A DNA stretch of 64,000 bases from an uncultured Acidobacteriota bacterium. GTDB lineage: Bacteria > Acidobacteriota > Thermoanaerobaculia > Multivoradales > SZUA-115. Within the stretch, counting starts at the first letter, position 1; each line of letters starts with the position of its first letter. Positions 1-64,000 of this stretch are shown here, one piece after another. The notes beneath the pieces were generated by a model. The model did no database searches. It saw nothing but the letters and a program-made list of their open reading frames with translations, and was not told the DNA's origin. The stretch spans positions 608,001 through 672,000 of the forward strand of contig CAWDVR010000005.1 in assembly GCA_963805975.1 (NCBI GenBank), written 5' to 3'. Made by a program: the position numbers and the translations under genes.

Positions 1-222
1 AGGCTCTCCTTTCCGAGACCCAGGCCGACGACCTCCTGGTTCTCGACCTGGCACTCGACCGCCTGGCGGCGGCGAACCCTCGCGGTGGCCAGGTGATCGA
101 GCTGCGCTTCTTCGCCGGCCTGGACCTCGAGGAGACGGCTCAGGTTCTCGGTGTATCGCTCAAGACCGTGCAGCGGGACTGGCTGGCCTCGCGCGCCTGG
201 CTGCGCAAGGAGCTCGAAGGCT

Positions 223-233
<11 letters not shown>
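1..233 (+). CDS. ECF-type sigma factor, C-terminal part (region 4), kinase-associated type; 5' truncated by window edge
   Basis: Frame 3 reads LDLALDRLAAANPRGGQVIELRFFAGLDLEETAQVLGVSLKTVQRDWLASRAWLRKEL; TGA at 231-233 overlaps the kinase start. Confidence 0.9.
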
Positions 234-2728
<2,495 letters not shown>

Positions 2729-2745
<17 letters not shown>

Positions 2746-3814
2746 CCGGAGCGGCCTTCTTCGCGCCCCGCGGCAGCGTGCCGGCGAGGATCTGGAGGGT
2801 CGTCCCGACGCAGGCGGCGAGCGGCTTCTCGTCGGCGACTCCCCGGCCGGCGATCGCGAAGGCCGTGCCGTGGTCGACCGAGGTGCGCAGGTAGGGGAGC
2901 CCCAGGGTCCAGTTGGTGGCGAGCCCGAAAGCCGCGGTCTTGACCGCGATCAGGCCCTGGTCATGGTAGAGGGCGAGAACCCAATCGAACTCTCCTCCTG
3001 CGGCACGGGCGAAGAGCGAGTCCGGGCTCTCCGGGCCGTGGGCGTCGATGCCCAGCTCGCGCGCCGCGGTCACGGCGGGGAACACCTGCGCCCCGTCTTC
3101 GCTGCCCAGAAGCCCGCCCTCGCCGGCATGCGGGTTCAAGCCCGCGACGGCGATCTTGCCGCCGGCGTGCCGGTCGAGGCAGGCGAGCGCCGCGAGCAGG
3201 CGGGTCGGCTCGACCTGGCGGATGGCCTCGACGAGAGGCACGTGCGTCGAGAGCAGGGCGACCTGGAGGGTCGGCGCGAGAAAGGCCATCAGATAGTCGC
3301 GGCCGTAAAGCTCGAGCCCGGCGGCGGCGGCCAGGTAGTCCGTGTGGCCGGTGAACCCCGGCAGGTGGTGACGGTCGATGACCGACTTCGAGAGAGGCGC
3401 GGTGACCAGGGCGTCGGCCACTCCGGCACGCACCAGTGCCGCGGCGGCATCGAGCGCGGCGAGGGCGCCGGCGGCGTCCGCCGGGCCCGGTGCGCCGGGT
3501 ACGACGGCTCGTGGCTCGGCCACGGGATCGAAATGGGCGACGGCTTGGCGGTCGAGAGCCTCCAGATCCGCGCGCGACGGAGGGGAGCCGAAGGTCGAGA
3601 TCCGCTCCCAGCCCAGGTGAGGAAGGACGGCGGCGAGCGGTTGCAACGCGGCGCGCTCGGCGACCAGGAGCGGCCGGTAGCTCGCGGCCGGCCGGCTGGT
3701 GATGGGCCGGGGCGCGGCGAGCGCCAGCTTGGCGAGGATCTCGGGGCCGATGCCGGCGGGATCGCCCTGGCTGAGAGCGAGGATGGGGAGGCCGGGAGGA
3801 AAGCCGGGGCGCAC
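2729..3814 (-). CDS. pdxA: 4-hydroxythreonine-4-phosphate dehydrogenase
   Basis: GDPAGIGPE, GHTDY, GLNPHAGE, YHDQG and RTSVDHGTAF motifs. Confidence 0.95.
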
Positions 3815-3825
3815 GGCCGTGCGCC

Positions 3826-4191
3826 CTACGAGTCCTCGCCGCCGTGGACGGCGGCGCGCTCTTCACCGCTCTTGCGGCCCCGCCGCTTCAGCTCTTCTTC
3901 CTTGAACATGTAGCGGATGCTGTGCTTGGTGATCAGCAGGTTCGGCCCGCTGTGACGGTTGAGCTTGATCGAGCCCTTGTCGTACCACTCGATCCAGCCG
4001 CGCAGCTCCTCGTCGTTCGAGAGGATCACCACCATCGGCGTCTTCGCCGCCATCTGCTTGAGGTAATAGAACTCCTCGGCGTTGGTCTGCTCGGGTGGAG
4101 TCTGCTTGCGGCGGACGGCGCGCGAGGAGGCGTCCTTCTTGAAGTCGTTGGCGTCGGGGCGGATCAATTTGCGGTTGCTCATGCCGTTCAT
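3826..4191 (-). CDS. Hfq/LSm-like RNA chaperone
   Basis: KTPMVVILSNDEELRGWIEWYDKGSIKL...LLITKHSIRY resembles the Sm1/Sm2 core (YKHAI equivalent); start at 4191 or 4182. Confidence 0.75.
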   Translation of the reverse strand: MNGMSNRKLIRPDANDFKKDASSRAVRRKQTPPEQTNAEEFYYLKQMAAKTPMVVILSNDEELRGWIEWYDKGSIKLNRHSGPNLLITKHSIRYMFKEEELKRRGRKSGEERAAVHGGEDS

Positions 4192-4955
4192 ACGCTCGAG
4201 GAAGCAGAAGATGTGGGCTCTGCGGACGCGGAGTCCGGGGCGCCGGCAGCCGGGCGCTTGCGGTTCTTTTCGTAGTTGTGGTCCTCGTACGCCAGGCAGC
4301 ACAGCAGGCGGCCGCACTGGCCCGAGATCTTCGAAGGGTTGAGAGAGAGGTTCTGGCGCTTGGCCATCGAGATCGAGATCGGCTGGAACTCTTTCAACCA
4401 GGTCGAGCAGCAGAGCGTGCGCCCACAGACACCGACGCCACCCAGCAGGCCCGCCTCGTCGCGCGCTCCTACCTGCACCATCTTCACCCGCAGCGAGAAG
4501 CGGCCGGCAAGATCGCGCACCAGTTGGCGGAAGTCGACCCGCCCCTCGGCGGTGAAGAAGAACGTGCCGTGACGGCTGTCGAGGCTCAAGTCGACCCGCG
4601 ACACCTTGATCTCCAGGTTCAGGCTTCGCGCCCGCTCCTGGCAGAAACGCTTGGCCGTGAGCTCACCCGTGACCTGGCGGTCGTGAGCGGCGGTATCGGC
4701 CTCGTCGGCGAGGCGCAGGATCGGCCGTGCGCTCGATTTCTGGCACGGCTTGAACACCGGCATCGGCGACTTTTCGACCTGCCCGAAGCTGGGCCCGCCT
4801 TCGAGGTCGACGATCACCGGCTCCCCCTTGGCGTAGATCACACCGCGGGTGGAGCAGAGGGTCAGGTTGGTCTCTTCGCGGAAACGAACGCCGACATAGC
4901 TGTCTTCGACAGCAGTCGACATCCCTTTATATGCGCAACCGGAGCATCCGGACAT
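4188..4955 (-). CDS. ricT: PSP1-domain Fe-S protein (RicT/YaaT family)
   Basis: FFFTAEGRVDFRQLVRDL, GARDEA, GVCGRTLCC and KISGQCGRLLCCLAYE motifs. Confidence 0.9.
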   Translation of the reverse strand: MSGCSGCAYKGMSTAVEDSYVGVRFREETNLTLCSTRGVIYAKGEPVIVDLEGGPSFGQVEKSPMPVFKPCQKSSARPILRLADEADTAAHDRQVTGELTAKRFCQERARSLNLEIKVSRVDLSLDSRHGTFFFTAEGRVDFRQLVRDLAGRFSLRVKMVQVGARDEAGLLGGVGVCGRTLCCSTWLKEFQPISISMAKRQNLSLNPSKISGQCGRLLCCLAYEDHNYEKNRKRPAAGAPDSASAEPTSSASSSV

Positions 4956-5142
4956 TTGGGCCTCACCGCTTCATGCATGACGGGTACCAGGGTTGAATGG
5001 CACGGCAGCCCGCGCTCTCCCGAGCGCGCCGGAAGCAGAGCCGAAAGGGAATCCGATGGCGCCGTGAAGCGCGGCCATTATGGCAGCCGCTTCACTTCGA
5101 AGTCAAAGTATCCTGTTCAGCGGTGGAGGTTTACCTTCACTT

Positions 5143-6441
5143 CTAAGCCGTCGTCGAGCGACGGCCCGGGCTGGCCTCGAGCACTCGGCGACCGATGTCG
5201 GAGCGCAGCACCTTGCTCGGCCAGTGAATCTCGGCCGCCGCGCGGTAGGCCCGGCGGAGGGCCTCGACCAGCCGGTGCCCGGTGGCGCAGACGTTGAGCA
5301 CCCGGCCGCCGGCGGTCAGGAACTGTCCGTCGCGCTCTGCCGTGGCGGCATGGAAGATCTCGACGCCCGGGTGTGCGGAGGCGGCCTCGATGCCTTCGAT
5401 CGGCTCGCCCTTGGCCGGTTTGGCGGGATAGCCGGCCGAGGCGAGCACCAGGCAGGCCGCCGCCTCCCGGCGGAAGCGCAGCCGCGCCGAGCCGAAGTTG
5501 CCCTGCGCCCCGGCGGCCAGGGTGGGCAGCAGGTCACCTTCGACGCGCAGCATCAGGGCCTGGGCCTCCGGGTCGCCGAAGCGGGCGTTGAACTCGAGCA
5601 CCTTGGGGCCGTCGGCGGTGAGCATCAGACCGGCGTAGAGCACGCCGGTGAAGCGCCGGTTCTCTGCCGCCATGCCGGCGAGCGTCGGCCGCAGGATCTT
5701 CTCCATCACCAGGGAGCCGTCGGCTCGCGACAGCACTCCCGAGGGACTGTGGGAGCCCATGCCACCGGTGTTGGGCCCGGCGTCGCCCTCGCCCAGCCGC
5801 TTGTAGTCTTTCGAGGTGGCGCAGGGGAGCAGGCGCTCGCCGTCCGAGAGCGCCATGAAGGAGACTTCCTCGCCTTCGAGGCAGCGTTCGACGACCACGC
5901 GGTCCGCCGCTGCGCCAAAGCGGCGCTCGTCGAAGAAGGCGAGGATCGCCTCTTCCAGCTCGCCCGGATCGCGGATCACCATGACGCCCTTGCCGGAGGC
6001 CAGGCCGTCGGCCTTGAAGACCACCGGCAGGCCGATCTCGCGCGCCGCGCGCCGGGCTTCCTCGCCGTCGTGGGCGAGGACGAAATCGGCGGTCGGGATG
6101 CCGTGGCGCTGCATGAACTGCTTGGCGAAGGCCTTGCTGCCCTCGAGCTCGGCGGCGGCGCGGGAGGGTCCGAAGACGGCCAGGCCCCGGCTCCGGAGCT
6201 CGTCGGCCAGGCCCAGCGTCAGAGGAAGCTCCGGGCCCACCACCGTGAGGTCGATCTTCAGCCCGGAAGCGAAGTCAGCCAGGCGGTGGACCTCTTCCGC
6301 GGCCATCGGCACGAGGTCGGCGATCTCGCCGATGCCGGGGTTTCCCGGAGCGCAGTAAAGCTCTTTCAAATCATGGCTTTGGCGTAACTTCCAGCAGAGG
6401 GCGTGCTCGCGCCCGCCGCCGCCGACCACCAGTACCTTCAT
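5143..6441 (-). CDS. purD: Phosphoribosylamine--glycine ligase
   Basis: Starts [15 protein letters not shown]; [33 protein letters not shown] and [10 protein letters not shown] motifs; ATG overlaps the pta stop. Confidence 0.97.
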
Positions 6442-7439
6442 CCGTCCCTCCGCTCGGTCGTGCCCAGCGCTGTGGCTGCCATCACGTCGAGGATATCGTC
6501 TACCGAGCAGCCGCGCGAGAGGTCGTGGATGGGCGCCGCGAGCCCCTGGAGCAGGGGCCCCACGGCCCGCGCCCCGGCCAGCCGCTCGGTCAGCTTGTAG
6601 GCGATGTTGCCGGCGTCGAGATCGGGAAAGACCAGCACGTTGGCCCGCCCCGCCACGCCCCTGCCGTCCCCGGCCGGCACTTTCCGCGCCGCGACCTCCG
6701 GCACCAGGGCGGCATCGGCCTGGAGCTCGCCGTCGACGGCGAAGCTCACCCCGCGGCGGGAGAGGACGGCCAAGGCCTGACGGACCTTCTCGACCCTCGG
6801 ATGGCTGGCGCTGCCGTGGGTCGAGAAGGAGAGGAGCGCTACCCGCGGCTCCTCCCCCAGGAGGGTGCGGCAGCTCTCGGCCGCCGCCTCGGCGATGTCG
6901 GCCAGGGCCTCGGGGTCCGGATCGGGGACCACGGCGCAGTCGCTGTAGACGAGCGGCTCGCGGTCCGGGAAGGCCATCAGGAAGCACGACGACACCCAGC
7001 GCAGGCCGGGTTTCGGCCCCACCGCGCGCAGGGCGGCCTTGAGGGTCGTGGCGGTGGTGGCCACGGCCCCCATGACGGCGCCGTCGGCGCGGCCGGCCGC
7101 CACCAGGAGCGCGGCAAAGTGGAGCGGATCGGCCGCCAGCTCGGCGGCGCGGCCGGCCGGGCCCTGTGCCTTGAGGCGCCGGGCGAGGAGCTCCGCGAGC
7201 CGCGGGCGGTCCGGGTCCGTGGCGGGGTCCAGCACCTCGCAGCCGACCGGGCCGCCAGCCGCGAACTCCACGCGCTCCCGGTCGCCCACCAGGATTGGCG
7301 TGCAGAGGCCGCGCTCGAGCGCCCGGAGGGCGGCCGTCGCGACCCGCGGGTCCTCTCCCTCGGCGAGGACGATCCTGGCGCGCCGCACCCGGGCGCGCAC
7401 GTGGAGGCGGTCGAGGACCGCGAAGCCCGAGGGGGACAT
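6438..7439 (-). CDS. pta: Phosphate acetyltransferase (phosphotransacetylase)
   Basis: [30 protein letters not shown] and [12 protein letters not shown] motifs. Confidence 0.92.
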
Positions 7440-7582
7440 GGCCGGCGATGGTAGTGGCGCGCGCAGGCCAAGGCAACGGGACTGTCCCCCGGAAGCCTCC
7501 TCCCCGCATCAAGAAGGTACAGGCAACCCGCCTTGGTATATGCATATTGCAATCAACGGCAGCAATGACTGAAGGAGGCCCC

Positions 7583-8365
7583 ATGTCACGGACCCGATGC
7601 GCCTTGCTCGCAGCTCTCCTGGTCGCTCTCCCGGCTCTGCCGGCAACGGCCCAGGGCACCTTGCCGGTGCAGGAGGTGGTCAACCAGACCTTCTCGGCCA
7701 CCAGCAACGTCCTCACCGTGGCCTGCCCGGCCAACACCAAAGTGATCGGCGGCGGCTGCAACGATTTCTACACCTCGACCCTGCTCCGCACCTCGGCGCC
7801 CAACGGCGAGGGTTGGCTCTGCGTGTGGGAGGACTACGCCGGCCTGGGCTTCGCCGCCCACGCCTTCTGCCTGGCCGGCAACGCCAACGTGGGCCTGCAG
7901 GCGGTGACCACCACCACCTTCGCCGCGACCAGCAACGGGCAGGTGGCCACCTGCCCGGCCGGCAAGCGGATCATCGGCGGCGGGTGCAACGACCTCTTCA
8001 CCTCGACCGAGCTGCGCACCACCGTGCCGGCCAGCAACACCCAGTGGTACTGCGAGTGGGAGGATGCCCAAGTCGGAGGCATCCCCCTGGGCTTCAGCAC
8101 CACGGCCTTCTGCATGGACAGCTCGATCAACGTCGGCCTGCAGACGGTCAGCACCACCACCTTCGCCGCCACCAGCAACGTGCAGACGGCCACCTGTCCT
8201 GCGGGCAAGAACCTGATCGGGGGCGGCTGCTACGACTTCTTCAACTCCACCCGGTTGCGCACCGCGGCCCCTTACGGCAGCGAGACCTGGCTCTGCGTGT
8301 GGGAGGACTACCAGTCGGGCGGCGTCGGGCTGGGGTTCGGCACCTACGCACTCTGCAGCAACTAA
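7583..8365 (+). CDS. Secreted protein with three tandem Cys-containing ~60-aa repeats
   Basis: GAAGGAGG RBS; signal peptide; three copies of TF.ATSN...CPA....IGGGC.D....LRT..P....W.C.WED. Confidence 0.85.
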   Translation: MSRTRCALLAALLVALPALPATAQGTLPVQEVVNQTFSATSNVLTVACPANTKVIGGGCNDFYTSTLLRTSAPNGEGWLCVWEDYAGLGFAAHAFCLAGNANVGLQAVTTTTFAATSNGQVATCPAGKRIIGGGCNDLFTSTELRTTVPASNTQWYCEWEDAQVGGIPLGFSTTAFCMDSSINVGLQTVSTTTFAATSNVQTATCPAGKNLIGGGCYDFFNSTRLRTAAPYGSETWLCVWEDYQSGGVGLGFGTYALCSN

Positions 8366-8410
8366 GGGGGCAGCAACTAAGGGGGGCAGCAACTAAGGGG
8401 GCAGCAACTA
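8355..8410 (+). repeat. 15-16 bp tandem repeat GCAGCAACTAAGGGG(G), three full copies plus one partial
   Basis: Directly visible; the first unit contains the stop codon of the upstream gene. Confidence 0.95.
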
Positions 8411-8444
8411 GGCTGCGAGCCAACCGGGCTGAGCCGGCCGGCGC

Positions 8445-9260
8445 TCAGCCCTTGAGCACCAGGCTGCCGGTGGGCTGGGGCACGCCGCCTGCCGGCTCGA
8501 CGGTCACCGCCCAGGCCTGGATGGACTCGGGCGGTGCGATGCCGCCCACGTCCAGCCTGCCGGAGCCTCGCGGGTCGACGGCGAAGGTACCGGCCGAGAC
8601 CGGTTTGCCGTCCGCGATGAACCAGAGCTGGTAGGTCTTCTCGTCCGGCAGGGCAGGCAGGTCGTAGGCGAGGAACAGGGCCCGCCGGCGCTCCGGATCG
8701 ACGTAGGTACGGCCGTGCGCGGCGGCGCCCTCGGCGAGGCCGGCCAACGCCACGGTGTGGCCGTGGGGCGCGGAGACGATCTCGAGCGCCGCGGTGGCAT
8801 AGGCGGTCTCGGAGCGCACCCGCTGGACCTCGGCACGCAGGTTCCCGAGCTGGGCCTCGAGCCGTGCGCGTTCGGCCTGCAGCCCCTCGACCTCGCGCCG
8901 GAGGGCCTGCCAGGAGGAGAGGCCCCCGGCCGCGAGCACCAGCGCCGCCGCCGCGGCCAGGGCGGCGAGCCAGCGGCCACGCCCCGGCCGGGGCTCTGCG
9001 GCCCCGCTGGTGGCGGGCGTGATCGCCGCCGGCTGCCGGATCGCCTCCAGGATCGCCGAACGCACGGCGGCCGAGGGCTCGACGGGCGGCGCCTCGGCGG
9101 CCAGCCGCTCGAGGTCCCTCCCGAGGAGGCCGAGCTCCCGCTGGCAGGTGATGCAGCCCGCCTGGAGATGAGCGGAGAGCTCCGCCAGCTCCTCGCCCTC
9201 GAGCGCACCGAGAGCGTAGGCGGGTAGCAGCTCCAGGAGCCTGTGGTGCTCGTCGCTCAT
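8445..9260 (-). CDS. rskA: Anti-sigma factor, RskA family
   Basis: LLPAYALGAL...HLQAGCITC zinc motif, TM helix, coiled coil, YQLWFI and AVTVEPAGGVPQPTG. Confidence 0.9.
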   Translation of the reverse strand: MSDEHHRLLELLPAYALGALEGEELAELSAHLQAGCITCQRELGLLGRDLERLAAEAPPVEPSAAVRSAILEAIRQPAAITPATSGAAEPRPGRGRWLAALAAAAALVLAAGGLSSWQALRREVEGLQAERARLEAQLGNLRAEVQRVRSETAYATAALEIVSAPHGHTVALAGLAEGAAAHGRTYVDPERRRALFLAYDLPALPDEKTYQLWFIADGKPVSAGTFAVDPRGSGRLDVGGIAPPESIQAWAVTVEPAGGVPQPTGSLVLKG

Positions 9261-9829
9261 CACGCTCTGCCGCTTGCCTGTAGGGCCTCGCGCAGCTTTC
9301 GCATGCCGAGCAAGACCCGGGATTTCACCGTTCCCAGCGGCGCCGCCTGCCGGTCGGCGATCTGACGCTGGTTGAGGCCCTCGAAGAAGGCCATCTCGAT
9401 CGCCGTGCGCTGCTCGGGGGGCAGCAAGTCGAGCGCCGAGCGCAGCCGGTCTCCGTCCTCCACCGCCTCCAGGCGCCGGGTCCCCACCGGCGGCTCGATC
9501 GAGACCAGGCCGGAGGAGTCGAACGACGTCTGCTCCCGGCGGCGCCGGGCATCCTGCGAGCGCAGCCGGTCCAGGGCCCGCGAGCGCGCCAGCATCAGCA
9601 GCCACCCGCGGGGCGTGGCGAGGGTCGGCCGGAAGCGGTCGGCCTCGCGCCAGACCTGGAGAAAGACCTCTTGCAGGACCTCCTCGGCCACGCCGCGAGA
9701 TCCCGCCATGCGGGTGAGGAAACCGAGCACGACGGGGGCGTGACGGCGGAACAGCTCGGCGAAAGCCTCCTCATCGCGTGCTGCCACGCGGCCGAGCAGG
9801 AAGGTGTCGTCGAGAGGTTCGGGAGGCAT
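9260..9829 (-). CDS. ECF sigma factor (SigK-like)
   Basis: AEEVLQEVFLQVW region 2; LGTVKSR region 4; coupled to rskA. Confidence 0.93.
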   Translation of the reverse strand: MPPEPLDDTFLLGRVAARDEEAFAELFRRHAPVVLGFLTRMAGSRGVAEEVLQEVFLQVWREADRFRPTLATPRGWLLMLARSRALDRLRSQDARRRREQTSFDSSGLVSIEPPVGTRRLEAVEDGDRLRSALDLLPPEQRTAIEMAFFEGLNQRQIADRQAAPLGTVKSRVLLGMRKLREALQASGRA

Positions 9830-9856
9830 CGCTGAAAGTCTTGGCCGGACATGAGC

Positions 9857-10666
9857 TTACGGCTCCGGCACCGCAAAGGTCAACGAGGTCCAGAGGCTCT
9901 CCCAGTCAGCGCCGGAGCCGGCCGGAGCCTCGAACATGTGCGTGGTGACGATGGCCCAGGGTCCGCTCCGCGGCAGCCGCAGCCGGACGCGGCCGTCGGC
10001 GTCGCTCACCGCGGAGAGGTCCGGGACGGAGCCGTCGAGCGGGAAGGCGTCGACCTGCAGGCCGGCGAGCGGCTGGCCCCGGTAGAGCACTCTCACCTCC
10101 AGGGGCTCACCGGCAGGGAGGCGAAAGGGATCGACCTCCGCCACCAGCTCGAGGTCGAGGCCCAGCGGCCGGTCCGCGCTCCGGCGGCCGGCACCGACGT
10201 CGATCAACGCCTTGAGGCTCCGCGAGTAGCGCTCGCGCCCCGGCTCCGCGCTCTGCCCGCGTCGCCGGCGCAGCGCCTGGACCTCGGCGAGGCCCTCTTC
10301 CTCGAGATAGGCCTCGAAGCGGTCACCGGGAAGCTCGGACTTGGCGTAGTTGGTGCGGTAGGCGATGGCCAGGAGGCCCTCCTCCGCGGGTCGGAGCAGG
10401 CCGGCAGGGTCGGCACCGTCGAGGCCCAGGATCGGCTCCTCTCCTCGGGCGGTGAAGGCGCTGAAGCGCACGATGCGCGCCGGGTTGCGAGGCACCGGAT
10501 CGACGCCCTTCCGGGGATGGCCCACCCGCAGGCAGACCTGCACCAGTTGCTCCGCCCGCGGTGTGAAGCTCGAGGGCTCGATCCACATGTCGTGGCCCCA
10601 AGCAGGCAGGGCGAGCATGGTGACGAAAGCGCCGAGAACGGCGGCGGTGAGCTTGCGGTCGAGCAT
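9857..10666 (-). CDS. DUF4198-like periplasmic protein
   Basis: Signal peptide followed by HDMWIEP; ERYSRSLKAL; WESLWTSLTF C-terminus. Confidence 0.8.
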   Translation of the reverse strand: MLDRKLTAAVLGAFVTMLALPAWGHDMWIEPSSFTPRAEQLVQVCLRVGHPRKGVDPVPRNPARIVRFSAFTARGEEPILGLDGADPAGLLRPAEEGLLAIAYRTNYAKSELPGDRFEAYLEEEGLAEVQALRRRRGQSAEPGRERYSRSLKALIDVGAGRRSADRPLGLDLELVAEVDPFRLPAGEPLEVRVLYRGQPLAGLQVDAFPLDGSVPDLSAVSDADGRVRLRLPRSGPWAIVTTHMFEAPAGSGADWESLWTSLTFAVPEP

Positions 10667-10718
10667 GGCGGGCACTCTCCCGGCCTGCGATCGAGAGGTT
10701 GAAGGTCTGTAGGACGAA

Positions 10719-10748
10719 CCGGGCGCGGGAGTTGGGTTCCGCGCCCGG
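10719..10748 (-). terminator. GC-rich stem-loop between the DUF4331-like and DUF4198-like genes
   Basis: CCGGGCGCGG-N10-CCGCGCCCGG perfect 10-bp inverted repeat; no clear U-tract. Confidence 0.5.
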
Positions 10749-10763
10749 CTCTTGGCAGAGAGC

Positions 10764-12236
10764 TTACGGCGAGCCGGGCAGCGGCGTCGTCAGGTAGGGG
10801 AAGGTGGCGTCGAACTGGCTCGGGTCCTGGAGCGTGCCGTCGGTGAACGGCAGGTTGCCCGAGGGCGCATCGGCCGGATCGCAGAACACGCCGGGGAAGG
10901 CATGGCAGAGCAGGCCCATCGCCACCCGCAGCTCGACGTCCACCACGTCGTCTCCGGGCCGGCGGCCGTTCGGGAAGCCGGCGTTGTCGCCGCCGATGAC
11001 GCCCAGGTTGTTCTGCTGCGCCTTCGGGGTCGCCGGGATCGAGGTGTTGAGGCGCTGCATCTCACCGAAGCCGAACTCGTTGAGGCCGCTGATGCCGGTG
11101 ACGAAGGCGGCCAGGAGGTCGGTGCGGGGGAAGTTGTTCGGCGCCCGCACGCCGGCGCCGCCGAAGAGGATCTCGAGCAGCTCGGGCAGCGTCGGGTTGG
11201 TGACGTAGGTGGCGAACTGGACGTCATTTTCCGGGTGGCTGGCGTTGAAGCGGTCCTTGTCCTTGAGGCCGATCACCACCTCGTTGACCAGCGGCATCCC
11301 CAGGCGGGAGACCTGCACGAAGTCGCCCGAGTCATTGGTCGGGTCGCGGAAAGTGGGGTCGTCGCGCAGGGCGCGGTTCCTCATCAGGGAGGCGGTGGTC
11401 CAGGCGCCGAAGACCGGGTTGTTGCCGCGGGTCAGGCAGTTGGCCGGCACCTCGATGGCGAAGGTGGTGATGTTCTTGTCCTCGAGGTCCGAGGGCACGG
11501 CGTCGCGCGGCCCCAGCGGGTTGGCGATGTTGACCAGGTCGAAGACCTGCCCGAGGTTGACGGCGAACGGCTCCTTGCGCTGGCCGACAAAGACCCGGCC
11601 GGTGGCGATGCCGCAGCCGGGGATGTTGATGTCCTGGATGAAGCCGTTGGCGTAGGCGGCGTAGTTCGGGATCGACTTCTGGCCGATGTTGTCGACCGGC
11701 TTGCCGAAACGGGTCGAGCCGGTCTCCGCGTTGGCCACTTCGGTGACGGTGCGGGCCGGATTGTCGACGCCGCCGCGGATCAGTTGCAGCGTGTAGGACT
11801 CGACCACGTTGAGCGCGCCCGTGCCGAAGGCGCCGCCCAGCGGGCCGGCGTTGATGAGCGGGATGGAGACCGTCTGGTTGCCGACCGGGATGGCGATGTC
11901 GCGGAGAGCGATGGCGATGCGAAACTGGAAGGTGATGTCGTCGCGGCCGTCGCCCGAGTTGTCGACGTGGATGCGGTAGAGGGCGTCACGGTCGAGCGTG
12001 AAGTAGTTGGGGCCGCCGTAGGCGTCCTGGAGCGGCACGTAGTTGGCGATCAAGGTCACGTAGCCCTCGCGGCCGGGCTCGTAGCTCATGAAGGCGTAGA
12101 AGTCGGTGCCGTCGGTCTTCGGGTGCTCGGTGATGAAGGGCGCCTCGCGATGGCTGGACGCGACGGCCGATCCGGCCAGCGCCAGCGTTGCGAGCGCGGC
12201 AGCCATGCCGAGCCAGGTGGGTTTCGAGAGCTTCAT
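10764..12236 (-). CDS. DUF4331-family secreted protein
   Basis: ASSHREAP, TDFYAF, QVSRLGMPLVNE and GFPNGRRPGDDVVD motifs. Confidence 0.9.
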   Translation of the reverse strand: MKLSKPTWLGMAAALATLALAGSAVASSHREAPFITEHPKTDGTDFYAFMSYEPGREGYVTLIANYVPLQDAYGGPNYFTLDRDALYRIHVDNSGDGRDDITFQFRIAIALRDIAIPVGNQTVSIPLINAGPLGGAFGTGALNVVESYTLQLIRGGVDNPARTVTEVANAETGSTRFGKPVDNIGQKSIPNYAAYANGFIQDINIPGCGIATGRVFVGQRKEPFAVNLGQVFDLVNIANPLGPRDAVPSDLEDKNITTFAIEVPANCLTRGNNPVFGAWTTASLMRNRALRDDPTFRDPTNDSGDFVQVSRLGMPLVNEVVIGLKDKDRFNASHPENDVQFATYVTNPTLPELLEILFGGAGVRAPNNFPRTDLLAAFVTGISGLNEFGFGEMQRLNTSIPATPKAQQNNLGVIGGDNAGFPNGRRPGDDVVDVELRVAMGLLCHAFPGVFCDPADAPSGNLPFTDGTLQDPSQFDATFPYLTTPLPGSP

Positions 12237-12361
12237 TGCGGATTCTCCTCCATGAGGTTTCGTTGCCGGGTGCGTGACTCGAGATCAGCGTTCAGCTCGG
12301 GATACGGAGCGGCTCCGCGCGCGGATGAGTCCGCGCGCCAGATGGAGGCGGGCGCCCCCGG

Positions 12362-13648
12362 CTACTGCTTCTCGAGCGGCAGGGTGCCGGGAGGCAGCTC
12401 GGCGACCCGCAGGCGGGAGGCGTTCTTGTCGGCCCCGACCTCGACCCAGGCGACGAACAGGCCGCCGCCTGCGAGCGCCAGACGGGGGAAGCCACTCGCC
12501 CGCCCGGCGGTGGTGGTGGCGAGGCGCAGGAGCCGGCTCTTCCGGCCGTCGCGGCTCACCCGCTGGAGCCGGAGCTCGGCCGTGCCGGGAACGGCCTCGG
12601 CGAGCCAGCTCACGACCGCGCTGCCGTCACCGTCGAGCACCAGGGCGACGCGGCCCAGGGAACCCTGGGTATCGAGGACCCGCGGTGGCTCGAAGCCGTC
12701 GCTCGCGGCGCGGGAGAAGGCGAGGGCCACCCGCGGGCCGGCAGCGCTCGGCGAGACGCCCGCGAACCAGGCGACCGCGAGCTCGTTGCCGCGGGCGGCG
12801 ACCATCGGCCCGTTGACCGGGCAGCCGGGGATCTTCCAGCCGTCTGCGAAGACCGGCCTCGAGGCGGTCCAGCGGCCGGTGGCGCGCGCGATGGCCGCGA
12901 TGTCGCGGATCTCCTCCCCCGAGCGGTCGCGGTAGACCACGACCGGCCCGGCGTCGGTCGCGGCCGCCGCGGTCTGGCAGCAGTCGCACACCCGGTCGTC
13001 GAGCTCCTCGCCGGCGCCGACCGTGCTGCCCACCAGCGCCGTGCGGAGCGCCATGGCGCCGCCGGTCGAGGTGCCGCGGCCGTCGAGCCAGAAGGCGCGG
13101 AGCCCTTCGCCCTCCGGCACCAGGGAGACGAAGCCGTGCTCGGTCTCGGTGGCGTCGTCGTGCAGGCGTCCCAGGCGCCGCCAGCTCTTGCCGCCGTCGG
13201 TGGAGCGGGCGAGCTCGATCGAGTAGGCGTAGGTGCCGGCGCCGCTCTTGGCCAGCCAGTGGGCGAGGAGGGAGCCGTCCCTGCCGCGCGCCACCGACGG
13301 AAAGTCCGCCCAGTTGGCGAGCAGGTTCGGGTCGGCGACGACGGTCGAGGCCTCGCTCCAGCGCCCGTGCTCGAGGCCAGCCAGGCGCAGGCGCGGAGCG
13401 CCCGCGACCACCGGGGTGCCGGCTGGCGACGGCTCGATCCAGGTGAGGAGCAGCGTGCCGCCGTCGGTCACGCCGCCGGCCCAGTTGGGCGCCATCGAGC
13501 CGGCGAGCGCCGCCGGCGGCGAGCGGTCGATCGCTCCCGCCGGCAGGGAAGGCTGCGCCGCGACCGTGGCCGCGGCGAAGAGTAGCGCCGCGAGGAACGA
13601 AGCCGTGGCCAAGCGCCTACCCGTCGGCCTTGATGACCCCGCAGGCAA
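12362..13648 (-). CDS. Secreted BNR/sialidase-like beta-propeller protein
   Basis: NWADFP, STDGGKSW Asp-box, TEHGFVS, VCDCC and GCPVNGP motifs; start uncertain. Confidence 0.8.
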   Translation of the reverse strand: MPAGSSRPTGRRLATASFLAALLFAAATVAAQPSLPAGAIDRSPPAALAGSMAPNWAGGVTDGGTLLLTWIEPSPAGTPVVAGAPRLRLAGLEHGRWSEASTVVADPNLLANWADFPSVARGRDGSLLAHWLAKSGAGTYAYSIELARSTDGGKSWRRLGRLHDDATETEHGFVSLVPEGEGLRAFWLDGRGTSTGGAMALRTALVGSTVGAGEELDDRVCDCCQTAAAATDAGPVVVYRDRSGEEIRDIAAIARATGRWTASRPVFADGWKIPGCPVNGPMVAARGNELAVAWFAGVSPSAAGPRVALAFSRAASDGFEPPRVLDTQGSLGRVALVLDGDGSAVVSWLAEAVPGTAELRLQRVSRDGRKSRLLRLATTTAGRASGFPRLALAGGGLFVAWVEVGADKNASRLRVAELPPGTLPLEKQ

Positions 13649-14246
13649 TCCGCCCGCCGGCGTTGCCGGTCGGCTGGGTGACCATGTCGTCCGCCTTCTC
13701 GTGCAGGATCACCGCCCGCCCGACCACCGAGTTGGGGCCCGGAGCGACGGTGAGCGCGTGCGAGGTGAACTCGAGGGTCCCGGTGCCGTCGGCATTGACC
13801 TGGATGTTGCCGAGATCACCGGCGTGGTGCTGGGCGGCATCGCGGGCTCCGTGCGGCGCGCCGGCGGGATTGAAGTGGCTGCCGGCGGTGGTGAAGTCGG
13901 GCGGCGTGCACTCGCCCACCTCGTGCAGGTGGAAGCCGTGCGCGCCGGCGCCCGTGACCCCGCTCAGGTGAGCGACGATGGCGACTCCCTGCGAGATCTC
14001 CTTGAAGGTCACCTTGCCCGCCACCTTGGAGCCTTCCGGCCCGGCGAGGTTCGCGGTCGCCGTGGCGCCGGTCTTGGCAGGCGCCGCGCCGGCCGCGGGC
14101 GGGTGCTGGTGCCCGGCGTGCTCGCCGGCGCTGGCGGGCTTCTCCGACGATGCGGCGGATCCGCAAGCGGCAGCGAAAGCGATCGCCAAGGCCAGGGTCG
14201 CCGGTTTCGAGAACCCCGGTTTCGAGAACAAATTGGTTCGAGTCAT
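13617..14246 (-). CDS. sodC: Cu/Zn superoxide dismutase, lipoprotein
   Basis: HGFHLHE, HFNP, HAGDLGN, GRAVILHE and GNAGGRIACG motifs; AAAC lipobox. Confidence 0.95.
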   Translation of the reverse strand: MTRTNLFSKPGFSKPATLALAIAFAAACGSAASSEKPASAGEHAGHQHPPAAGAAPAKTGATATANLAGPEGSKVAGKVTFKEISQGVAIVAHLSGVTGAGAHGFHLHEVGECTPPDFTTAGSHFNPAGAPHGARDAAQHHAGDLGNIQVNADGTGTLEFTSHALTVAPGPNSVVGRAVILHEKADDMVTQPTGNAGGRIACGVIKADG

Positions 14247-14274
14247 GGAGGACCTCCTGCTGGATGTTGGTTGA

Positions 14275-14985
14275 CTAGGGTGAGGAGGCGCGGCCGCCCG
14301 GCGGTTCGTAGCGCGAGAGCTCGAGGTGGACGCCGGCCGCGCGCCGATCGATCAGGATCTCGACCGGCGTGGCCTTGTCGTCCTTGGCCAGCCACAGGTC
14401 GAGCTTGCCCTTGAAGAAGGGCCTGCCCTGGCGCTCGATTCCGCGCACCGAAAGGTGCTCCGTCGCCACCACCTTGCCGGCGATCCTGCGGCTCTCCTCG
14501 CCGAGCGGCACGACGACCACGGGATAGACCTTGCCGTCGGACCAGATCTCCATCATCCGGGGCTTGTCGGGCGGGTTGCGCCGCAGCAGATAGATCCCCG
14601 AGGCGATGTCCACCACGTCCGCGCCGTCGATCTGGCCCGATTTCGAGTTCTTCTCCCCGCGCCAGGTGTAGGAACTCCAGGCGCGGAGCGCGCGCCCGGT
14701 GGCGCTCTCGATCTCCGAGCCGTAGAGGAAATGCTCCCCGGCCCGGCTCTTCTCCGAGGTGATCATCAGCTTGCACTCGAGCGTGCCCGGTGCCGCGGCG
14801 GAGAGCGTCAGCAGACCGTCTCCCTCGTGCGGGAGGAAGATCCCCGCGACCACTCCCAGGAACTTGGTCAGTCGCCAGCGGTAGTGAAGTTCCTCGGGAG
14901 CGCCCGGGCCCGCAGCCTCCGCCACGGGCGATGAGAGCAGGGCCGCGGCGAGCACGGTGGCGGAAAGGAGGGCGGCGGGTCTCAT
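14275..14985 (-). CDS. Secreted protein, DUF3108-like
   Basis: Signal peptide; EELHYRW, DIASGIYLLR and LDLWLAKDDKATPV pattern. Confidence 0.65.
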   Translation of the reverse strand: MRPAALLSATVLAAALLSSPVAEAAGPGAPEELHYRWRLTKFLGVVAGIFLPHEGDGLLTLSAAAPGTLECKLMITSEKSRAGEHFLYGSEIESATGRALRAWSSYTWRGEKNSKSGQIDGADVVDIASGIYLLRRNPPDKPRMMEIWSDGKVYPVVVVPLGEESRRIAGKVVATEHLSVRGIERQGRPFFKGKLDLWLAKDDKATPVEILIDRRAAGVHLELSRYEPPGGRASSP

Positions 14986-15039
14986 GATCCTGGGGCCAAC
15001 GATCCCGCTCCGCGGGCCGTCGCCGGGGAGATTCTATCG

Positions 15040-16542
15040 TCAGCCCAGGGTGCGGGCCGCTTCGCCGATCAAAAGCTCGGTCTCGAAGCTCGGCCCGAAC
15101 CGGGCCAGGGCGGCGTCGAGCGGCGAGAGGTCCGAGATCCAGCGCTCCAACTCGCCGTTGTCGGCGTAGATGACGGCCACCACGTCGCCGCCACCGGAGA
15201 CCGGCAGCAGCAGCGACTGGCCGGTCGCCGGCGCGCCGAGGAGCTTTGCCAGCTTGCGCGGCAGGTGCGCGGCCTCGAAGTCCAAGGACACCGGACGGCT
15301 GGCGTCCAGGCTCGCGACGAGCGCGCTCTCCCCGCTGAGCTCGAGCTTCAGGCCGCGGGTCAGGGAGACGAGGAGCTGGCCGTCGGCGCCGGTGCCGAAA
15401 GCGCCGGCCACGGTCAGGCGCTCGCCCGCGACCAGGAACAGCACCGCACGCTCGACGAAGGGTGAGATGGCCTGCATCAGGTCGAGCGCCACGGTGGTCG
15501 AGCCGGTCACCGGATCGAGCTCGGCCCCCAGGCTCGCCACCGCCGCGCGCTGCGGCACCCGTTCGTCGCTCTGCGTTCCCCTCCGGCCAGGCAGCAGCGC
15601 CGCCAGGTTGGCCACCACTGCGGCGATCACTTCGGCGTCGGCAGGGACCACCGCCAGCGCACCGGCGAGGTAGGCGGCTGCGCTGTTGGCTCCCGGGTCG
15701 AGGACCACGATCACCGGCATCGGCCGTTGCGGGTCGAGGACGCTCTCGAGCGCCGCGGCGACCCGCGGCGCGCTCCTCAGGTCGGCCACCAGCCAGGTGT
15801 CGCGGTGCCGCAGGTCCCCATTCTGCGGGGATGCCAGGGCCGCCTGTGCACGGACCACGGTTGCGAGGTCCGGCGGAACCACCAGGGCGAGAGTCTCGAA
15901 CAATGCCTCGTCCCGCGTACGAACCGCCAGGATGAGGGGCTCCGGGAGAGGCTCGGCTCCGCCCTCTGCCAGGACCGCAGGCGCGGGCGCTTGCGAGGCG
16001 GCTTGGCCGGCCGGCTGGCGCGCGGTCTTGTGGCGGGAGGGGTCCCGGCGGGTGGCCGCGCTCGCCGTCGCCCTGGTCTCCGGGTCCTGCACCGCCCGCG
16101 GCTGGGGCGCCACCTGGGGCTCGAAGGAGAAGCGGCCGCTCTTCCAGCCCCCGAGCTCGGTCAGCGCCTGGCTCACCTGCAGGGCGATGAGGCGCTCCAC
16201 GTCGGAGCGCGCGAGCACGCCGTGCGAGACGAGGATCTCGCCCAACGGGCGCCTTCCCTGTTCCTCGGCCTGGAGGCGGGCAGCCTCCCGGACCGTGATC
16301 GGATCGCAAAGGCCCGAAGCGATGAGCAGATCGCCCAGCCGCTTGATGCCGGGAGCGCGGGCCGCGACGGGCCGGCCGCCGGCGAGGTCGATACGCGCCC
16401 GCGCCGCGCCGCGCGCCAGGCGGAGCGTGCCGTCGTGGCGGCCGGCCTCGAGGCGCCGCAGCACCTCGCTCAACGAGTGCTCCTCGAGCTTGCCGGAGAG
16501 CGGCTCGACGGGCGGAGGGTTGGGCTCGGATCCCGGCATCAC
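15040..16542 (-). CDS. DUF4388 (PatA-N-like) domain protein with degenerate receiver/GAF-like C-terminus
   Basis: LSGKLEEHSLSEVL, RLGDLLIASGL, LGEILV and WKSGRFSF motifs; C-terminal VVAVIYADN. Confidence 0.8.
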   Translation of the reverse strand: MMPGSEPNPPPVEPLSGKLEEHSLSEVLRRLEAGRHDGTLRLARGAARARIDLAGGRPVAARAPGIKRLGDLLIASGLCDPITVREAARLQAEEQGRRPLGEILVSHGVLARSDVERLIALQVSQALTELGGWKSGRFSFEPQVAPQPRAVQDPETRATASAATRRDPSRHKTARQPAGQAASQAPAPAVLAEGGAEPLPEPLILAVRTRDEALFETLALVVPPDLATVVRAQAALASPQNGDLRHRDTWLVADLRSAPRVAAALESVLDPQRPMPVIVVLDPGANSAAAYLAGALAVVPADAEVIAAVVANLAALLPGRRGTQSDERVPQRAAVASLGAELDPVTGSTTVALDLMQAISPFVERAVLFLVAGERLTVAGAFGTGADGQLLVSLTRGLKLELSGESALVASLDASRPVSLDFEAAHLPRKLAKLLGAPATGQSLLLPVSGGGDVVAVIYADNGELERWISDLSPLDAALARFGPSFETELLIGEAARTLG

Positions 16543-16562
16543 GATCGCGACACTCTAGCCGC

Positions 16563-16596
16563 AAACGAAAAGCGCGGCCCTGGTGAGGGCCGCGCT
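16563..16596 (-). terminator. Rho-independent terminator of the zinc-finger/TPR gene
   Basis: AGCGCGGCCCT-N4-AGGGCCGCGCT stem followed by TTTCGTTT on the minus strand. Confidence 0.75.
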
Positions 16597-16625
16597 CGGT
16601 ACCTCCGCGGACGCTGATCGAAGGG

Positions 16626-17996
16626 TCAGGAAGCCTGCTGGTAGGCGAGCTCCGGGTTGCCCCGCGCTTCGCGCAGGTAGCGGGAGATGTCGGTCAACAG
16701 TTGCAAGGTGACGCTCTCGGCCTTGGCAGCGCGCTGGAAGACCAGCAGGGCGGCCGTGGCCTCGCGGTGCACGTCGCGCGAGCGGAAGATCGGCAGCATC
16801 TCCTCGGCCAGCTCCTTCATCTCACCGGTGCGCCCCTGCTGGGCATAGACCGCGGCGAGGTCGAGCGAAGCCAGAGCGGCGTCGTAGGCGATGCCGCGCT
16901 CCACGAACTCGTCGCGCATGCGGCCGAACACCTTCTCCGCCTCGTCGAGCTTGTTGAGGCCGCGGGCGATCTTGCCCTCGAGCCACAGAGTACGCATGTG
17001 GTCGACGCTGCCCTCGTGCTGCGCCACCAGCCGCTTGATCTCCGGCAGCATCTTGCGGGCTTCCTGGTTCTTGCCGGCCGTGGCCAGGCAGGCGGCGATG
17101 GTGTGCTTCACGCACCAGACCAGGCGCGGTTCGCGCTGCTCGTCGATCAGCCCCATGGCCTCGTTGAGCTGCTCGATTGCCGCCTGGGGCTCACCGGCCT
17201 CTTCGAGCACCGCGGCACTGTAGATCAGGGTGCGGCCCACCCAGTGGTCCTCGCCGGCCTCGCGGTAGATGGCGAGGGCCTTCTGCAGCAGGTCACTCGC
17301 TTCGTCGAAGCGGCGCTGCTCGCGGCGCAGCTCGCCCTTGAGGCTCATCGTGCGCGCCTTGAGCAGCACGTCGTCGGTGCCGTCGGCGAGGCTCGCCTCG
17401 GCAGCGGTGAAAGCTTCCTCGGCGCTGCGCAGGTCGGAGGCCACGCGGCGGGCGTTAGCGATGTAAGTCCAGGACCGCGCCTTGAGGTCGTTGACCAGGG
17501 CCGGGCCGTAGTGGCTACCCTCGAGCTGGCCGGCGACCACCAAGGCGAGCTCGGCCAGATCCTCGGCGCGGGAAGGATCGTCGATCACCGAGCGCAGGCT
17601 CTCCTCGAGCAGGAACTCGGCGAATACATAGTTCTTGAACCGCCACGTGCGCTGGATCAGCGCGCGCTGGCGGCTGACCGGGTGACGGGTGAGCTCGGTG
17701 TAGAGCTTCGGCGCCCGGGCACGGTCCCGATCGCGTGCCTCACCCCGCACCTCGAGGGTGTTCTGACCAAAAGTGAAAGCGCGGTCGTAGCTCGGGTTGT
17801 CGGCGACGTCGAGAGGCTGGAGACCCTGGAAGAGGGTGCTGAGCAGCTCGCTGCCCTCCGGCGCGAGTCGTTCGACCTCTTTGCGGCAGGCGGCGCAATT
17901 GAACAGGTGCCAGGAGACTTTCATGTTCTCCCGCCGGTTCAGCTTGCCGCGGCTGAACTTCTCCAGCATCTTTTCATCAGGGTGCGTCTTGGGCAT
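16626..17996 (-). CDS. N-terminal zinc-finger (H..HxxxCxxC, anti-sigma-like) plus TPR-repeat protein, copy 1
   Basis: HPD...HLFNCAACR; helical repeats; AAGGAG RBS 7 nt before ATG 17996; paralog of 21234..22553. Confidence 0.9.
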   Translation of the reverse strand: MPKTHPDEKMLEKFSRGKLNRRENMKVSWHLFNCAACRKEVERLAPEGSELLSTLFQGLQPLDVADNPSYDRAFTFGQNTLEVRGEARDRDRARAPKLYTELTRHPVSRQRALIQRTWRFKNYVFAEFLLEESLRSVIDDPSRAEDLAELALVVAGQLEGSHYGPALVNDLKARSWTYIANARRVASDLRSAEEAFTAAEASLADGTDDVLLKARTMSLKGELRREQRRFDEASDLLQKALAIYREAGEDHWVGRTLIYSAAVLEEAGEPQAAIEQLNEAMGLIDEQREPRLVWCVKHTIAACLATAGKNQEARKMLPEIKRLVAQHEGSVDHMRTLWLEGKIARGLNKLDEAEKVFGRMRDEFVERGIAYDAALASLDLAAVYAQQGRTGEMKELAEEMLPIFRSRDVHREATAALLVFQRAAKAESVTLQLLTDISRYLREARGNPELAYQQAS

Positions 17997-18020
17997 ATTC
18001 AAGCTCCTTGTTCGCCGGCC

Positions 18021-18302
18021 TCAGGTCCCGGGGAAGACACGCTGAGCCGCTTGGGTCACGCGGCGCCGTTGGTCAACCCAGTGCTTCCGACACTTGTGCC
18101 GGAGCGTTGCCAGCAGCCAGCCGGCAGGCTCCTCAGCACTCTCTCCTCGATAGATGAGCTCCAGAACGGTCGCTTCCAGAAGGCTGCTCGCGTCGCTGGG
18201 GGGGATCTCGTAGCGACGCAAGACCTCCTCGAGGGCGGGCCTCGAAGAGGTATAGAAGATTTCTAAAAATGCGAAATTCCTGCGATGATAGGCATACGTC
18301 AC
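18021..18302 (-). CDS. Small protein resembling ECF sigma region 2 only
   Basis: LEEVLRRYEIPPSDASSLLEATVLELIY...PAGWLLATLRHKCRKHW; GTG at 18302 lies 7 nt after TGGCAA-N17-CATAAT (possible leaderless start). Confidence 0.6.
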   Translation of the reverse strand: MTYAYHRRNFAFLEIFYTSSRPALEEVLRRYEIPPSDASSLLEATVLELIYRGESAEEPAGWLLATLRHKCRKHWVDQRRRVTQAAQRVFPGT

Positions 18303-18429
18303 GGGGCTTATTATGCACACTTCACCCCTAACTTGCCACCATGCCCAAATTCCGACACCAAGGAGGCGACGAAGAGCTCGCCGCCTAAGAAGGGGAGTCG
18401 TACCGTGAAGAACCGACGTTTCCGATAGT

Positions 18430-18765
18430 TTACGGGCTTCCCGGCAGGTTGAGGCCATCCGGGAGAGCGGAGGAACCATTGCCGCCACTACCTGTGCTGC
18501 CGCCTGTTCCGCCCCCGTTTCCACCGTTTCCGCCACTACCGGACCCACCGATCGAGCCCAACTTCTCGACATTCCGAGAGCCGAGCTCCGGCCTGCCGCC
18601 GGCGATCGAAAAGATCGAAGAGAACCAATCGAAGAGCGAATCGAGCGTCCACCCCGCGAGGTTCGACTGGCGCGCCATGGGTAGGGCGGACGCGGGTAGG
18701 CAGAGGCTGAGTACCGCAACCAAGGCCAGGGCTGTCGCGAGACGAGTGTGTCTTCTCTCTAACAC
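18430..18765 (-). CDS. Small secreted Gly-rich peptide precursor
   Basis: AAAGGAG RBS; signal peptide ending ASA; amphipathic WTLDSLFDWFSSIFS; Gly-rich tail with GSSALPDG. Confidence 0.75.
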   Translation of the reverse strand: MLERRHTRLATALALVAVLSLCLPASALPMARQSNLAGWTLDSLFDWFSSIFSIAGGRPELGSRNVEKLGSIGGSGSGGNGGNGGGTGGSTGSGGNGSSALPDGLNLPGSP

Positions 18766-18970
18766 GGTGGTAGCTCCTTTCGCACGGTCTGAGTGTTGTA
18801 TCGAAGCTGGAAGGGGCTGGCATCTGCCCCGGACCCGGCACCCTTTGCAGGCCTAGTTGCCGCAGAGGTGCGTTGAGATGACAGCGTCGAGACGCCGCGA
18901 GAAGAGTGGCAGCCCGAAGAGGGGCAGGCGGCTGTGCCGCGCGAACTACGGTCCTAGCGGAGGAAAAAAC

Positions 18971-19019
18971 TGGTGGAGCCGATCGGGATCGAACCGACGA
19001 CCTCTTGAATGCCATTCAA
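18971..19019 (-). repeat. att direct repeat: duplicated 3' 49 nt of tRNA-Ala(GGC)
   Basis: TGGTGGAGCCGATCGGGATCGAACCGACGACCTCTTGAATGCCATTCAA is identical to 47550-47598. Confidence 0.98.
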
Positions 19020-19124
19020 AAAGTGGGGGTTGTGCGGGCTTTGCGGAAGTCTGCATAACGCCTGTACTTTGAGCCACTTAGCGGAATATCATCTTCGCCT
19101 CTGGTTGCTCCGATTTGCGCCAGT

Positions 19125-19143
19125 GTGATTGCTATGTGATTGC
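19125..19143 (+). promoter_or_regulatory. Putative integrase arm-type binding site pair (left)
   Basis: GTGATTGC-TAT-GTGATTGC matches 47481-47499 with one mismatch. Confidence 0.7.
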
Positions 19144-19181
19144 ATGGCGGAGCGGTTGACTGCCGCATCGGAGGCGAAACG

Positions 19182-20413
19182 ATGCGCGGACGGATCACCA
19201 AACGGTCGGTCGATGAACTCGTTCCGAAGCAGCGGAACTCTACCTCTGGGACTCCGAACTTGCAGGCTTCGGGGTCAAGATCACTCCCGAGGGCAGGAAG
19301 GTATACGTCCTCCAGTACCGCACGAGAAACCAGGAGCGGAAGCGGCGGACTGCGCCGAAGCGGATCACAATCGGTCGCCACGGCGAGATGACGCCGGAGC
19401 AGGCGCGAACGCTCGCCTCAAGGTTCCTCCTTGAAGTGACGGCGGGCGGCGATCCACGCCAGGCCTTCCGACCGAGCGAGTCGCCCATGGTCGCCGAGCT
19501 CGCGAATCGCTTCCTCACCGAGTATCTTCCGGGCAAGAAGCGCCCGCCCCGCGCCTCGACCGTCGCCTACTACGAGATCCTCTTCCGCGTGCACGTGATT
19601 CCCGCCCTGGGTGCGAAGCGGGTTGATGCCGTCTCGACCGCGGATGTTGAGAAGCTCCACGCCCGGATGCGGGACACCCCGTACATCGCGAACCGGACAC
19701 TCTCGCTTCTTCAGCACGCCTTCGACCAGGCGGAGCGGTGGGGCTGGCGGCCGCAGCACTCGAACCCCGCGCTCCACGTCGAGCGGTACCGGGAGGACCG
19801 ACGAGGTGCGAAGAAGGAAGTCATGCTCACCTCCTCACAGATGGCGGCCCTGATCGAGGCGATCGACGAGGAGGAAGCGACCGGCGGGGTGAGCATGTGG
19901 CTGCCGCAGCGCTCCGGGTCGCCTTCTGGACGGGCTGGCGGATTGGCGAGGTGCTCGGGCTCCGGTGGACGAACGTGGACATGAGCGCGGGGCGTGGCGC
20001 AGCTCCTGCGGAACGAAGACGGCCGCGGAGGAGTACCGTCAGCTCCCGTCCGAGGCAATTGCGATCGTGAAGCAGGTTCCGAAGGTGGCCGGCTGCCCGT
20101 TCGTCTTCCCCGGCGAGGACTTGACAGACCATCTCACGACGGTGAGGAAGCCGTGGGCGACGCATCCGAGCAGCGCGCGGGCCTCGATCGTCTGGAGGGC
20201 CTGGGCGCGTTCCGCATCCACGACCTCCGGCACAACGTCGTCTCCTGGGACGTGTCGCGGGGGGTGCCGTTGGAGATCGCCGGCAAGAACGTCGGGCACC
20301 GCTCGCGGCGCTCGACCGAGGTCTATGCGCACTTCGCGCCGGACGCCCTGAAGCGTGCGGCAGACGAGCGCGCGGCGGCGATGCGGGCTGCGTTTGAGGC
20401 TGAGCGGACTTAA
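19182..20413 (+). pseudogene. int: Tyrosine integrase with N-terminal arm-binding domain, several frameshifts
   Basis: Pieces in different frames: MRGRITKRSVD, LWDSELAGFGVKI, RITIGRHGEMTPEQAR, GWRIGEVL, IHDLRH, VGH, TEVYAH; frameshifts may be sequencing errors. Confidence 0.9.
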
Positions 20414-20729
20414 AGCTCGCAGCACCACCTACCCACAGCACGACTTCGTTCTCTCCTCCAGCGCGGAAGGATCGTTCTGGCGCCCTCCTCCTCGCAGATT
20501 CAGTTCACGCGCGAGTTTTAACTTTTCCGGCTGAGCGTAACGAGAGTTCGTCGAGCAGGGTAGAGTTCTCCTATCAGGACATTCGTCATGCCGTTCCATA
20601 TCCGCCAGTGCCCTGGTTGTTGCCTCTTCGGAGCAAACCTGGAGGAGTAACCTATTCCCATTTCCCTCTGAGGGTGGCGGCTGTCGGCACTGTCGCCGAA
20701 CGCGTCGGCCCCGAGAAAGGAACACGGCT

Positions 20730-21119
20730 ATGCGTCGCTTGTTGCGCTTTCTTGCTCTGACTTTGGTCGTAGTGGCAGTGGTAGCTCCAGCAGCCGCGGC
20801 TCCACGCGAGTCCGACTTGGCTCCCGCTCCGCAGTGGGTGTTGAAGCGAATCCAAGTGTTCCTCGAGGAGGTCTCATCTCGCCTGTTCTCTCCTGCGGCG
20901 AAGGATGGCGGACTCATGGACCCGAACGGTGGGAAGGCGCAAGGCGCAAATGGATCAAGAAACGCCCCCAGAGGCACCGCGAGCGTGGATGATGGCGGGC
21001 TCATGGACTCCGACGGCAGGCGCATGACCTCGCGGGGCGGATCGCAGATGGACCCCAATGGAAGAAGGACAGACGGAGCACGGCTAAACGACGGCGGGCT
21101 CATGGACCCGAACGGGTAG
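20730..21119 (+). CDS. Secreted peptide precursor with four GGLMDPNG-like repeats
   Basis: AAAGGAA RBS; signal peptide; DGGLMDPNG, DGGLMDSDG, GGSQMDPNG and terminal DGGLMDPNG-stop. Confidence 0.85.
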   Translation: MRRLLRFLALTLVVVAVVAPAAAAPRESDLAPAPQWVLKRIQVFLEEVSSRLFSPAAKDGGLMDPNGGKAQGANGSRNAPRGTASVDDGGLMDSDGRRMTSRGGSQMDPNGRRTDGARLNDGGLMDPNG

Positions 21120-21233
21120 GAGCGAGTCTTCTCTCGGGAGAGAAAATCTCTTGCGTAGGTGCGCCTCTCGAAATATTGTGTCGCGCACTACACTAGAGAC
21201 GAACGTACTGGTAGTGGGGGAGGGACGCGCGAG

Positions 21234-22553
21234 ATGAGCAGGCATCTCACCTCTGCGGAGCTTGCAGGACTCTTGGAAGGCGTGGCATCGCGCGACCTCA
21301 TCGCGGAGTTTCTTGAGCATCATTTGGAGGTCTGCGAAATCTGTCGTGAGGAATACGAGCGCTTGCAGAGTGGCGACTCCGGCGAGACCTCCTGGCGGGA
21401 GGTAGTCGAGGTCGCCACGGCCCTTTCAGCAAAGCGAGCCGAACGCTTGGCGCGGCTGGAGCAGATAGCCCAGCGCGAATTCCGCGAACTCATGCGCCTG
21501 CCTTCTTCTTCCCGACGCTACAAGATCAACCGAGCCATCAACCGATTCAGGAGTCCGATCCTTGTGGATCTCCTTCTTGCCGAGAGTAAGCGGCAAGTCA
21601 CGAGCGATCCCTGGACAGCGCTCGCGCTTGCAGAGTGTGCATTCGATGGTGCCTTTAGGGTCTCGCATCGGGAGTTTGGCGAGGCATGGGCCATGACGTG
21701 CCTCGCGCGCGCTCACGCTCATCGCGGGAACGCGCTCCGAACGACGGGTGACTTCAAACAGGCAGATGACAGCCTCCTGTTGGCGCTCAAGATCTTTGAC
21801 CAGGACGGAAACAGAGACCCGCTCATCGAGGCCGAGATCCTCTCCTTCCTCGCGTCACTGCGCATGGACCAGCGTAGCTTCATCGAGGCCGAGGGGTATC
21901 TCGATATGGCGCGGGGTATCTATGAAAGGTTGAGCGAGCAGGCCCTCATCGCCCATATCCTGGTGCAGAAAAGCGTGGTCCTCTTCACCGCAGGAGAGTT
22001 TGACCGGGCGCTTGTTGTGGGCCTCGATGCTCTCGGTGCGATAGACCAGTCCACGGACCCGCGGCTCTACCTATCGGCCGAGCACAACTACACCTTCTTC
22101 CTCATGGAGGTTGGCCGCTACCGGGAGGCATGGGAGCGCCTCGAATCGCAGGCTCCTCTCTACGATGCGTTCCCGGACTCGTGGACTCAGCTTCGACGAC
22201 AGAGGCTCCAGGGCAACGTCCTCCGGGGCCTTGGTCGGCGCGATGAAGCCGAGGCAGCGCTCATCGCGGTGCGCGCCGGATTCGTCCGCGAGGGCCTAGG
22301 CTTCTATGCCGCCATTGCGGGCCTCGACCTTGCCTACCTCTATATCGAGGACAGGCGAACGGCAGAGGTCAAGAAGCTCGCCGAGGAGATGGTGCCCATC
22401 TTCATGGCCCAGGACATTCACCGCGAAGCCTCCGCAGCGCTCCTTCTATTCCAAGAGGCGGCGCGGCAGGAGACGGTCACCATCTCCATGCTCAAGGAGC
22501 TCATCGCGTACATGGGGCGGGTCAGGACAGAACCGGCGCGGAAGGTGTCGTAG
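21234..22553 (+). CDS. N-terminal zinc-finger plus TPR-repeat protein, copy 2
   Basis: HLT...HHLEVCEICR; C-terminal LDLAYLY...LAEEMVPIF...DIHREASAALLLFQ matches copy 1. Confidence 0.9.
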   Translation: MSRHLTSAELAGLLEGVASRDLIAEFLEHHLEVCEICREEYERLQSGDSGETSWREVVEVATALSAKRAERLARLEQIAQREFRELMRLPSSSRRYKINRAINRFRSPILVDLLLAESKRQVTSDPWTALALAECAFDGAFRVSHREFGEAWAMTCLARAHAHRGNALRTTGDFKQADDSLLLALKIFDQDGNRDPLIEAEILSFLASLRMDQRSFIEAEGYLDMARGIYERLSEQALIAHILVQKSVVLFTAGEFDRALVVGLDALGAIDQSTDPRLYLSAEHNYTFFLMEVGRYREAWERLESQAPLYDAFPDSWTQLRRQRLQGNVLRGLGRRDEAEAALIAVRAGFVREGLGFYAAIAGLDLAYLYIEDRRTAEVKKLAEEMVPIFMAQDIHREASAALLLFQEAARQETVTISMLKELIAYMGRVRTEPARKVS

Positions 22554-22933
22554 TGGACGGCGCCGAGGAACTCCTGGCGTTCTGGATCGCGGAAGACCCT
22601 GATCCAGTCGATGTGTTCGAGGATCAGCTGACCGCGCTTCTAGGGGTGCATCGGCATCCTTCGATGTCCTATGACCTCTGGCGGCAGGTGCGGGTGGGGT
22701 TAATCGAGGCAGCGGGAGAGAAGGCGGATGAATTTGCGATCCAGGTCGAGGCAGCGATGACCGAAACCGATCGGGAGGCCGAGCTGAATCAGCGCCGCAA
22801 GACCCAATCGCGGACGAGCAGCCGAGATCACGGCACGACGAGCGTCCAGGCCGAGGTATCCCCCGACTCGAACCCATCCGCGAAGACAAGCGCGCACTCA
22901 TCGAGGAAGAGGCAGCGGACCCATTCCGGGTGA
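22553..22933 (+). CDS. Hypothetical acidic protein, translationally coupled to the TPR gene
   Basis: GTG overlaps the TAG stop; the 3' end overlaps the convergent endonuclease gene, so the true end is doubtful. Confidence 0.4.
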   Translation: MDGAEELLAFWIAEDPDPVDVFEDQLTALLGVHRHPSMSYDLWRQVRVGLIEAAGEKADEFAIQVEAAMTETDREAELNQRRKTQSRTSSRDHGTTSVQAEVSPDSNPSAKTSAHSSRKRQRTHSG

Positions 22934-23781
22934 TCGATGAGTGGATTGCGATTGCCCTGGAACATATACACGACCTCGTTTCGCCAGACCTCCTCGTCGC
23001 TCACGGGATCTTCGACGTGCCATGCCAGGAGATCGGCGAGAAGGCCCATATAGGCGACGGCGGCGTTCACGCCGCCCGAGGTCTGGATGAGCGACCCGTC
23101 GTCGGTGAGGATAAGATCCGGCTCGGCCGCCCCGGTTCCCCCGTGGGTGCCGCCCTCGTAGCGGATGTCCAAATAGAACTGCGCCCGCGCTACGTCTCCC
23201 CTTCGCCCGATCCACGTCTCCCAGGAACCAGTCGAGCCTGAGCCCGTCCGCCAGTTGGAGTTCCCCGGATAGGTGCCGGTACCGCCGCCTTGGCCGTTGT
23301 TCGCCTCGGTCGGCCGCTCCGCACAACCCGCTGGGCAGGCGCGGTAGGGGTTGTTGCCGCGGGAGCTGTTGTACCCGGAGTCCGATAAGAACAGGCCATG
23401 GCAGTCGGTATATGGGAGGTTGGTGCTGACGTCGTCCGGAAAGCCATAGCTATTGGGCCACGTGTGCTCGCGGTTGTAGAAGTCGTTGCCGCCGCCTTCC
23501 TTCGCGTAGCTCGCGTTCTTGTATACATCGAGGATGCGGCTCTCGTCCGCCGGATCCTCGTCGGCCATCTCGAGGATGTCCCACGTGTCCGTCGAGGAGG
23601 AGGTGTACGGAAACCGGATGTGGTCGTCGATCGCTTGGTGAAGGGTGGAGCGGAGAGTGGCCGAGCTGGTGTCGTCTATGGAGTCGTAATACCCGGCGGG
23701 TGGTTGGGCCACGAGCGTGCCGACGAAGCCGAGGCAGAGAAGGGCGAAGGCGGCCGTTCTCGGAATGCGGAGACGGAGCAT
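22828..23781 (-). CDS. Secreted endonuclease I family nuclease (Bsn-like)
   Basis: Signal peptide; YNREHTWPNSYG, NSSRGN, RGDVARAQFY and QGNRNPLIDHPEW motifs; FADGFESGD tail. Confidence 0.92.
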   Translation of the reverse strand: MLRLRIPRTAAFALLCLGFVGTLVAQPPAGYYDSIDDTSSATLRSTLHQAIDDHIRFPYTSSSTDTWDILEMADEDPADESRILDVYKNASYAKEGGGNDFYNREHTWPNSYGFPDDVSTNLPYTDCHGLFLSDSGYNSSRGNNPYRACPAGCAERPTEANNGQGGGTGTYPGNSNWRTGSGSTGSWETWIGRRGDVARAQFYLDIRYEGGTHGGTGAAEPDLILTDDGSLIQTSGGVNAAVAYMGLLADLLAWHVEDPVSDEEVWRNEVVYMFQGNRNPLIDHPEWVRCLFLDECALVFADGFESGDTSAWTLVVP

Positions 23782-23891
23782 GTCCATCCTCCTCGCAGCA
23801 CAGGACTCAGGTTGGCTGTCTATCATGAGCCCGCACCTGCGCTTTGAGGAACATAGGGCGAGCAGCGAATAGAGAGTGTGTGGACTTGGAC

Positions 23892-24128
23892 TCAGCCTGG
23901 GTATCTCTCGGGGTCGTTGCCATATGTGTGCTCGGTCTGAATGCGCCCGTTCTGGCCCTTGATGATGAGCTGTCCCGGTTCAGCCGCGCGCGCCTTCTCC
24001 CGCCCGGCCTCTACCGCCTCAGCCTTGGTGTCGAAGTGAGCGACCGCACGAGCGGCACCCGGCTTCGTAAGATCCCAGCCGCCGCGCTTCGAGTTCGTCT
24101 GAACGATGAACTGCTGCCGCTGTGCCAT
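23892..24128 (-). CDS. DUF2188-family small protein
   Basis: GGW...ARAVAHFDTKAEAVEAGRE...LIIKGQNGRIQTEHTYGNDP pattern. Confidence 0.85.
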   Translation of the reverse strand: MAQRQQFIVQTNSKRGGWDLTKPGAARAVAHFDTKAEAVEAGREKARAAEPGQLIIKGQNGRIQTEHTYGNDPERYPG

Positions 24129-24284
24129 GTGATCTCCCCCTGGAGCTTTTCTGGTTGACGTGTCTGCTGAGTATAAGGCATCAGAGCAAAGCCCTTGGCG
24201 GGCATCGCCTTCGAGGTCGCAAGGTACTCGCAGGCCCTGATATGGGAGCGCGCATATCGCACGCGCCCAGACTCAGGGAGAAAC

Positions 24285-24686
24285 ATGATGAACGAACTTG
24301 AAGTGCCGGACGCGCCTCGCTCGCAATACTCCTACGGCATTCGTGAGACGTTGCGGTGGAGGCTGAAGGATCCTGCCAAAGCTGCCGCGCTCGATGCACT
24401 GACAGAGATTGTGTTTGATTGGATCTATGAGACGGGCCAGTACGGCCCCGGCGGCCTAGAGGGATCTCTGTTTGCTCGGGAGGTACGGGCGATCACCGCA
24501 GATCTCCGGCATGCGATCTTCTGCTACGAGGAAGTGTCGCGGGCACACCTCGACGACGCCCTGCCGCCAGAGATAGAGAAGCTGGGGCGCCTGGCAGGGC
24601 ACTGGGCCAAGAGGCTGACGAAGGTGGCAGATGCGATCGATGCGACCTTGGCATCCGGACACTGGCCGTCTGAATCAGGCGTTTAG
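24285..24686 (+). CDS. Hypothetical helical protein
   Basis: AGGGAG RBS before ATGATG; protein-like composition; no recognised motif. Confidence 0.6.
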   Translation: MMNELEVPDAPRSQYSYGIRETLRWRLKDPAKAAALDALTEIVFDWIYETGQYGPGGLEGSLFAREVRAITADLRHAIFCYEEVSRAHLDDALPPEIEKLGRLAGHWAKRLTKVADAIDATLASGHWPSESGV

Positions 24687-24795
24687 AGACCTCGTTGGAC
24701 TTGAATGCGGGGGCGGCCCTCGCGGGTTCGCCCCGTTCGCTGCAGCGGTGTCCACGTGAAGATCTTCCGGCCATCCTCGTTTGTAGACGCTTCGA

Positions 24796-24842
24796 GAACG
24801 AGGAAAACCCCGGCCGGTGAAGGCGCAGGGCTTCTCTCGTTC
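24796..24842. repeat. Hairpin, third copy of the GCCCCGGCCGGTGAAGGC..GGGCTTCTCT element
   Basis: Related to the hairpins at 28461-28498 and 30536-30572. Confidence 0.75.
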
Positions 24843-24904
24843 CTGGGCTCCTCGGATGCGGGGGCATCCATCCCTTCCGTACCGGGCGTGGCGGAGGGTA
24901 GGCG

Positions 24905-24957
24905 TGGTTGCGCTTGACGGCCAGATTTGAACCGGCGACCTGTAGATTACGAATCTG
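24905..24957 (-). pseudogene. Degenerate 3' half of tRNA-Thr(CGT)
   Basis: Minus strand CAGA-TTCGTAA-TCTA CAGGTC GCCGG-TTCAAAT-CTGGC ...ACCA; no canonical D-arm upstream. Confidence 0.65.
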
Positions 24958-25275
24958 GTCCTTACCTGGCACCGCTCGGAAGCTGGCGGCTCCGACGCGT
25001 GGCAAACTATTGCCAGGTGAGGAGTTAGCCAGAGGAATACGCGGCCGTACACGTGCGGCATGTCCTATGCTGTGCGCAACTATTCAGGAGCGATGACCGC
25101 AAACAGTTGAACTCTGATATCTTCTGACGACGCGTATACCCTAAACTGAGGGAAGTGAGTCCGCGACTCCTGCCTTGGCCCACAAGGCGGCAGCATGAAC
25201 CCCTGTACTAGGATTACGAGCATGCAGCAGGTCCACCACCCCAAACCCTAGCACTCGAGGGAAGGAACCTACATC

Positions 25276-25791
25276 ATGCTCATGCCCCAACTTCCGACCC
25301 AAGCCCACCGACCCGCCCTCTCCCGAATCCTTGATCGAGAAGACCTGAGCGCGATCCTCGCGATTTACAAGCCAGAGCACAGATATGTCGCAGAAGCGAC
25401 CCTTCACGGTCGGGAGTTAACATGCTCGCTTCGTCAGGGTACTTATCCATACACTACTCACCAGATCTTCGACTACATCACAGCACCAACCTTGACCCTG
25501 CTCGCCTGCCAGATGACCTACGTCATGGTTGCGGGGCTGGTGCTTCTGGCCGACCCGATTACCGAGGCTATCGGTGGCTGGGATCGCTTTCTGCAACTAC
25601 GCAATGACGCTCACCTTCGGATAGGAACCATGGACGTACGCTTCGCCGAGGAGGTCAAGGCGGCAAAGTTCCTTCCGGCAACAATTAAGGTCCAAAGGTC
25701 CCATACGCTCCGCAGCGTCTCCCATTGCAGATTCGAGTTCTCTATCGGCAACGGAATCACTGGTACTATCCACGGTCTCATAATGAAATAA
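25276..25791 (+). CDS. Hotdog-fold protein, FcoT-like thioesterase
   Basis: IYKPEHRYV...CQMTYV pattern recalls the FcoT family; AAGGAA RBS. Confidence 0.55.
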   Translation: MLMPQLPTQAHRPALSRILDREDLSAILAIYKPEHRYVAEATLHGRELTCSLRQGTYPYTTHQIFDYITAPTLTLLACQMTYVMVAGLVLLADPITEAIGGWDRFLQLRNDAHLRIGTMDVRFAEEVKAAKFLPATIKVQRSHTLRSVSHCRFEFSIGNGITGTIHGLIMK

Positions 25792-25803
25792 GTCCTGATC
25801 GCC

Positions 25804-26460
25804 ATGGCAAACGGCCTTAACTATTGCGTAAAGGCGGAGACCGCCACGTTGGTGTTAAACACCATCTACGCGATTTTTTTGGGCCTCCTGTTCACCTTTT
25901 TCTTTGATCAGGACGTCCAGAATGGTGGCGTGTCGAGCGTCTACTTTCTAGTTTCAAAGAGGAACTGGATTCCCGTAGTATCGATCTCTATCTACTTTCT
26001 GCTCGACTGGCTCACAACCAATCTTACGGTAACGCTAAAGGGGGCCATGAACCACCTGCTCCTGATAGTGATGGTGCTGCTGATCAGTTATCTCGGCGGA
26101 TTAGTTGTCCTTGCCTTCGCCCCTCAGACCGAACTCTATCTGCTTTTTGCCATCTACGCGAGCATCGTGCCTTGGTGGGACCTTTTTCTCAAAGTCCGAG
26201 ACCCTTCATCAGCAGAAGGCGCCGCGATCACTAAAGCAAATCTTGTGTCGTGGGCACTGATACTGTGCAGGATATGCGTTGGTGTTTTCATGCTTCTGCA
26301 AGCGTCACTGGACAAGTGGCTAGATCATCCCGCCACCGGCCAAGGACTATCTAATGCACTCTTAATAACCTATGTTATTCTGAAACTCGTCCGCTACTTC
26401 GCCTATGTCCACTATGAGCTTGCCGCCTCCCGACAAACTGAGGCACTGATGCCACCATGA
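25804..26460 (+). CDS. Multi-pass membrane protein, hypothetical
   Basis: About six hydrophobic segments; ATGA coupling to the next gene. Confidence 0.75.
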   Translation: MANGLNYCVKAETATLVLNTIYAIFLGLLFTFFFDQDVQNGGVSSVYFLVSKRNWIPVVSISIYFLLDWLTTNLTVTLKGAMNHLLLIVMVLLISYLGGLVVLAFAPQTELYLLFAIYASIVPWWDLFLKVRDPSSAEGAAITKANLVSWALILCRICVGVFMLLQASLDKWLDHPATGQGLSNALLITYVILKLVRYFAYVHYELAASRQTEALMPP

Positions 26461-27860
26461 TCACTCTACTTATCACTCTTGCTGCATACTATGCTATTAC
26501 ACTGACTATCGGTCTTGTAAAGACTCGGCGCTCGACTGCTGCCGAGTATGTACATGCCCCTAGATACTTTCGGCTGGCTTCCCACGGCGGGTCTACCTGG
26601 TAGGTACAGTCGTCGGCGGAGGGATGTTTCTAGGAGTAGCACAACTAGGTTTTGACTCTAGTCTCTCTGCCTTTGCGCTTGGAGTCAGCTGCCTGGCGGG
26701 ATCTCTAGTTTTCGGGCTCCTCGCGCCCTCCATTCGTCGCTGGGCACGGGACCACCAAGTTAGGACTCTGTTTGGGGTTTTCGAAGCGCTCTATCCATCT
26801 CGCGGTCGCCAGCCTTCGATGGAGGCCTTGTTCGCTGGAGCGACTCTGTTCGTCTTCTTCCTAATGCTAGCTGTCCAGTTTGTGGGAGTCGGAAGCTTCC
26901 TATCGTTTCGAGCGGGCATCAACCTTCCTCTTGCCGTTGCAATCGGATCAGCGGTAGTAGCGGTCATTTCGACGCTTATTTATTCAGTTGTCGGTGGTTT
27001 CAAGAGAGATGTCTTAACCGATCTGTTTCAGGTTGCTGCGATTATTATTGGCCTGGTTCCGCTTGTTCTCGGGTTGATAGACCATGACGCGCTCGATAAA
27101 GTCCAAAGTCTTCCTCCTGAAACCTTTCGCCTTGAATCGGAGCACCTTGATCTTTTTTTCTGGCTTCTGCTCTTCGTTGCGCCAACATTTTTGGTTCGCT
27201 TCGATCTCTGGCAGAGAGCAATCGCCGGCCAAGACGGATACTGCCGCCAGAAATGCTTTCTGGGCGAGTGGAGTCGCAAGCGCTATCTTCTTCTCTGTTT
27301 TTTTCGTGGAGTTGGACTTTTCGGTCGCGCTCTGGGACTCGAGAATCTCCCCACACATCGGCCTTGAAGTAATCAGTAACGTCGTGCCGACACATCTGCT
27401 GGGCTTGGTATTGGCAGCCTTCTTCGCTGCTGTGATGTCTTCGGCCGAATACGTTTCTTGGAGTCGCTGGATTGGCGTTGGCGAAGTGTACTATCTATCG
27501 TAAGAATGAGCTAGAAGTGCTCAGGACGACAAGATCTGAGTATCGAGACTTCGTTTTCTCGCCTTGTCGGTCGGCTTAGTTGCTTGTGCTTTCGCCTACC
27601 TCATCCGAGATATTGTCGATTTTTTGTTCGCTGCTGCCTACGGAATTCTGATAGTTTTTCTGCCGGCACTCATAGGAGGTATTGCGCGAAAGGACCCGCG
27701 AGAAATGGAGGCGCGCTGGAGTGCGATTCTCGGCCTGGTCACAGTTGTTCCTCTGCTGTTCGTTATCCCAACTGAGGCATTTCTGCCTGGGATTGTGGTC
27801 TCGACGGCAACCTATTTGCTTTTGGCGCGCAAGGCGAGACGACCCAGGTCCGGACCTTGA
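26457..27860 (+). pseudogene. Sodium:solute symporter family transporter, frameshifted
   Basis: TVVGGGMFLG, YSVVGGFKRDVLTDLFQ, WQRAIA and AAFFAAVMSSA motifs spread over several frames. Confidence 0.85.
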
Positions 27861-27998
27861 TCTTGATCTGCAGGACGGGTTAACCTCGCCGACTCATCGC
27901 TGATATCTGCCTTTCTCGTCGGATCTACAAACAACGTTTGTACACCCACGTGACCGCGTGACCGCTCCCGCACCACAAGGCACGGGCCAGAGACTAGC

Positions 27999-28196
27999 TT
28001 CCCCATCGCGCTCGGCATCCGTTCCTACTGGTACGTCGATCCGCCGAGACTTTTCTTCCTCAAGGCCGCCCACCGGTGGCAGCACCTGTACGTGATCGGC
28101 AGGACCGGTTTCTGGAAGGCGACGCTCCTTCGGCACAGAGTACTCCAGCACCTATAGAACGGCTCGGCCTGGCGCTCCTTGATCCCGATGGCAACT
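27999..28196 (+). pseudogene. Decayed N-terminal fragment of a VirD4/TraD-like ATPase
   Basis: RWQHLYVIGRTGFWKATLL, then a stop, then GLALLDPDG; compare RLSHLYTIGKTGTGKSTLL...GLALFDPHG in the gene at 40927. Confidence 0.7.
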
Positions 28197-28455
28197 CCCA
28201 GAGATCTTGGACATGGTCCACACTCTGGCCACCACCATCCTCTGCACCGACTCCTGCACCGCTGCGGCATCCTGGCCATCCAGGGACAAAGCTACTCCCT
28301 CCTCCACAGCCGGGTGGTCCCACTTCCAAAGAGCACCTTGGAATATCTTTTTAGGGCTCGTTGGCAAGAGGCGATGGTACGGAAGCTACCTCGCCCAGCC
28401 AAGACAGATTCGGCTACGTCGTTTGAAGTAGAGTGAATGGCAATTCGCGCTAGGA

Positions 28456-28669
28456 CACCAGAGAGAGCCCCGGCCGGTAACGGCACGGGGCTTCTCTCTA
28501 CGGAGCACAGCGACTCGTGGAACGCCACGAGGCCACGTGTCTCCGAAGGATGATCCGCGATCCAGGTCAAGAGCAGGGTTAGGGTGTCAGGTAAGCGCGC
28601 AGGAACGTCTGCCTGCTTGATCAGGCAGGTGTCGAAAGGCTTCGAGGTGTGCTCTGTTGAAGGGCACAA
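28456..28669 (-). repeat. Imperfect copy of the serine recombinase 3' end plus terminator
   Basis: Aligns to 30532-30755; encodes PDTLTLLLTWIADHPSETRGLVAFHESL. Confidence 0.92.
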
Positions 28670-28757
28670 GACGGTGACCTCTGCCGCTGTGGCGGCGGTC
28701 AGGGGCCGAAGAGGCCGTGATGTCCAGGATGCTAGATGGCTCATCCTGCAAGCGTAG

Positions 28758-28782
28758 AAAAAGGGCGCGCTAAGCACGCCCT
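28758..28782 (-). terminator. Rho-independent terminator of the cargo unit
   Basis: Minus strand AGGGCGTGC-TTA-GCGCGCCCT-TTTT. Confidence 0.75.
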
Positions 28783-28984
28783 GACGCCGCCATCGAATCC
28801 TACATTTCCGGAGGCATGCTCTCGCAGCGATTGCTCCTGCGACTCTGGTTGCTTCGTGTCCTCTGGCGGGAATCGTGAATGAGAGCCGCGCGATGGTTTC
28901 TCGCGAACCCGAGATGATCCTCACGCGATCCTCTCCAATGCGCTCATACCGAAGCTTCTCGCTCTGTTGTTCGGCTTCTGGCAT
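28783..28984 (-). CDS. Small hypothetical protein (MPEAEQQSEKLRYERIGEDRVRII...), end uncertain
   Basis: GGAGG RBS before ATG 28984; the frame runs through the terminator, so the true stop is probably hidden by an indel. Confidence 0.4.
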
Positions 28985-29082
28985 ATGGCCTACCTCCGTG
29001 TTCGGATTGAATCTAGCTCCAGTATGCCACTGCGATTCTGAAATGCCAGCATTATCCCCGGCTCCCCTGGTAGCAGTCTGAT

Positions 29083-30147
29083 CTAGGAAGACGGTGGGGT
29101 TGCCCCTGTTGTTCGGTTGAAATTCGACCACTTCTCAACTATGGGATAGACAGCGAATGCAAGCGAAACGATCCACTCAGGGTCGTATCGCTCCACGAAG
29201 ACACCCTTAGAGGCGCTATCGAGACAAAGAAATCCGAGGAGATCCTTCGCATCCGCTTCCTCCGATCGCTTGATCGGCGCAACGATCGCACTGCGGTACG
29301 GCAGCGGCCAGTGGAGCCTGCGGAGCTTATTGGTAAAAAACGGAAATCGGATCTCTGGGGGTTTGTCGTAGATCTCAAAGCTGGTGTTCTGATAACTGCG
29401 TCGTGTCGGAAGGTCATTGTCGAAGAAAAAGCGAGTCTTCGCCCGATCTCTGTCCGACAGGACCCAGGCAAAGGCAGTATTGGCACGGAGCCAGTGCGTA
29501 GCGCCGTCCGTCTTTCTCTTTTTTGATTTGCTGTCTCGTACGAGCGTTGACACTGCAAGCTGAGGCTCGGTTGCCCCGGTCGCGCCGATCACCTTGATGC
29601 ACACCGCGCAACTTGTCCCGGTTATCATTCCAAAGGCAGCGGACAAGTTGTCACAAACCTTGCTCGCGCTTGTGGTCAGCTCGTTGACGGTCGTCAACTC
29701 TGAACTCTGACAGATATGGATTGCCTCTCGGAAGAACTCCGCTGCTTCCGCATAGCGCGCTTTTCGAGAGTAGCGGTACTCCTGGGCCACGGCGAGAGAG
29801 AACGAAACGAGGGCGAACAGAGCCAGCAGGGACATTCCCCACTTGCCCTCGGATCCGGTCCGGACCAGGTAAATATGGAGGAGGCCCCAGATGCTGGCGA
29901 AGCCGCCAGCGAGGCCGACAGACGAAAAGAGAAATCGACGGATGCCTATCACGCTAACTCGAGATGGCTCCTTACTCGCGGAGTTTAGCGAGAAGCGAGT
30001 AAGGCGGTCAAGTCCTCTGTCGAACCGTGCTCGTACAGATTCGCCGTTGTCCGCCTGGACAGCGGCAACAAGTCCTATCGCGGCTCTCCAGCCAGCAACC
30101 GACTCACCAAGCGGCCCGCAGAGGATACTGGAGCCAAGGAAGCTCAT
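29083..30147 (-). CDS. Two-TM membrane protein with C-terminal GAF-like domain
   Basis: Two hydrophobic helices; YRSAIVAPI...LLGFLCLDS GAF-like end; true start probably later (~29952). Confidence 0.7.
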   Translation of the reverse strand: MSFLGSSILCGPLGESVAGWRAAIGLVAAVQADNGESVRARFDRGLDRLTRFSLNSASKEPSRVSVIGIRRFLFSSVGLAGGFASIWGLLHIYLVRTGSEGKWGMSLLALFALVSFSLAVAQEYRYSRKARYAEAAEFFREAIHICQSSELTTVNELTTSASKVCDNLSAAFGMITGTSCAVCIKVIGATGATEPQLAVSTLVRDSKSKKRKTDGATHWLRANTAFAWVLSDRDRAKTRFFFDNDLPTRRSYQNTSFEIYDKPPEIRFPFFTNKLRRLHWPLPYRSAIVAPIKRSEEADAKDLLGFLCLDSASKGVFVERYDPEWIVSLAFAVYPIVEKWSNFNRTTGATPPSS

Positions 30148-30531
30148 GGCCGGTTAGCATATTACCACTTCCTGGCGTGGACTGTGAGGAATCTCACAGC
30201 CAGTGGGGATTCTTGAGGCGAGCGTGCTCTAGCACCTGAGCGCGGCAACGATCATCGGGTGGGAGAAGAGCGGCTTGCCGACTCTTGTCGTCCGCGGGGT
30301 CGTAGTGGCAGTGGCCGGCGGGATGCTAGGCAGCAGGCCTGGTGACAAGTGTGAGGCCGGAGATGCAATCCGAACGATGGTAGTGTGATTGTGGGGTATA
30401 GAGAGGCTTCGGTCGAGGCAGTGCTTGAGTGAGTAGGCGCTGCGAGGACAGATGTGACGCTAGCGTCGAGCGCGGCCGTGGAGGAGATGTCGGCCCTCGG
30501 CCTCAAGCTCTGGTCGCGATGGAAGATGCCT

Positions 30532-30755
30532 CACTAGAGAAGCCCCGGCCGGTGAAGGCACGGGGCTTCTCTTTCTACGGAGACAGAGACTCGTGAAAGG
30601 CCACGAGGCTACGTGTCTCCGCAGGATGATCCGCAATCCGGGTCAAGAGCAGGGTTAGGGTGTCGGGTGAGGGCGCAAGAGCGCTCGAAGATGCGATCTC
30701 CTGCTTGATCGGCAGGTGTCGAGGGCTTCGAGGTGTGGTCTGTTGAAGGGCACAA
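30532..30755 (-). repeat. Serine recombinase 3' end plus terminator hairpin (repeat partner of 28456-28669)
   Basis: Stem AGAGAAGCCCCG...CGGGGCTTCTCT at 30536-30572; shared GCTTCGAGGTGTG.TCTGTTGAAGGGCACAA end. Confidence 0.92.
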
Positions 30756-32181
30756 CAAGCATCATTGGCCCTCTCAAGGAGCAGCACAAAGGGAAACGAC
30801 GGTTCAACGGCAACGTGGTTTGGCGAGACAGTACGGTTCGAGGTCAGACAATCGAGGATGCGGCGCTTTTCGCCGACATTCGCCGTTCTGTAGGTCAACG
30901 AAGCCGTGCTTGCCAGTTCGAGGATTCTCTCGGCGTCGTCGACTCGCGTCCTCGCAGGATCGTCAAGCGAGGCGATCTCGTCCTCAACACGCCGCTTCTC
31001 CTTCAAGAGCCGTCGTCGCTTCTCTTCATAGGTCTCCTTGTCCACGCTTTGGTCTAGGTAGGCGTCGGTCAATCGGTCGAGCCGCGCTGCGACCTGGCCG
31101 GCTGGCAGGCAAAGAGCGTTCGGCTTCGTTCGGCTTCCCCTCGTGCCTGCTCGCCTCGCTCTCGAAGCGCTGCGGCGAAGATCGCCTTGGCTTCCTCTCG
31201 GAACTGGAGCTGCGCCAAGACGCCCTGCACGGCTTCGTCGAGCTTCTCCTCTCGGATGCCCGTCATCGGGCAGCCTTTGGTGTGGCAGCGATAGTCGACG
31301 TGGCCCTTCTGGCGTTCACCGATGAGTGTGGTGCGGCACTCGGCACACCGGAAGAGCTTGCGGAAGGCGAAGTCGTGCTTGACGACCCGCGGCACGTTCC
31401 GACCGTGAAGGATCTCCTGTACGCGATCGAAGAGAGCTGTGCCGATCAGAGGCTCGTGGATTCCAGGATAGGTCTCCTTGGTCTTCTTGATCCGGATGAG
31501 GCCGGTGTAGAAGGGGTTCTGGAGCATGATCCAGACGCCGGTCTGCGAGATGGGCGTTCCTCGCATGTTGGCGAGCCCAAGCTCGCGCATCTTCGCGGTC
31601 AAGGTCGGAACGCTGTACTGCCGTGTGGCGTATAGCTCAAAGGCCGTCCGCACCAGAGGCGCCCGTATCGGGTCGATCGCCTTGGGCTTGCCGCCTCCCA
31701 TGTTGAGGTATCCGACGGGCGCGCCGAAGGGATAGATGCCCTGCTTGAGGCGTCCATAGAGGCCCTTCTTGGTTTCCTCGCGGAGGTTGCGGATGTAGTC
31801 AGCGGCGATGACCGCCTGAATGTCGGCGGTGAGCCGGCCGCCGCGCGACGTGAGATCGAGATTGTCCGAGACGAAGTGGACGTTGACGCCAGCATCGATG
31901 AGCTCCCCGAGATCGGCCCAATCGCGGAGGTTCCGCGCAGAGCGGTCGATCTTGTGGATGACGACGCCCTCGACTTTTCGCGCGCGAAGAAGCTTCACCA
32001 TCCTGGTGAAGACGGGCCGCCCGCGCTTGGCTGCGGTCTCGCGCTCCTCGAACCACTCGCTGATCTCTATCCCGCGTGCCTGCGCGTACCGCGCAATGGC
32101 GTCCTGCTGGACTTCGAGCGAGACACCCTGTTCACCCTGCTTTGCCGTGGATACGCGGATGTATCCGAAGCATAGGGTCAT
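30575..32181 (-). CDS. Large serine recombinase (resolvase + recombinase + Zn-ribbon), frameshifted near 31100
   Basis: YIRVST catalytic Ser, KIDRSARN, APVGY, NPFYTG, HEPLI, RCAEC..YRC and coiled coil continuing in ORF 30575..31072. Confidence 0.93.
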
Positions 32182-32390
32182 GAATGAAACGGTATTGAGT
32201 TGTAAAGGTTCGACCTGGGGTTCAGCGTATGCCGCTCGTCGCTCTCTGTCAAAGCGGCAGGATGATTGTGGCTTGCGATCTCACCGGCGAGCGTGACCCA
32301 CGAGCGGGTGAACTCCGCGACGGCCTGCTGCTCGCTCTCGGCGAGGTGCGGCAGCAGGCGCTCGATAGTTGCTTGAAGGGAATCAGTCAT
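32178..32390 (-). CDS. Small hypothetical protein coupled to the recombinase
   Basis: MTDSLQATIERLLPHL...; ATGA overlap with the recombinase start. Confidence 0.5.
   Translation of the reverse strand: MTDSLQATIERLLPHLAESEQQAVAEFTRSWVTLAGEIASHNHPAALTESDERHTLNPRSNLYNSIPFHS
32224..32252 (-). promoter_or_regulatory. Sigma70-type promoter for the serine recombinase
   Basis: TTGACA-N17-TACGCT about 40 nt upstream of the ATG. Confidence 0.65.
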
Positions 32391-32498
32391 TCGATTTAGG
32401 GTACTGACAACTCCTGCGCCGAGAAGACCGGCGTTCATGCTCCTCGGGCACAAGCTCCTGCCTTTTCCTCCTGAAGCGCGGAGCACACCCTGTGCTCC

Positions 32499-33118
32499 AT
32501 GAATACACACACCCGCGCGTACGCGCTCCGCCTGCATCGTCGTCTTCCCGAAGAGATCTGGGAACTGCTTCGCGACCTGGGCATTCCCGACTCGCTCGTC
32601 CATGACGGACTCATCGGGTGGGACGGCAGGCATGTAACGGTTCCGCTCATCACGCGCGACCGCAGAATCGCAGGCTTCGAGCCCCTCGCGATCTCCGAGC
32701 GCGGCATGTCGAGGTTGCCGAGGAGAGCGTCCCTGCCCGCCGACCGTTCCTCTACGGTGAGCACGCGCTCTCGTCGAAGCCGCGGCATGCCGTTCTCGCC
32801 CAAGGCGTGGTCGAGGCCCTTGTTCTCGGCGGAGCGGGATTCACAGCTCTCGCAGCGACCGGTGACGGGCTCAGTTTCAAGAGAGACGAGTGGATCGACC
32901 CGCTCTCGAAGATCGGGGAGCTGCTCGTCTGCCTGAAGCGAAGCGAGGAGAGCGTCAAAGCCGGCCTCTATCTCTCCTCAATCCTCCCGAACTGTCGCTT
33001 GGTGATGCTTCCCCCCGAGGTGCCGATCAGCGGCGGAGTCGCCGAGTTCCTCTCTGGTGTCGGGACGGCGGACGACCTTCGGAAGCTCCTGAACGCGACC
33101 GCAGAGAGCCGTGCCTGA
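32499..33118 (+). pseudogene. Degenerate Toprim/DNA primase-like protein, frameshifted
   Basis: IGWDGRHVTVP, FLYGEHAL and AVLAQGVVEALVL recall DnaG-like core/Toprim but lack the acidic motifs. Confidence 0.65.
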
Positions 33119-34528
33119 GGCGGAGAAGGAGAAGCGCCGACCGCGGCCGTCTGTCGGTGCGGTGCTTGAAGGCGGCGAGATCGTCGAGATGATCCGCACG
33201 CAGGCAGGCGACGAGATTCCTCCTATGGGACGGGGAGACTTCCCGTGAGGAGTGCTCCGTTGACCTGCCTTTCGGGACTCCGCCTGGTGCCGTACTCGCC
33301 GGAGAACAACCTCCTCGTGCATCAGGTGGTGCTCTTCCCATCCGGCACCGAGGAGTACGGGGGCGAAGCGGAGCTCGCTGCTGCCGTCCAGTCCTTCATC
33401 CATCGATATGTGGATCTCTCGCCCCTCTACGAAGAAGTCGCCGCCTGGTACGTGCTCTTCACGTGGATCTACGATTCCTTCAACGAGGTGCCGTACCTCC
33501 GCGTCCGCGGCGACTATGGCTCCGGCAAGTCGCGCTTCCTCCTCACCGTGGGCTCCCTCTGCTACCGGCCGATCTTCGCCTCGGGCGCTTCGACCGTCTC
33601 TCCCATCTTTCGGATACTGGACTCCATGAAGGGAACCCTCGTCGTTGACGAGGGAGACTTCCGCGTCTCCGACGAGAAGGCGGAGGTGGTCAAGATCCTC
33701 AACAACGGGAACGCGCGCGGTTTCCCCGTGCTCCGAAGCGAGCAGACGCCTTCCAAGGAATTCAACCCGACCGCGTACTCGGTCTTCGGCCCCAAGCTCG
33801 TCGCGACACGCGGTTTCTTTGAGGATCGGGCGCTTGAGAGCCGGTGCATCACCGAAGAGCTGGGCGGAAGATCGCTCCGCCGCGACATCCCGCTCAACCT
33901 GCCGGCGAGCTTCCGAGAGGAGGCGCTTAACCTGCGCAACAAGCTTCTCTTGTATCGGTTCAGGAACAGGGGCCGAGAGCGGCTGCTCGGTGAGGTCGAA
34001 GACCGGACGCTTGAGCCACGGGTCTCGCAGATCTTTGCGCCGCTGCTCGCGACCGTGAGCGACGTGCAGGCGCGGGAGCGCGTGAAGCTCCTGGCCCAAG
34101 GCGCAAGCAAAGGACTGACCGTCGAGCGGTCAGCGACGATCGAGGCGCAGGTGGTCGAGGTGCTCTCCGAGTTCGTCGGTACTCGCGAGACAGTCTCGGT
34201 CAAGGAGATCACCGAGCGATTCCAAGTGAGGTTCGGCGGAGAGCTGGAGCGGCCCGTGTCGCCCCGGTGGGTCGGGTCGATCCTCCGGCGCCGCCTTTTC
34301 TTGGCGCATGCAAGAGCAACGGCACGTTCGTCCTTTCGCTTGCCGACCGCGAGAACACGGCCCGCCTCATGGAGAGTACGGCGTCCTCACCTCCAGTGGA
34401 GATGGGGACGTCGGGATGTCTCAGGGGGACGCGCTCGACGGATAGCTCCGTCGGCAGCGATACCGCGGGCCGGTGATGCCCGTCCTCTCGGTCGTCCCCA
34501 CGTCCCTATGTCTGCGGAGAACCGCTGA
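33111..34528 (+). CDS. P-loop ATPase, probable replicative helicase of the element (DUF3631-like), frameshifted at both ends
   Basis: PYLRVRGDYGSGKS Walker A; TLVVDE Walker B; ALESRC arginine finger. Confidence 0.8.
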
Positions 34529-34538
34529 CAGTCTCCCC

Positions 34539-34577
34539 AGACTCCTGCCACAGCGGCAGGAGTCTCTTTGATTTTTT
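34539..34577 (+). terminator. Rho-independent terminator
   Basis: AGACTCCTGCC-ACAGC-GGCAGGAGTCT followed by CTTTGATTTTTT. Confidence 0.8.
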
Positions 34578-34592
34578 CCCTAGGTCGCTCGG

Positions 34593-34955
34593 GTGACTTG
34601 TTCTGCGGACTATCCACGTCCTCTCAACAACTACATCAAAACGCATCGCAAGCGCCTGGGCCTTTCCCAGGATCGGCTGGCGCTGCTCCTCGGCGTCGAG
34701 GAAGGCGCCCGGTCTCTCGCTATGAGAGCGGCCGCATCCCAAGCCTGGTGACTGCGATCACGCTCTCCCGCGTCTTCGGGGTCTCCGTCGAGAGCTTGTT
34801 CTTGGAGAAGTCCTCAAGGTCGGATCGTTACTCGCACAACGTGTCCATGCCCTCGAAGGGCGGGTCGAGAAAGAGACACACCGAGGCGACAGCGAGCGGA
34901 AGCTAGAGATCCTCTGCGATATCGCCGAGCGGGTAGGCACCACGCATCACCATGA
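34593..34955 (+). pseudogene. XRE-family HTH regulator, frameshifted
   Basis: NNYIKTHRKRLGLSQDRLALLLG joins VSRYESGRIPSLVTAITLSRVFGVSVESLF in another frame. Confidence 0.8.
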
Positions 34956-35444
34956 ACCATCTCGGAGTGCTCGCGCTTGACCCCACTACCAAAGGCTTCG
35001 CCTATGCAGTCCTCGAAGGAAGCGCAAGCTTCTTGATTGGGGCCTTGCGCAGTCCCGTGTGAAGAGCGACCCCCAGAGCCTTCGACGGATCAAAGCGCTC
35101 CTTGACCGCTACGAGCCTGATCTCCTTGTCCTCGAAGAAGGCGAAGGCTCCCGAAGGGGTGCTCGCGCCAAGCGCCTCCTCGGGAAGGTGGAGGCGCTCG
35201 CACGAGAGCGCGGCATCGCTGTTCGCAGTGTCTCGCGCACGCAGGTGCGCGAGGCTTCAAGCTCTCGGGCACGACGAAGCGCTCGATCGCTCTCGAAGTC
35301 ACGCGCCGCTACCGATACCTTACGCTCCGGCTGCCCAGGCGACGCAAGCCCTGGGATAGCGAGACGGAGCGGATGTCGATCTTTGATGCGGTCTCATTCG
35401 GGCTCGCCGCTCTGTGGGCTATCGAAGGCACCGAGGCCGCGTAG
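34952..35444 (+). pseudogene. RuvC-like RNase H-fold protein, frameshifted
   Basis: VLALDPTTKGFAYAVLEG, PDLLVLEE and RMSIFDAVS across frames. Confidence 0.7.
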
Positions 35445-35524
35445 CTCCCGGACAGTCGAAACCCGCAACCAGCCCGCCGACAGCGGCAGGCTCGGGGGCG
35501 GTGTACTTCACGAAGGGAGGTCGT

Positions 35525-35806
35525 GTGGAAACAAAGGCGGCACTGTCCCGCTCGGACAGGTCGTCGCGACGCCGGGAGCGCTGGAGGCGCTCGCCGCCGC
35601 GAACCAGAGTCCGGCGGAGTTCCTGTCCCGGCACGTCTTCGGCGATTGGGGTCGCTGTGCAGGGAAGACAAGCGGACGAACGGAGATGCACTCCGGAACG
35701 GCCTGCGCGTCCTCTCGGCGTCAGGACAACGAAGGACGTGAAGCTCTGGGTCGTCGCCGAAGCGGATCGTTCCTTCACCTACCCTCTCCTGCCTCGACAG
35801 TACTGA
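35525..35806 (+). pseudogene. Small plasmid/ICE-associated protein, frameshifted
   Basis: GGGAGG RBS; LGQVVATPGALEAL...LSRHVFGDWG...ALRNGLRVLS...KLWVVAEADRS..LLP..Y. Confidence 0.7.
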
Positions 35807-36424
35807 GTCCCCACCTGACGACCAAAGAAGGCGAGGCGAGCCCCTGGCTCGCGTGGGGGAGAGATGCTTCCCCAAGGAGATGACGTGTGCGACACGTGAG
35901 AAATTTCTCGATCGAGGCGGTGATCGACGGACGGGAGTTCGGCTCCGAGGCGGGCCGCGGGCACGGGAGGGAGCGCTCTCCCTCCGGCTCTCCAGCGGGA
36001 CGGCGCCAGAAGCTCTGCTCGCACTTGAGGTCTTCTGCTCTGCGACCGCAAGCGGGGTGCTCCGGCTCCACCTCTTCCCCAAGCTCCCGACAAGGCCCGC
36101 CCTTCCCTCTGACGTGCTCTCGATCGAGACGAGGAGGTGAGGCGTGATCTTGGTAGAGTCCCGGTGCCGGTTGAGGTCGCGGTGGACTTGGAGGACCAGA
36201 GAGTGCTGTCGGTGACGGTCTGCGACAAGCTTGTGGGAGCGCGGGTCGCCTTCTACGCGTCAACGGTCGTGAGCCTAGGTGGAGGAGATAGTCGAGGCCC
36301 GGAGGATCGCGAGGCGGGCTCTCTGGCCGGCGTGGGAGGTCGGGTGTTGGCGGGGCGTGGTGCTTGTTCTTTGGGTACGGGGAGGCTCGCGAGAGCCTCC
36401 CTTCTGCGTAGCATCGCTGCCGTA

Positions 36425-39400
36425 CTACGGAACTACGAGCGTCCCCGCCGACATGTCGCCAGTCTCGAATCCATCAGCGAAGATCGGAATGCGCATGCCG
36501 TAGTCGTGAAGGTAGAGTCGGCGCTTCTGGCGGTACGTTGGTATTGGTTGCCACAGTCCGGTAGTCGTAGGTGGTGCCGCATGACAAGCCGGTCACCACC
36601 TCCCCGAGGGTGATCTCGTCGGATCCACGTCCGAAGTCCCGCACCGGAGTCTGGTGTCCGTCAAGGTGTCGAGGCCCCACTCAAAATAACCCGTGTAGGT
36701 CGCTCAATCGATTGACCGATCCTCTCAGAAGCACGCTTATCGCATCGACATAGAGCTGTCCATGAATGGTAGCCAGGGGAAGATTGGGGTTGGTGCCACA
36801 GATGGTCTCTGGTGTCGACCTCGCGAGATGTTTTCTCTCTAAACTGCGCCTTGTCAGAGGCTGACTGAGCCTGAACGACCACCCAGCCTACCTTCCAGGA
36901 GAAGCGCTGAGCCTGCTGGCAAAGTCTTCATCATCGTTGTCGCCGCCGGCCGGAAATGTTTTCGAAGAAATAGTATGGATACCCTGAAGCGGCTCCAGCC
37001 GAGCTGGTATATGTGAAGTCGAAGCGCCCCGATCGCCGTTGCAGTAGGGCTCAACGCCTACGCTGGCCGTGAACGCTCTCGGTGCCGAGGAGCCGTGCAA
37101 ACGGTCCGGGACGACCACACTACACCTGAAATCATTGCTGAAGCGGCCGCATTCTCGGCAATGACATCGTCAGGTCACCCGGGCCGGGCAGACGGAATCT
37201 ACAAATGCGTACCTACATGCTAGTGTACGACGCCTGGGCTAAAGAGACCGATTCGCTCGATGCGGCAGCTCGTCACCAAACCGGTGGCCACACCAAACGC
37301 ACCATGCGGTGCTACCATCACAAACGGAGGCAGTTCCTCGCGACGGGGCGCTGGGTGGGTCGGTAGCTCCAACCGGTCGCCACACTCGGCACTATAGACG
37401 TAGGCAACAGCAGTATCTGATTCAGACCGGTATTCCGTCAACTGTCGCACGAACACGGAACTGATAGCGGTTGATGGCTTGAAGCGCGGTCTTCACGAGG
37501 TGTTGGGGTCCGTCGATAAGCGTATTTACGGTGGCAGTGTGTCCGCCATCAAGTCGCTCCACGGTGACAGCCGGCGACACGCCTGCCGCATGATCCAGCC
37601 GAGCGTCACCGCTGGCTGGCTCAGCGCGCCTCTGCTCGCTCCGCAAAGAGAAGCAGTTGATCCGAGACCACCGGTTCATCGCAAGGGCTCGTCGTGAATG
37701 CGAGCGTCGCCCCGTCATCATGGCCGGCGCTTCTCTGCGCGTGCGCCTCGAAGTAGTAGGTGGTGTCGCAGCCCAGGCCGGTAAGAGTGTGCGTTAGCTC
37801 TCTCCAGAGTCTCCGGAGCCGACACTCTGCGAGGGTGTCGAGTCTCCCAAGCTGGGCGCGGTTCCCCACTCGAACCATGCTTGTGTCGTAACCCCGTTCG
37901 GGAGTGTCTCGGCGGTAGACGGGCGGAATCTCGGTGATCTGATTTGCTGGATCAGTATCTGCCCGCGGCGGCGTCACGGGACACTCGTCCGTCTGGAAGA
38001 AACGTTGAGACCATCGTCGCTGCCTGCGCTGTTCTCGGCGTTCGCCTCTCTGCGTAGTAGAGCGTGTCGCACTCAAGACCAAAGACTGTATGGCTGAAGG
38101 TCTGAGGTTCGATCCGTTTCCCACGCCAATGTGTTCCGTGTCCGGGTCGGGGGTCGAGTCACCGGCTTCGAAGTCGAACCAGACCTCGGTAGAGAGCCCG
38201 TTCGAGTCAACTGTCATGTTGAGCCGAGCAGACGTCGCGGTCACCTGATCCTCATCAAGGGTTGTCACGGTCGGCGCGGTTCCCTCAGGGAGTTCCACTT
38301 CGAGGCTCACGTCGTCGATACGGAAGGTGGTCGGCTGCGAGTCGTTGTTGGTGGTTCCGAGGAAGTGCAGGCGCACGGTGTCGCCGATGAAGTTCTCGAG
38401 GTTGAACTGCCGGCGGACATAGCTACTCGAAGCGTCCTGATTCGAGTAGAGCCGAAGGGTGGCGCGGAAGTCGCCATCGGAGTCCTGAAGGGTGGCATTG
38501 AGGAAGTCCTGGGCTGCTCCGCCCGAGGGCTCACTGGTAGAGATCCTCGTCCAGAAGGTCAAGAGCGCCGACTCAGCGTCGGCCGGATCGTGACCTGCTG
38601 GTAGATCGTGCCGTTGAGACTGTTACCCGCGCTGCCGTCGGGCTCGGAAAGATAGGCATAGCCCGGCCCGAAATTGTGTGAGCCGAAGCGGTCATCAGCA
38701 TGGAAGTCGCCCGAAAGGGTCCAGTGGTCATCGTCGTCGAGGAAATCGCCATTCTGGATGAGATCGAGAGTCTGTGTCCCTCCACCACCACAGGCAGTCG
38801 TCTGGAAGGTACGGGTCGCCCCACTGACAGGACTCGGGCTGGCGCTGTTGTCAGCTTTGGCACGGAAGGAGTAGGTTCTGTTGCAGGCGAGCCCACCCAA
38901 GGTCATGCTCACCGGTACAGAGGTTCCTCCGGGTGGAACCGTCTGCGAGCCAGTGATGAAGTTGAGGCTGGAGCCCTCACCCCAATCGAACCAGACCTCT
39001 GTGCCACCACCGTTGGGGCTGACTGTCATGTTAAGAGAGGCCGCAGACTGGCTTATGGCAGTAGCTGCCACCGTGGTGATAGTGGGAGAGGTGGCGGACG
39101 AAGCGCCGAAATACCAGTTAGCAGAGCGTCGGACTCGAATGGGAGCACTCGTAATCCGAGCGTGTCCATTTGCAAAGAACGCTCTCTCCGCGTCTGTAGT
39201 TGCCACCTCGAGGTCAGGGTCGTCAACGGACCGTATCGGAATATCGCAGAGTGCCAAACTGTCCGTAAATGCAAGGCCGATTCTGTAGTCGTCGACTGTT
39301 CCTGCCAATTCGTCCAAGCCGCCCATGGCCATAAGAAGCGTAGCCACGTCATCACTAGTCAGCTGCCGTTGAATCTCGCGCAGTTGAGGATTCTGACCCT

Positions 39401-40102
39401 GTTGCATTACGGCTTCAGTGGGCGGTAGTCCCAAGAGCTGCGCCAGGTCTCTACTGGCATTGGCCGCAAAGGAGTGCCCGCTTGGGAGGTGTTGGGTGCT
39501 CCTAGATAGGTCGAGGAGTCAACTGGTTCCCACCCCACGAACGGATTGTTGGCGTCCTTGAAGAACCAGTGGAGGTTTCCATCGTCTCCGCGGCTATCGT
39601 CGGATGTTCCGGGTTCACCGTCTGGGCCGAGTCCGAATTCCAAGATTGTATTGGTACCGGCTGTAGACTGAGTGAAGTCGGAGTGTGCACAATATGGATC
39701 AGAGGCTGGACATGACTCGGCCCCGAGGTTTGGATGATGAAGTCCTAGCGCGTGGCCGAGTTCATGGAGGATGGTTGATTCGAAGTCGCGGTGGTTTGGC
39801 GGCACTTCGCTTGCGTTTGTCGTAAGATTACCGAAGCTCGGCTCCGATTCGTTCCACGTTTCAATTGCGTTGAAGATTCCTTGTCGTGAAGCTACCTCTG
39901 CTGTGCTCGTTCCGTCGATACAGACTCGGAGAAGGAGCGAAGTGCCGGAGCCGGTGTAGCCCATTGGATGAGTGATCGTATTTGAGCGGCCAGGCTCACC
40001 GCTAAAGAGGAAGGATCCGGCTATTAGCTGGGTCGGAAGGCCAAGCCAGAGCAAGAGAAGTATCTGGTGCCGCGTTCCTGTTAGAGCGTTGGGTAGTTTC
40101 AC
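36425..40102 (-). pseudogene. Large (~1200 aa) secreted metzincin protease with FN3-like repeats and FADGFE tail, many frameshifts
   Basis: Signal peptide; HELGHALGLHH; Met-turn EAVMQQG; four units, the clearest ending GL.C..TY.(F/Y); ends IFADGFETGDMSAGTLVVP-TAG at 36425. Confidence 0.8.
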
Positions 40103-40818
40103 TACTCGATCCTCGCCATGTCGGCCGCATCGCTTGCCCAGCGATTGAGGGTGCGCGCTGTCGCATCAAGGGTAGGCAAGAGTGAGAGCCCATTGTTTTC
40201 ACGTGCAGCGCTCGAGAGAGCATAGACTACGATCTCCTGTGCTCCGTGCGACTCTGCATGCACTCCGTGCAGTACTAAGGATCTGAGATCGAAGTTAAAA
40301 ACGGAGTAGTTCCCATCTATGATCCGTCGTGCCGACCCGTCGGCGCGACGTGGAAACAGCAGTTCATGGTTGGTAAGGTTCGTTGTCGTGGAGAGAAGCG
40401 GGATCTCGTCGAGTAGAGGCTCCAAGAGAGCAATGACCTCTTCAGGCGTGACCGAGAAGGTAAACGTGCCAGCGCGCTTATCTGCCTTTGGGAAGACGGC
40501 ATAGCCCTGTCCGGAGGCAAAAAGCCGCACGAGAATGGTGTCTTCTCCTTGTTCATTTGACAGCACGCGCCACTCGACGACAGGTGAGGCCGAAGTGAAG
40601 AGTGGACGGGAGTCCGAAGCGACAACCGTGGGCTGTGATAGGGCCGGAGATGTGGACTGATCGAGAGGATGAGGATGGGTCGATGGCCCGTCGCTTCGGG
40701 TCTGTTCAGGTGGTCGCTTCCAAAGTGGGGTAGCTTGAGAGGGCGACCAGATGCTGGTCAGAAACAGAGATAGGCACACAATTGTGCATATAGATATAGA
40801 TACCTTGAATACTTTCAT
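40102..40818 (-). CDS. Hypothetical exported protein
   Basis: Hydrophobic N-terminus MKVFKVSISICTIVCLSLFL; TTGACA-N17-CATTAT just upstream; stop overlaps the protease start. Confidence 0.6.
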   Translation of the reverse strand: MKVFKVSISICTIVCLSLFLTSIWSPSQATPLWKRPPEQTRSDGPSTHPHPLDQSTSPALSQPTVVASDSRPLFTSASPVVEWRVLSNEQGEDTILVRLFASGQGYAVFPKADKRAGTFTFSVTPEEVIALLEPLLDEIPLLSTTTNLTNHELLFPRRADGSARRIIDGNYSVFNFDLRSLVLHGVHAESHGAQEIVVYALSSAARENNGLSLLPTLDATARTLNRWASDAADMARIE

Positions 40819-40926
40819 GGTGAGATAATGGCCTGATGATGGAAGGGTGTCAAGCACTGACGTTGTCCTCTTAGAAGCAGGGATCGCCCCCGTGGTAAGT
40901 AGATTTGGTTAGTGCATCCTGGCTGG

Positions 40927-42131
40927 ATGCCTCACAGTCCTTGCGTGAAGATAATTTGCCTTGCCCGTACAACCCACCGCAACGTCGGCAGATCCTTCGG
41001 CATCCGTGATCGCGATCGCCTCTCCCACCTCTACACGATCGGCAAGACGGGCACCGGCAAGTCCACGCTCCTCAAGACCCTCATCGCCCAAGACTTCGCT
41101 GCGGGCAATGGCCTCGCACTCTTCGACCCTCACGGAGACCTCGTAGAGGAGTTGCTTGGGCTCGTACCTTCCTCTCGCCAGGCCGACCTCATCTACCTCA
41201 ACGTCCCGGACTCATCCCAGGCCTTCTTCTTTAACGCGTTAAGAGATGTCCCTGCAGGTCAGGAGGCTCTCGCTGTAGCGGGCCTGGTCGAAGTCTTCAA
41301 GAAGCTCTGGCCGGATGATTGGGGGCCGCGGCTTGAGCATCTCCTGCGAAACGTCCTTTTCACCTTGGTCGAGACACCTGGGGCACACCTCGGGCTCATT
41401 CCGCGCCTCCTCTCTGACCGCGACTGGCGGCGGGATGTCGTGAAGAAGATCCGCAACGAAGAAGTACGCTCGTTCTGGCAGACCGAGTTTGAGCGGTACT
41501 CCCAGCCTTTCGGGCAGTCGTCACGGCACCCCTCCTCAACAAAGTCGGGGCGTTCCTCACCGACCCTCGCCTCAAGGCGATCCTCACTGGAGAGCGGTCG
41601 TCGTTTGACCTGCGGAAGGTGATGGACGAGGGGAAGATCCTCTTGGTGAATCTCGCCCGTGGTCGGATCGGGGAAGGGCCTGCCGCGCTCCTAGGCTCCC
41701 TCCTGGTTTCGTCGCTCTCTCTGGCTGCATTCGCCCGCGCAGATCAACCCGAGGAGGCTCGCCGGCCGTTCTTCCTCTACCTCGACGAGTTCCACACGTT
41801 CGCCACCCTCTCTCTCGCGACCATGCTCTCGGAGCTGCGGAAGTACCGTGTCGGCCTGGTCTTGGCCCACCAGTACCTCTCGCAGCTTGAGACCGAGATC
41901 CGCGATGCAGTCTTCGGGAACGTGGGCACGCTGATCTCGTTTCGTGTCGGCGCCTTGGACGCACCCGTGATCGCCCGCGAGCTGTCTCCTACGTTCGAGC
42001 CTGACGACCTGATCTCGCTCCCGAACTACCACATCTACCTGCGGCTCATGATCGACGGGGAGCCGAGCAAGCCGTTTAGTGCGAGGACGATCCAGCCGGA
42101 GGAGGTGCGCTTCCTCCAGCGAGCTGCCTGA
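40927..42131 (+). pseudogene. VirD4/TraD-like coupling ATPase, one frameshift near 41510
   Basis: GKTGTGKS, FDPHGD, FFLYLDEF and ELRKYRVGLVLAHQYLSQL motifs. Confidence 0.9.
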
Positions 42132-42255
42132 CATTCTTCGTGGAGTAGGTGGCCGGAGACCATAAAGCTTGGAGGTGGATAAGTAAGCAAGGGGGCAACT
42201 CTGGGACTTAATCGAGCGACCGGGTCACTTCTCCATCATAGAGGAACCCTCGACC

Positions 42256-42723
42256 CTAGAACCTGACAGTAAAGTTCACGCTTTCTCCTGCGCGCAACTG
42301 AAGCCTCTGTGAAATTTGAGTGACTTGCTCTCGGCTGCCGGTCGCAGGGTCAATGATGAAGCCGTTCAAGATAACCTGGTAGAGCATGACCGCACGTTCC
42401 TGACGAATCACGGTAACTCTCACGGTGTGGTTGCCGGGCGAGATTCCCTGAACGTCTCCGGCGATCGCGCAATTGAACTCACATCCGTCTCCTGTCCTGC
42501 TCCAGTCGGTACGGCCGACCTCCCGGCCGTCAAAAAAGGTGGCGCCTTCCAAAATACCACCCTGAAAGTTACCGGGTATAGGGAAGACGTTGAATTGGAA
42601 GCGCTTGCCGGTTGGTGGAGGCGGCTCAGTGGGGCCACCGCCACCACCGCCTCCTCCGCCACAGGCAAAGCACAGCAGGGACAGGCCGAAGACTGCGAGT
42701 GCGGAACTGAATCTGCGGTTCAT
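42256..42723 (-). CDS. Lipoprotein, hypothetical
   Basis: Lipobox CFAC followed by a poly-Gly/Pro linker; GGAGG RBS. Confidence 0.75.
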   Translation of the reverse strand: MNRRFSSALAVFGLSLLCFACGGGGGGGGGPTEPPPPTGKRFQFNVFPIPGNFQGGILEGATFFDGREVGRTDWSRTGDGCEFNCAIAGDVQGISPGNHTVRVTVIRQERAVMLYQVILNGFIIDPATGSREQVTQISQRLQLRAGESVNFTVRF

Positions 42724-43003
42724 ACAGGGTTTCCTCCGTTTCGGTGGCGCTCCAGCTCGTTCAGGTTCGGCACTCGCCGATCCGTAAACGCGGTTCTGGG
42801 AGCCTGAACGGCGCGAGCGCGGTGCGGAAGAAGGAGAGGAAGGGGAAGGAGCGGGAGGCAGGCGGCTCGAAGCAGGCGCATGTAGTCCCTCCGGGTCGTG
42901 GTTGCCCTTCGACCCTGCGTCGTCAGGTCGGCAACAGGGTTCCGAGTCAGTCTTCTCGGCTTGGCTGAAGGGCGGTCGTTTGGAGGAGACTATACACCAA
43001 GAT

Positions 43004-43028
43004 GATGTACACCGCGTTGGTGTACATC
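43004..43028. promoter_or_regulatory. Palindromic operator upstream of the XRE gene
   Basis: GATGTACACC-GCGTT-GGTGTACATC perfect 10-bp inverted repeat. Confidence 0.65.
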
Positions 43029-43045
43029 AAGAATGGGGATACACA

Positions 43046-43270
43046 ATGCGGGTGTCGTCGTGGCGCCCGGGACGTTATGAGCAGCTGCTCGTCCGACTTC
43101 GGGCGGCGCGGCTCCAAGCAGACCTCACGCAAGTCGAGGTAGCAGAGGCACTTAAGGTTCCGCAGCAGCACGTCTCGCGGATCGAGCTTGGGGAGCGCCG
43201 GATCGATCCCGTGGAGCTCTTCGAACTCGCGGAGCTCTACGGCAAGCCCCTCTGCTTCTTTTTCGACTAG
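43046..43270 (+). CDS. XRE-family HTH regulator
   Basis: LRAARLQADLTQVEVAEALKVPQQHVSRIELGERRIDPVEL. Confidence 0.92.
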   Translation: MRVSSWRPGRYEQLLVRLRAARLQADLTQVEVAEALKVPQQHVSRIELGERRIDPVELFELAELYGKPLCFFFD

Positions 43271-43428
43271 GCAACAGGCTCTCTGACGGGTCGGCTGCGG
43301 GAGTCGCTCGCCTCCCTGCGAACTGGCTCAGGTTGTCCGTCTCACTCCGCATAAACGCGTTTGTGGTTGGCCGGAAGTCCGCTCCTGCGGCTCGCCCGGC
43401 CCTGACACGCGATACTGCGGGAGGAACC

Positions 43429-44100
43429 ATGCCGCTACGCACCTCGACTGTCCTCTCCCACTGGCACCAGCTCTTCGAGGGCTTCTCGACCTCGACCCAG
43501 GAGTTCTACGCCGCCGTCGAAGAGGCGGTCCGGCGCGGAACCTCCCCGAGATCGAGATCTCGCGCGTCCTTTTCAAGGAAGGCGGCATCGCGTCCGCGGA
43601 CCGCGAGTACCTGCGGGTGCAGCGGAAGCGGATCGCCTTCGACATCTGCTCGGCGCCATACGGAGGCGGCCACTTCTTCTCCTGGTGGCTCGCGCGAGAT
43701 CCCGCCGCAGTACGGGCTCCTCATCACGCTCGGCGTCCTGGTCGTCGTCTTCGTCATGGCTCTTCGCCGTGCAGGCGTTCTGCGCCGCTTATCCGGCGGA
43801 CAGCTGCGCGGGGTTTCTTCGTCGCTCGTGCTTTCGTCCTTGGGTTGCCGGTCATCCTTCTCTTCTTCGGCTTTCTGGTCCGCGAGGGCATCGTCGGAGA
43901 CGAGGAGTGGGTGCTCTCGCTCTCCGATCCTCGGCTACCTCTATCTCATCGCCTTCAACCCCGCCACGTACTACCGACTCGACACCGCGATGATGTTCCG
44001 CGACTCGATACGGAGCGCCGTCGAGGAGGTCGTTAACCAGGTCGCGAGACCGCGCAGGGACTCCGAGCGCTCTCGCCGGGAAGACTTCGCGACCACATGA
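43429..44100 (+). pseudogene. Membrane protein of the mobilisation module, frameshifted
   Basis: GGAGGA RBS; HWHQLFEGF..EFYAAVE, EYLRVQR..FDICSAPYG..FFSWW, TM helices, TYYRLDTAMMF. Confidence 0.7.
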
Positions 44101-44118
44101 GGACGGCGGACGTGCGTG

Positions 44119-47100
44119 ATGCGCTCGCCTGATCGAGCGCGCTGACCGAGCACTTCTATGAATGGGAACTCCGGGGCCGCGGGTGGCGAAGCGTACGGCC
44201 ATCCCGTAGCCCTGGAGCCACCTTTCGCGCCCTTCATCCATACCGCCACGCCTGTAGAGGTCGACGACGGCAGGCAGCCGACATTCGCTCTCAGCCCTCC
44301 TCGAACGGTTCTTCTCGCGGAAGCAGCCGCCACAGAGCCCGGCTGAGGCCGAGCTCAGAGCCGGAGCCGCACACCTCGAGGGCCGAGCGCTCGTCGAGTT
44401 CTCAATTCCCTCAGATGCACGTTCTCCGTCGAGGCGCACTCGCCGTCTTCCTCGGCGCCTGCGCCGCCCGTCGGCCCGGTTTCCTTCGAGCTCTCGGCGA
44501 TCGAGGGGAGGATCGTCGTGCGGCTGCCGCATACGAGACTCGACGCTCTGTTCCTTGACAGCTGCGCGGCCGTTCTTCCCGGGCCTGACACTTCAGAAGG
44601 CGGCGCCCCTCGAAGACGAAGTCTGGCGGTTCGGGGAAGGACGCAGCGGAGTCGAGTCGCGGGCTTTGAGTTTGGCCTTGCCCGCGAGTTCATGGTCGCT
44701 CCGCTCTCCGAAGCACTTCGGCTCGATCCGCTCCTCGCGACTCGTCGGCGCCCTTGCGAGCCGAAGCGGGGAGCATCGGCGCAGTCGTCCAGGTCCTCTT
44801 CCAGGGACGCGCGCTGCGCCTGGAGCAGCGAGCGATCTCGCGGGCGGTGCGCACTCCCTGGGGCGACCCCTTCTTCGCGGACGCCCCTGAGATGACGAAG
44901 CTCGCCGGTGAGAAGATCGTCGCGCCCGCTCTTCGCGGTCGCTCTCCGCGTCGCTCGTCTGCGGAGACCAGGAGGGCGGAGCTGTGGACAGGCGCTGCGG
45001 AGCTTGGCGAGCGCACTCACGCGCATCGGCGTCCGGGCGAGCAGGAATTCATGCCGCTCTTGGAGATCGAGAGCCGGAGCTACTCGCTGACGTACTCCTC
45101 GCGCACGACGCACCGCGTCCGGGCATGCTCCTCTCTTCCGAGGAACTCGCGCTCCTGGTGCACCCGCCGGCACTCCGTCTGCCTCCGAGAGCGTCGCCGC
45201 GGGACGGAGAGCGCACCAAGGCCGCGCCGCCTGAAGCTCATCGGGCGGGATCCTCATCGGCGAGAACGTCCACGAGGGGCAGAGCGATCGGAGATCACGC
45301 CTCTCGTGACGCTCCGGACGAAGCATGTCCACGTCGTCGGCGCATCGGGCACCGGGCAAGTCAACGCTCCTCGTGAACCTGATCCTCGCAGGACATCGAG
45401 GACGGTCACGGCGTTGCGGTGTCTCGAGCCGCACGGCGATCTCGATCGACGAGGTGCTCGCGCGGATTCCTCCGAGGACGCCGAGCCGATGTCATCCTCT
45501 TCGACCCGTCGCGCACAGACCTCACCCGTCGGCTGGAACATGCTCGCCGCTCATTCGGACGCGGAGAAGGAAATTCTCGCCTCCGACCTCGTGTGCGGTC
45601 TTCCGGCGGCTCTCGACCTCCTGGGGCGACCAGATGACGGCGGTTCTCGCCAATGCCATCCTCGCGTTCCTGGAGTCCGATCGCGGCGGGACGCTCCTCG
45701 ATCTGCGGCGCTTCCTCGTTGACGCAGAAGTTCCGAACCGCGTTTCTCGCGACGGTTCGCGACCCGTATGCCCGCTCGTTCTGGGAAACCGAGTTTCCGC
45801 TTGCTCGGAGGACGGAACTCCGCAGGGGCCGATCCTCACCCGGCTCGACTACGTTCCTGCGCGGCAAAGCTGCTGCGGCGGATGGTTACCGAAGCTGACA
45901 ATCCGATCGACTTCAGAGCGCTGGTCGAAGCGGGCGGGATCTTCCTCGGCAAGCTCTCGCAGGGCGCAATCGGGGAGGAGAACGCCGCGCTCCTTGGATC
46001 GCTCCTCGTCTCCCAGCTCCACCAGGTCGCGCTCATGCGCCAGGACACCGAGGCTGCCGCCCGTCGCCCGTTCTTCTTCTACGTGGACGAATTCCAGCAC
46101 TTCGCCACCGCCTCCATGGCCTCGCTCTTCTCCGGCGCGCGGAAGTATCGGCCTCGGCCTCACCGTCGCCCACCAGGATCTTTACCAGCTCCATGCGAAG
46201 GCGCCGGATGTCGAGCGCGCAGTTATGGCCAATGCATACCTGCGCGTGGTCTTCCGGGTCGGAGACGAGGACGCCCGAGCGCTGGAGAAGGGCCTCTCGT
46301 TTTTCGAGGCGAGCGACCTCACGACGCTCTCGACCGGCGAGACGATCGTTCGCGTCGGCCGCAGCGACCACGACTTCAGGATGGAAACCGAAGCCCTGCC
46401 TCCGAGGGCTGGCGAATCGAGCCGGGAGGCAATCCTCGGTCTTCTGCGAAAGCGATATCCGGCCCATGAGGAGGAGGCGGTACCTGTGCCGGTGGAGGCG
46501 CCGCGGCCGGCTCCCGTATTCACACCGGAGCCGACACCGAAGGCGGCTGTGCCACCGCCCGAGCCGACCATCGACAAATTGACACTCGACTATCTCTCCC
46601 TCACGGCCTCCGCTCCCTTCCTCACCGTGAGGGAGCGGAATGAGGCGCTCTCCCTGAGCGCGTGGCGCGGGAACGCCGTGAAGGACGAGATTCTCCAGCG
46701 GGGGCTCGCCCGCGAAGTCGCCATAAACCCCGGCGGGCGGGGTGAGCGGTTCAAGCTCCTTGAGCTGACGGCTGAGGGTCGGACACTCCTCTCGCGCTTC
46801 TCTGTGGCCCTTCCAGCCGGCTACGGGCGCGGCGGCATAGCCCACCAATGGTGGGCCAACCGGATCGCCTCGTGGCTCGCTCTCCAGGGCATGGAGCCCA
46901 TTGTCGAGGACGCCTCGTCAGGCGCGCGTGTGGATCTCGCCTTCCGTGCGGGCACGGAGCGCATCGCTCTTGAGATCGAGCTCTCCGACAGGCACGTTGT
47001 GGAGAATGTGCGCAAGGACACCGAGGCAGGGTTCGATCGGATCGTCATCCTCGCGGGGGAGTTGGTCAACATCGGGAGCCTCAGCGCGAAGCTGGGGGAG

Positions 47101-47484
47101 TTGCCACCGCATGTCCAGATCGCGGAGCTTCAGTCCTTCGAGGCCCTCATCGCCCCTCTCCTCACTCCTCTTCCTCCCGTACGACGCCCGAACCAAAACC
47201 AAGAACCAAGACGCCGCAGGCGGCTGGGAACCGCGCAGACTCCTTCGCCGCGTCCCGTGCTCGATCCATTCGACTCCGGAGCGCTGGCCACGCCCTCAGC
47301 CGCCGCCTTCTTGGGGCTTTCGCCGGCGACCCTGGAGACGCTGCGCTGCCGCGGTGGCGGGCCGCCCTTCGTGAAGCTTGGGCGGCGGGTGGTGTACCGG
47401 CGTGAGGACTTGGAGGCGTGGATTACGAGCAGTCGGAGGGCGTCAACGAGCGCTGAGAGCGCCCCCAAAATCCGCCCAACGTGA
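44119..47484 (+). pseudogene. Large VirD4/HerA-like ATPase with C-terminal nuclease-like and excisionase-like HTH domains, frameshifted
   Basis: LTEHFYEWELRGRGW N-terminus; HVHVVGASGTG Walker A; FFFYVDEFQ; VAHQDLYQL; RVDLAF..IALEIEL; terminal AAAFLGLSPATLETLRCRGGGPPFVKLGRRVVYRREDLEAW. Confidence 0.85.
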
Positions 47485-47499
47485 TTGCCATGTGATTGC
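47481..47499 (+). promoter_or_regulatory. Putative integrase arm-type binding site pair (right)
   Basis: GTGATTGC-CAT-GTGATTGC, same as 19125-19143 apart from one base. Confidence 0.7.
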
Positions 47500-47549
47500 C
47501 AGCGAGGCGGGAGAGGATTCGCTGGGTTCCGCTAAGTCCTTGAGAGTAT

Positions 47550-47625
<76 letters not shown>

Positions 47626-47642
47626 ACGCGTGGGAACGGCAG

Positions 47643-47672
47643 AATGTAGCGGCTCGGCTCGGCGAGTGTCAA
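47643..47672 (-). promoter_or_regulatory. Sigma70 promoter of tRNA-Ala
   Basis: TTGACA-N18-TACATT, 17 nt upstream of the tRNA. Confidence 0.7.
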
Positions 47673-47721
47673 GCTCGGCGTGAGCGAGACTTTGGAACTG
47701 TAGGCGTAGAATGTCGTAGCC

Positions 47722-48288
47722 ATGACCCCGGAAGCACAGGCCACCGCCGCGCCTCTCAAGAGCCTTAGCCGGCAGGCGAAGCTCGGTCTAGTCGCCGTGG
47801 CGATCACTGCGGCGGTCGCGCTGTTCTGGCCCCGCAGCGAGACCCGCGATGCGCCCGGCGGCTTCCTCTACGATCCGGACGGCCGCCCTGCGACCTTGGG
47901 CGAGCGGGTGGCCCCGGTAACGCTGCTGCACTTCTGGGCTACCTGGTGCGCTCCCTGTGTGACCGAGATCCCTTCTCTCAACCGCCTCGGAGCGGAGGTC
48001 GGCAACGACGACTTCGCGATCGTGATGGTGGCGGTCGACGACGAGCAGGAGAAGGTGGCGCCGTTCCTGGGGAAGAGGGCGGCGATGGCGCTCTACGATC
48101 CTTCGTGGGAAGTCGCCCACCGCTACGGCACCTACAAGCTGCCCGAGACCTATCTGGTGGTGGCCAACAAGGTGGTCGAACGGTTCGTCGGCGCTCAGGA
48201 CTGGGACAGCCCCGAGCTGCGGCGGCGCCTGGCCGAGAAGGTGGCGGCGTACCACCCGTCCGGCCTGACTTACGTCGCCGAGCGCTAG
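47722..48288 (+). CDS. TlpA-family thiol:disulfide oxidoreductase
   Basis: N-terminal TM; HFWATWCAPC; LPETY cis-Pro motif. Confidence 0.92.
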   Translation: MTPEAQATAAPLKSLSRQAKLGLVAVAITAAVALFWPRSETRDAPGGFLYDPDGRPATLGERVAPVTLLHFWATWCAPCVTEIPSLNRLGAEVGNDDFAIVMVAVDDEQEKVAPFLGKRAAMALYDPSWEVAHRYGTYKLPETYLVVANKVVERFVGAQDWDSPELRRRLAEKVAAYHPSGLTYVAER

Positions 48289-48307
48289 AACGACCAGAAA
48301 CCGGAGG

Positions 48308-48859
48308 TTAGAAGTGGAAGGCTACGCCGGCCTGCCCGGTGACGAAGGTCTGAGCGTCGTCGAGGTTCGCCCAGTGCCCGGCGAGATCGATGATGAAGTT
48401 CAATCTCCGGGTCAGCTCGAACTCACCGGTCAGGCCCAGTACCAACCCGAAGGAGGTGTCGGTGCGGGTGTCGCCACCGGCGAGCGGGTTGCCCTCCAGG
48501 CGATAGCCCCCCAGGCCGAAGTAGACGCCGGACTCGTAGAAGGCGTGATCGTAGCGGTACTCGCCGGAGATGTTGACGTAGTCGAGCCCGGCCTCGGTGA
48601 GCTCCTCGAAGATCTCGTCGTCATCGAGGTCGAGGTGACCGACCCGCAGGGCGAGGTGGGTCTTGGGCTCGGTGACCAGAGCGGCGGTCAACTGGTAGGC
48701 CGTGTTGGACAGCGAGTCCCCGGGATTGGCGTCGAGCGAGCCACCGAGACCACCCAGGGCGCCCACCGTGAAGGTGTAACGATCCTGGGCCGCGGCCGGC
48801 GAGGCGGCCAGGCTCAGGACGAAGAGAAGGCACGAGCAGGGTAGCAGTCTCAGCTTCAA
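48308..48859 (-). CDS. Outer-membrane beta-barrel protein
   Basis: GGAGG RBS with TTG start; signal peptide; alternating strands; ends GVAFHF. Confidence 0.8.
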   Translation of the reverse strand: MKLRLLPCSCLLFVLSLAASPAAAQDRYTFTVGALGGLGGSLDANPGDSLSNTAYQLTAALVTEPKTHLALRVGHLDLDDDEIFEELTEAGLDYVNISGEYRYDHAFYESGVYFGLGGYRLEGNPLAGGDTRTDTSFGLVLGLTGEFELTRRLNFIIDLAGHWANLDDAQTFVTGQAGVAFHF

Positions 48860-48986
48860 GGCTTTTTCCTCCGGCGTACTTTTTTGCTCCGGCGTAAGTA
48901 TAGCGCTCGGCAATCCGTCTCTTGGTTCGACGCCGGGTCCCTCCGTCCGGAGCCCGGGCGCACTCCGCGTATACGGTCCAGGCCCC

Positions 48987-49835
48987 ATGCCCGTCACAAC
49001 CTCCTGGCTCGCCAACCTCCTCGACTGGCTCCTGCCTCATCGCTGCCTCGGCTGTGGCAAGGCCATCCGGGGGAGAGCCGCGCCCTTGAGTCTCTGCGCC
49101 GGTTGTCGTGATCGGCTGCGGCCGGTGGGAGCCGGCTGCGCGCTTTGCGGGCGGCCGCTGGCCGGCGCCCGCCTGCCCGCGGGCTATCGCTGTGGCCGCT
49201 GCCGCGCTCAGCCGCCGCTGCTGTCCCGGCTGCTCGCAGCCTTCTCCTACGAGCCACCTCTCGACACCGTGATCCTGGCGCTCAAATTCTCTCGTCTCGA
49301 ATACCTCGGCAGGCACCTGGCCGTGGCGGCCTGGCAACGGCTGGGGTCCGACCTCCTGGTTCCCGACGCCGTGGTGCCCGTGCCTCTGCACTGGAGGCGG
49401 CGCTGGGTGCGAGGTTTCAACCAGGCAGAGCTGATCGCGAACCCACTCGCCGAGCTGCTCGCCGTGCCTTGTCGCCGGGAGCTGTGCCGCCGCCGCGCCA
49501 CGGCGCCGCAGGCGGGGCTCCCCCGGGCGGAGCGCCTGCTGAACCCCCGCCGCGCCTTCCGCGTGCGCCGGCCGGCCGACGTCGCCGGCAAGCGCCTGCT
49601 GCTGATCGACGACGTGGTCACCACCGGAGCGACGCTCGAAGCTGCGGCGCGGGAGCTTCTCGCCGCCGGCGCCACCCGCGTCGAGGCGCTGGTGATGGCG
49701 CGCACTCCGGAGCCGGCGCGCCGGGACAGGCCCGTCCTCGACCGGCTACACTGTTCTCCCCAGATCTCCTCGGCTTCGAGCCCGATCACTGGCATGGCTC
49801 TTGAAGACCTAAAGCGCCGACATGAATGCGTTTGA
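48987..49835 (+). CDS. comF: ComF-family double-zinc-ribbon phosphoribosyltransferase-like protein
   Basis: Four CxxC pairs; VPVPLH, RGFNQA and LLIDDVVTTGAT motifs. Confidence 0.92.
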   Translation: MPVTTSWLANLLDWLLPHRCLGCGKAIRGRAAPLSLCAGCRDRLRPVGAGCALCGRPLAGARLPAGYRCGRCRAQPPLLSRLLAAFSYEPPLDTVILALKFSRLEYLGRHLAVAAWQRLGSDLLVPDAVVPVPLHWRRRWVRGFNQAELIANPLAELLAVPCRRELCRRRATAPQAGLPRAERLLNPRRAFRVRRPADVAGKRLLLIDDVVTTGATLEAAARELLAAGATRVEALVMARTPEPARRDRPVLDRLHCSPQISSASSPITGMALEDLKRRHECV

Positions 49836-51846
49836 CAGCCCAGGGACGCAGGACTACACTGACTCCCTGAATTACTGTCGATCTCCCAAACCTCCCATGA
49901 TGGTGGCCAAGACAGACACGGGCGGAACGTCGATCAGCCGTGCCTCGCGGCGTGGTCGGCGCTTGGCGAGCGGGCTGCTCGCGGCCGGCCTGTGGCTCTC
50001 CGCGAGCGCTGGCGCCGAGGAGCCTCAGGGCTTTCTCGCCGGCATGGTCCGGGGCACCGAGGCCACACCCATCGTCTCGGCACAGGTCTACGCCTACAGC
50101 ATGGCCGACTTCGAGCTGCGCAAGGTTCTCACCGACCTCGCCGGCCGCTTCCAGTTCGCCGGCCTGCCGGCGGGTCTCTACAACATCGTCGCCTACAAGC
50201 CGGGCTTCGTGCCGGCGGTGGTGGCGCTGATCCGGCCGGAAGCCGAGCGTGACCAGACGTTGGACGTCCACCTGCTGCCGGAGGACCCTTCGCAGCCCCA
50301 CGCCGCGGAGGACTACTGGGAAGCCAGGAGCAGGGTACCGGCAGACGTGCTGCGCGACATCGAGACGCAGGCCTTCGACACCACTCCCGCCGGCAGTTCT
50401 CTGGCCGAATCTTTGAGCCGCTTCTCGACCGGCCTCGAAGCCAGCACCGGCGTCGACGACATCGTCGCTCTGGGCGAGGCCCAATTGACCGGCGGGCGCT
50501 TGAGCTTCGAGGGCCAGCTCGAGCGGGTCGACATCGGCGTGCAAGGCGATTTCTGGCGTCTCCAACCGACGACCTCGATGGGCGCTCAGCAGGCGGCGGT
50601 CGAAGGCAGCGCCAACCAGGTGTCGGTCGACTTGAAGAGCCAGAGCGAGTCGCACTTCAGCCTGACCACGGCGAGCAACCGCCTGGTCACCCGGCAGGGC
50701 GGCATCGAGCGGCCGGTGGACTTCGACCGCGTTCGCCTCGACTACTCCCAGGCCTGGGGCGAGAGCGGTGGCGAGTCCGCCTTCTCCGCGCAGGTGATCG
50801 ACGAGGCCAATTTCTACAGCGGCGGCGCCCTGGAGCCGGCCGACATCCCGCGGGCCTCGCGGACCTGGGAAGTGGAAGGGAGCTACAGCCGGGAGATCTC
50901 GGACCGCACCATGGTGGCGACCGGCGTGCGCTACCGCGAGCGCCAGGCGGAGATGCTGCTGGGCCCGGCGCTGTCCCCGGTGCTGCCCGGTCCGGTCGAC
51001 CGCATGGACATCTTCGGCGAAGGCGGCTACCGGGTGCGGCCGGCGATGCTCATCGAGTACGGCGTGTACACGGTGCTGCGCGACGGCAACCTGGCGCTGG
51101 CCCCGCAGGGCGGCCTGGTGTTGCAGATCAACCCGCACTGGCAGGTGGCGGGCAGGGCGAGCAGCCGCTTCTCGGACGAGGACTCCTTCGAGGGCCTGGC
51201 GAGCGACTTCCTGCCGACCCTGTATCGCAGCACGCAGTCGGCCTGTGACCAGGGTGACGAACGTTGCTACCAGGTCCAGCTCACTCGCAAGGAGGGCGAC
51301 GAGACGTTGTCCCTGGGGGCCGTGCACCGCGAGCTGGGAGAGACCCTCAGGCTCTACTTCAGTGACGACTTCTTCGACCGCCAGGAAAGCGTGTACCTGG
51401 TCCCCGGCGACCGGCTCCCGGAGCTGCAGTTGGCCGTTACTCACCGCCTGTCGCCCAATATCCTGACGCGGCTCGAGTCGACCTATGCCGACGGCGGCGG
51501 CGGAACCTTCTACGCCTCGAACCGCGACGCGTACGAGAACGAGGTCCGCTACCTGATCACCTCGGTGGACGCCCAGTTCCGTTCGACCTCGACGGGCGTC
51601 TTCCTGGCCTTCCACCAGCTCGAGCAGAGCCTGCTGCCGCAGATGGCGGGCGCGCCGGCCATGGAGCCTCTGCTTTCCGAGCGCCTCCAGCTCAAGGTCA
51701 GCCAGGATCTGAACGTGCTCCTCGATCTGCCGGCGGACTGGGCTCTCCAGCTCAATATGGAGCTCTCCCGCGGCAGTCTCTCCGACGACGAGGACAAGGA
51801 CGCCCTCCGGCGCCGGATCCTCGGCGGCATCGCCGTCAAGTTCTAG
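49822..51846 (+). CDS. Outer-membrane protein with carboxypeptidase-regulatory-like N-domain and beta-barrel
   Basis: Signal peptide; TDLAGRFQFAGLPAGLYNI; ends GGIAVKF; start may be ~49898. Confidence 0.75.
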   Translation: MNAFDSPGTQDYTDSLNYCRSPKPPMMVAKTDTGGTSISRASRRGRRLASGLLAAGLWLSASAGAEEPQGFLAGMVRGTEATPIVSAQVYAYSMADFELRKVLTDLAGRFQFAGLPAGLYNIVAYKPGFVPAVVALIRPEAERDQTLDVHLLPEDPSQPHAAEDYWEARSRVPADVLRDIETQAFDTTPAGSSLAESLSRFSTGLEASTGVDDIVALGEAQLTGGRLSFEGQLERVDIGVQGDFWRLQPTTSMGAQQAAVEGSANQVSVDLKSQSESHFSLTTASNRLVTRQGGIERPVDFDRVRLDYSQAWGESGGESAFSAQVIDEANFYSGGALEPADIPRASRTWEVEGSYSREISDRTMVATGVRYRERQAEMLLGPALSPVLPGPVDRMDIFGEGGYRVRPAMLIEYGVYTVLRDGNLALAPQGGLVLQINPHWQVAGRASSRFSDEDSFEGLASDFLPTLYRSTQSACDQGDERCYQVQLTRKEGDETLSLGAVHRELGETLRLYFSDDFFDRQESVYLVPGDRLPELQLAVTHRLSPNILTRLESTYADGGGGTFYASNRDAYENEVRYLITSVDAQFRSTSTGVFLAFHQLEQSLLPQMAGAPAMEPLLSERLQLKVSQDLNVLLDLPADWALQLNMELSRGSLSDDEDKDALRRRILGGIAVKF

Positions 51847-51954
51847 CCCCATTCCTTTGAATCCAAAAATCCGGTCCGACTCCGGGCGTTTGGATCAAGT
51901 CGGCTAAATTCTCTATCCAAAGGCCTGAGCAGGCCATCCAAAGCATTGTACTGG

Positions 51955-51970
51955 TGGCACGAACTGTGCT
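51955..51970 (+). promoter_or_regulatory. Sigma54 (-24/-12) promoter
   Basis: TGGCACGAACTGTGCT = GG-N10-GC, 35 nt upstream of the kinase ATG. Confidence 0.65.
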
Positions 51971-52004
51971 GAGCTAGGAGCCGGTCAAGGAACCCGCTAG
52001 CTCG

Positions 52005-54811
52005 ATGAACCTCTCGCCCTGGAAGCGACTCACCTACCTCGCGCTCTCCCTGGCGCTGACGGCGGCCGTGGTCGGCCTGGGAGCGGGCAGCGTTCTGCGC
52101 AAGGTCGCAAGCTTCCAGGCGCTGGGGTTCTCTGCCACTCCCTCGGGTGCGGGCTTCCGGGTGGCGGCGGCGCCGGACCCGGGCTCCGGCCTCCTCGAAG
52201 GCGACGTCGTCCTCTTGATCAACGGCCAGCCGGCGCCCTCCGTGGCGGCAGCACGGGCGGCGCTCGTCGAGCGGCCCGCGAGCCAGCTCACGGTCGTGCG
52301 AGCGGACGCCTTGGTCGAGGTCCGCTACCTGCGGCCCGGCCTGAAGCTCGACTACCGCTTCCTGGTGCTGGCGGCGAGCGGCATGCTCTACCTCGCGATC
52401 GGCCTCTTCACCGCGGTCAAGAGCCGGCAGCGCGGTGGGTTCCTGTTCCTGCTCTGGTGCCTGGCCTCGGCCGCGCTCTTCCTCTTCACCACGACTCGGG
52501 TCCGGCCCGACCTGCTGGAAAAGGTGCTCCTCCTGGGTGAGGACCTGGCACGGGCCCTCCTGCCGCCGCTGATGCTCCACCTGTTCCTGGTCTTTCCCAA
52601 CGCCTCGGGCCTCCAGCGCCTGCGGCGTTTCGTGGCTTTTGCTTACCTGCCGGCGGCCCTGCTGCTGGTGCTCGAGGCCGACCTCGTCCTCTTCGGCGGC
52701 GGGTACTTCTTCGGCGGTCCGATCGAGGCGGCGCAGGAGACTTTGGACCGGATCGGCCTCTATCTCCTGGGGATCTACTCGCTCGGCGCCCTGGCGGTGC
52801 TCGGCTACCGGCTGCGCCTGGCGACCGACCTCGAGGAGCGGCGCCAGCTCCGCTGGATGATGACCGGCGTCGGCACCGGCTACCTGCCGTTCCTGGTGCT
52901 GTACCTGCTGCCCCAGGCGCTCGCGCTTCCCTTGCCGGAGCTGGTCACCACCGTCGCCGTGCTGCCGCTGTTCCTCGTGCCCCTGACCTTCGCGTACGCC
53001 ATCCTGCGCTACAAGCTGTGGGACATCGAGGTCATCGTGCGCGACGCCGTGGCCTCGACGCTGACCGTGCTGCTGGGCGTGCTGGGCTTCGGGCTCATCA
53101 ACCTGTTCATCAGCCGCGGCGTGCCCGAGCGCTTGGCCGAGACCCGCACCTTCCTGTCGTTCGTCGCCGGGCTCGCCATCGCCGGTGTGATGGTGCCGGC
53201 GCGCCGCACCCTGGGCGCCTCGCTCGCCCGGGTGCAGTACGGCGGCAGCTTCGGCAAGCGCCGGGCCCTGGCCGAGCTGGGCAAAGAGCTGCTGCACGAG
53301 CGCGACCTCGACTCGCTCTGCGCGAGCCTGCTCGATCACCTGGCGTCGAGCCTCCAGCTCGACCGCGTCAATCTCTACCTGGGCCAGGGCACGGCGCTGG
53401 TGGCCGTGCGGCCGGACGGCCGGCTGCCGGCCCAGGTGCCGTTCGACCTGCTGTCGGACGACGCCTGGAACGGCGACGTGGCGGCGATCTCCGGCCTCGA
53501 GCCGTTGGCCGACCGCCCGTCCCCGATGCTGCAGCTCTTCCGCGCCGGCTACCGCTACGCCCTCCCGCTCACCGTGCGCGGCAGCCGCGTCGGCCTGCTG
53601 CTCGCGGGCTACCGCCTGGACCAGATGCCGCTGTCGAGCGAGGACGTCGAGCTCGCGCGGGCGGTGCTCAACCAGGCCGCGCTGGCGATCGAGAACGCCC
53701 AGCTCCTCGATCAGCTCCACCAGAAGCTCGAAGAGATGGTGAGCCTGAAGCGTTACAGCGAAGGGATCATCGAGTCCTCGCCGGCCGGGCTCGCCGTGCT
53801 GGCCAAGGACGGGCAGGTGCTCTCCGCCAACCTCGCCTTCGCCGCGCTCGTCGGCAGCGAGCGGCGCTCGGTGGTGGGTGCCGCGCTCGCGAGCCTGCTG
53901 CCGGTGGCGCTGCCGGAGCCCGGCCACGGGCTGGTCGAGGCGAGCTTCACGGACGCCGGCGGCCAGCCCCGCCACTTGCAGCTCTCGGTGGCCGGCCTGG
54001 GTCTGAAGGAGGCCGAGCAGCGGGTGCTGATCGTTCAGGACACCACCGAGCGCGTGGCCCTCCAGCACGAGCTCAAGGAGAAGGAGCGGCTGGCCTCGCT
54101 CGGCATGCTCGCGGCCGGCGTCGCCCACGAGGTCAATACGCCGATCACCGGCATCTCGAGCTACGCCCAGATGCTGCTCGAAGAGACACCGGAGACCGAC
54201 CCTCGCCACGGCGTGCTCAAGAAGATGGAGCGCCAGACGTTCCGCGCCGCCCGCATCGTCTCGAGCCTGCTCGAGTTCGCCCGCAACCGGGCGAGCGAGC
54301 AGCGGCCGACGGCGCTCGGCAAGGTGGTGGCCGAAGCCGTGGACGAGCAGCGCGAGCGCCTGGCCGAGCGCGGCATCACTCTCGACTTCCGACCGCCTCG
54401 CGAGGAGCTGCGGGTGGTGGCCAACGACACCGAGCTGGCCCAGGTGTTCGTCAACCTGCTCACCAACGCCATGGACGCCATGCGCGGGGGCGGCACGCTC
54501 ACCGTGGCCGTCGAGGCGGACGGGCGGCGCGCCCGCGTGCTGGTGGGGGACACCGGCGTCGGGATCCCCGCCGAGCAGATGGAGAAGATCTTCCAGCCCT
54601 TCTTCTCGACCAAGCTCTCCGAGGGCGGCACCGGCCTGGGGCTGTCGATCAGCTACGAGATCGTGCGCCGCCACGGCGGCGAGATGCGCGTCTCCTCGGC
54701 ACCGGGCGAGGGCAGCCGCTTCGTTGTCGACCTGCCGCGGTTCGAGCAGGTGCGCGACAGCGCAGCGGCCGATTCGCCTGCCGCCGGGATCCCTGTCCCC
54801 GAGGTCGGGGG

Positions 54812-54815
<4 letters not shown>
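52005..54815 (+). CDS. Membrane sensor histidine kinase (PDZ-like, multi-TM, GAF, PAS, HisKA, HATPase)
   Basis: GVAHEVNTP, NLLTNA, DTGVG and GTGLGL boxes. Confidence 0.95.
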
Positions 54816-56188
<1,373 letters not shown>

Positions 56189-56283
56189 GCCCCGACCGCG
56201 CTCGGCAGCGATCGCCTCCCACCCTCGATAGAATCGCCTCCTCGAGGCGAGCTCGGACGGGCCGGCAACGGCAAAGGAAGCGC

Positions 56284-58977
56284 ATGCAGACCACCATGTC
56301 AGCTCTGTCCCCGGCAAACCGGCGCCACGCCGGCCGGTGGGTCGCGGGCTTGCTCGCCGGCGCAGTGCTGTTCCCGTCCGCGGGGGCGCGCGAGGCCTCG
56401 CCTCCGGGCGGGCCGGGGCCCGCGAGCGACCCGCCGCGCCTGGTGGCGCCGCTCTCGACCGGCGAGGAGGTGGGGCTCCCGGCGCTCGACCCTGAGGTCC
56501 CCAGCCCGGCCGAGTTCCTCGGCTACCCGCTGGGAACCCGGTTCACCCACTACCCGGCGATCCTCGCCTATCTCGAGCGGCTGGCCCAGGCCTCGCCACG
56601 GGTCACCATCCGCCCCTACGGCGAGACCTACGAGGGGCGCCCGCTCGAGCTGGTCGCCATCTCCAGCCCGGAGAACATCGATCGCCTGGAGGAGATCCGG
56701 CTGCGCCATCTGCGCCTGGCGGCGCCGGCCCTGCTGGCACCGGAGGAGCAGGAGGCGCTCACCTTCACCCAGCCGGCCGTCCTCTGGCTCGCCTACGGCG
56801 TGCACGGCAACGAGTCGTCCTCCGCCGAGGCGGCGATGGGCGCGGCCTACGTGCTGGCGGCGGCCCGGGGAGACTGGGAGCGGCTGCTGCGCGAGGTGAT
56901 CGTGCTGATCGATCCGCTTTCGAACCCCGACGGCCGGGAGCGCTACCTGTCGGGCTACGAGCAGCGGCGCGGGCGCCTCCCCGACCCGGACCCCGCCGCC
57001 GCCGAGCACACGGAGCCCTGGCCCGGCGGCCGCTACAACCACTACCTGATCGACCTCAACCGCGACTGGGCGTGGGCGAGCCAGAAGGAGACCCGCCACC
57101 GCCTCGCCGCCTTCCGGCAGTGGGAGCCCCAGGTCTACGTGGACCTCCACGAGATGGGGAGCGGCTCGACCTACTTCTTCCCGCCGGTGGCCGATCCGGT
57201 GAACCCGTCGATCGACAGGCGCGTGCTCTCCTGGCTCCAGGTCTTCGGCCGCGCCAACAGCCAGGTGTTCGACCGCCAGGGCTGGATCTTCTTCAATTCC
57301 CAGCGCTACGACCTGTTCTACCCCGGCTACGGCGACTCCTACCCGGCGCTCCGCGGTGCCGTTGGTATGACCTACGAGATGGCGGGCGGCGGCCGGGCGG
57401 GCGAGGCTCTACGGTTGCCGGACGGCTCGCTCCTGACCCTCGCCGACCGCTTGGCCCGGCACCTCGCGAGCTCGCTCGCCACGGTCGAGACGGCGGCCGA
57501 GAACCGCGTCGCCCTGCTCAAGGACTACGTGGCCTCGCGCCGCGCGGCTTCCACCCGCCTCGCCCAGAGCGTGCTGTGGGAGGCCGGGCAGCCGGAGGCG
57601 CGCGCCCTCGCCGAGCTGCTGGCCCTGCACGGGGTGGAGGTGAACCAGCTCGTGGCGGACGTCGAGGTGCTGGCCCGGCCGGGTGCCGGCGGCACGGAAG
57701 AGAAACGGCGCTTCCCGAATGGCACCTACGTGGTGTCGACGGCGCAGCCGCTCGCGGCCCTCATCGAAGCGCTGCTGCGAGTCGAGTCGCCCCTGCCGCC
57801 GGAGTTCGTCGAGCGCCAGCGGCAGCGGGTGGCCGACAGCCAGGACACCGAGTTCTACGACGTCACGGCCTGGTCCCTACCCCTCGCCTACAACCTCTCG
57901 ACCTGGTGGATCGAGGGCGAGGCGCCGGCCACCGCACCCTTCCGCCAACCGGCCGGGGGGCTCGCCGGCGCCGGCGACGTCGGCTACCTGCTCTCACCCC
58001 AGGGTGTCGCGGGCTACCGTTTCGCGGCGGTGCTCGGCCGGCAGGGGGTGCGCACCCGGCTGGCGCTGGTGCGTTTCGAGGCCGGCGGCATCGCCTATCC
58101 GGAGGGCACGCTCTTCATCCCGCGGCTCGGAAATGGCGAGGAGCTCGAGGAGCGGCTCCTCGCCCTGGCCGCCGAGCACCGGGTCACGCTGCGCCGGGTG
58201 GCCTCCTCGGCGACCCAGACCGGGATCAGCCTGGGCTCGGACGAGTTCGCGCCCGTGCGGCGCTCGCGCGTCGGCCTGGTGGGCGGGGGCGGTGTCTCCG
58301 CCACCTCCTTCGGGGGCTTCTGGCACCTGCTCTCGGAGGGCGTGGGCCTGGACGTGCGCCGGCTGGATCTCGGTGGGGTGGTAAGCGCGCTCCCCCAGCT
58401 CGAGGTGCTGGTGCTGCCGGACGGCTCGGACTACGGCGAGGTGCTGAGCGAGAGGCAGACCAAGGCGGTGGCCGAGTGGGTGAAGGCGGGCGGCGTCCTG
58501 GTCGCGGTGGGCGACGCCGTCACCTGGGCCGACAAGGTGGGCCTCCTCGGGATCGAGACCTGGAAACCGCCCGAGGACGACGGCGAGACCCACGAGGACG
58601 GGGCCTCGCTGTCCCCGCTCGCCGGCCGGCCCCTGTCCACGCCGGGGGCCATCCTCTCGACCAGTCTCCGGGCGAGCCACCCGATGGCGGCCGGTGTGCT
58701 CGCGCCGCCCCCCATGATGTTCTCCGGTTCGACTATCGTGCTTCCCACCCTGCCGCCGGAGGAGACCGTCCTCACCGTGGCGGCGGAGAAGCCGGTGGCC
58801 TCGGGCCTGGTGTGGGAGGAGGCCAGGGAGCGGCTCTCCGGCTCCCTGCTGGTGGCCGACCACCCTTCCGGCAAGGGGCGGGTCGTCGCCTTCGCCCAGG
58901 ACCCGGTCTTCCGCCTGCTCTTCCGCGGCACCATGCCGCTCTTTCTGAACGCCGTGATGTACGGCCCGAGCTGGTAG
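56284..58977 (+). CDS. M14 zinc carboxypeptidase with C-terminal GATase-like domain
   Basis: Signal peptide; VHGNE, NPDG, DLNRD and DLHEM motifs. Confidence 0.92.
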   Translation: MQTTMSALSPANRRHAGRWVAGLLAGAVLFPSAGAREASPPGGPGPASDPPRLVAPLSTGEEVGLPALDPEVPSPAEFLGYPLGTRFTHYPAILAYLERLAQASPRVTIRPYGETYEGRPLELVAISSPENIDRLEEIRLRHLRLAAPALLAPEEQEALTFTQPAVLWLAYGVHGNESSSAEAAMGAAYVLAAARGDWERLLREVIVLIDPLSNPDGRERYLSGYEQRRGRLPDPDPAAAEHTEPWPGGRYNHYLIDLNRDWAWASQKETRHRLAAFRQWEPQVYVDLHEMGSGSTYFFPPVADPVNPSIDRRVLSWLQVFGRANSQVFDRQGWIFFNSQRYDLFYPGYGDSYPALRGAVGMTYEMAGGGRAGEALRLPDGSLLTLADRLARHLASSLATVETAAENRVALLKDYVASRRAASTRLAQSVLWEAGQPEARALAELLALHGVEVNQLVADVEVLARPGAGGTEEKRRFPNGTYVVSTAQPLAALIEALLRVESPLPPEFVERQRQRVADSQDTEFYDVTAWSLPLAYNLSTWWIEGEAPATAPFRQPAGGLAGAGDVGYLLSPQGVAGYRFAAVLGRQGVRTRLALVRFEAGGIAYPEGTLFIPRLGNGEELEERLLALAAEHRVTLRRVASSATQTGISLGSDEFAPVRRSRVGLVGGGGVSATSFGGFWHLLSEGVGLDVRRLDLGGVVSALPQLEVLVLPDGSDYGEVLSERQTKAVAEWVKAGGVLVAVGDAVTWADKVGLLGIETWKPPEDDGETHEDGASLSPLAGRPLSTPGAILSTSLRASHPMAAGVLAPPPMMFSGSTIVLPTLPPEETVLTVAAEKPVASGLVWEEARERLSGSLLVADHPSGKGRVVAFAQDPVFRLLFRGTMPLFLNAVMYGPSW

Positions 58978-59106
58978 GGAATATCAACGGCCGGGCCACG
59001 GTTGCACCGGGACGGCAAAATCCGTTAGCCTCCTCGGTTCCCGGGCTCGCCCGGCGAGCTACGTCCAAGCACTTGCGATCCACCCATCCGGAAGGCAGGA
59101 ATCACC

Positions 59107-59316
59107 ATGAAGGAAGGCATCCACCCCGAGCTGCACCTGGTGACCGTGGTCTGCGCCTGCGGCAACACCTTCGAGACCCATTCGACGACCGACGAGCTGC
59201 GGCTCGAGATCTGCAGCGAGTGTCATCCCTTCTTCAGCGGCAAGCAGAAGCTGATCGACACCGCCGGCCGCGTGGAGCGCTTCCAGCGCCGCTACGGCCA
59301 GCGCGCCACGGTCTGA
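59107..59316 (+). CDS. rpmE: 50S ribosomal protein L31 (Zn-binding type)
   Basis: [20 protein letters not shown] and GRVERF motifs. Confidence 0.98.
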
Positions 59317-59425
59317 AGCAGCGGAGCAGGCTTTCTGAGACGCCGCGGGCTCGCCCTCGCGGCGCCGGTTTCACCGTCCCGGCTCGTACCCATCCCGTGA
59401 GCCCCTCGCAACCCCCTCGACGCCG

Positions 59426-60508
59426 ATGATCGACAAGCTCGCCCTCCTGGAGCGCACTCACGAGGAGCTGACGGCGAAGCTCGCCGACCCCGGTGTCCTG
59501 GCCGACCCCAAGGCCTACACCAAGGCCACCCGGGCGCTCGCCGAGATCAACGACATCGTCGGCCTCTACCGCCAGTATCGCCAGGCGGAGCGCCAGCTCG
59601 CCGAGACCGACGGGATGCTCGCCGGGATGCCGCGCGAGGACGAGCTCCACGAGATGGCGAGCGAGGAGCGCACACGGCTGGCGGCGAACCTCGAGGAGCT
59701 CCAGGGCCGGCTGCGGCGCGAGCTGACGCCGAAAGACCCCAACGACGAGCGCAACGTGGTGCTCGAGATCCGCGCCGGCACCGGCGGCGACGAGGCGAGC
59801 CTCTTCGCCTCGGAGCTCTTCCGCATGTACAGCCGCTACGCCGAGTCACGCGGCTGGCGGGTCGAGGTCATCGACCTCTCCGAGTCCGAGGTCGGCGGCG
59901 CGAAGGAGGTCTCAGCCATCGTCGAGGGCCGCGGCGCCTACAGCAAGCTCAAGTACGAAGGCGGGGTCCACCGCGTGCAGCGGGTGCCCTCGACCGAGGC
60001 CCAGGGCCGCATCCACACCTCGGCGGTGACCGTCGCCGTGCTGCCCGAAGCCGACGACGTCGAGGTGACGGTGGACGAGAAGGATCTCCGCATCGACCGC
60101 TACTGCTCCTCGGGGCCGGGCGGCCAGGGCGTCAACACCACCTACTCCGCGGTGCGGCTGACCCACCTGCCCTCGGGCATCGTGGTCGCCTGCCAGGACG
60201 AGCGCAGCCAGATCAAGAACAAGGCCAAGGCGCTGCGGGTGCTCAAGGCACGCCTGCTCGAGGTCGAGCGCGAGAAAGCCCAGTCCGAGCTCTCCGCCGA
60301 GCGCCGCCGGATGGTGGGCTCGGGCGACCGCTCGGAGAAGATCCGCACCTACAACTTTCCCCAGAGCCGGGTGACCGATCACCGCATCGGCCTCACGCTG
60401 CATCAGCTGCCGCGGGTCCTCGAAGGCGACCTCGAGCCGCTGATCGCGCCGCTCGTCGCGCACTACGAGGCCGAGCGCATGGAGGAAGCTGCCCGAGGTG
60501 GCAACTGA
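59426..60508 (+). CDS. prfA: Peptide chain release factor 1
   Basis: [11 protein letters not shown], PxT motif (PST), GGQ and [12 protein letters not shown]. Confidence 0.98.
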
Positions 60509-61355
60509 ACTGCGGCAACTGAACCGCGGCAAGGTGAGAGGGAGGCAGCCGGTGGCCGAGCTGGAAGAAGTGGTCGAGGAGGCACAGGAGCAGCCCTTTT
60601 CGGTCGAGTACGTGCGTCCTGACCGCGCGGTCAAGCCGATCTACCTCCTGGCCGACAGCCAGATCCTGTTCTGGAAACCGGGCGGCACGCCGTTCATGGC
60701 CGGGATCAAGGCGCGGCTCGAGAAGAGCCAGCCGCGCGCCGCCTACCTCGGCGCCTCGAACGGCGACGATCCCACCTTCTATTCGATCTTCGAAGCCGCG
60801 ACCGAAGAGGTGGGGATCACCGAGCGGCGGATGGTCCGCGCCGACCTGGGGCCGGACGACCTCGATTTCCTGGACGCGGCGGACCTCATCCTCCTCGCAG
60901 GCGGCGACGTGGAGCGCGGCTGGCGCTCCTTCGAGGCCAACGGCCTCAAGCAGATCCTCGTCCGCCGCTACTACGAGGGCGCGCTCCTGATGGGCATCTC
61001 GGCCGGCGCCGTGCAGCTCGGCCTGGGCGGCTGGGGCTCGGCGGGCTTCTCCTCCGGCCGCTTCGTCGACACCCTGCGCCTCCTGCCGCACGTGGTGGGC
61101 GCGCACGAGGAGATCGAGGACTGGGCCTCGCTCAAGGCCGCCGTGCTGCACCTGGGCGGCCACGTGCGCGGCTACGGCATCCCGCTCGGCAGCGGCTTCG
61201 TCTACCACCCGGACCACGCCATCGAGCCGTTGCGCCGCCCGCTGATCGAGATCCGGGTCCAGGGCGGCGACCTGCGCCAGATGGTGCTCCTGCCCGGCGA
61301 CGTGCGGGACGGCGACGCCGTGGGTGAAGGTGGCGACGACCCGTTGGTGAACTGA
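60498..61355 (+). CDS. Peptidase S51 / class I GATase-like protein
   Basis: LAGGD and GISAGA nucleophile elbow. Confidence 0.8.
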
Positions 61356-61436
61356 CCCCGGCTGGCCCTGTCCCCCTTCCCGCCGGTGCCGGGCACCTCC
61401 CTTGGCAACAAAGGGGCTCGTGCCCGGAGGTTTCCC

Positions 61437-62813
61437 ATGGCCAAGAAGCGCTCTCGCACCGCCGCCTGCCTCGGGTCTCTGGCTCTCGCCCTCGTTCTGG
61501 TGGCCGTGGCCCTCCCGGCCGCGCCCCTACTTCCCGCGGACGGGGGCGCACAGATCCTCCTGTTCCGCAAGGTCCGGGTCTTCGATGGCCGCCAGGTGAT
61601 TCCCGAGACCAACGTACTGGTGGTGGGCAAGAGGATCGCCGCCCTCCACCCGCACCTGCCGGCGCCGCCCCATGCCGAGGTAATCGACGGCCGAGGCAAG
61701 ACGCTCCTGCCCGGCCTGATCGATGCCCACGGCCACGCCACGGCAGCCGCTCCCTTCGGGCTGATCGACGCTCTCGCGCTGGGCGTGACCACCGAGCTCG
61801 GCATGTTCGACGACCCGCTTTTCGTGGCGGACCAGAAGGCCACGCACGTCGACGGCGAGCGGGCCCAGTACTTCTCCTCCGGCATCCTCGCCACCGCACC
61901 GGGCGGCCACGGCACGCAGTACGGGTTCCCCATTCCCACCGTCGCCTCGCCGGCGGACGCGCAGCCCTTCGTCGATGCGCGGATCGCGGACGGGGCGGAC
62001 TACATCAAGATCGTCTACGAGGACTTCCGCCACCTCGGCTACGACTTCCCCAAGCTCTCGCGGGAGTCTCTGCGCGCGCTGATCCGGGCCGCGCACCGCC
62101 GCCACCGGATGGCCGTGGTCCATGCCACCGCGCTCGCCGATTCGCGCACCGCCGTGGCCCTGGGGGCGGACGGCCTGGTCCACACCCTGATCGACGTCGA
62201 CCCGGACCCGCACTACGGCCGCTTCGTGGCCCACCACGGCGCTTTCGTCGTGCCCACGCTGACGCTCTACCAGGTGGCGAGCCAGACCGTCCTCGGCCTC
62301 GAGCCGCTGGACGACCCGCTGCTCGCGCCGTATATCTCGCCGGCCGCCGTGGCGTTGATCGAGGCCCCCTTCCCGCCCGGCTTCGAGCAGACGGACTTCG
62401 AGGCGGCGGTCGAGTCCGTGCGCCAGCTCGCCGCCGCCGGGGCCTCGGTCCTCGCCGGCACGGACGCCCCCAACCCCAAGACGGCGCACGGCGCCACGAT
62501 GCACCGCGAGCTCGAGATGCTGGTCTACGCCGGCCTGTCTCCCGCCCGGGCGCTCGCCGCCGCCACCGCCGAGCCGGCCCTGCGCTTCGGCCTCCACGAC
62601 CGCGGTCGCATCCGCCCCGGCCTCCGCGCCGATCTGCTGCTGGTGAACGGCGACCCGACCGCCAACGTCCTCGCCGCGCGCGACATCGCGGGCATCTGGC
62701 AGGGCGGAGTGCGGGTCGACCGCGACGCCCTGGTCGCCGCGAGCGCCCTCATCGAGCCCTCCCCCAAGCACGGCCACGTCTGCGGCCCGGCGGTGAAGCA
62801 GCCCGAGCGGTAG
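61437..62813 (+). CDS. Secreted amidohydrolase family protein
   Basis: PGLIDAHGH, YIKI, AGTDAPN and GLRADLLLV motifs; GGAGG RBS. Confidence 0.92.
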   Translation: MAKKRSRTAACLGSLALALVLVAVALPAAPLLPADGGAQILLFRKVRVFDGRQVIPETNVLVVGKRIAALHPHLPAPPHAEVIDGRGKTLLPGLIDAHGHATAAAPFGLIDALALGVTTELGMFDDPLFVADQKATHVDGERAQYFSSGILATAPGGHGTQYGFPIPTVASPADAQPFVDARIADGADYIKIVYEDFRHLGYDFPKLSRESLRALIRAAHRRHRMAVVHATALADSRTAVALGADGLVHTLIDVDPDPHYGRFVAHHGAFVVPTLTLYQVASQTVLGLEPLDDPLLAPYISPAAVALIEAPFPPGFEQTDFEAAVESVRQLAAAGASVLAGTDAPNPKTAHGATMHRELEMLVYAGLSPARALAAATAEPALRFGLHDRGRIRPGLRADLLLVNGDPTANVLAARDIAGIWQGGVRVDRDALVAASALIEPSPKHGHVCGPAVKQPER

Positions 62814-62875
62814 GCGGGGCGGGTCGGACGGAGTCCCGGTGCCTCAAGCGGGGTGCTAGGCTTGCCAGCAGGCCC

Positions 62876-63732
62876 TTGCCCACCTTCGACCTCCTCGTCG
62901 CCGCCGCCCGCGCCCGCCTCAAGACCGCCCCTTTCGAGCCCTCGCCGCGCGAGGCCCTGCTGCTCGTGGGGCGGGTGCTGGGGCTGTCGGAGGCGCAGGT
63001 GCTGGCGCGGGGGGGCGAGGCGGTGCCCGAGGCGGCGGCGCGGGAGATCGAGGCGCTTCTCGTGCGGCGCCTGGCCGGCGAGCCGGTGGCCTATCTCTTC
63101 GGAGAGCGCGAGTTCTTCGGCAGGTCCTTTGCGGTGGACCCGCGGGTGCTGATCCCCCGTCCGGAGACCGAGCACTTGGTGGAGATAGCCCTCGCGCTGC
63201 CGCTGCCGGCGCGGCCCCGCATCCTGGACTTGGGCACCGGCTCGGGCGCCATCGCCGTGACGCTGGCGCTCGAGCTGCCCGCGGCCCGCGTGGTGGCGAC
63301 AGACCGCTCGCCGGCCGCGCTGGCGGTGGCGGCGGGAACGCGCGCCGCCACGGGGCCGGCGAGCGCCTGCGCTTCCTGGCCGCCGACTGGACAGCACCCT
63401 TCCAGAGTCTCGACTTCGACTTGGTGGTCAGCAACCCGCCCTACGTGAGCCGGGAGGACGCGCCGCGCCTGTCGCCCGAGGTGCGGGAGTTCGAGCCGGC
63501 AGCGGCGCTTTTTGCCGGAGAGGCCGGCCTGGAAGCCATTCTCTTCCTGATCGAAGCGGCCGGGCGCCTCCCCGCGGGTGCCTTCTTTGCCTGCGAGATC
63601 GGTGACGGCCAGCTCCCGGCGATCGAGGCCTTTCTGGGAAGAGAGCGAGTGGGGGAGCCTTCGCTCTCGCTCGTCGAGGCGCGCCAGGACTACGCGGGAA
63701 CCCCGCGAGTTGTGGTACTAAGGCGCGCCTGA
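62876..63732 (+). CDS. prmC: Release factor glutamine methyltransferase, one frameshift near 63335
   Basis: LIPRPETE, LDLGTGSGAI and NPPY motifs; one base apparently missing in GCGGGAAC. Confidence 0.93.
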
Positions 63733-64000
63733 TGGATCGCTTCGTCATCACCGGCCCCACTCGACTCGCCGGCACCGTGCGCGCCTCCGGGGCCAAGAAC
63801 GCCGCGCTGCCGGCGCTCGCCGCGAGCCTGCTCACCGACCAGCGCCTGACCCTGGGCCGCGTGCCGCGGGTGCGCGACATCCACACCTTCCTCGCGCTGC
63901 TCGATCACCTGGGCGTGGGCCACGAGGAGGCCGCGGGCGGCCTGTCGCTCGCGCCCGCGGGCACTCGGCACGAGGCCGACGAGGCGCCGTACGAGGTGGT
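63732..64000 (+). CDS. murA: UDP-N-acetylglucosamine 1-carboxyvinyltransferase, N-terminal part
   Basis: MDRFVITGPTRLAGTVRASGAKNAALPALAASLL; runs off the window. Confidence 0.95.
   Translation, partial: MDRFVITGPTRLAGTVRASGAKNAALPALAASLLTDQRLTLGRVPRVRDIHTFLALLDHLGVGHEEAAGGLSLAPAGTRHEADEAPYEV

Follow-up and report, generated by a model that had tools for sequence, protein, structure and literature searches.

The window, that is, the whole 64,000-nucleotide stretch of DNA that was analysed, from an uncultured Acidobacteriota bacterium, carries three co-oriented minus-strand open reading frames (ORFs) at 18430-18765, 18021-18302 and 16626-17996, where the initial annotation had placed them. They encode a small protein with a predicted signal peptide, a protein made of sigma region 2 alone (sigma2-only), and a protein with an N-terminal zinc anti-sigma (ZAS) domain followed by a TPR superhelix. 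The features of this module, its surroundings and the nearby genomic island are the following.

15040..16542, minus strand: DUF4388 gene (Pfam E 7.3e-20), the conserved downstream neighbour, used as a synteny marker and not claimed as a component of the system
16570..16597, minus strand: intrinsic-terminator-like hairpin 3' of the TPR gene, a 12-pair stem with a T tail
16626..17996, minus strand: ZAS-TPR gene, 456 aa
17862..17996, minus strand: ZAS domain, about residues 1-45, H5-x24-H30-x3-C34-x2-C37
18021..18302, minus strand: sigma2-only gene, 93 aa, from the local ECF sigma family
18310..18339, minus strand: promoter-like site of sigma70 type, GTGGCA-18 nt-CATAAT, 7 nt ahead of the sigma2 start (conserved range 7-9 nt)
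18364..18386, minus strand: GC-rich hairpin in the peptide-sigma2 intergenic stretch, from RNA folding, with no T run
18430..18765, minus strand: pro-peptide gene, 111 aa, predicted secreted, SD GAAAGGAG
18454..18480, minus strand: candidate core NGSSALPDG, residues 96-104, register x-G-x4-P-x-G
18607..18651, minus strand: Trp-containing amphipathic helix, residues 39-53, hydrophobic moment 0.57
18685..18765, minus strand: predicted Sec-type signal peptide, residues 1-27, from its sequence pattern (basic, hydrophobic, A-S-A)
18971..19019, minus strand: att copy of the tRNA-Ala(GGC) 3' end, 49 nt, marking the island end
20730..21119, plus strand: pro-peptide of the island, whose DPNG cores are canonical and multi-copy (shuffle p 0.0006), for comparison only
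21234..22553, plus strand: island ZAS-TPR paralogue of a different clade, its start taken as the Met before the ZAS motif, for comparison only
47550..47625, minus strand: tRNA-Ala(GGC) at the opposite end of the island (ARAGORN)

The order of peptide, sigma2-only and TPR genes was kept at all seven orthologous Thermoanaerobaculia loci (the window, G002, G003, G004, G006, G007 and L037; L036, nearly identical to G004, was left out of this count), and the DUF4388 gene lay downstream at 6/6 loci that reach that far (all but G006). Conservation of the small ORF beside TPR orthologues had been set beforehand as a refutation test, and the ORF was present at 7/7 loci. NCBIfam gave no family name above cut-off for any of the three proteins, and the Atlas placed them only in unnamed or TPR clusters of Acidobacteriota. 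A literature search did not find this family described, though its ECF family could be listed in the ECF group tables of the PMC7826278 supplement. The initial annotation had named both a zinc finger and a sigma2-only protein without drawing a mechanism from them; both point to an anti-sigma output.

For the sigma2-only gene, GTG 18302 is the most probable start codon, with a -10 box 7 nt ahead of it. The promoter-like site to which this box belongs, AAGTGTGSATAAT, was exact in the window, G002, G003, G004 and G006, present as a variant in G007 and not kept in L037; its closeness to the start codon implies a leaderless sigma2-TPR mRNA. With this conserved promoter separating the sigma2 gene from the peptide gene, a single transcript covering the trio appears doubtful. 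Folded stems likewise occur 3' of the peptide gene in orthologues, strongest in G003, and the three terminator-like hairpins of the region are no more than shuffles give. In metatranscriptome run X1, near-relative contigs (93-99% identity) covered the peptide gene (18388-18828), with strand and level not readable and DNA carry-over possible, as well as much of the TPR gene and the sigma2-TPR junction, the gap at 18140-18387 being uninformative. This run was picked using this stretch, and a 16.3-kb control stretch was covered in patches only, so the coverage is not counted as proof of expression; runs X2-X4 yielded only short pieces.

The most probable start codon of the TPR gene is ATG 17996, which follows AAGGAG; the resulting 456 aa with TPRs (Pfam TPR_12, E 4.6e-18) lie within the RRNPP receptor rule of 250-500 aa. 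ZAS domains are defined by the motif H-x(23-26)-H-x3-C-x2-C, which is intact in the window protein (H5, H30, C34 and C37), with model helices at residues 8-15, 21-33 and 35-44; the HHCC residues are kept in 6/7 orthologues. A profile of 40 family N-termini searched against the PDB matched DdvA best (E 7.5e-5), followed by ChrR (1.5e-4), 3hug chain B (0.0023) and RsiW (0.32). By Pfam, zf-HC2 was matched in 20/40 family members, and the window ZAS alone scored below the cut-off (19.3 vs 22.2 bits); the protein also gave a partial match to TIGR02451 (E 2.2e-5). Neither a transmembrane segment nor a CHAT domain was seen in it. We predict that the ZAS-TPR protein is a cytoplasmic peptide receptor joined to an anti-sigma factor.

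The AlphaFold2 model of this protein is a superhelix (pLDDT 88.4). Among the Foldseek matches listed, RapJ-CSF (4gyo) has the top query TM-score (0.56), and other fold matches include APPBP2, LGN, Rap105 and NprR. Ranking by Z counts against an RRNPP-like receptor: APPBP2 (25.1), LGN (21.9), Pins (20.7) and a subunit of the APC (21.3) stand ahead of or level with Rap105 (20.6) and NprR (20.0), all at 11-17% identity, and RRNPP structures overall (Z 16-21) are equalled or exceeded by APPBP2, LGN and APC subunits. In the sequence search, Rap105 came at rank 60 (E 2.4e-4). The matches of the modelled fold are those of a generic TPR, with no preference for RRNPP over eukaryotic TPRs.

Orthologous pro-peptides are 101-114 aa long, and that of the window, at 111 aa, is narrowly over the 10-100 aa given as the strict RRNPP_detector rule in PMC10075063, though many family members are below 100 aa. 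A signal-peptide pattern, judged with a crude hydrophobicity filter, is present in all orthologous peptides, and the amphipathic helix had a moment of 0.35-0.86 in 31/34 precursors of the family. Searching by tblastn with the window peptide missed all orthologues, which were instead located by position. Reading LSLC as a lipoprotein site was rejected, as the Cys is absent in homologues. The small ORF had been described as having the same plan as the island precursor, and that plan is indeed common to both, but there is no BLAST similarity between the two (best E 15). The shared helix ending "FS" was put down to chance and dropped as a motif: 0/31 family helices are followed by FS, and orthologues do not keep it.

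The proposed core-like GSSALPDG sits in the family register G-x4-P-x-G and is kept by close relatives, but it is degenerate and by itself not above chance (shuffle p 0.12). The full candidate, NGSSALPDG, is non-canonical in that it does not have the usual hydrophobic-Asp pair; it scored 2.3 bits against 14-26 for 44/45 training cores with a PWM that is informative mainly outside G, P and G, since these are fixed by a core regular expression drawn up after the local peptides were known. Among the six orthologous cores, four beat shuffles (p 0.0002 in G004, 0.001 in G007, 0.001 in L037 and 0.005 in G002), and those of G006 (p 0.14) and G003 (p 0.07) were not significant.

We found 14 family TPR copies in this genome, so that the description "second paralogous module" falls short, and the window TPR is not sister to the island TPR. 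The two are colinear as had been observed (147/421 identities or 35%, E 8e-62, both quoted motifs present), and they fall in different clades of the TPR tree (a quick IQ-TREE search with SH-aLRT support, G007 left out) and go with different cores, the latter as the initial annotation had it. An upstream peptide gene was present at 11/14 of these loci. Elsewhere in the family, a core-bearing ORF with a signal peptide and the same orientation lay upstream at 33/72 loci, against 1/72 in the antisense control; a count of 48/72 "signal-like ORFs" was discarded because it includes false MetK fragments. One genome flagged as unpublished was left out, and nothing stated here depends on it. These counts support membership of the small ORF in a gene family with signal peptide, amphipathic helix and PxG core found upstream of these TPRs. 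Core types sort by TPR clade (CPxG, DPHG and IDPNG groups), with kin sharing labels; covariation of TPR columns with core positions is confounded by kinship and was set aside. In 27/34 precursors only 0-2 residues follow the last core, and multi-core precursors with such short tails fit processing to short peptides. From sequence, a cognate signal/receptor pair is the best reading of the small ORF and the TPR.

The foremost alternative is that the small protein is a secreted or periplasmic output encoded beside its regulator, while the TPR senses something else or merely scaffolds the anti-sigma domain. This would suit a peptide gene with a hairpin to itself and a promoter standing between it and the TPR, an amphipathic helix that occurs family-wide and could be the working part, the generic TPR fold, and the three of 14 TPRs in this genome with no clear upstream peptide. 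An output protein would not, however, be expected to limit its conservation to a short core that ends at the C-terminus or close to it and occurs as many as four times per precursor, nor to have a core type that follows TPR clade and a one-to-one pairing at 11/14 loci, and we regard this reading as rather unlikely.

A second alternative accepts the peptide-receptor family but holds that this copy is decoupled, its core and groove having drifted and its TPR serving mainly as a fixed modulator with the sigma2-only partner. The low core score points this way, as does the precursor HMM (E 0.026). The window TPR does not have two family-typical polar residues, K260 (29/34; here S) and N299 (31/34; here T), a loss that could mean either a new specificity or a lost one, and N181/R184 are lost in the TPRs of G002 and G006. 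Moreover, each orthologue has a different core although TPR identity stays at 58-76%, and the ZAS motif is degenerate (THSS) in G007. Yet G97, P102 and G104 are invariant in 10 aligned orthologous peptides, and the non-canonical core is stable in 3/3 close homologues (ALPDG, ALPDG and LVPDG, at 93, 62 and 54%); ALPDG/LVPDG and a PG[SN]P tail, which in the window peptide reads LNLPGSP, are maintained down to 54% identity. The peptide gene is under purifying selection (omega 0.24, G006 vs G002), the changes listed for a near relative at G97, D103 and G104 are all synonymous, and four further peptides of the same genome also have non-Asp cores. Decoupling of this copy is accordingly improbable in our judgement.

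Against Pfam, the middle ORF hits Sigma70_r2 with E 9.3e-5 and 22.6 bits, slightly below the cut-off of 24, and it ends without region 4. Its counterparts at 7/7 loci are 89-100 aa long and consist of region 2 alone, with no receiver domain. The three-helix model of the protein best matches sigmaE region 2 (4lup, prob 0.98, TMq 0.59, E 0.33), all its Foldseek matches being above E 0.001, and a profile against PDB sequences gave nothing meaningful. The gene is under purifying selection (pN 0.015 vs pS 0.241, G006 vs G002). The DAED..Q motif, described in PMC8999054 and PMC8103513 as required for contact with core polymerase, keeps its D in 72/78 and its Q in 73/78 full-length relatives, and in the sigma2-only proteins both are lost (0/9 each), as expected of a sigma mimic. 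Against this, other acidic residues are retained close by (LLEA/LLEE).

Linkage to ECF sigmas extends across the family: 28/76 loci carry full-length-type ECF sigmas of the family that gave rise to the sigma2-only protein, and ECF270 is listed in PMC8999054 as acidobacterial and ZAS-regulated. At these ECF-bearing loci the peptide gene is directly upstream of the TPR in only 1/28, which counts against a peptide receptor, and downstream in many. The window TPR is adjoined only by the sigma2-only derivative, with four full-length ECFs elsewhere in the genome (three after metK at C1:1.25 Mb, 1249506-1251374, and one at C1:1.33 Mb, 1331276-1331950).

A variant of the peptide-receptor reading keeps the peptide and TPR but makes the sigma2-only protein one half of a split sigma of the SigO-RsoA type, or a DNA-binding repressor acting through region 2.3-2.4. 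The region 2.4 side (R68, C71, R72, W75, V76, R79) is invariant in 9 sequences, split sigmas are described in PMC8103513, and gel shifts reported in PMC11506125 have the isolated DdvS sigma2 binding promoter DNA. On the other side stand the loss of the core-binding motif and a search for a partner that found no region-4-only protein of this family in the genome (96% complete), no region-4 gene adjacent and no region-4 match in the TPR; all family region-4 matches in the genome belong to full-length sigmas. We consider a split sigma or repressor very unlikely.

The att copy of the island is perfect over 49 nt (18971-19019 = 47550-47598) and lies 206 nt from the peptide start, close to the roughly 200 bp that had been estimated. 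In G002, G003, G004 and G006 an intact tRNA-Ala is directly upstream of the module, and the pre-island state is thus a module directly behind the tRNA gene. The accompanying suggestion that the module is itself an older insertion at tRNA-Ala fared poorly. It could draw on the position of the module behind a tRNA-Ala 3' end (gene or att copy) at 6/7 loci, on the use of that site as an integration hot spot (the window island, a related integrase remnant in G007, and another family TPR across the tRNA in G002 and G006), and on the low GC3 of the peptide and sigma2 genes (0.70). However, TPR GC3 (0.893) is inside the host range of 0.76-0.95 and above the island genes (0.63-0.81; island TPR 0.748), the window holds no second att remnant and the module no attached integrase, orthologues occur in 5/7 family genomes with the same downstream gene, and L037 has the module and DUF4388 without the tRNA, so we consider an origin as a remnant of an older mobile element very unlikely, with an ancient, fully ameliorated insertion as a remote possibility.

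We conclude that this conserved three-gene Thermoanaerobaculia module is likely a peptide-gated anti-sigma switch; for this best model, an RRNPP-like peptide receptor with anti-sigma control as its output, we judge the chances to be about even. The pro-peptide would be exported by Sec, cleaved near a conserved Lys after the amphipathic helix or beside the core, and trimmed to a peptide ending in PxG. This peptide would re-enter from the periplasm through an Opp/Dpp-type transporter (the genome has two SBP_bac_5 proteins, one beside an OppC_N match), and its core would bind in the TPR groove and alter the grip of the ZAS domain on ECF sigmas encoded elsewhere in the genome. A leaderless promoter of its own would supply the sigma2-only protein along with the TPR; this protein, a mimic unable to engage polymerase, would bind the ZAS domain and tune the threshold or block cross-talk among the 14 paralogues, while the island and window pairs would read different cores. 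Several points weigh against this model. The peptide gene adjoins the TPR directly in most paralogues, and here it is parted from it by another gene, the sigma2-only gene at 7/7 orthologous loci, and by a promoter. The ZAS domain of DdvA, as measured in PMC11506125, has an affinity for sigma4 about 80-fold that for sigma2, so that a sigma2-only decoy would be expected to compete poorly. Any cell-to-cell use must also bring the peptide across two membranes.

More tentatively still, Thermoanaerobaculia may run a cell-to-cell network in which dozens of secreted PxG peptides gate soluble ZAS-TPR anti-sigmas, with a stand-alone sigma2 mimic at this locus making the receptor a peptide-controlled partner switch. 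Intracellular peptide-pheromone receptors are described in PMC10075063 for Gram-positive Bacillota and their mobile elements. If the model is true, such signalling would extend, by way of a large paralogous peptide/TPR family, to the two-membrane soil phylum Acidobacteriota, joining RRNPP-style pheromone sensing to PhyR-style sigma mimicry in one bacterium, with mobile islands importing extra channels. A peptide would then be a new input to ECF sigma control, and many orthogonal peptide-sigma switches would be on offer. Although the host is uncultured, the idea can be put directly to an in vitro test, since the parts are small and soluble and the cores differ by nature. What this locus contributes is a conserved sigma2-only protein whose loss of the polymerase-binding motif is clear and open to testing.

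Parts of this arrangement have counterparts in known systems. SigO-RsoA (YvrI-YvrHa) of Bacillus subtilis, as described in PMC8103513, likewise includes a stand-alone sigma2 protein, although the search here turned up no region-4-only partner, and the motif for core binding is gone. PhyR-NepR-EcfG of Alphaproteobacteria shares a sigma-like domain with degenerate polymerase-binding regions and a proposed titration of the anti-sigma factor; in the accounts of PMC8103513 and PMC8999054, PhyR combines sigma2- and sigma4-like parts with a receiver domain, phosphorylation being its switch, and NepR does not belong to the ZAS proteins, whereas the present protein is region 2 alone without a receiver. 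In ChrR-sigmaE of Rhodobacter sphaeroides a soluble N-terminal ZAS domain is also fused to a C-terminal sensor, but there a cupin that responds to singlet oxygen does the sensing, instead of a TPR superhelix of about 390 aa, and this copy is without an adjacent full-length sigma. DdvA-DdvS of Myxococcus xanthus comes near in uniting a ZAS domain and a TPR sensor in the control of an ECF sigma. PMC11506125 gives it a membrane-spanning ZAS-TM-TPR-CHAT layout with periplasmic TPR-CHAT, a CHCC site and a sigma release thought to be proteolytic; the window protein has an HHCC site and a linked peptide gene, predicted secreted, with no TM segment or CHAT domain seen. Finally, the RRNPP systems of Bacillota (Rap-Phr, NprR-NprX, PlcR-PapR, AimR-AimP) likewise pair a small pro-peptide bearing a signal sequence (predicted here) with a nearby cytoplasmic TPR protein of 250-500 aa; many paralogous pairs per genome and a C-terminal core are also shared, and the fold here is similar to RapJ-CSF, Rap105, NprR, AimR and PlcR at only 8-16% identity. 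Unlike them, the host here has two membranes, the pro-peptide is 111 aa long and includes both a Gly linker and an amphipathic helix, the sigma2-only gene sits between peptide and receptor genes that are not directly adjacent, and the N-terminal output is a zinc anti-sigma domain in place of an HTH or the Rap three-helix bundle.

Three co-oriented ORFs were present on the minus strand, as the initial annotation had described, and the peptide start codon lies 206 nt (the annotation had put it at about 200 bp) from the attachment site of the mobile island inserted at tRNA-Ala(GGC):

18430-18765, minus strand: peptide ORF
18021-18302, minus strand: sigma2-only gene
16626-17996, minus strand: TPR gene with a zinc anti-sigma (ZAS) domain
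18971-19019: att, identical over 49 nt to the tRNA-Ala(GGC) 3' end

This three-gene module is real and conserved. The TPR ORF most plausibly starts at ATG 17996, preceded by AAGGAG, and its 456-aa product matches TPR_12 (E 4.6e-18) and, weakly, zf-HC2; the sigma2-only ORF matches Sigma70_r2 (E 9.3e-5), and the peptide ORF carries an SD and encodes a product with a signal-peptide pattern, an amphipathic helix that contains Trp, and a tail rich in Gly. Orthologues of the TPR (58-76% identity) were detected in five of the seven other family genomes and on metagenome contig L037; L036 is nearly identical to G004. The annotation had made its reading depend on the peptide ORF being kept beside these orthologues and had proposed synteny in relatives as a check: the order peptide, sigma2-only, TPR held at 7 of 7 loci, with a DUF4388 gene downstream in all 6 that reach that far.

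A promoter-like site (TGGCA-18 nt-[CG]ATAAT) is located 7-9 nt 5' of the sigma2 start. The window shares AAGTGTGSATAAT exactly with four relatives; G007 has a variant of it, and at L037 it is not kept. GTGCATAAT has just 3 occurrences in the genome carrying the window (G000), one of them 5' of another sigma2-only gene; in a third gene of this kind, GATAAT stands 7 nt upstream of the ATG. Together with a hairpin 3' of the peptide gene, this site suggests that sigma2 and TPR share a separate leaderless mRNA. G000 holds three further sigma2-only genes, two with a [CG]ATAAT box shortly 5' of the start:

C4:146601-146852: sigma2-only gene
C5:45124-45414: sigma2-only gene, without a peptide gene, overlapping a family TPR that lacks the ZAS domain
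C5:412395-412640: sigma2-only gene

The genes flanking the C5:45124 pair are ones we take to be ruvA-like and ruvB-like.

Residues G97, P102, and G104 were invariant across 10 aligned orthologous peptides. When cores (short segments near the pro-peptide C-terminus) were scored with a matrix built from 45 non-orthologous cores, those of G004 (SGSSLDPNG), G007, L037, and G002 stood above shuffles (p 0.0002-0.005), and those of the window (NGSSALPDG, 2.3 bits, p 0.12), G006 (p 0.14), and G003 (p 0.07) did not. Against the family HMM, too, the window precursor scores lowest (E 0.026), so the segment first chosen as the core was the right one but is degenerate. Judged from its homologues, this degeneracy is not random decay, since ALPDG, ALPDG, and LVPDG are retained in three close homologues, each with a PG[SN]P tail, and the peptide gene has an omega of 0.24 (G006 vs G002). 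Among the 27 differences listed for a near relative, in the 40 of 51 table rows covered, 15 codons were silent and 10 non-silent, and the changes at G97, D103, and G104 were silent. The window and island (20730-21119, plus strand) peptides do share a plan, as annotated, but lack alignable sequence, and FS follows the helix in 0 of 31 family members with one.

What had been called a second paralogous module contains only one of 14 TPR family loci in G000 (5.36 Mb, 96% complete), one of which is frame-split. A co-oriented upstream ORF encoding a signal peptide, an amphipathic helix, and a core of the form G-x4-P-x-[GD] accompanies 11 of them; none was found at C5:45378 or C3:404932, and that at C1:60988 is doubtful. 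Relatives carry up to 51 matches per genome, and at least one occurs in 29 of the 31 genomes searched (weak generic TPR matches included); the named relatives are Thermoanaerobaculia or other Acidobacteriota. Of the 76 non-orthologous loci, 72 offered 900 nt or more of upstream sequence; a signal-peptide ORF with core lay upstream in 33 of the 72, vs 1/72 on the antisense control. The window TPR is colinear with the island TPR (21234-22553, plus strand), as annotated, at 35% identity across 421 aligned residues. The proposed phylogeny, built from 53 TPRs (G007 left out) by a quick maximum-likelihood search, bore out paralogy but not sisterhood: the window TPR fell within its orthologue clade (SH-aLRT 100) next to C4:550595, and the island TPR in a separate clade with C2:840602 and C3:404932. 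These placements indicate old paralogues, brought side by side by island insertion.

The idea that the module is itself an older tRNA-Ala insertion found no positive support: GC3 is 0.893 for the window TPR vs 0.748 for the island TPR, a search of the window found no second att, and the DUF4388 neighbour is kept. An intact tRNA-Ala lies directly upstream of the module in G002, G003, G004, and G006. In the window, and at a distance of 2.9 kb in G007, an att copy lies upstream; no tRNA was found at the L037 module. The best reading is that the module was inherited vertically and lies next to an integration hot spot. A second family TPR, 43% identical to the island TPR, sits across the tRNA-Ala in G006 (L032 5124-6335, minus) and G002 (L033 5874-7139, minus), so the site gathers such modules repeatedly. 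The island also carries recombinase genes:

19183-20413, plus strand: tyrosine integrase split over several frames, with Pfam integrase matches in ORFs 19388-19984, 19738-20070, and 19994-20413 (all plus)
31069-32181, minus strand: serine recombinase, XisF/Ccr-like (E 1.7e-29, below cut-off)

A related integrase remnant with a frame change in about the same region adjoins the G007 att copy (L035 ~2760-3270, minus); the frame changes may reflect decay common to both, an assembly error, or a programmed shift. The serine recombinase suggests a second, nested element, and repeats lie near it at 24798, 28458, and 30533 (40 nt) and at 28507/30583 (101 nt, 88%).

The N-terminus of the TPR protein contains H5, H30, C34, and C37, a ZAS motif intact in 6 of 7 orthologues, and a profile of 40 N-termini best matched DdvA (E 7.5e-5) and ChrR (1.5e-4), both anti-sigma factors. 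The predicted structure (pLDDT 88.4, pTM 0.76) is a ZAS bundle, then a long helix, then a TPR superhelix. In Foldseek, RapJ-CSF had the top query TM-score (0.56) among the matches listed, and LGN/Pins came first by E-value. VIA-align ranked APPBP2 (Z 25.1, rmsd 4.2, 328 aligned), LGN (21.9), an APC subunit (21.3), and Pins (20.7) above Rap105 (20.6, rmsd 5.5, 307 aligned) and NprR (20.0), so the modelled fold shows a peptide-binding TPR type and does not show RRNPP descent. We infer that the family-wide polar residues line the predicted groove; the window TPR retains N181, R184, Q227, R335, W338, R411, and E412 and has lost K260 and N299.

The sigma2-only protein, 89-100 aa long at 7 of 7 loci, shows strong purifying selection (pN 0.015, pS 0.241); its model best matches sigmaE region 2, with weak E-values, and the top representatives in a search of 1.8 billion proteins were likewise short (66-132 aa). 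Its origin is in an ECF family of which G000 encodes four full-length members. Because ECFs of this family occur at 28 of 76 ZAS-TPR loci, they are the likely target of the ZAS domain. Three full-length ECF sigmas follow metK at C1:1249506-1251374 with no ZAS-TPR among them, and in many relatives one sits between the first and second sigma of this array; these ECFs may be trans targets of the paralogues scattered over G000. At C3:214482 and C1:963915, divergent or downstream ORFs of helix-turn-helix look (such as ...ELKVEHVLGILAAL... and ...ELKVRDVFAVLLQI...) adjoin family TPRs and could be further outputs.

In full-length proteins, region 2.2 reads D-A-E-D-x-x-Q (D 72/78, Q 73/78; 80 proteins, two unreadable), and in sigma2-only proteins it is DASSLLE-like (D and Q both 0/9). 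According to the reviews PMC8999054 and PMC8103513, this acidic motif is required for beta' clamp contact, and the sigma-like domain of PhyR, with degenerate polymerase-binding regions, titrates NepR. A search of G000 for a region-4-only partner found none. The simplest reading is that the sigma2-only protein is a predicted mimic binding the ZAS domain. Arguing against a mimic, DdvA has an 80-fold weaker affinity for sigma2 than for sigma4 (PMC11506125), and glutamates near the lost motif could partly replace its charge.

With this mimic as one component, the pro-peptide would be exported, trimmed, and re-imported into the cytoplasm, for which G000 encodes two SBP_bac_5 proteins and OppC_N matches as candidate parts; TPR binding of the peptide would then alter ZAS control of ECF sigmas. 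We regard this joint model, inferred at every step beyond gene anatomy, as the most likely one, at about even odds. Depending on exit from the periplasm, the peptide may serve cell-to-cell signalling or an envelope self-check.

The DPxG core (window 18454-18480 and family cores) resembles the DPxG motif at the self-cleavage site of RHS toxins. The likeness may be just a common beta-turn, though receptors that also recognise RHS-derived ends are a possibility worth attention. No description of the ZAS-TPR/peptide family was found in the open-access literature covered, PMC7826278 through main-text passages. The module would work much like RRNPP signalling, yet against five criteria taken from PMC10075063 it departs in peptide length and direct adjacency; with homology also undecided, we therefore do not class it as RRNPP, and the likeness is one of mode of action.

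Follow-up and report, generated by a model that had tools for sequence, protein, structure and literature searches.

Integrons gather gene cassettes with a tyrosine integrase, IntI, the sites attI and attC, and the promoter Pc. In Myxococcus phage Mx8 IntP and the archaeal SSV1-type integrases, attP lies inside the integrase gene, which is changed or split on integration. To our knowledge, neither is accompanied by cargo arrays with spare tails.

Closer parallels are found among elements that accrete in tandem. In Dehalococcoides, the 3′ end of the serine integrase gene dsiB invariably overlaps attL, and the C-terminus is variable (McMurdie et al. 2011, PMC3146451). Of 31 tandem ssrA islands in that study, 15 have no integration module. 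Moreover, the authors suggested that the gene may be complete only on the circle or beside an island that supplies a 3′ fragment (PMC3146451). The large serine recombinases CcrAB and CcrC excise att-bounded tandem cassettes enriched in anti-phage genes, singly or together (Hossain et al. 2024, PMC11470126); SCC-like cassettes can be without recombinases of their own, and those tested in that study measure 17–26 kb. Elements of the CIME/IME type without integration genes but with att sites are likewise described as accreting in tandem at host target genes through site-specific recombination (PMC5704250).

Here we describe a locus in a 64,000-nucleotide stretch of DNA from an uncultured Acidobacteriota bacterium (the window), in which a large serine recombinase (LSR) gene has its tail repeated, the two copies flanking a small cargo unit. 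Protein motifs of the host also suggest an Acidobacteriota genome of the class Thermoanaerobaculia.

A repeated recombinase tail bounds a 2,086-bp unit

A sequence-only reading of the window had described an imperfect direct repeat of about the last 60 codons of the recombinase. This was confirmed by blastn: 28456–28669 repeats 30532–30755 with 84.6% identity over 228 columns (E 8e-62), and the repeated tail measures 59 codons. When both copies were searched against the whole 5.36-Mb genome with blastn, they proved to be the only two. The sole further match (E 2.5e-5) was a 31–33-nt hairpin at 24805–24838 (minus strand), a third copy of the tail hairpin alone with no tail in front. The abrupt end of similarity noticed earlier is equally clear, with minus-strand identity changing from 12/30 before the junction to 28/29 after it. 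The shared peptide is as originally given; the R of its R/W difference probably stems from a sequencing error, as the intact protein P0015 has W.

All parts of this arrangement lie on the minus strand. Junction 1 (30726–30755), a putative attP-type site, has GT at 30753–30752 and TCGA at 30731–30728; it is delineated by the family alignment, third-codon-position conservation and a position weight matrix (PWM) score of 14.8. The attached tail with its GC-rich hairpin spans 30532–30754, comprising 59 codons, a stop at 30577–30575 and the hairpin at 30572–30536; the same tail occurs in P0016–P0018. Junction 2 (GT at 28667–28666; PWM 18.8), the orphan tail and its hairpin (28500–28459) together occupy 28456–28668. 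In front of this second junction lies a non-coding left arm (X, 28669–28760) that is unrelated to the coding arm of the recombinase. A hairpin in X was also considered as an inverted copy of the hairpin at 34535–34564, an idea that was discarded because its score of 30 stays below the maximum of 35 reached by shuffled sequences.

Between equivalent junction points, the unit measures 2,086 bp and carries junction motifs at both ends. It was thought to hold lower-GC genes with their own terminator. The terminator stands: an intrinsic-terminator-like hairpin closing the cargo was called by the terminator scan at 28782–28762 (minus strand). The scanner called neither of the hairpins behind the tails, which fold at about −30 and −33 kcal/mol. 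The genes reduce to one of 289 aa and one 60-aa ORF without homologues, and there is no remnant of an LSR or of its partner gene. At 58.0%, the GC content of the unit interior is low against the host flanks (70.5–70.8%) and only slightly lower than that of the surrounding island (61.2%). The tandem row of units, each made of att site, tail, terminator and cargo, is not seen in the window, which has a single unit; such units do recur downstream of the recombinase in relatives.

As assembled, the orphan tail loses its frame after 15 codons. The small ORF shows two more single-base indels, so the two that throw the orphan tail out of frame may be assembly errors as well. The tails of P0016–P0018, the closest LSR relatives (80–86%), share residues with both window copies, so either of the two tails may be the older. 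A tail DNA search of 301 genomes of the class returned only genome G000 and one 25-nt chance match.

The recombinase and its C-terminal tail

The LSR gene (30575–32181, minus strand) encodes resolvase, recombinase, zinc-ribbon and coiled-coil parts followed by the 59-codon tail, with a frame change near 31100. PF00239, PF07508 and PF13408 score above the Pfam cut-offs, and the catalytic YxRVS motif and the four zinc-binding Cys residues are invariant. An intact LSR of 535 aa, P0015, is 99.4% identical and maps to 32181–31102 and 31099–30578. Given this intact copy, the frame break near 31100 is probably an assembly error, as is the R-for-W change in the tail, and the repaired enzyme formerly called for is already present in the database. 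No close LSR was found in five genomes of the same family, and a single-protein scan of the genome contigs gave one locus.

The Alphafold2 model of the homologue L055 resembles serine integrase structures including Bxb1, phiC31 and A118/LI. In this model, the codons of the att site correspond to a low-confidence linker and the tail to a confidently predicted helix (486–504), which is placed behind all catalytic, DNA-binding and coiled-coil parts. According to a partner HMM, 60 of 68 loci have a conserved partner gene of ~60 aa in front of the LSR gene, on its upstream side. The window is among the eight misses, and the small ORF at this slot (32178–32390, minus strand) is similar by eye only.

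The host island

The LSR lies in an island of 28.6 kb that stretches from a tRNA-Ala(GGC) gene, the insertion site (47550–47625, minus strand; ARAGORN and Rfam), to a 49-bp copy of the tRNA 3′ end at the far boundary (18971–19019, minus strand; 100% match to 47550–47598). The island also encodes coupling-protein-like ATPases and a tyrosine integrase (19388–20413, plus strand), 8 kb away from the array. The integrase gene is in pieces in this assembly: the C-terminal piece matches Pfam Phage_integrase at E 1e-5, below the gathering cut-off, and the N-terminal piece matched no NCBIfam model. We infer that the island was inserted by the tyrosine integrase. The LSR is thus a passenger of this island. 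In four other genomes (G261, G048, G055 and G053), too, it stands between a repeat of a tRNA 3′ end and a homologue of the tyrosine integrase, with the homologues located at the island ends in G261 and G053.

The cargo gene and the small ORF

The cargo gene (29083–29952, minus strand) encodes a 289-aa protein of 2TM-GAF type, with two predicted N-terminal membrane-type helices and a GAF-fold domain. Its Alphafold2 model has a pLDDT of 84.6 and gives Foldseek matches to GAF domains. Twelve homologues at 30–45% were found, and neither Pfam nor PADLOC produced a match. A profile of the cargo protein run on 401 genomes of the phylum found it in G000 alone. The small ORF (28805–28984, minus strand) encodes 60 aa in the other assembly (P0014) and is out of frame here, with two single-base indels relative to P0014.

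A conserved junction in the 3′ end of the LSR gene

LSR homologues were drawn from genomes, metagenomes and viral contigs, and 74 distinct full-length loci were retained. Left out were four duplicates (L086, L090, L103 and L120), L045, which is truncated, the second LSR of L029, which has no att site, and all ORFs that scored 560 or less or ended before model position 470. None of the findings depends on the unpublished genome G004. The junction divides the loci into 65 of tail type, eight of tRNA type and one that is neither. This alignment supports the earlier proposal that an att site lies within the recombinase's own 3′ end. The 65 tails share the form G-x-P-x4-P-R-T followed by a Leu-rich helix. 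In five of the eight tRNA-type loci, ARAGORN found an intact opposite-strand tRNA (Glu, Leu and three times Ala) starting at the junction; a far-end tail was found upstream of none of the eight, in 2–11 kb of sequence. The switch is illustrated by L096, which has a tRNA-Ala end and is 86–88% identical to the tail-type loci L094 and L100 up to +8, where the sequences diverge.

Several third codon positions are nearly fixed among the 65 tails (T at +2 in 60, T at +23 in 64 and A at +26 in 60), indicating that the constraint acts on the DNA. Identity begins at +1 (GT), and dyad symmetry, weak overall, peaks at +3/+4. In tails the motif TCGAAC stands at +23; tRNA arms, where it is the T-loop in reverse complement, have it 6 bp closer, at +17 (or +16, in a single case). 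The junction inside the LSR 3′ end is likely the crossover point of its attP. In serine integrases, a 5-bp shift of the zinc-domain motif distinguishes attB from attP (PMC3783163). As the shift of TCGAAC parallels this published one, we read the tail as the P′ arm of attP and the tRNA 3′ end as the B′ arm of attB. The exact junction pattern was absent from the viral contigs, and the junctions had no match in Rfam.

Orphan tails recur downstream of related recombinases

We searched for further copies with a PWM of the junction. At score 14 its background amounts to 2.4 matches per Mb of host genome; matches at −190 (inside the LSR) and +17 (an internal repeat) were not counted. On the same strand, 13 matches occur in 421 kb downstream of LSRs, against one weak match in 362 kb upstream, and two more orphan copies were found by BLAST and inspection. 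Of the 45 tail-type loci for which 1.5 kb or more of downstream sequence is covered, 12 have orphan tails and 33 have none. In a fresh set of 20 loci that had not been used to train the PWM, and for which upstream coverage was only ~3 kb, six loci have orphans (five by PWM, one by BLAST) and 14 have none. The comparison of homologous loci that the sequence-only reading had put forward as a check thus revealed variable cargo at the same junction in both sets. A genome-wide tail profile over 10 genomes found attached or downstream copies only, although it was insensitive and missed several attached tails. A tail match 22 kb downstream in G261 had no junction motif and was rejected.

All orphans begin at the same base. 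In each of the 16 first-set copies, identity rises from 5–16/30 before the junction to 20–29/29 after it, and the six fresh-set orphans also begin at the junction. Such a fixed end in 16 + 6 copies is unexpected if the repeat had a non-specific origin, as a tandem copy eroded by random deletion, a duplication by homologous recombination, or a misassembly. Events of this kind do occur: G053 L037 retains a 453-bp LSR 3′ remnant that begins elsewhere than at the junction, truncated LSR genes lie within some units (L038), and the island assembly of the window contains numerous frame breaks. However, the two window copies differ by 15% with indels, and LSR, cargo protein and small ORF are all found again in a second assembly, each on a contig of 23,497 bp and, to judge by this equal length, together on one contig. 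The conserved boundary largely refutes a non-specific origin, which we regard as highly improbable, and the comparison of loci argues strongly for a site-specific junction.

The pair L029 and L071 suggests how units come to lie behind an LSR. Over the 5.2 kb that lead up to the junction, the two loci share 91% identity, and a further 4.4 kb is 87–89% identical. The attached tail of L071 matches the orphan tail of L029 (84%), which lies 9.2 kb downstream in that locus. L071 and L029 thus appear to behave as empty and filled alleles. The same trend is seen for L229 and L032, in which the closest LSR relative again has the orphan's tail.

These pairs bear on a different origin, in which the array is a chimera. 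The LSR, its first tail, the cargo and X would have been resident; the attP of a second island would have caught a pseudo-attB behind the cargo, and the co-integrate would have been trimmed. The orphan junction would then be an attL scar, and the 2.1-kb stretch would never have been mobile. This scheme has the appeal of needing the canonical attP × attB reaction alone (PMC3783163), and it predicts orphans on the downstream side only, as observed. The X arms are diverse, with no shared consensus over 16 copies, and six of the 16 have TCGA at −13 to −21, near an attB-like spacing. A chimera would nevertheless leave the closest relative with the attached tail rather than the orphan's, contrary to L029/L071 and to the trend in L229/L032. 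Moreover, X arms recur, both within arrays (L117 and L123) and across species (between G742 and G053), and tail-only units of 54–159 bp exist in L237, L041 and L123. In L073, it is the orphan tail, not the attached one, that precedes the genes found behind the attached tail in L060 and L121. We therefore hold a chimeric origin to be unlikely.

Units are small and carry variable cargo

The units are between 54 bp and 9.2 kb long, most of them 1–3 kb. Several carry defence-type genes of the Qat, CBASS or restriction-modification kind. The L029 unit encodes QatABCD, a TIR protein and an Mrr-like nuclease, and each of two L117 units has a CBASS cyclase, accompanied in one of them by a recognised 2TM effector. 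Vsr, a C5 methylase and a Z1 protein are encoded in one L038 unit, and an NYN protein in the L063 unit. The scanned ORFs of the L042, L068, L119 and L123 units gave no match.

Such small units with variable and often defence-type cargo would also be expected of a dedicated serine integron, with a true cassette pool shuffled on demand and a swap of the C-terminal helix that tunes activity or direction. In line with this possibility, the orphan frames are open in 12 of 12 pairs, and a crude count outside the att codons gives pN 0.21 against pS 0.50, as expected of tails under purifying selection. The placement of the predicted tail helix behind a low-confidence, att-encoded linker would also suit such a switch. 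The pN/pS signal may, however, stem from a time when the tails were attached. No locus has more than two orphans, and no identical unit was found at two loci among the all-against-all BLAST matches listed. A sigma-70-like promoter site was not called at the junction, and the one weak site within the unit is at chance level. Furthermore, half of the first-set units (8/16) still contain an LSR that is truncated or has no att site, or else the ~60-aa partner gene, in some cases in inverted orientation. A dedicated cassette system is thus, in our estimation, very unlikely.

Because of these remains, many units look like reduced whole elements. An older degraded element in tandem, offered earlier as the alternative to cassette capture, therefore does not exclude it: the remains speak for degradation in half of the units, and the window unit has none. 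An origin of units through precise self-deletion of the LSR was also considered and is unsupported, as similarity ends at the end of the partner ORF.

A model for accretion at the recombinase's own attP

The explanation that we favour, and consider reasonably probable, is that a recombinase of this family inserted the unit at the LSR's own attP and displaced the old tail downstream. The model would start from the junction and the two tails present in the sequence, with the junction splitting relatives into tail-type and tRNA-type ends. Some family members may have integrated at tRNA ends, whereby the tail was lost. In the window and four further genomes, the LSR instead rides in an island of a tyrosine integrase bounded by tRNA repeats, which would keep its attP intact. 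Recombinase-less circles composed of tail, hairpin, cargo and X arm could then recombine with this attP, and many such circles may be reduced descendants of whole elements. Each entering circle would restore a full-length LSR gene and shift the previous tail downstream, and the reverse reaction would excise the unit. By its geometry, excision would hand the LSR the second tail. Neither an empty nor a circular form of the window unit was encountered.

The model would require a non-canonical pairing of P-P′ with X-P′, of the relaxed kind reported for A118 and CcrAB. Reports of intramolecular attP × attP recombination exist for the LI and A118 integrases and for CcrAB. However, attP is not recombined with attL-like sites by canonical serine integrases, and LI gave intermolecular attP × attP recombination at background level only.

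A broader interpretation is possible, albeit doubtful: the locus could be a serine counterpart of the integron that operates inside tyrosine-integrase islands, independently of a host target. The frame of the LSR gene would serve as the dock, and each incoming defence or sensor unit would bring a working spare C-terminal helix. This exchangeable helix, perhaps together with the conserved 60-aa partner as directionality factor, would control capture, excision and rest.

If the favoured model is right, mobile islands would have a second, serine-based route for collecting defence and other cargo. Orphan tails would then be a sequence signature of the exact limits of cargo units and could help in the search for new anti-phage genes. 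The question raised by dsiB in 2011, whether a 3′ fragment supplied by a neighbour matters for the enzyme, becomes directly testable. The use of several tRNA 3′ ends and a tolerance of non-canonical site pairs would also be of interest to those who employ serine integrases as tools. The window itself is a modest example, with one unit and only a 2TM-GAF cargo.

Comparison with known systems

The overall arrangement is reminiscent of the DsiB islands of Dehalococcoides, in which the att site overlaps the recombinase 3′ end and neighbours without an integration module stand in tandem. Those islands are characterised by an ssrA anchor, a 20-bp ssrA repeat, T-loop insertion and a DsiA/ParB/Mom module (PMC3146451). 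In the window, by contrast, the repeat is the enzyme's own coding tail, and the units of the family mostly measure 1–3 kb. Behind the array, neither ssrA nor a tRNA serves as an anchor, and the platform lies within a tyrosine-integrase island. ARAGORN and Rfam found no tmRNA in the window, and a downstream tRNA in anchor orientation is present in only one of the 18 relatives' loci with orphans (L041), within the sequence covered.

When compared with SCC and SCCmec, the position of the sites differs. Their att sites lie at and downstream of rlmH and not in the recombinase gene (PMC11470126), whereas the junctions of the window lie in the LSR tail and its island at tRNA-Ala. The window LSR reaches 57–83 bits with the Ccr models, far below their cut-offs of 700–900 (CcrB: 83 against 900). 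The unit is like a CIME in having no integrase and junction motifs at both ends; unlike CIME and IME, its docking site is inside the recombinase's own reading frame.

The integron-like logic once proposed for this locus holds insofar as variable small units gather at one site. A platform beside a recombinase gene collects them, with the newest presumably nearest the enzyme. Membership does not follow, as the adjacent enzyme is a serine recombinase and no IntI stands beside the array. The att-type sites would be double-stranded rather than attC hairpins, and the units start with a tail and a hairpin and would not rely on Pc. The Mx8 IntP and SSV1-type enzymes are tyrosine recombinases, unlike the window LSR.

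We found no description of this exact layout in the open-licence PMC and bioRxiv literature. By the comparisons above, the locus belongs to none of the integron, SCC and ssrA-island families. By analogy with DsiB islands and SCC tandem cassettes, it is best read as a place where units without a recombinase accrete, site-specifically, at the attP of the enzyme itself. The precedent for such accretion is published in part with dsiB; what sets the present locus apart is that the platform is the recombinase's own coding tail, inside a tyrosine-integrase island.

Gene integrity and possible remnants in the window's island

Many genes of the tRNA-Ala-bounded island (18971-47598) are fragmented in the present assembly, including the tyrosine integrase, two coupling-type ATPases and a sodium:solute symporter (26624-27860). 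For those island genes that we compared, the second assembly is free of the frame breaks. Pseudogene calls within the island are therefore unsafe.

An ORF at 33245-34528 belongs to the conserved island backbone, with approximately 60% identity in the islands of six relatives. Searches of this ORF against Pfam and NCBIfam models returned no match; DUF3631 serves as its provisional working label. Inside the island, at 20730-22553, a small protein is paired with a long TPR protein to form a module; a similar module lies just outside the island at 16626-18765. The small-protein gene at 20730 contains internal repeats of 29 nt.

A sequence repeat at 24805-24838 represents a third copy of the hairpin that follows the tail of the large serine recombinase (LSR), here standing alone. 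Some 80 bp away, a tRNA-Thr(CGT)-like 3' fragment is located on the minus strand (24916-24955), matching the host tRNA-Thr at 87.5% over 40 nt. The lone hairpin may have been left behind by an older island end, or by a unit whose tail was lost.

Related islands and the partner ORF

The 3.2 Mb genome G053 harbours five islands bearing this LSR family (L032, L033, L035, L036 and L037), some of which stand in tandem. Four of the five have, nearby, a tyrosine integrase closely homologous to that of the window.

In 60 of 68 loci, the LSR is preceded by a conserved partner ORF of approximately 60 aa, a position taken in the window by an ORF at 32178-32390 whose likeness to the partner is by eye only. 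The partner ORF is found again within units, at times inverted (L063, L073, L117, L032, L229, L230 and L238), and is a candidate directionality factor. At several loci, a TCGA-containing motif sits between the partner ORF and the LSR start.

Variation in tails, X arms and LSR copies

Among the relatives' loci, L029 carries within a unit a family LSR that is of full length and lacks the att motif (11728-13269). At L038 (G115:C82, 15.3-25 kb), the tails are followed by short repeats of the GTCCCC type and then by another LSR start; two LSR copies behind tails stop at the identical place past the zinc ribbon, around residue 320. The X arms, the non-coding left arms of orphan junctions, of L229 and L073 are similar to the sequence directly behind the tail of their own element, a likeness that may reveal how units gain their right end. 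Some tails carry the att motif in tandem and in frame (L237, 4086-4194; L221, 3972-4083; L063; L055; L119). These in-tail repeats, which measure 54-57 bp or are partial repeats of 17 bp, resemble empty mini-units.
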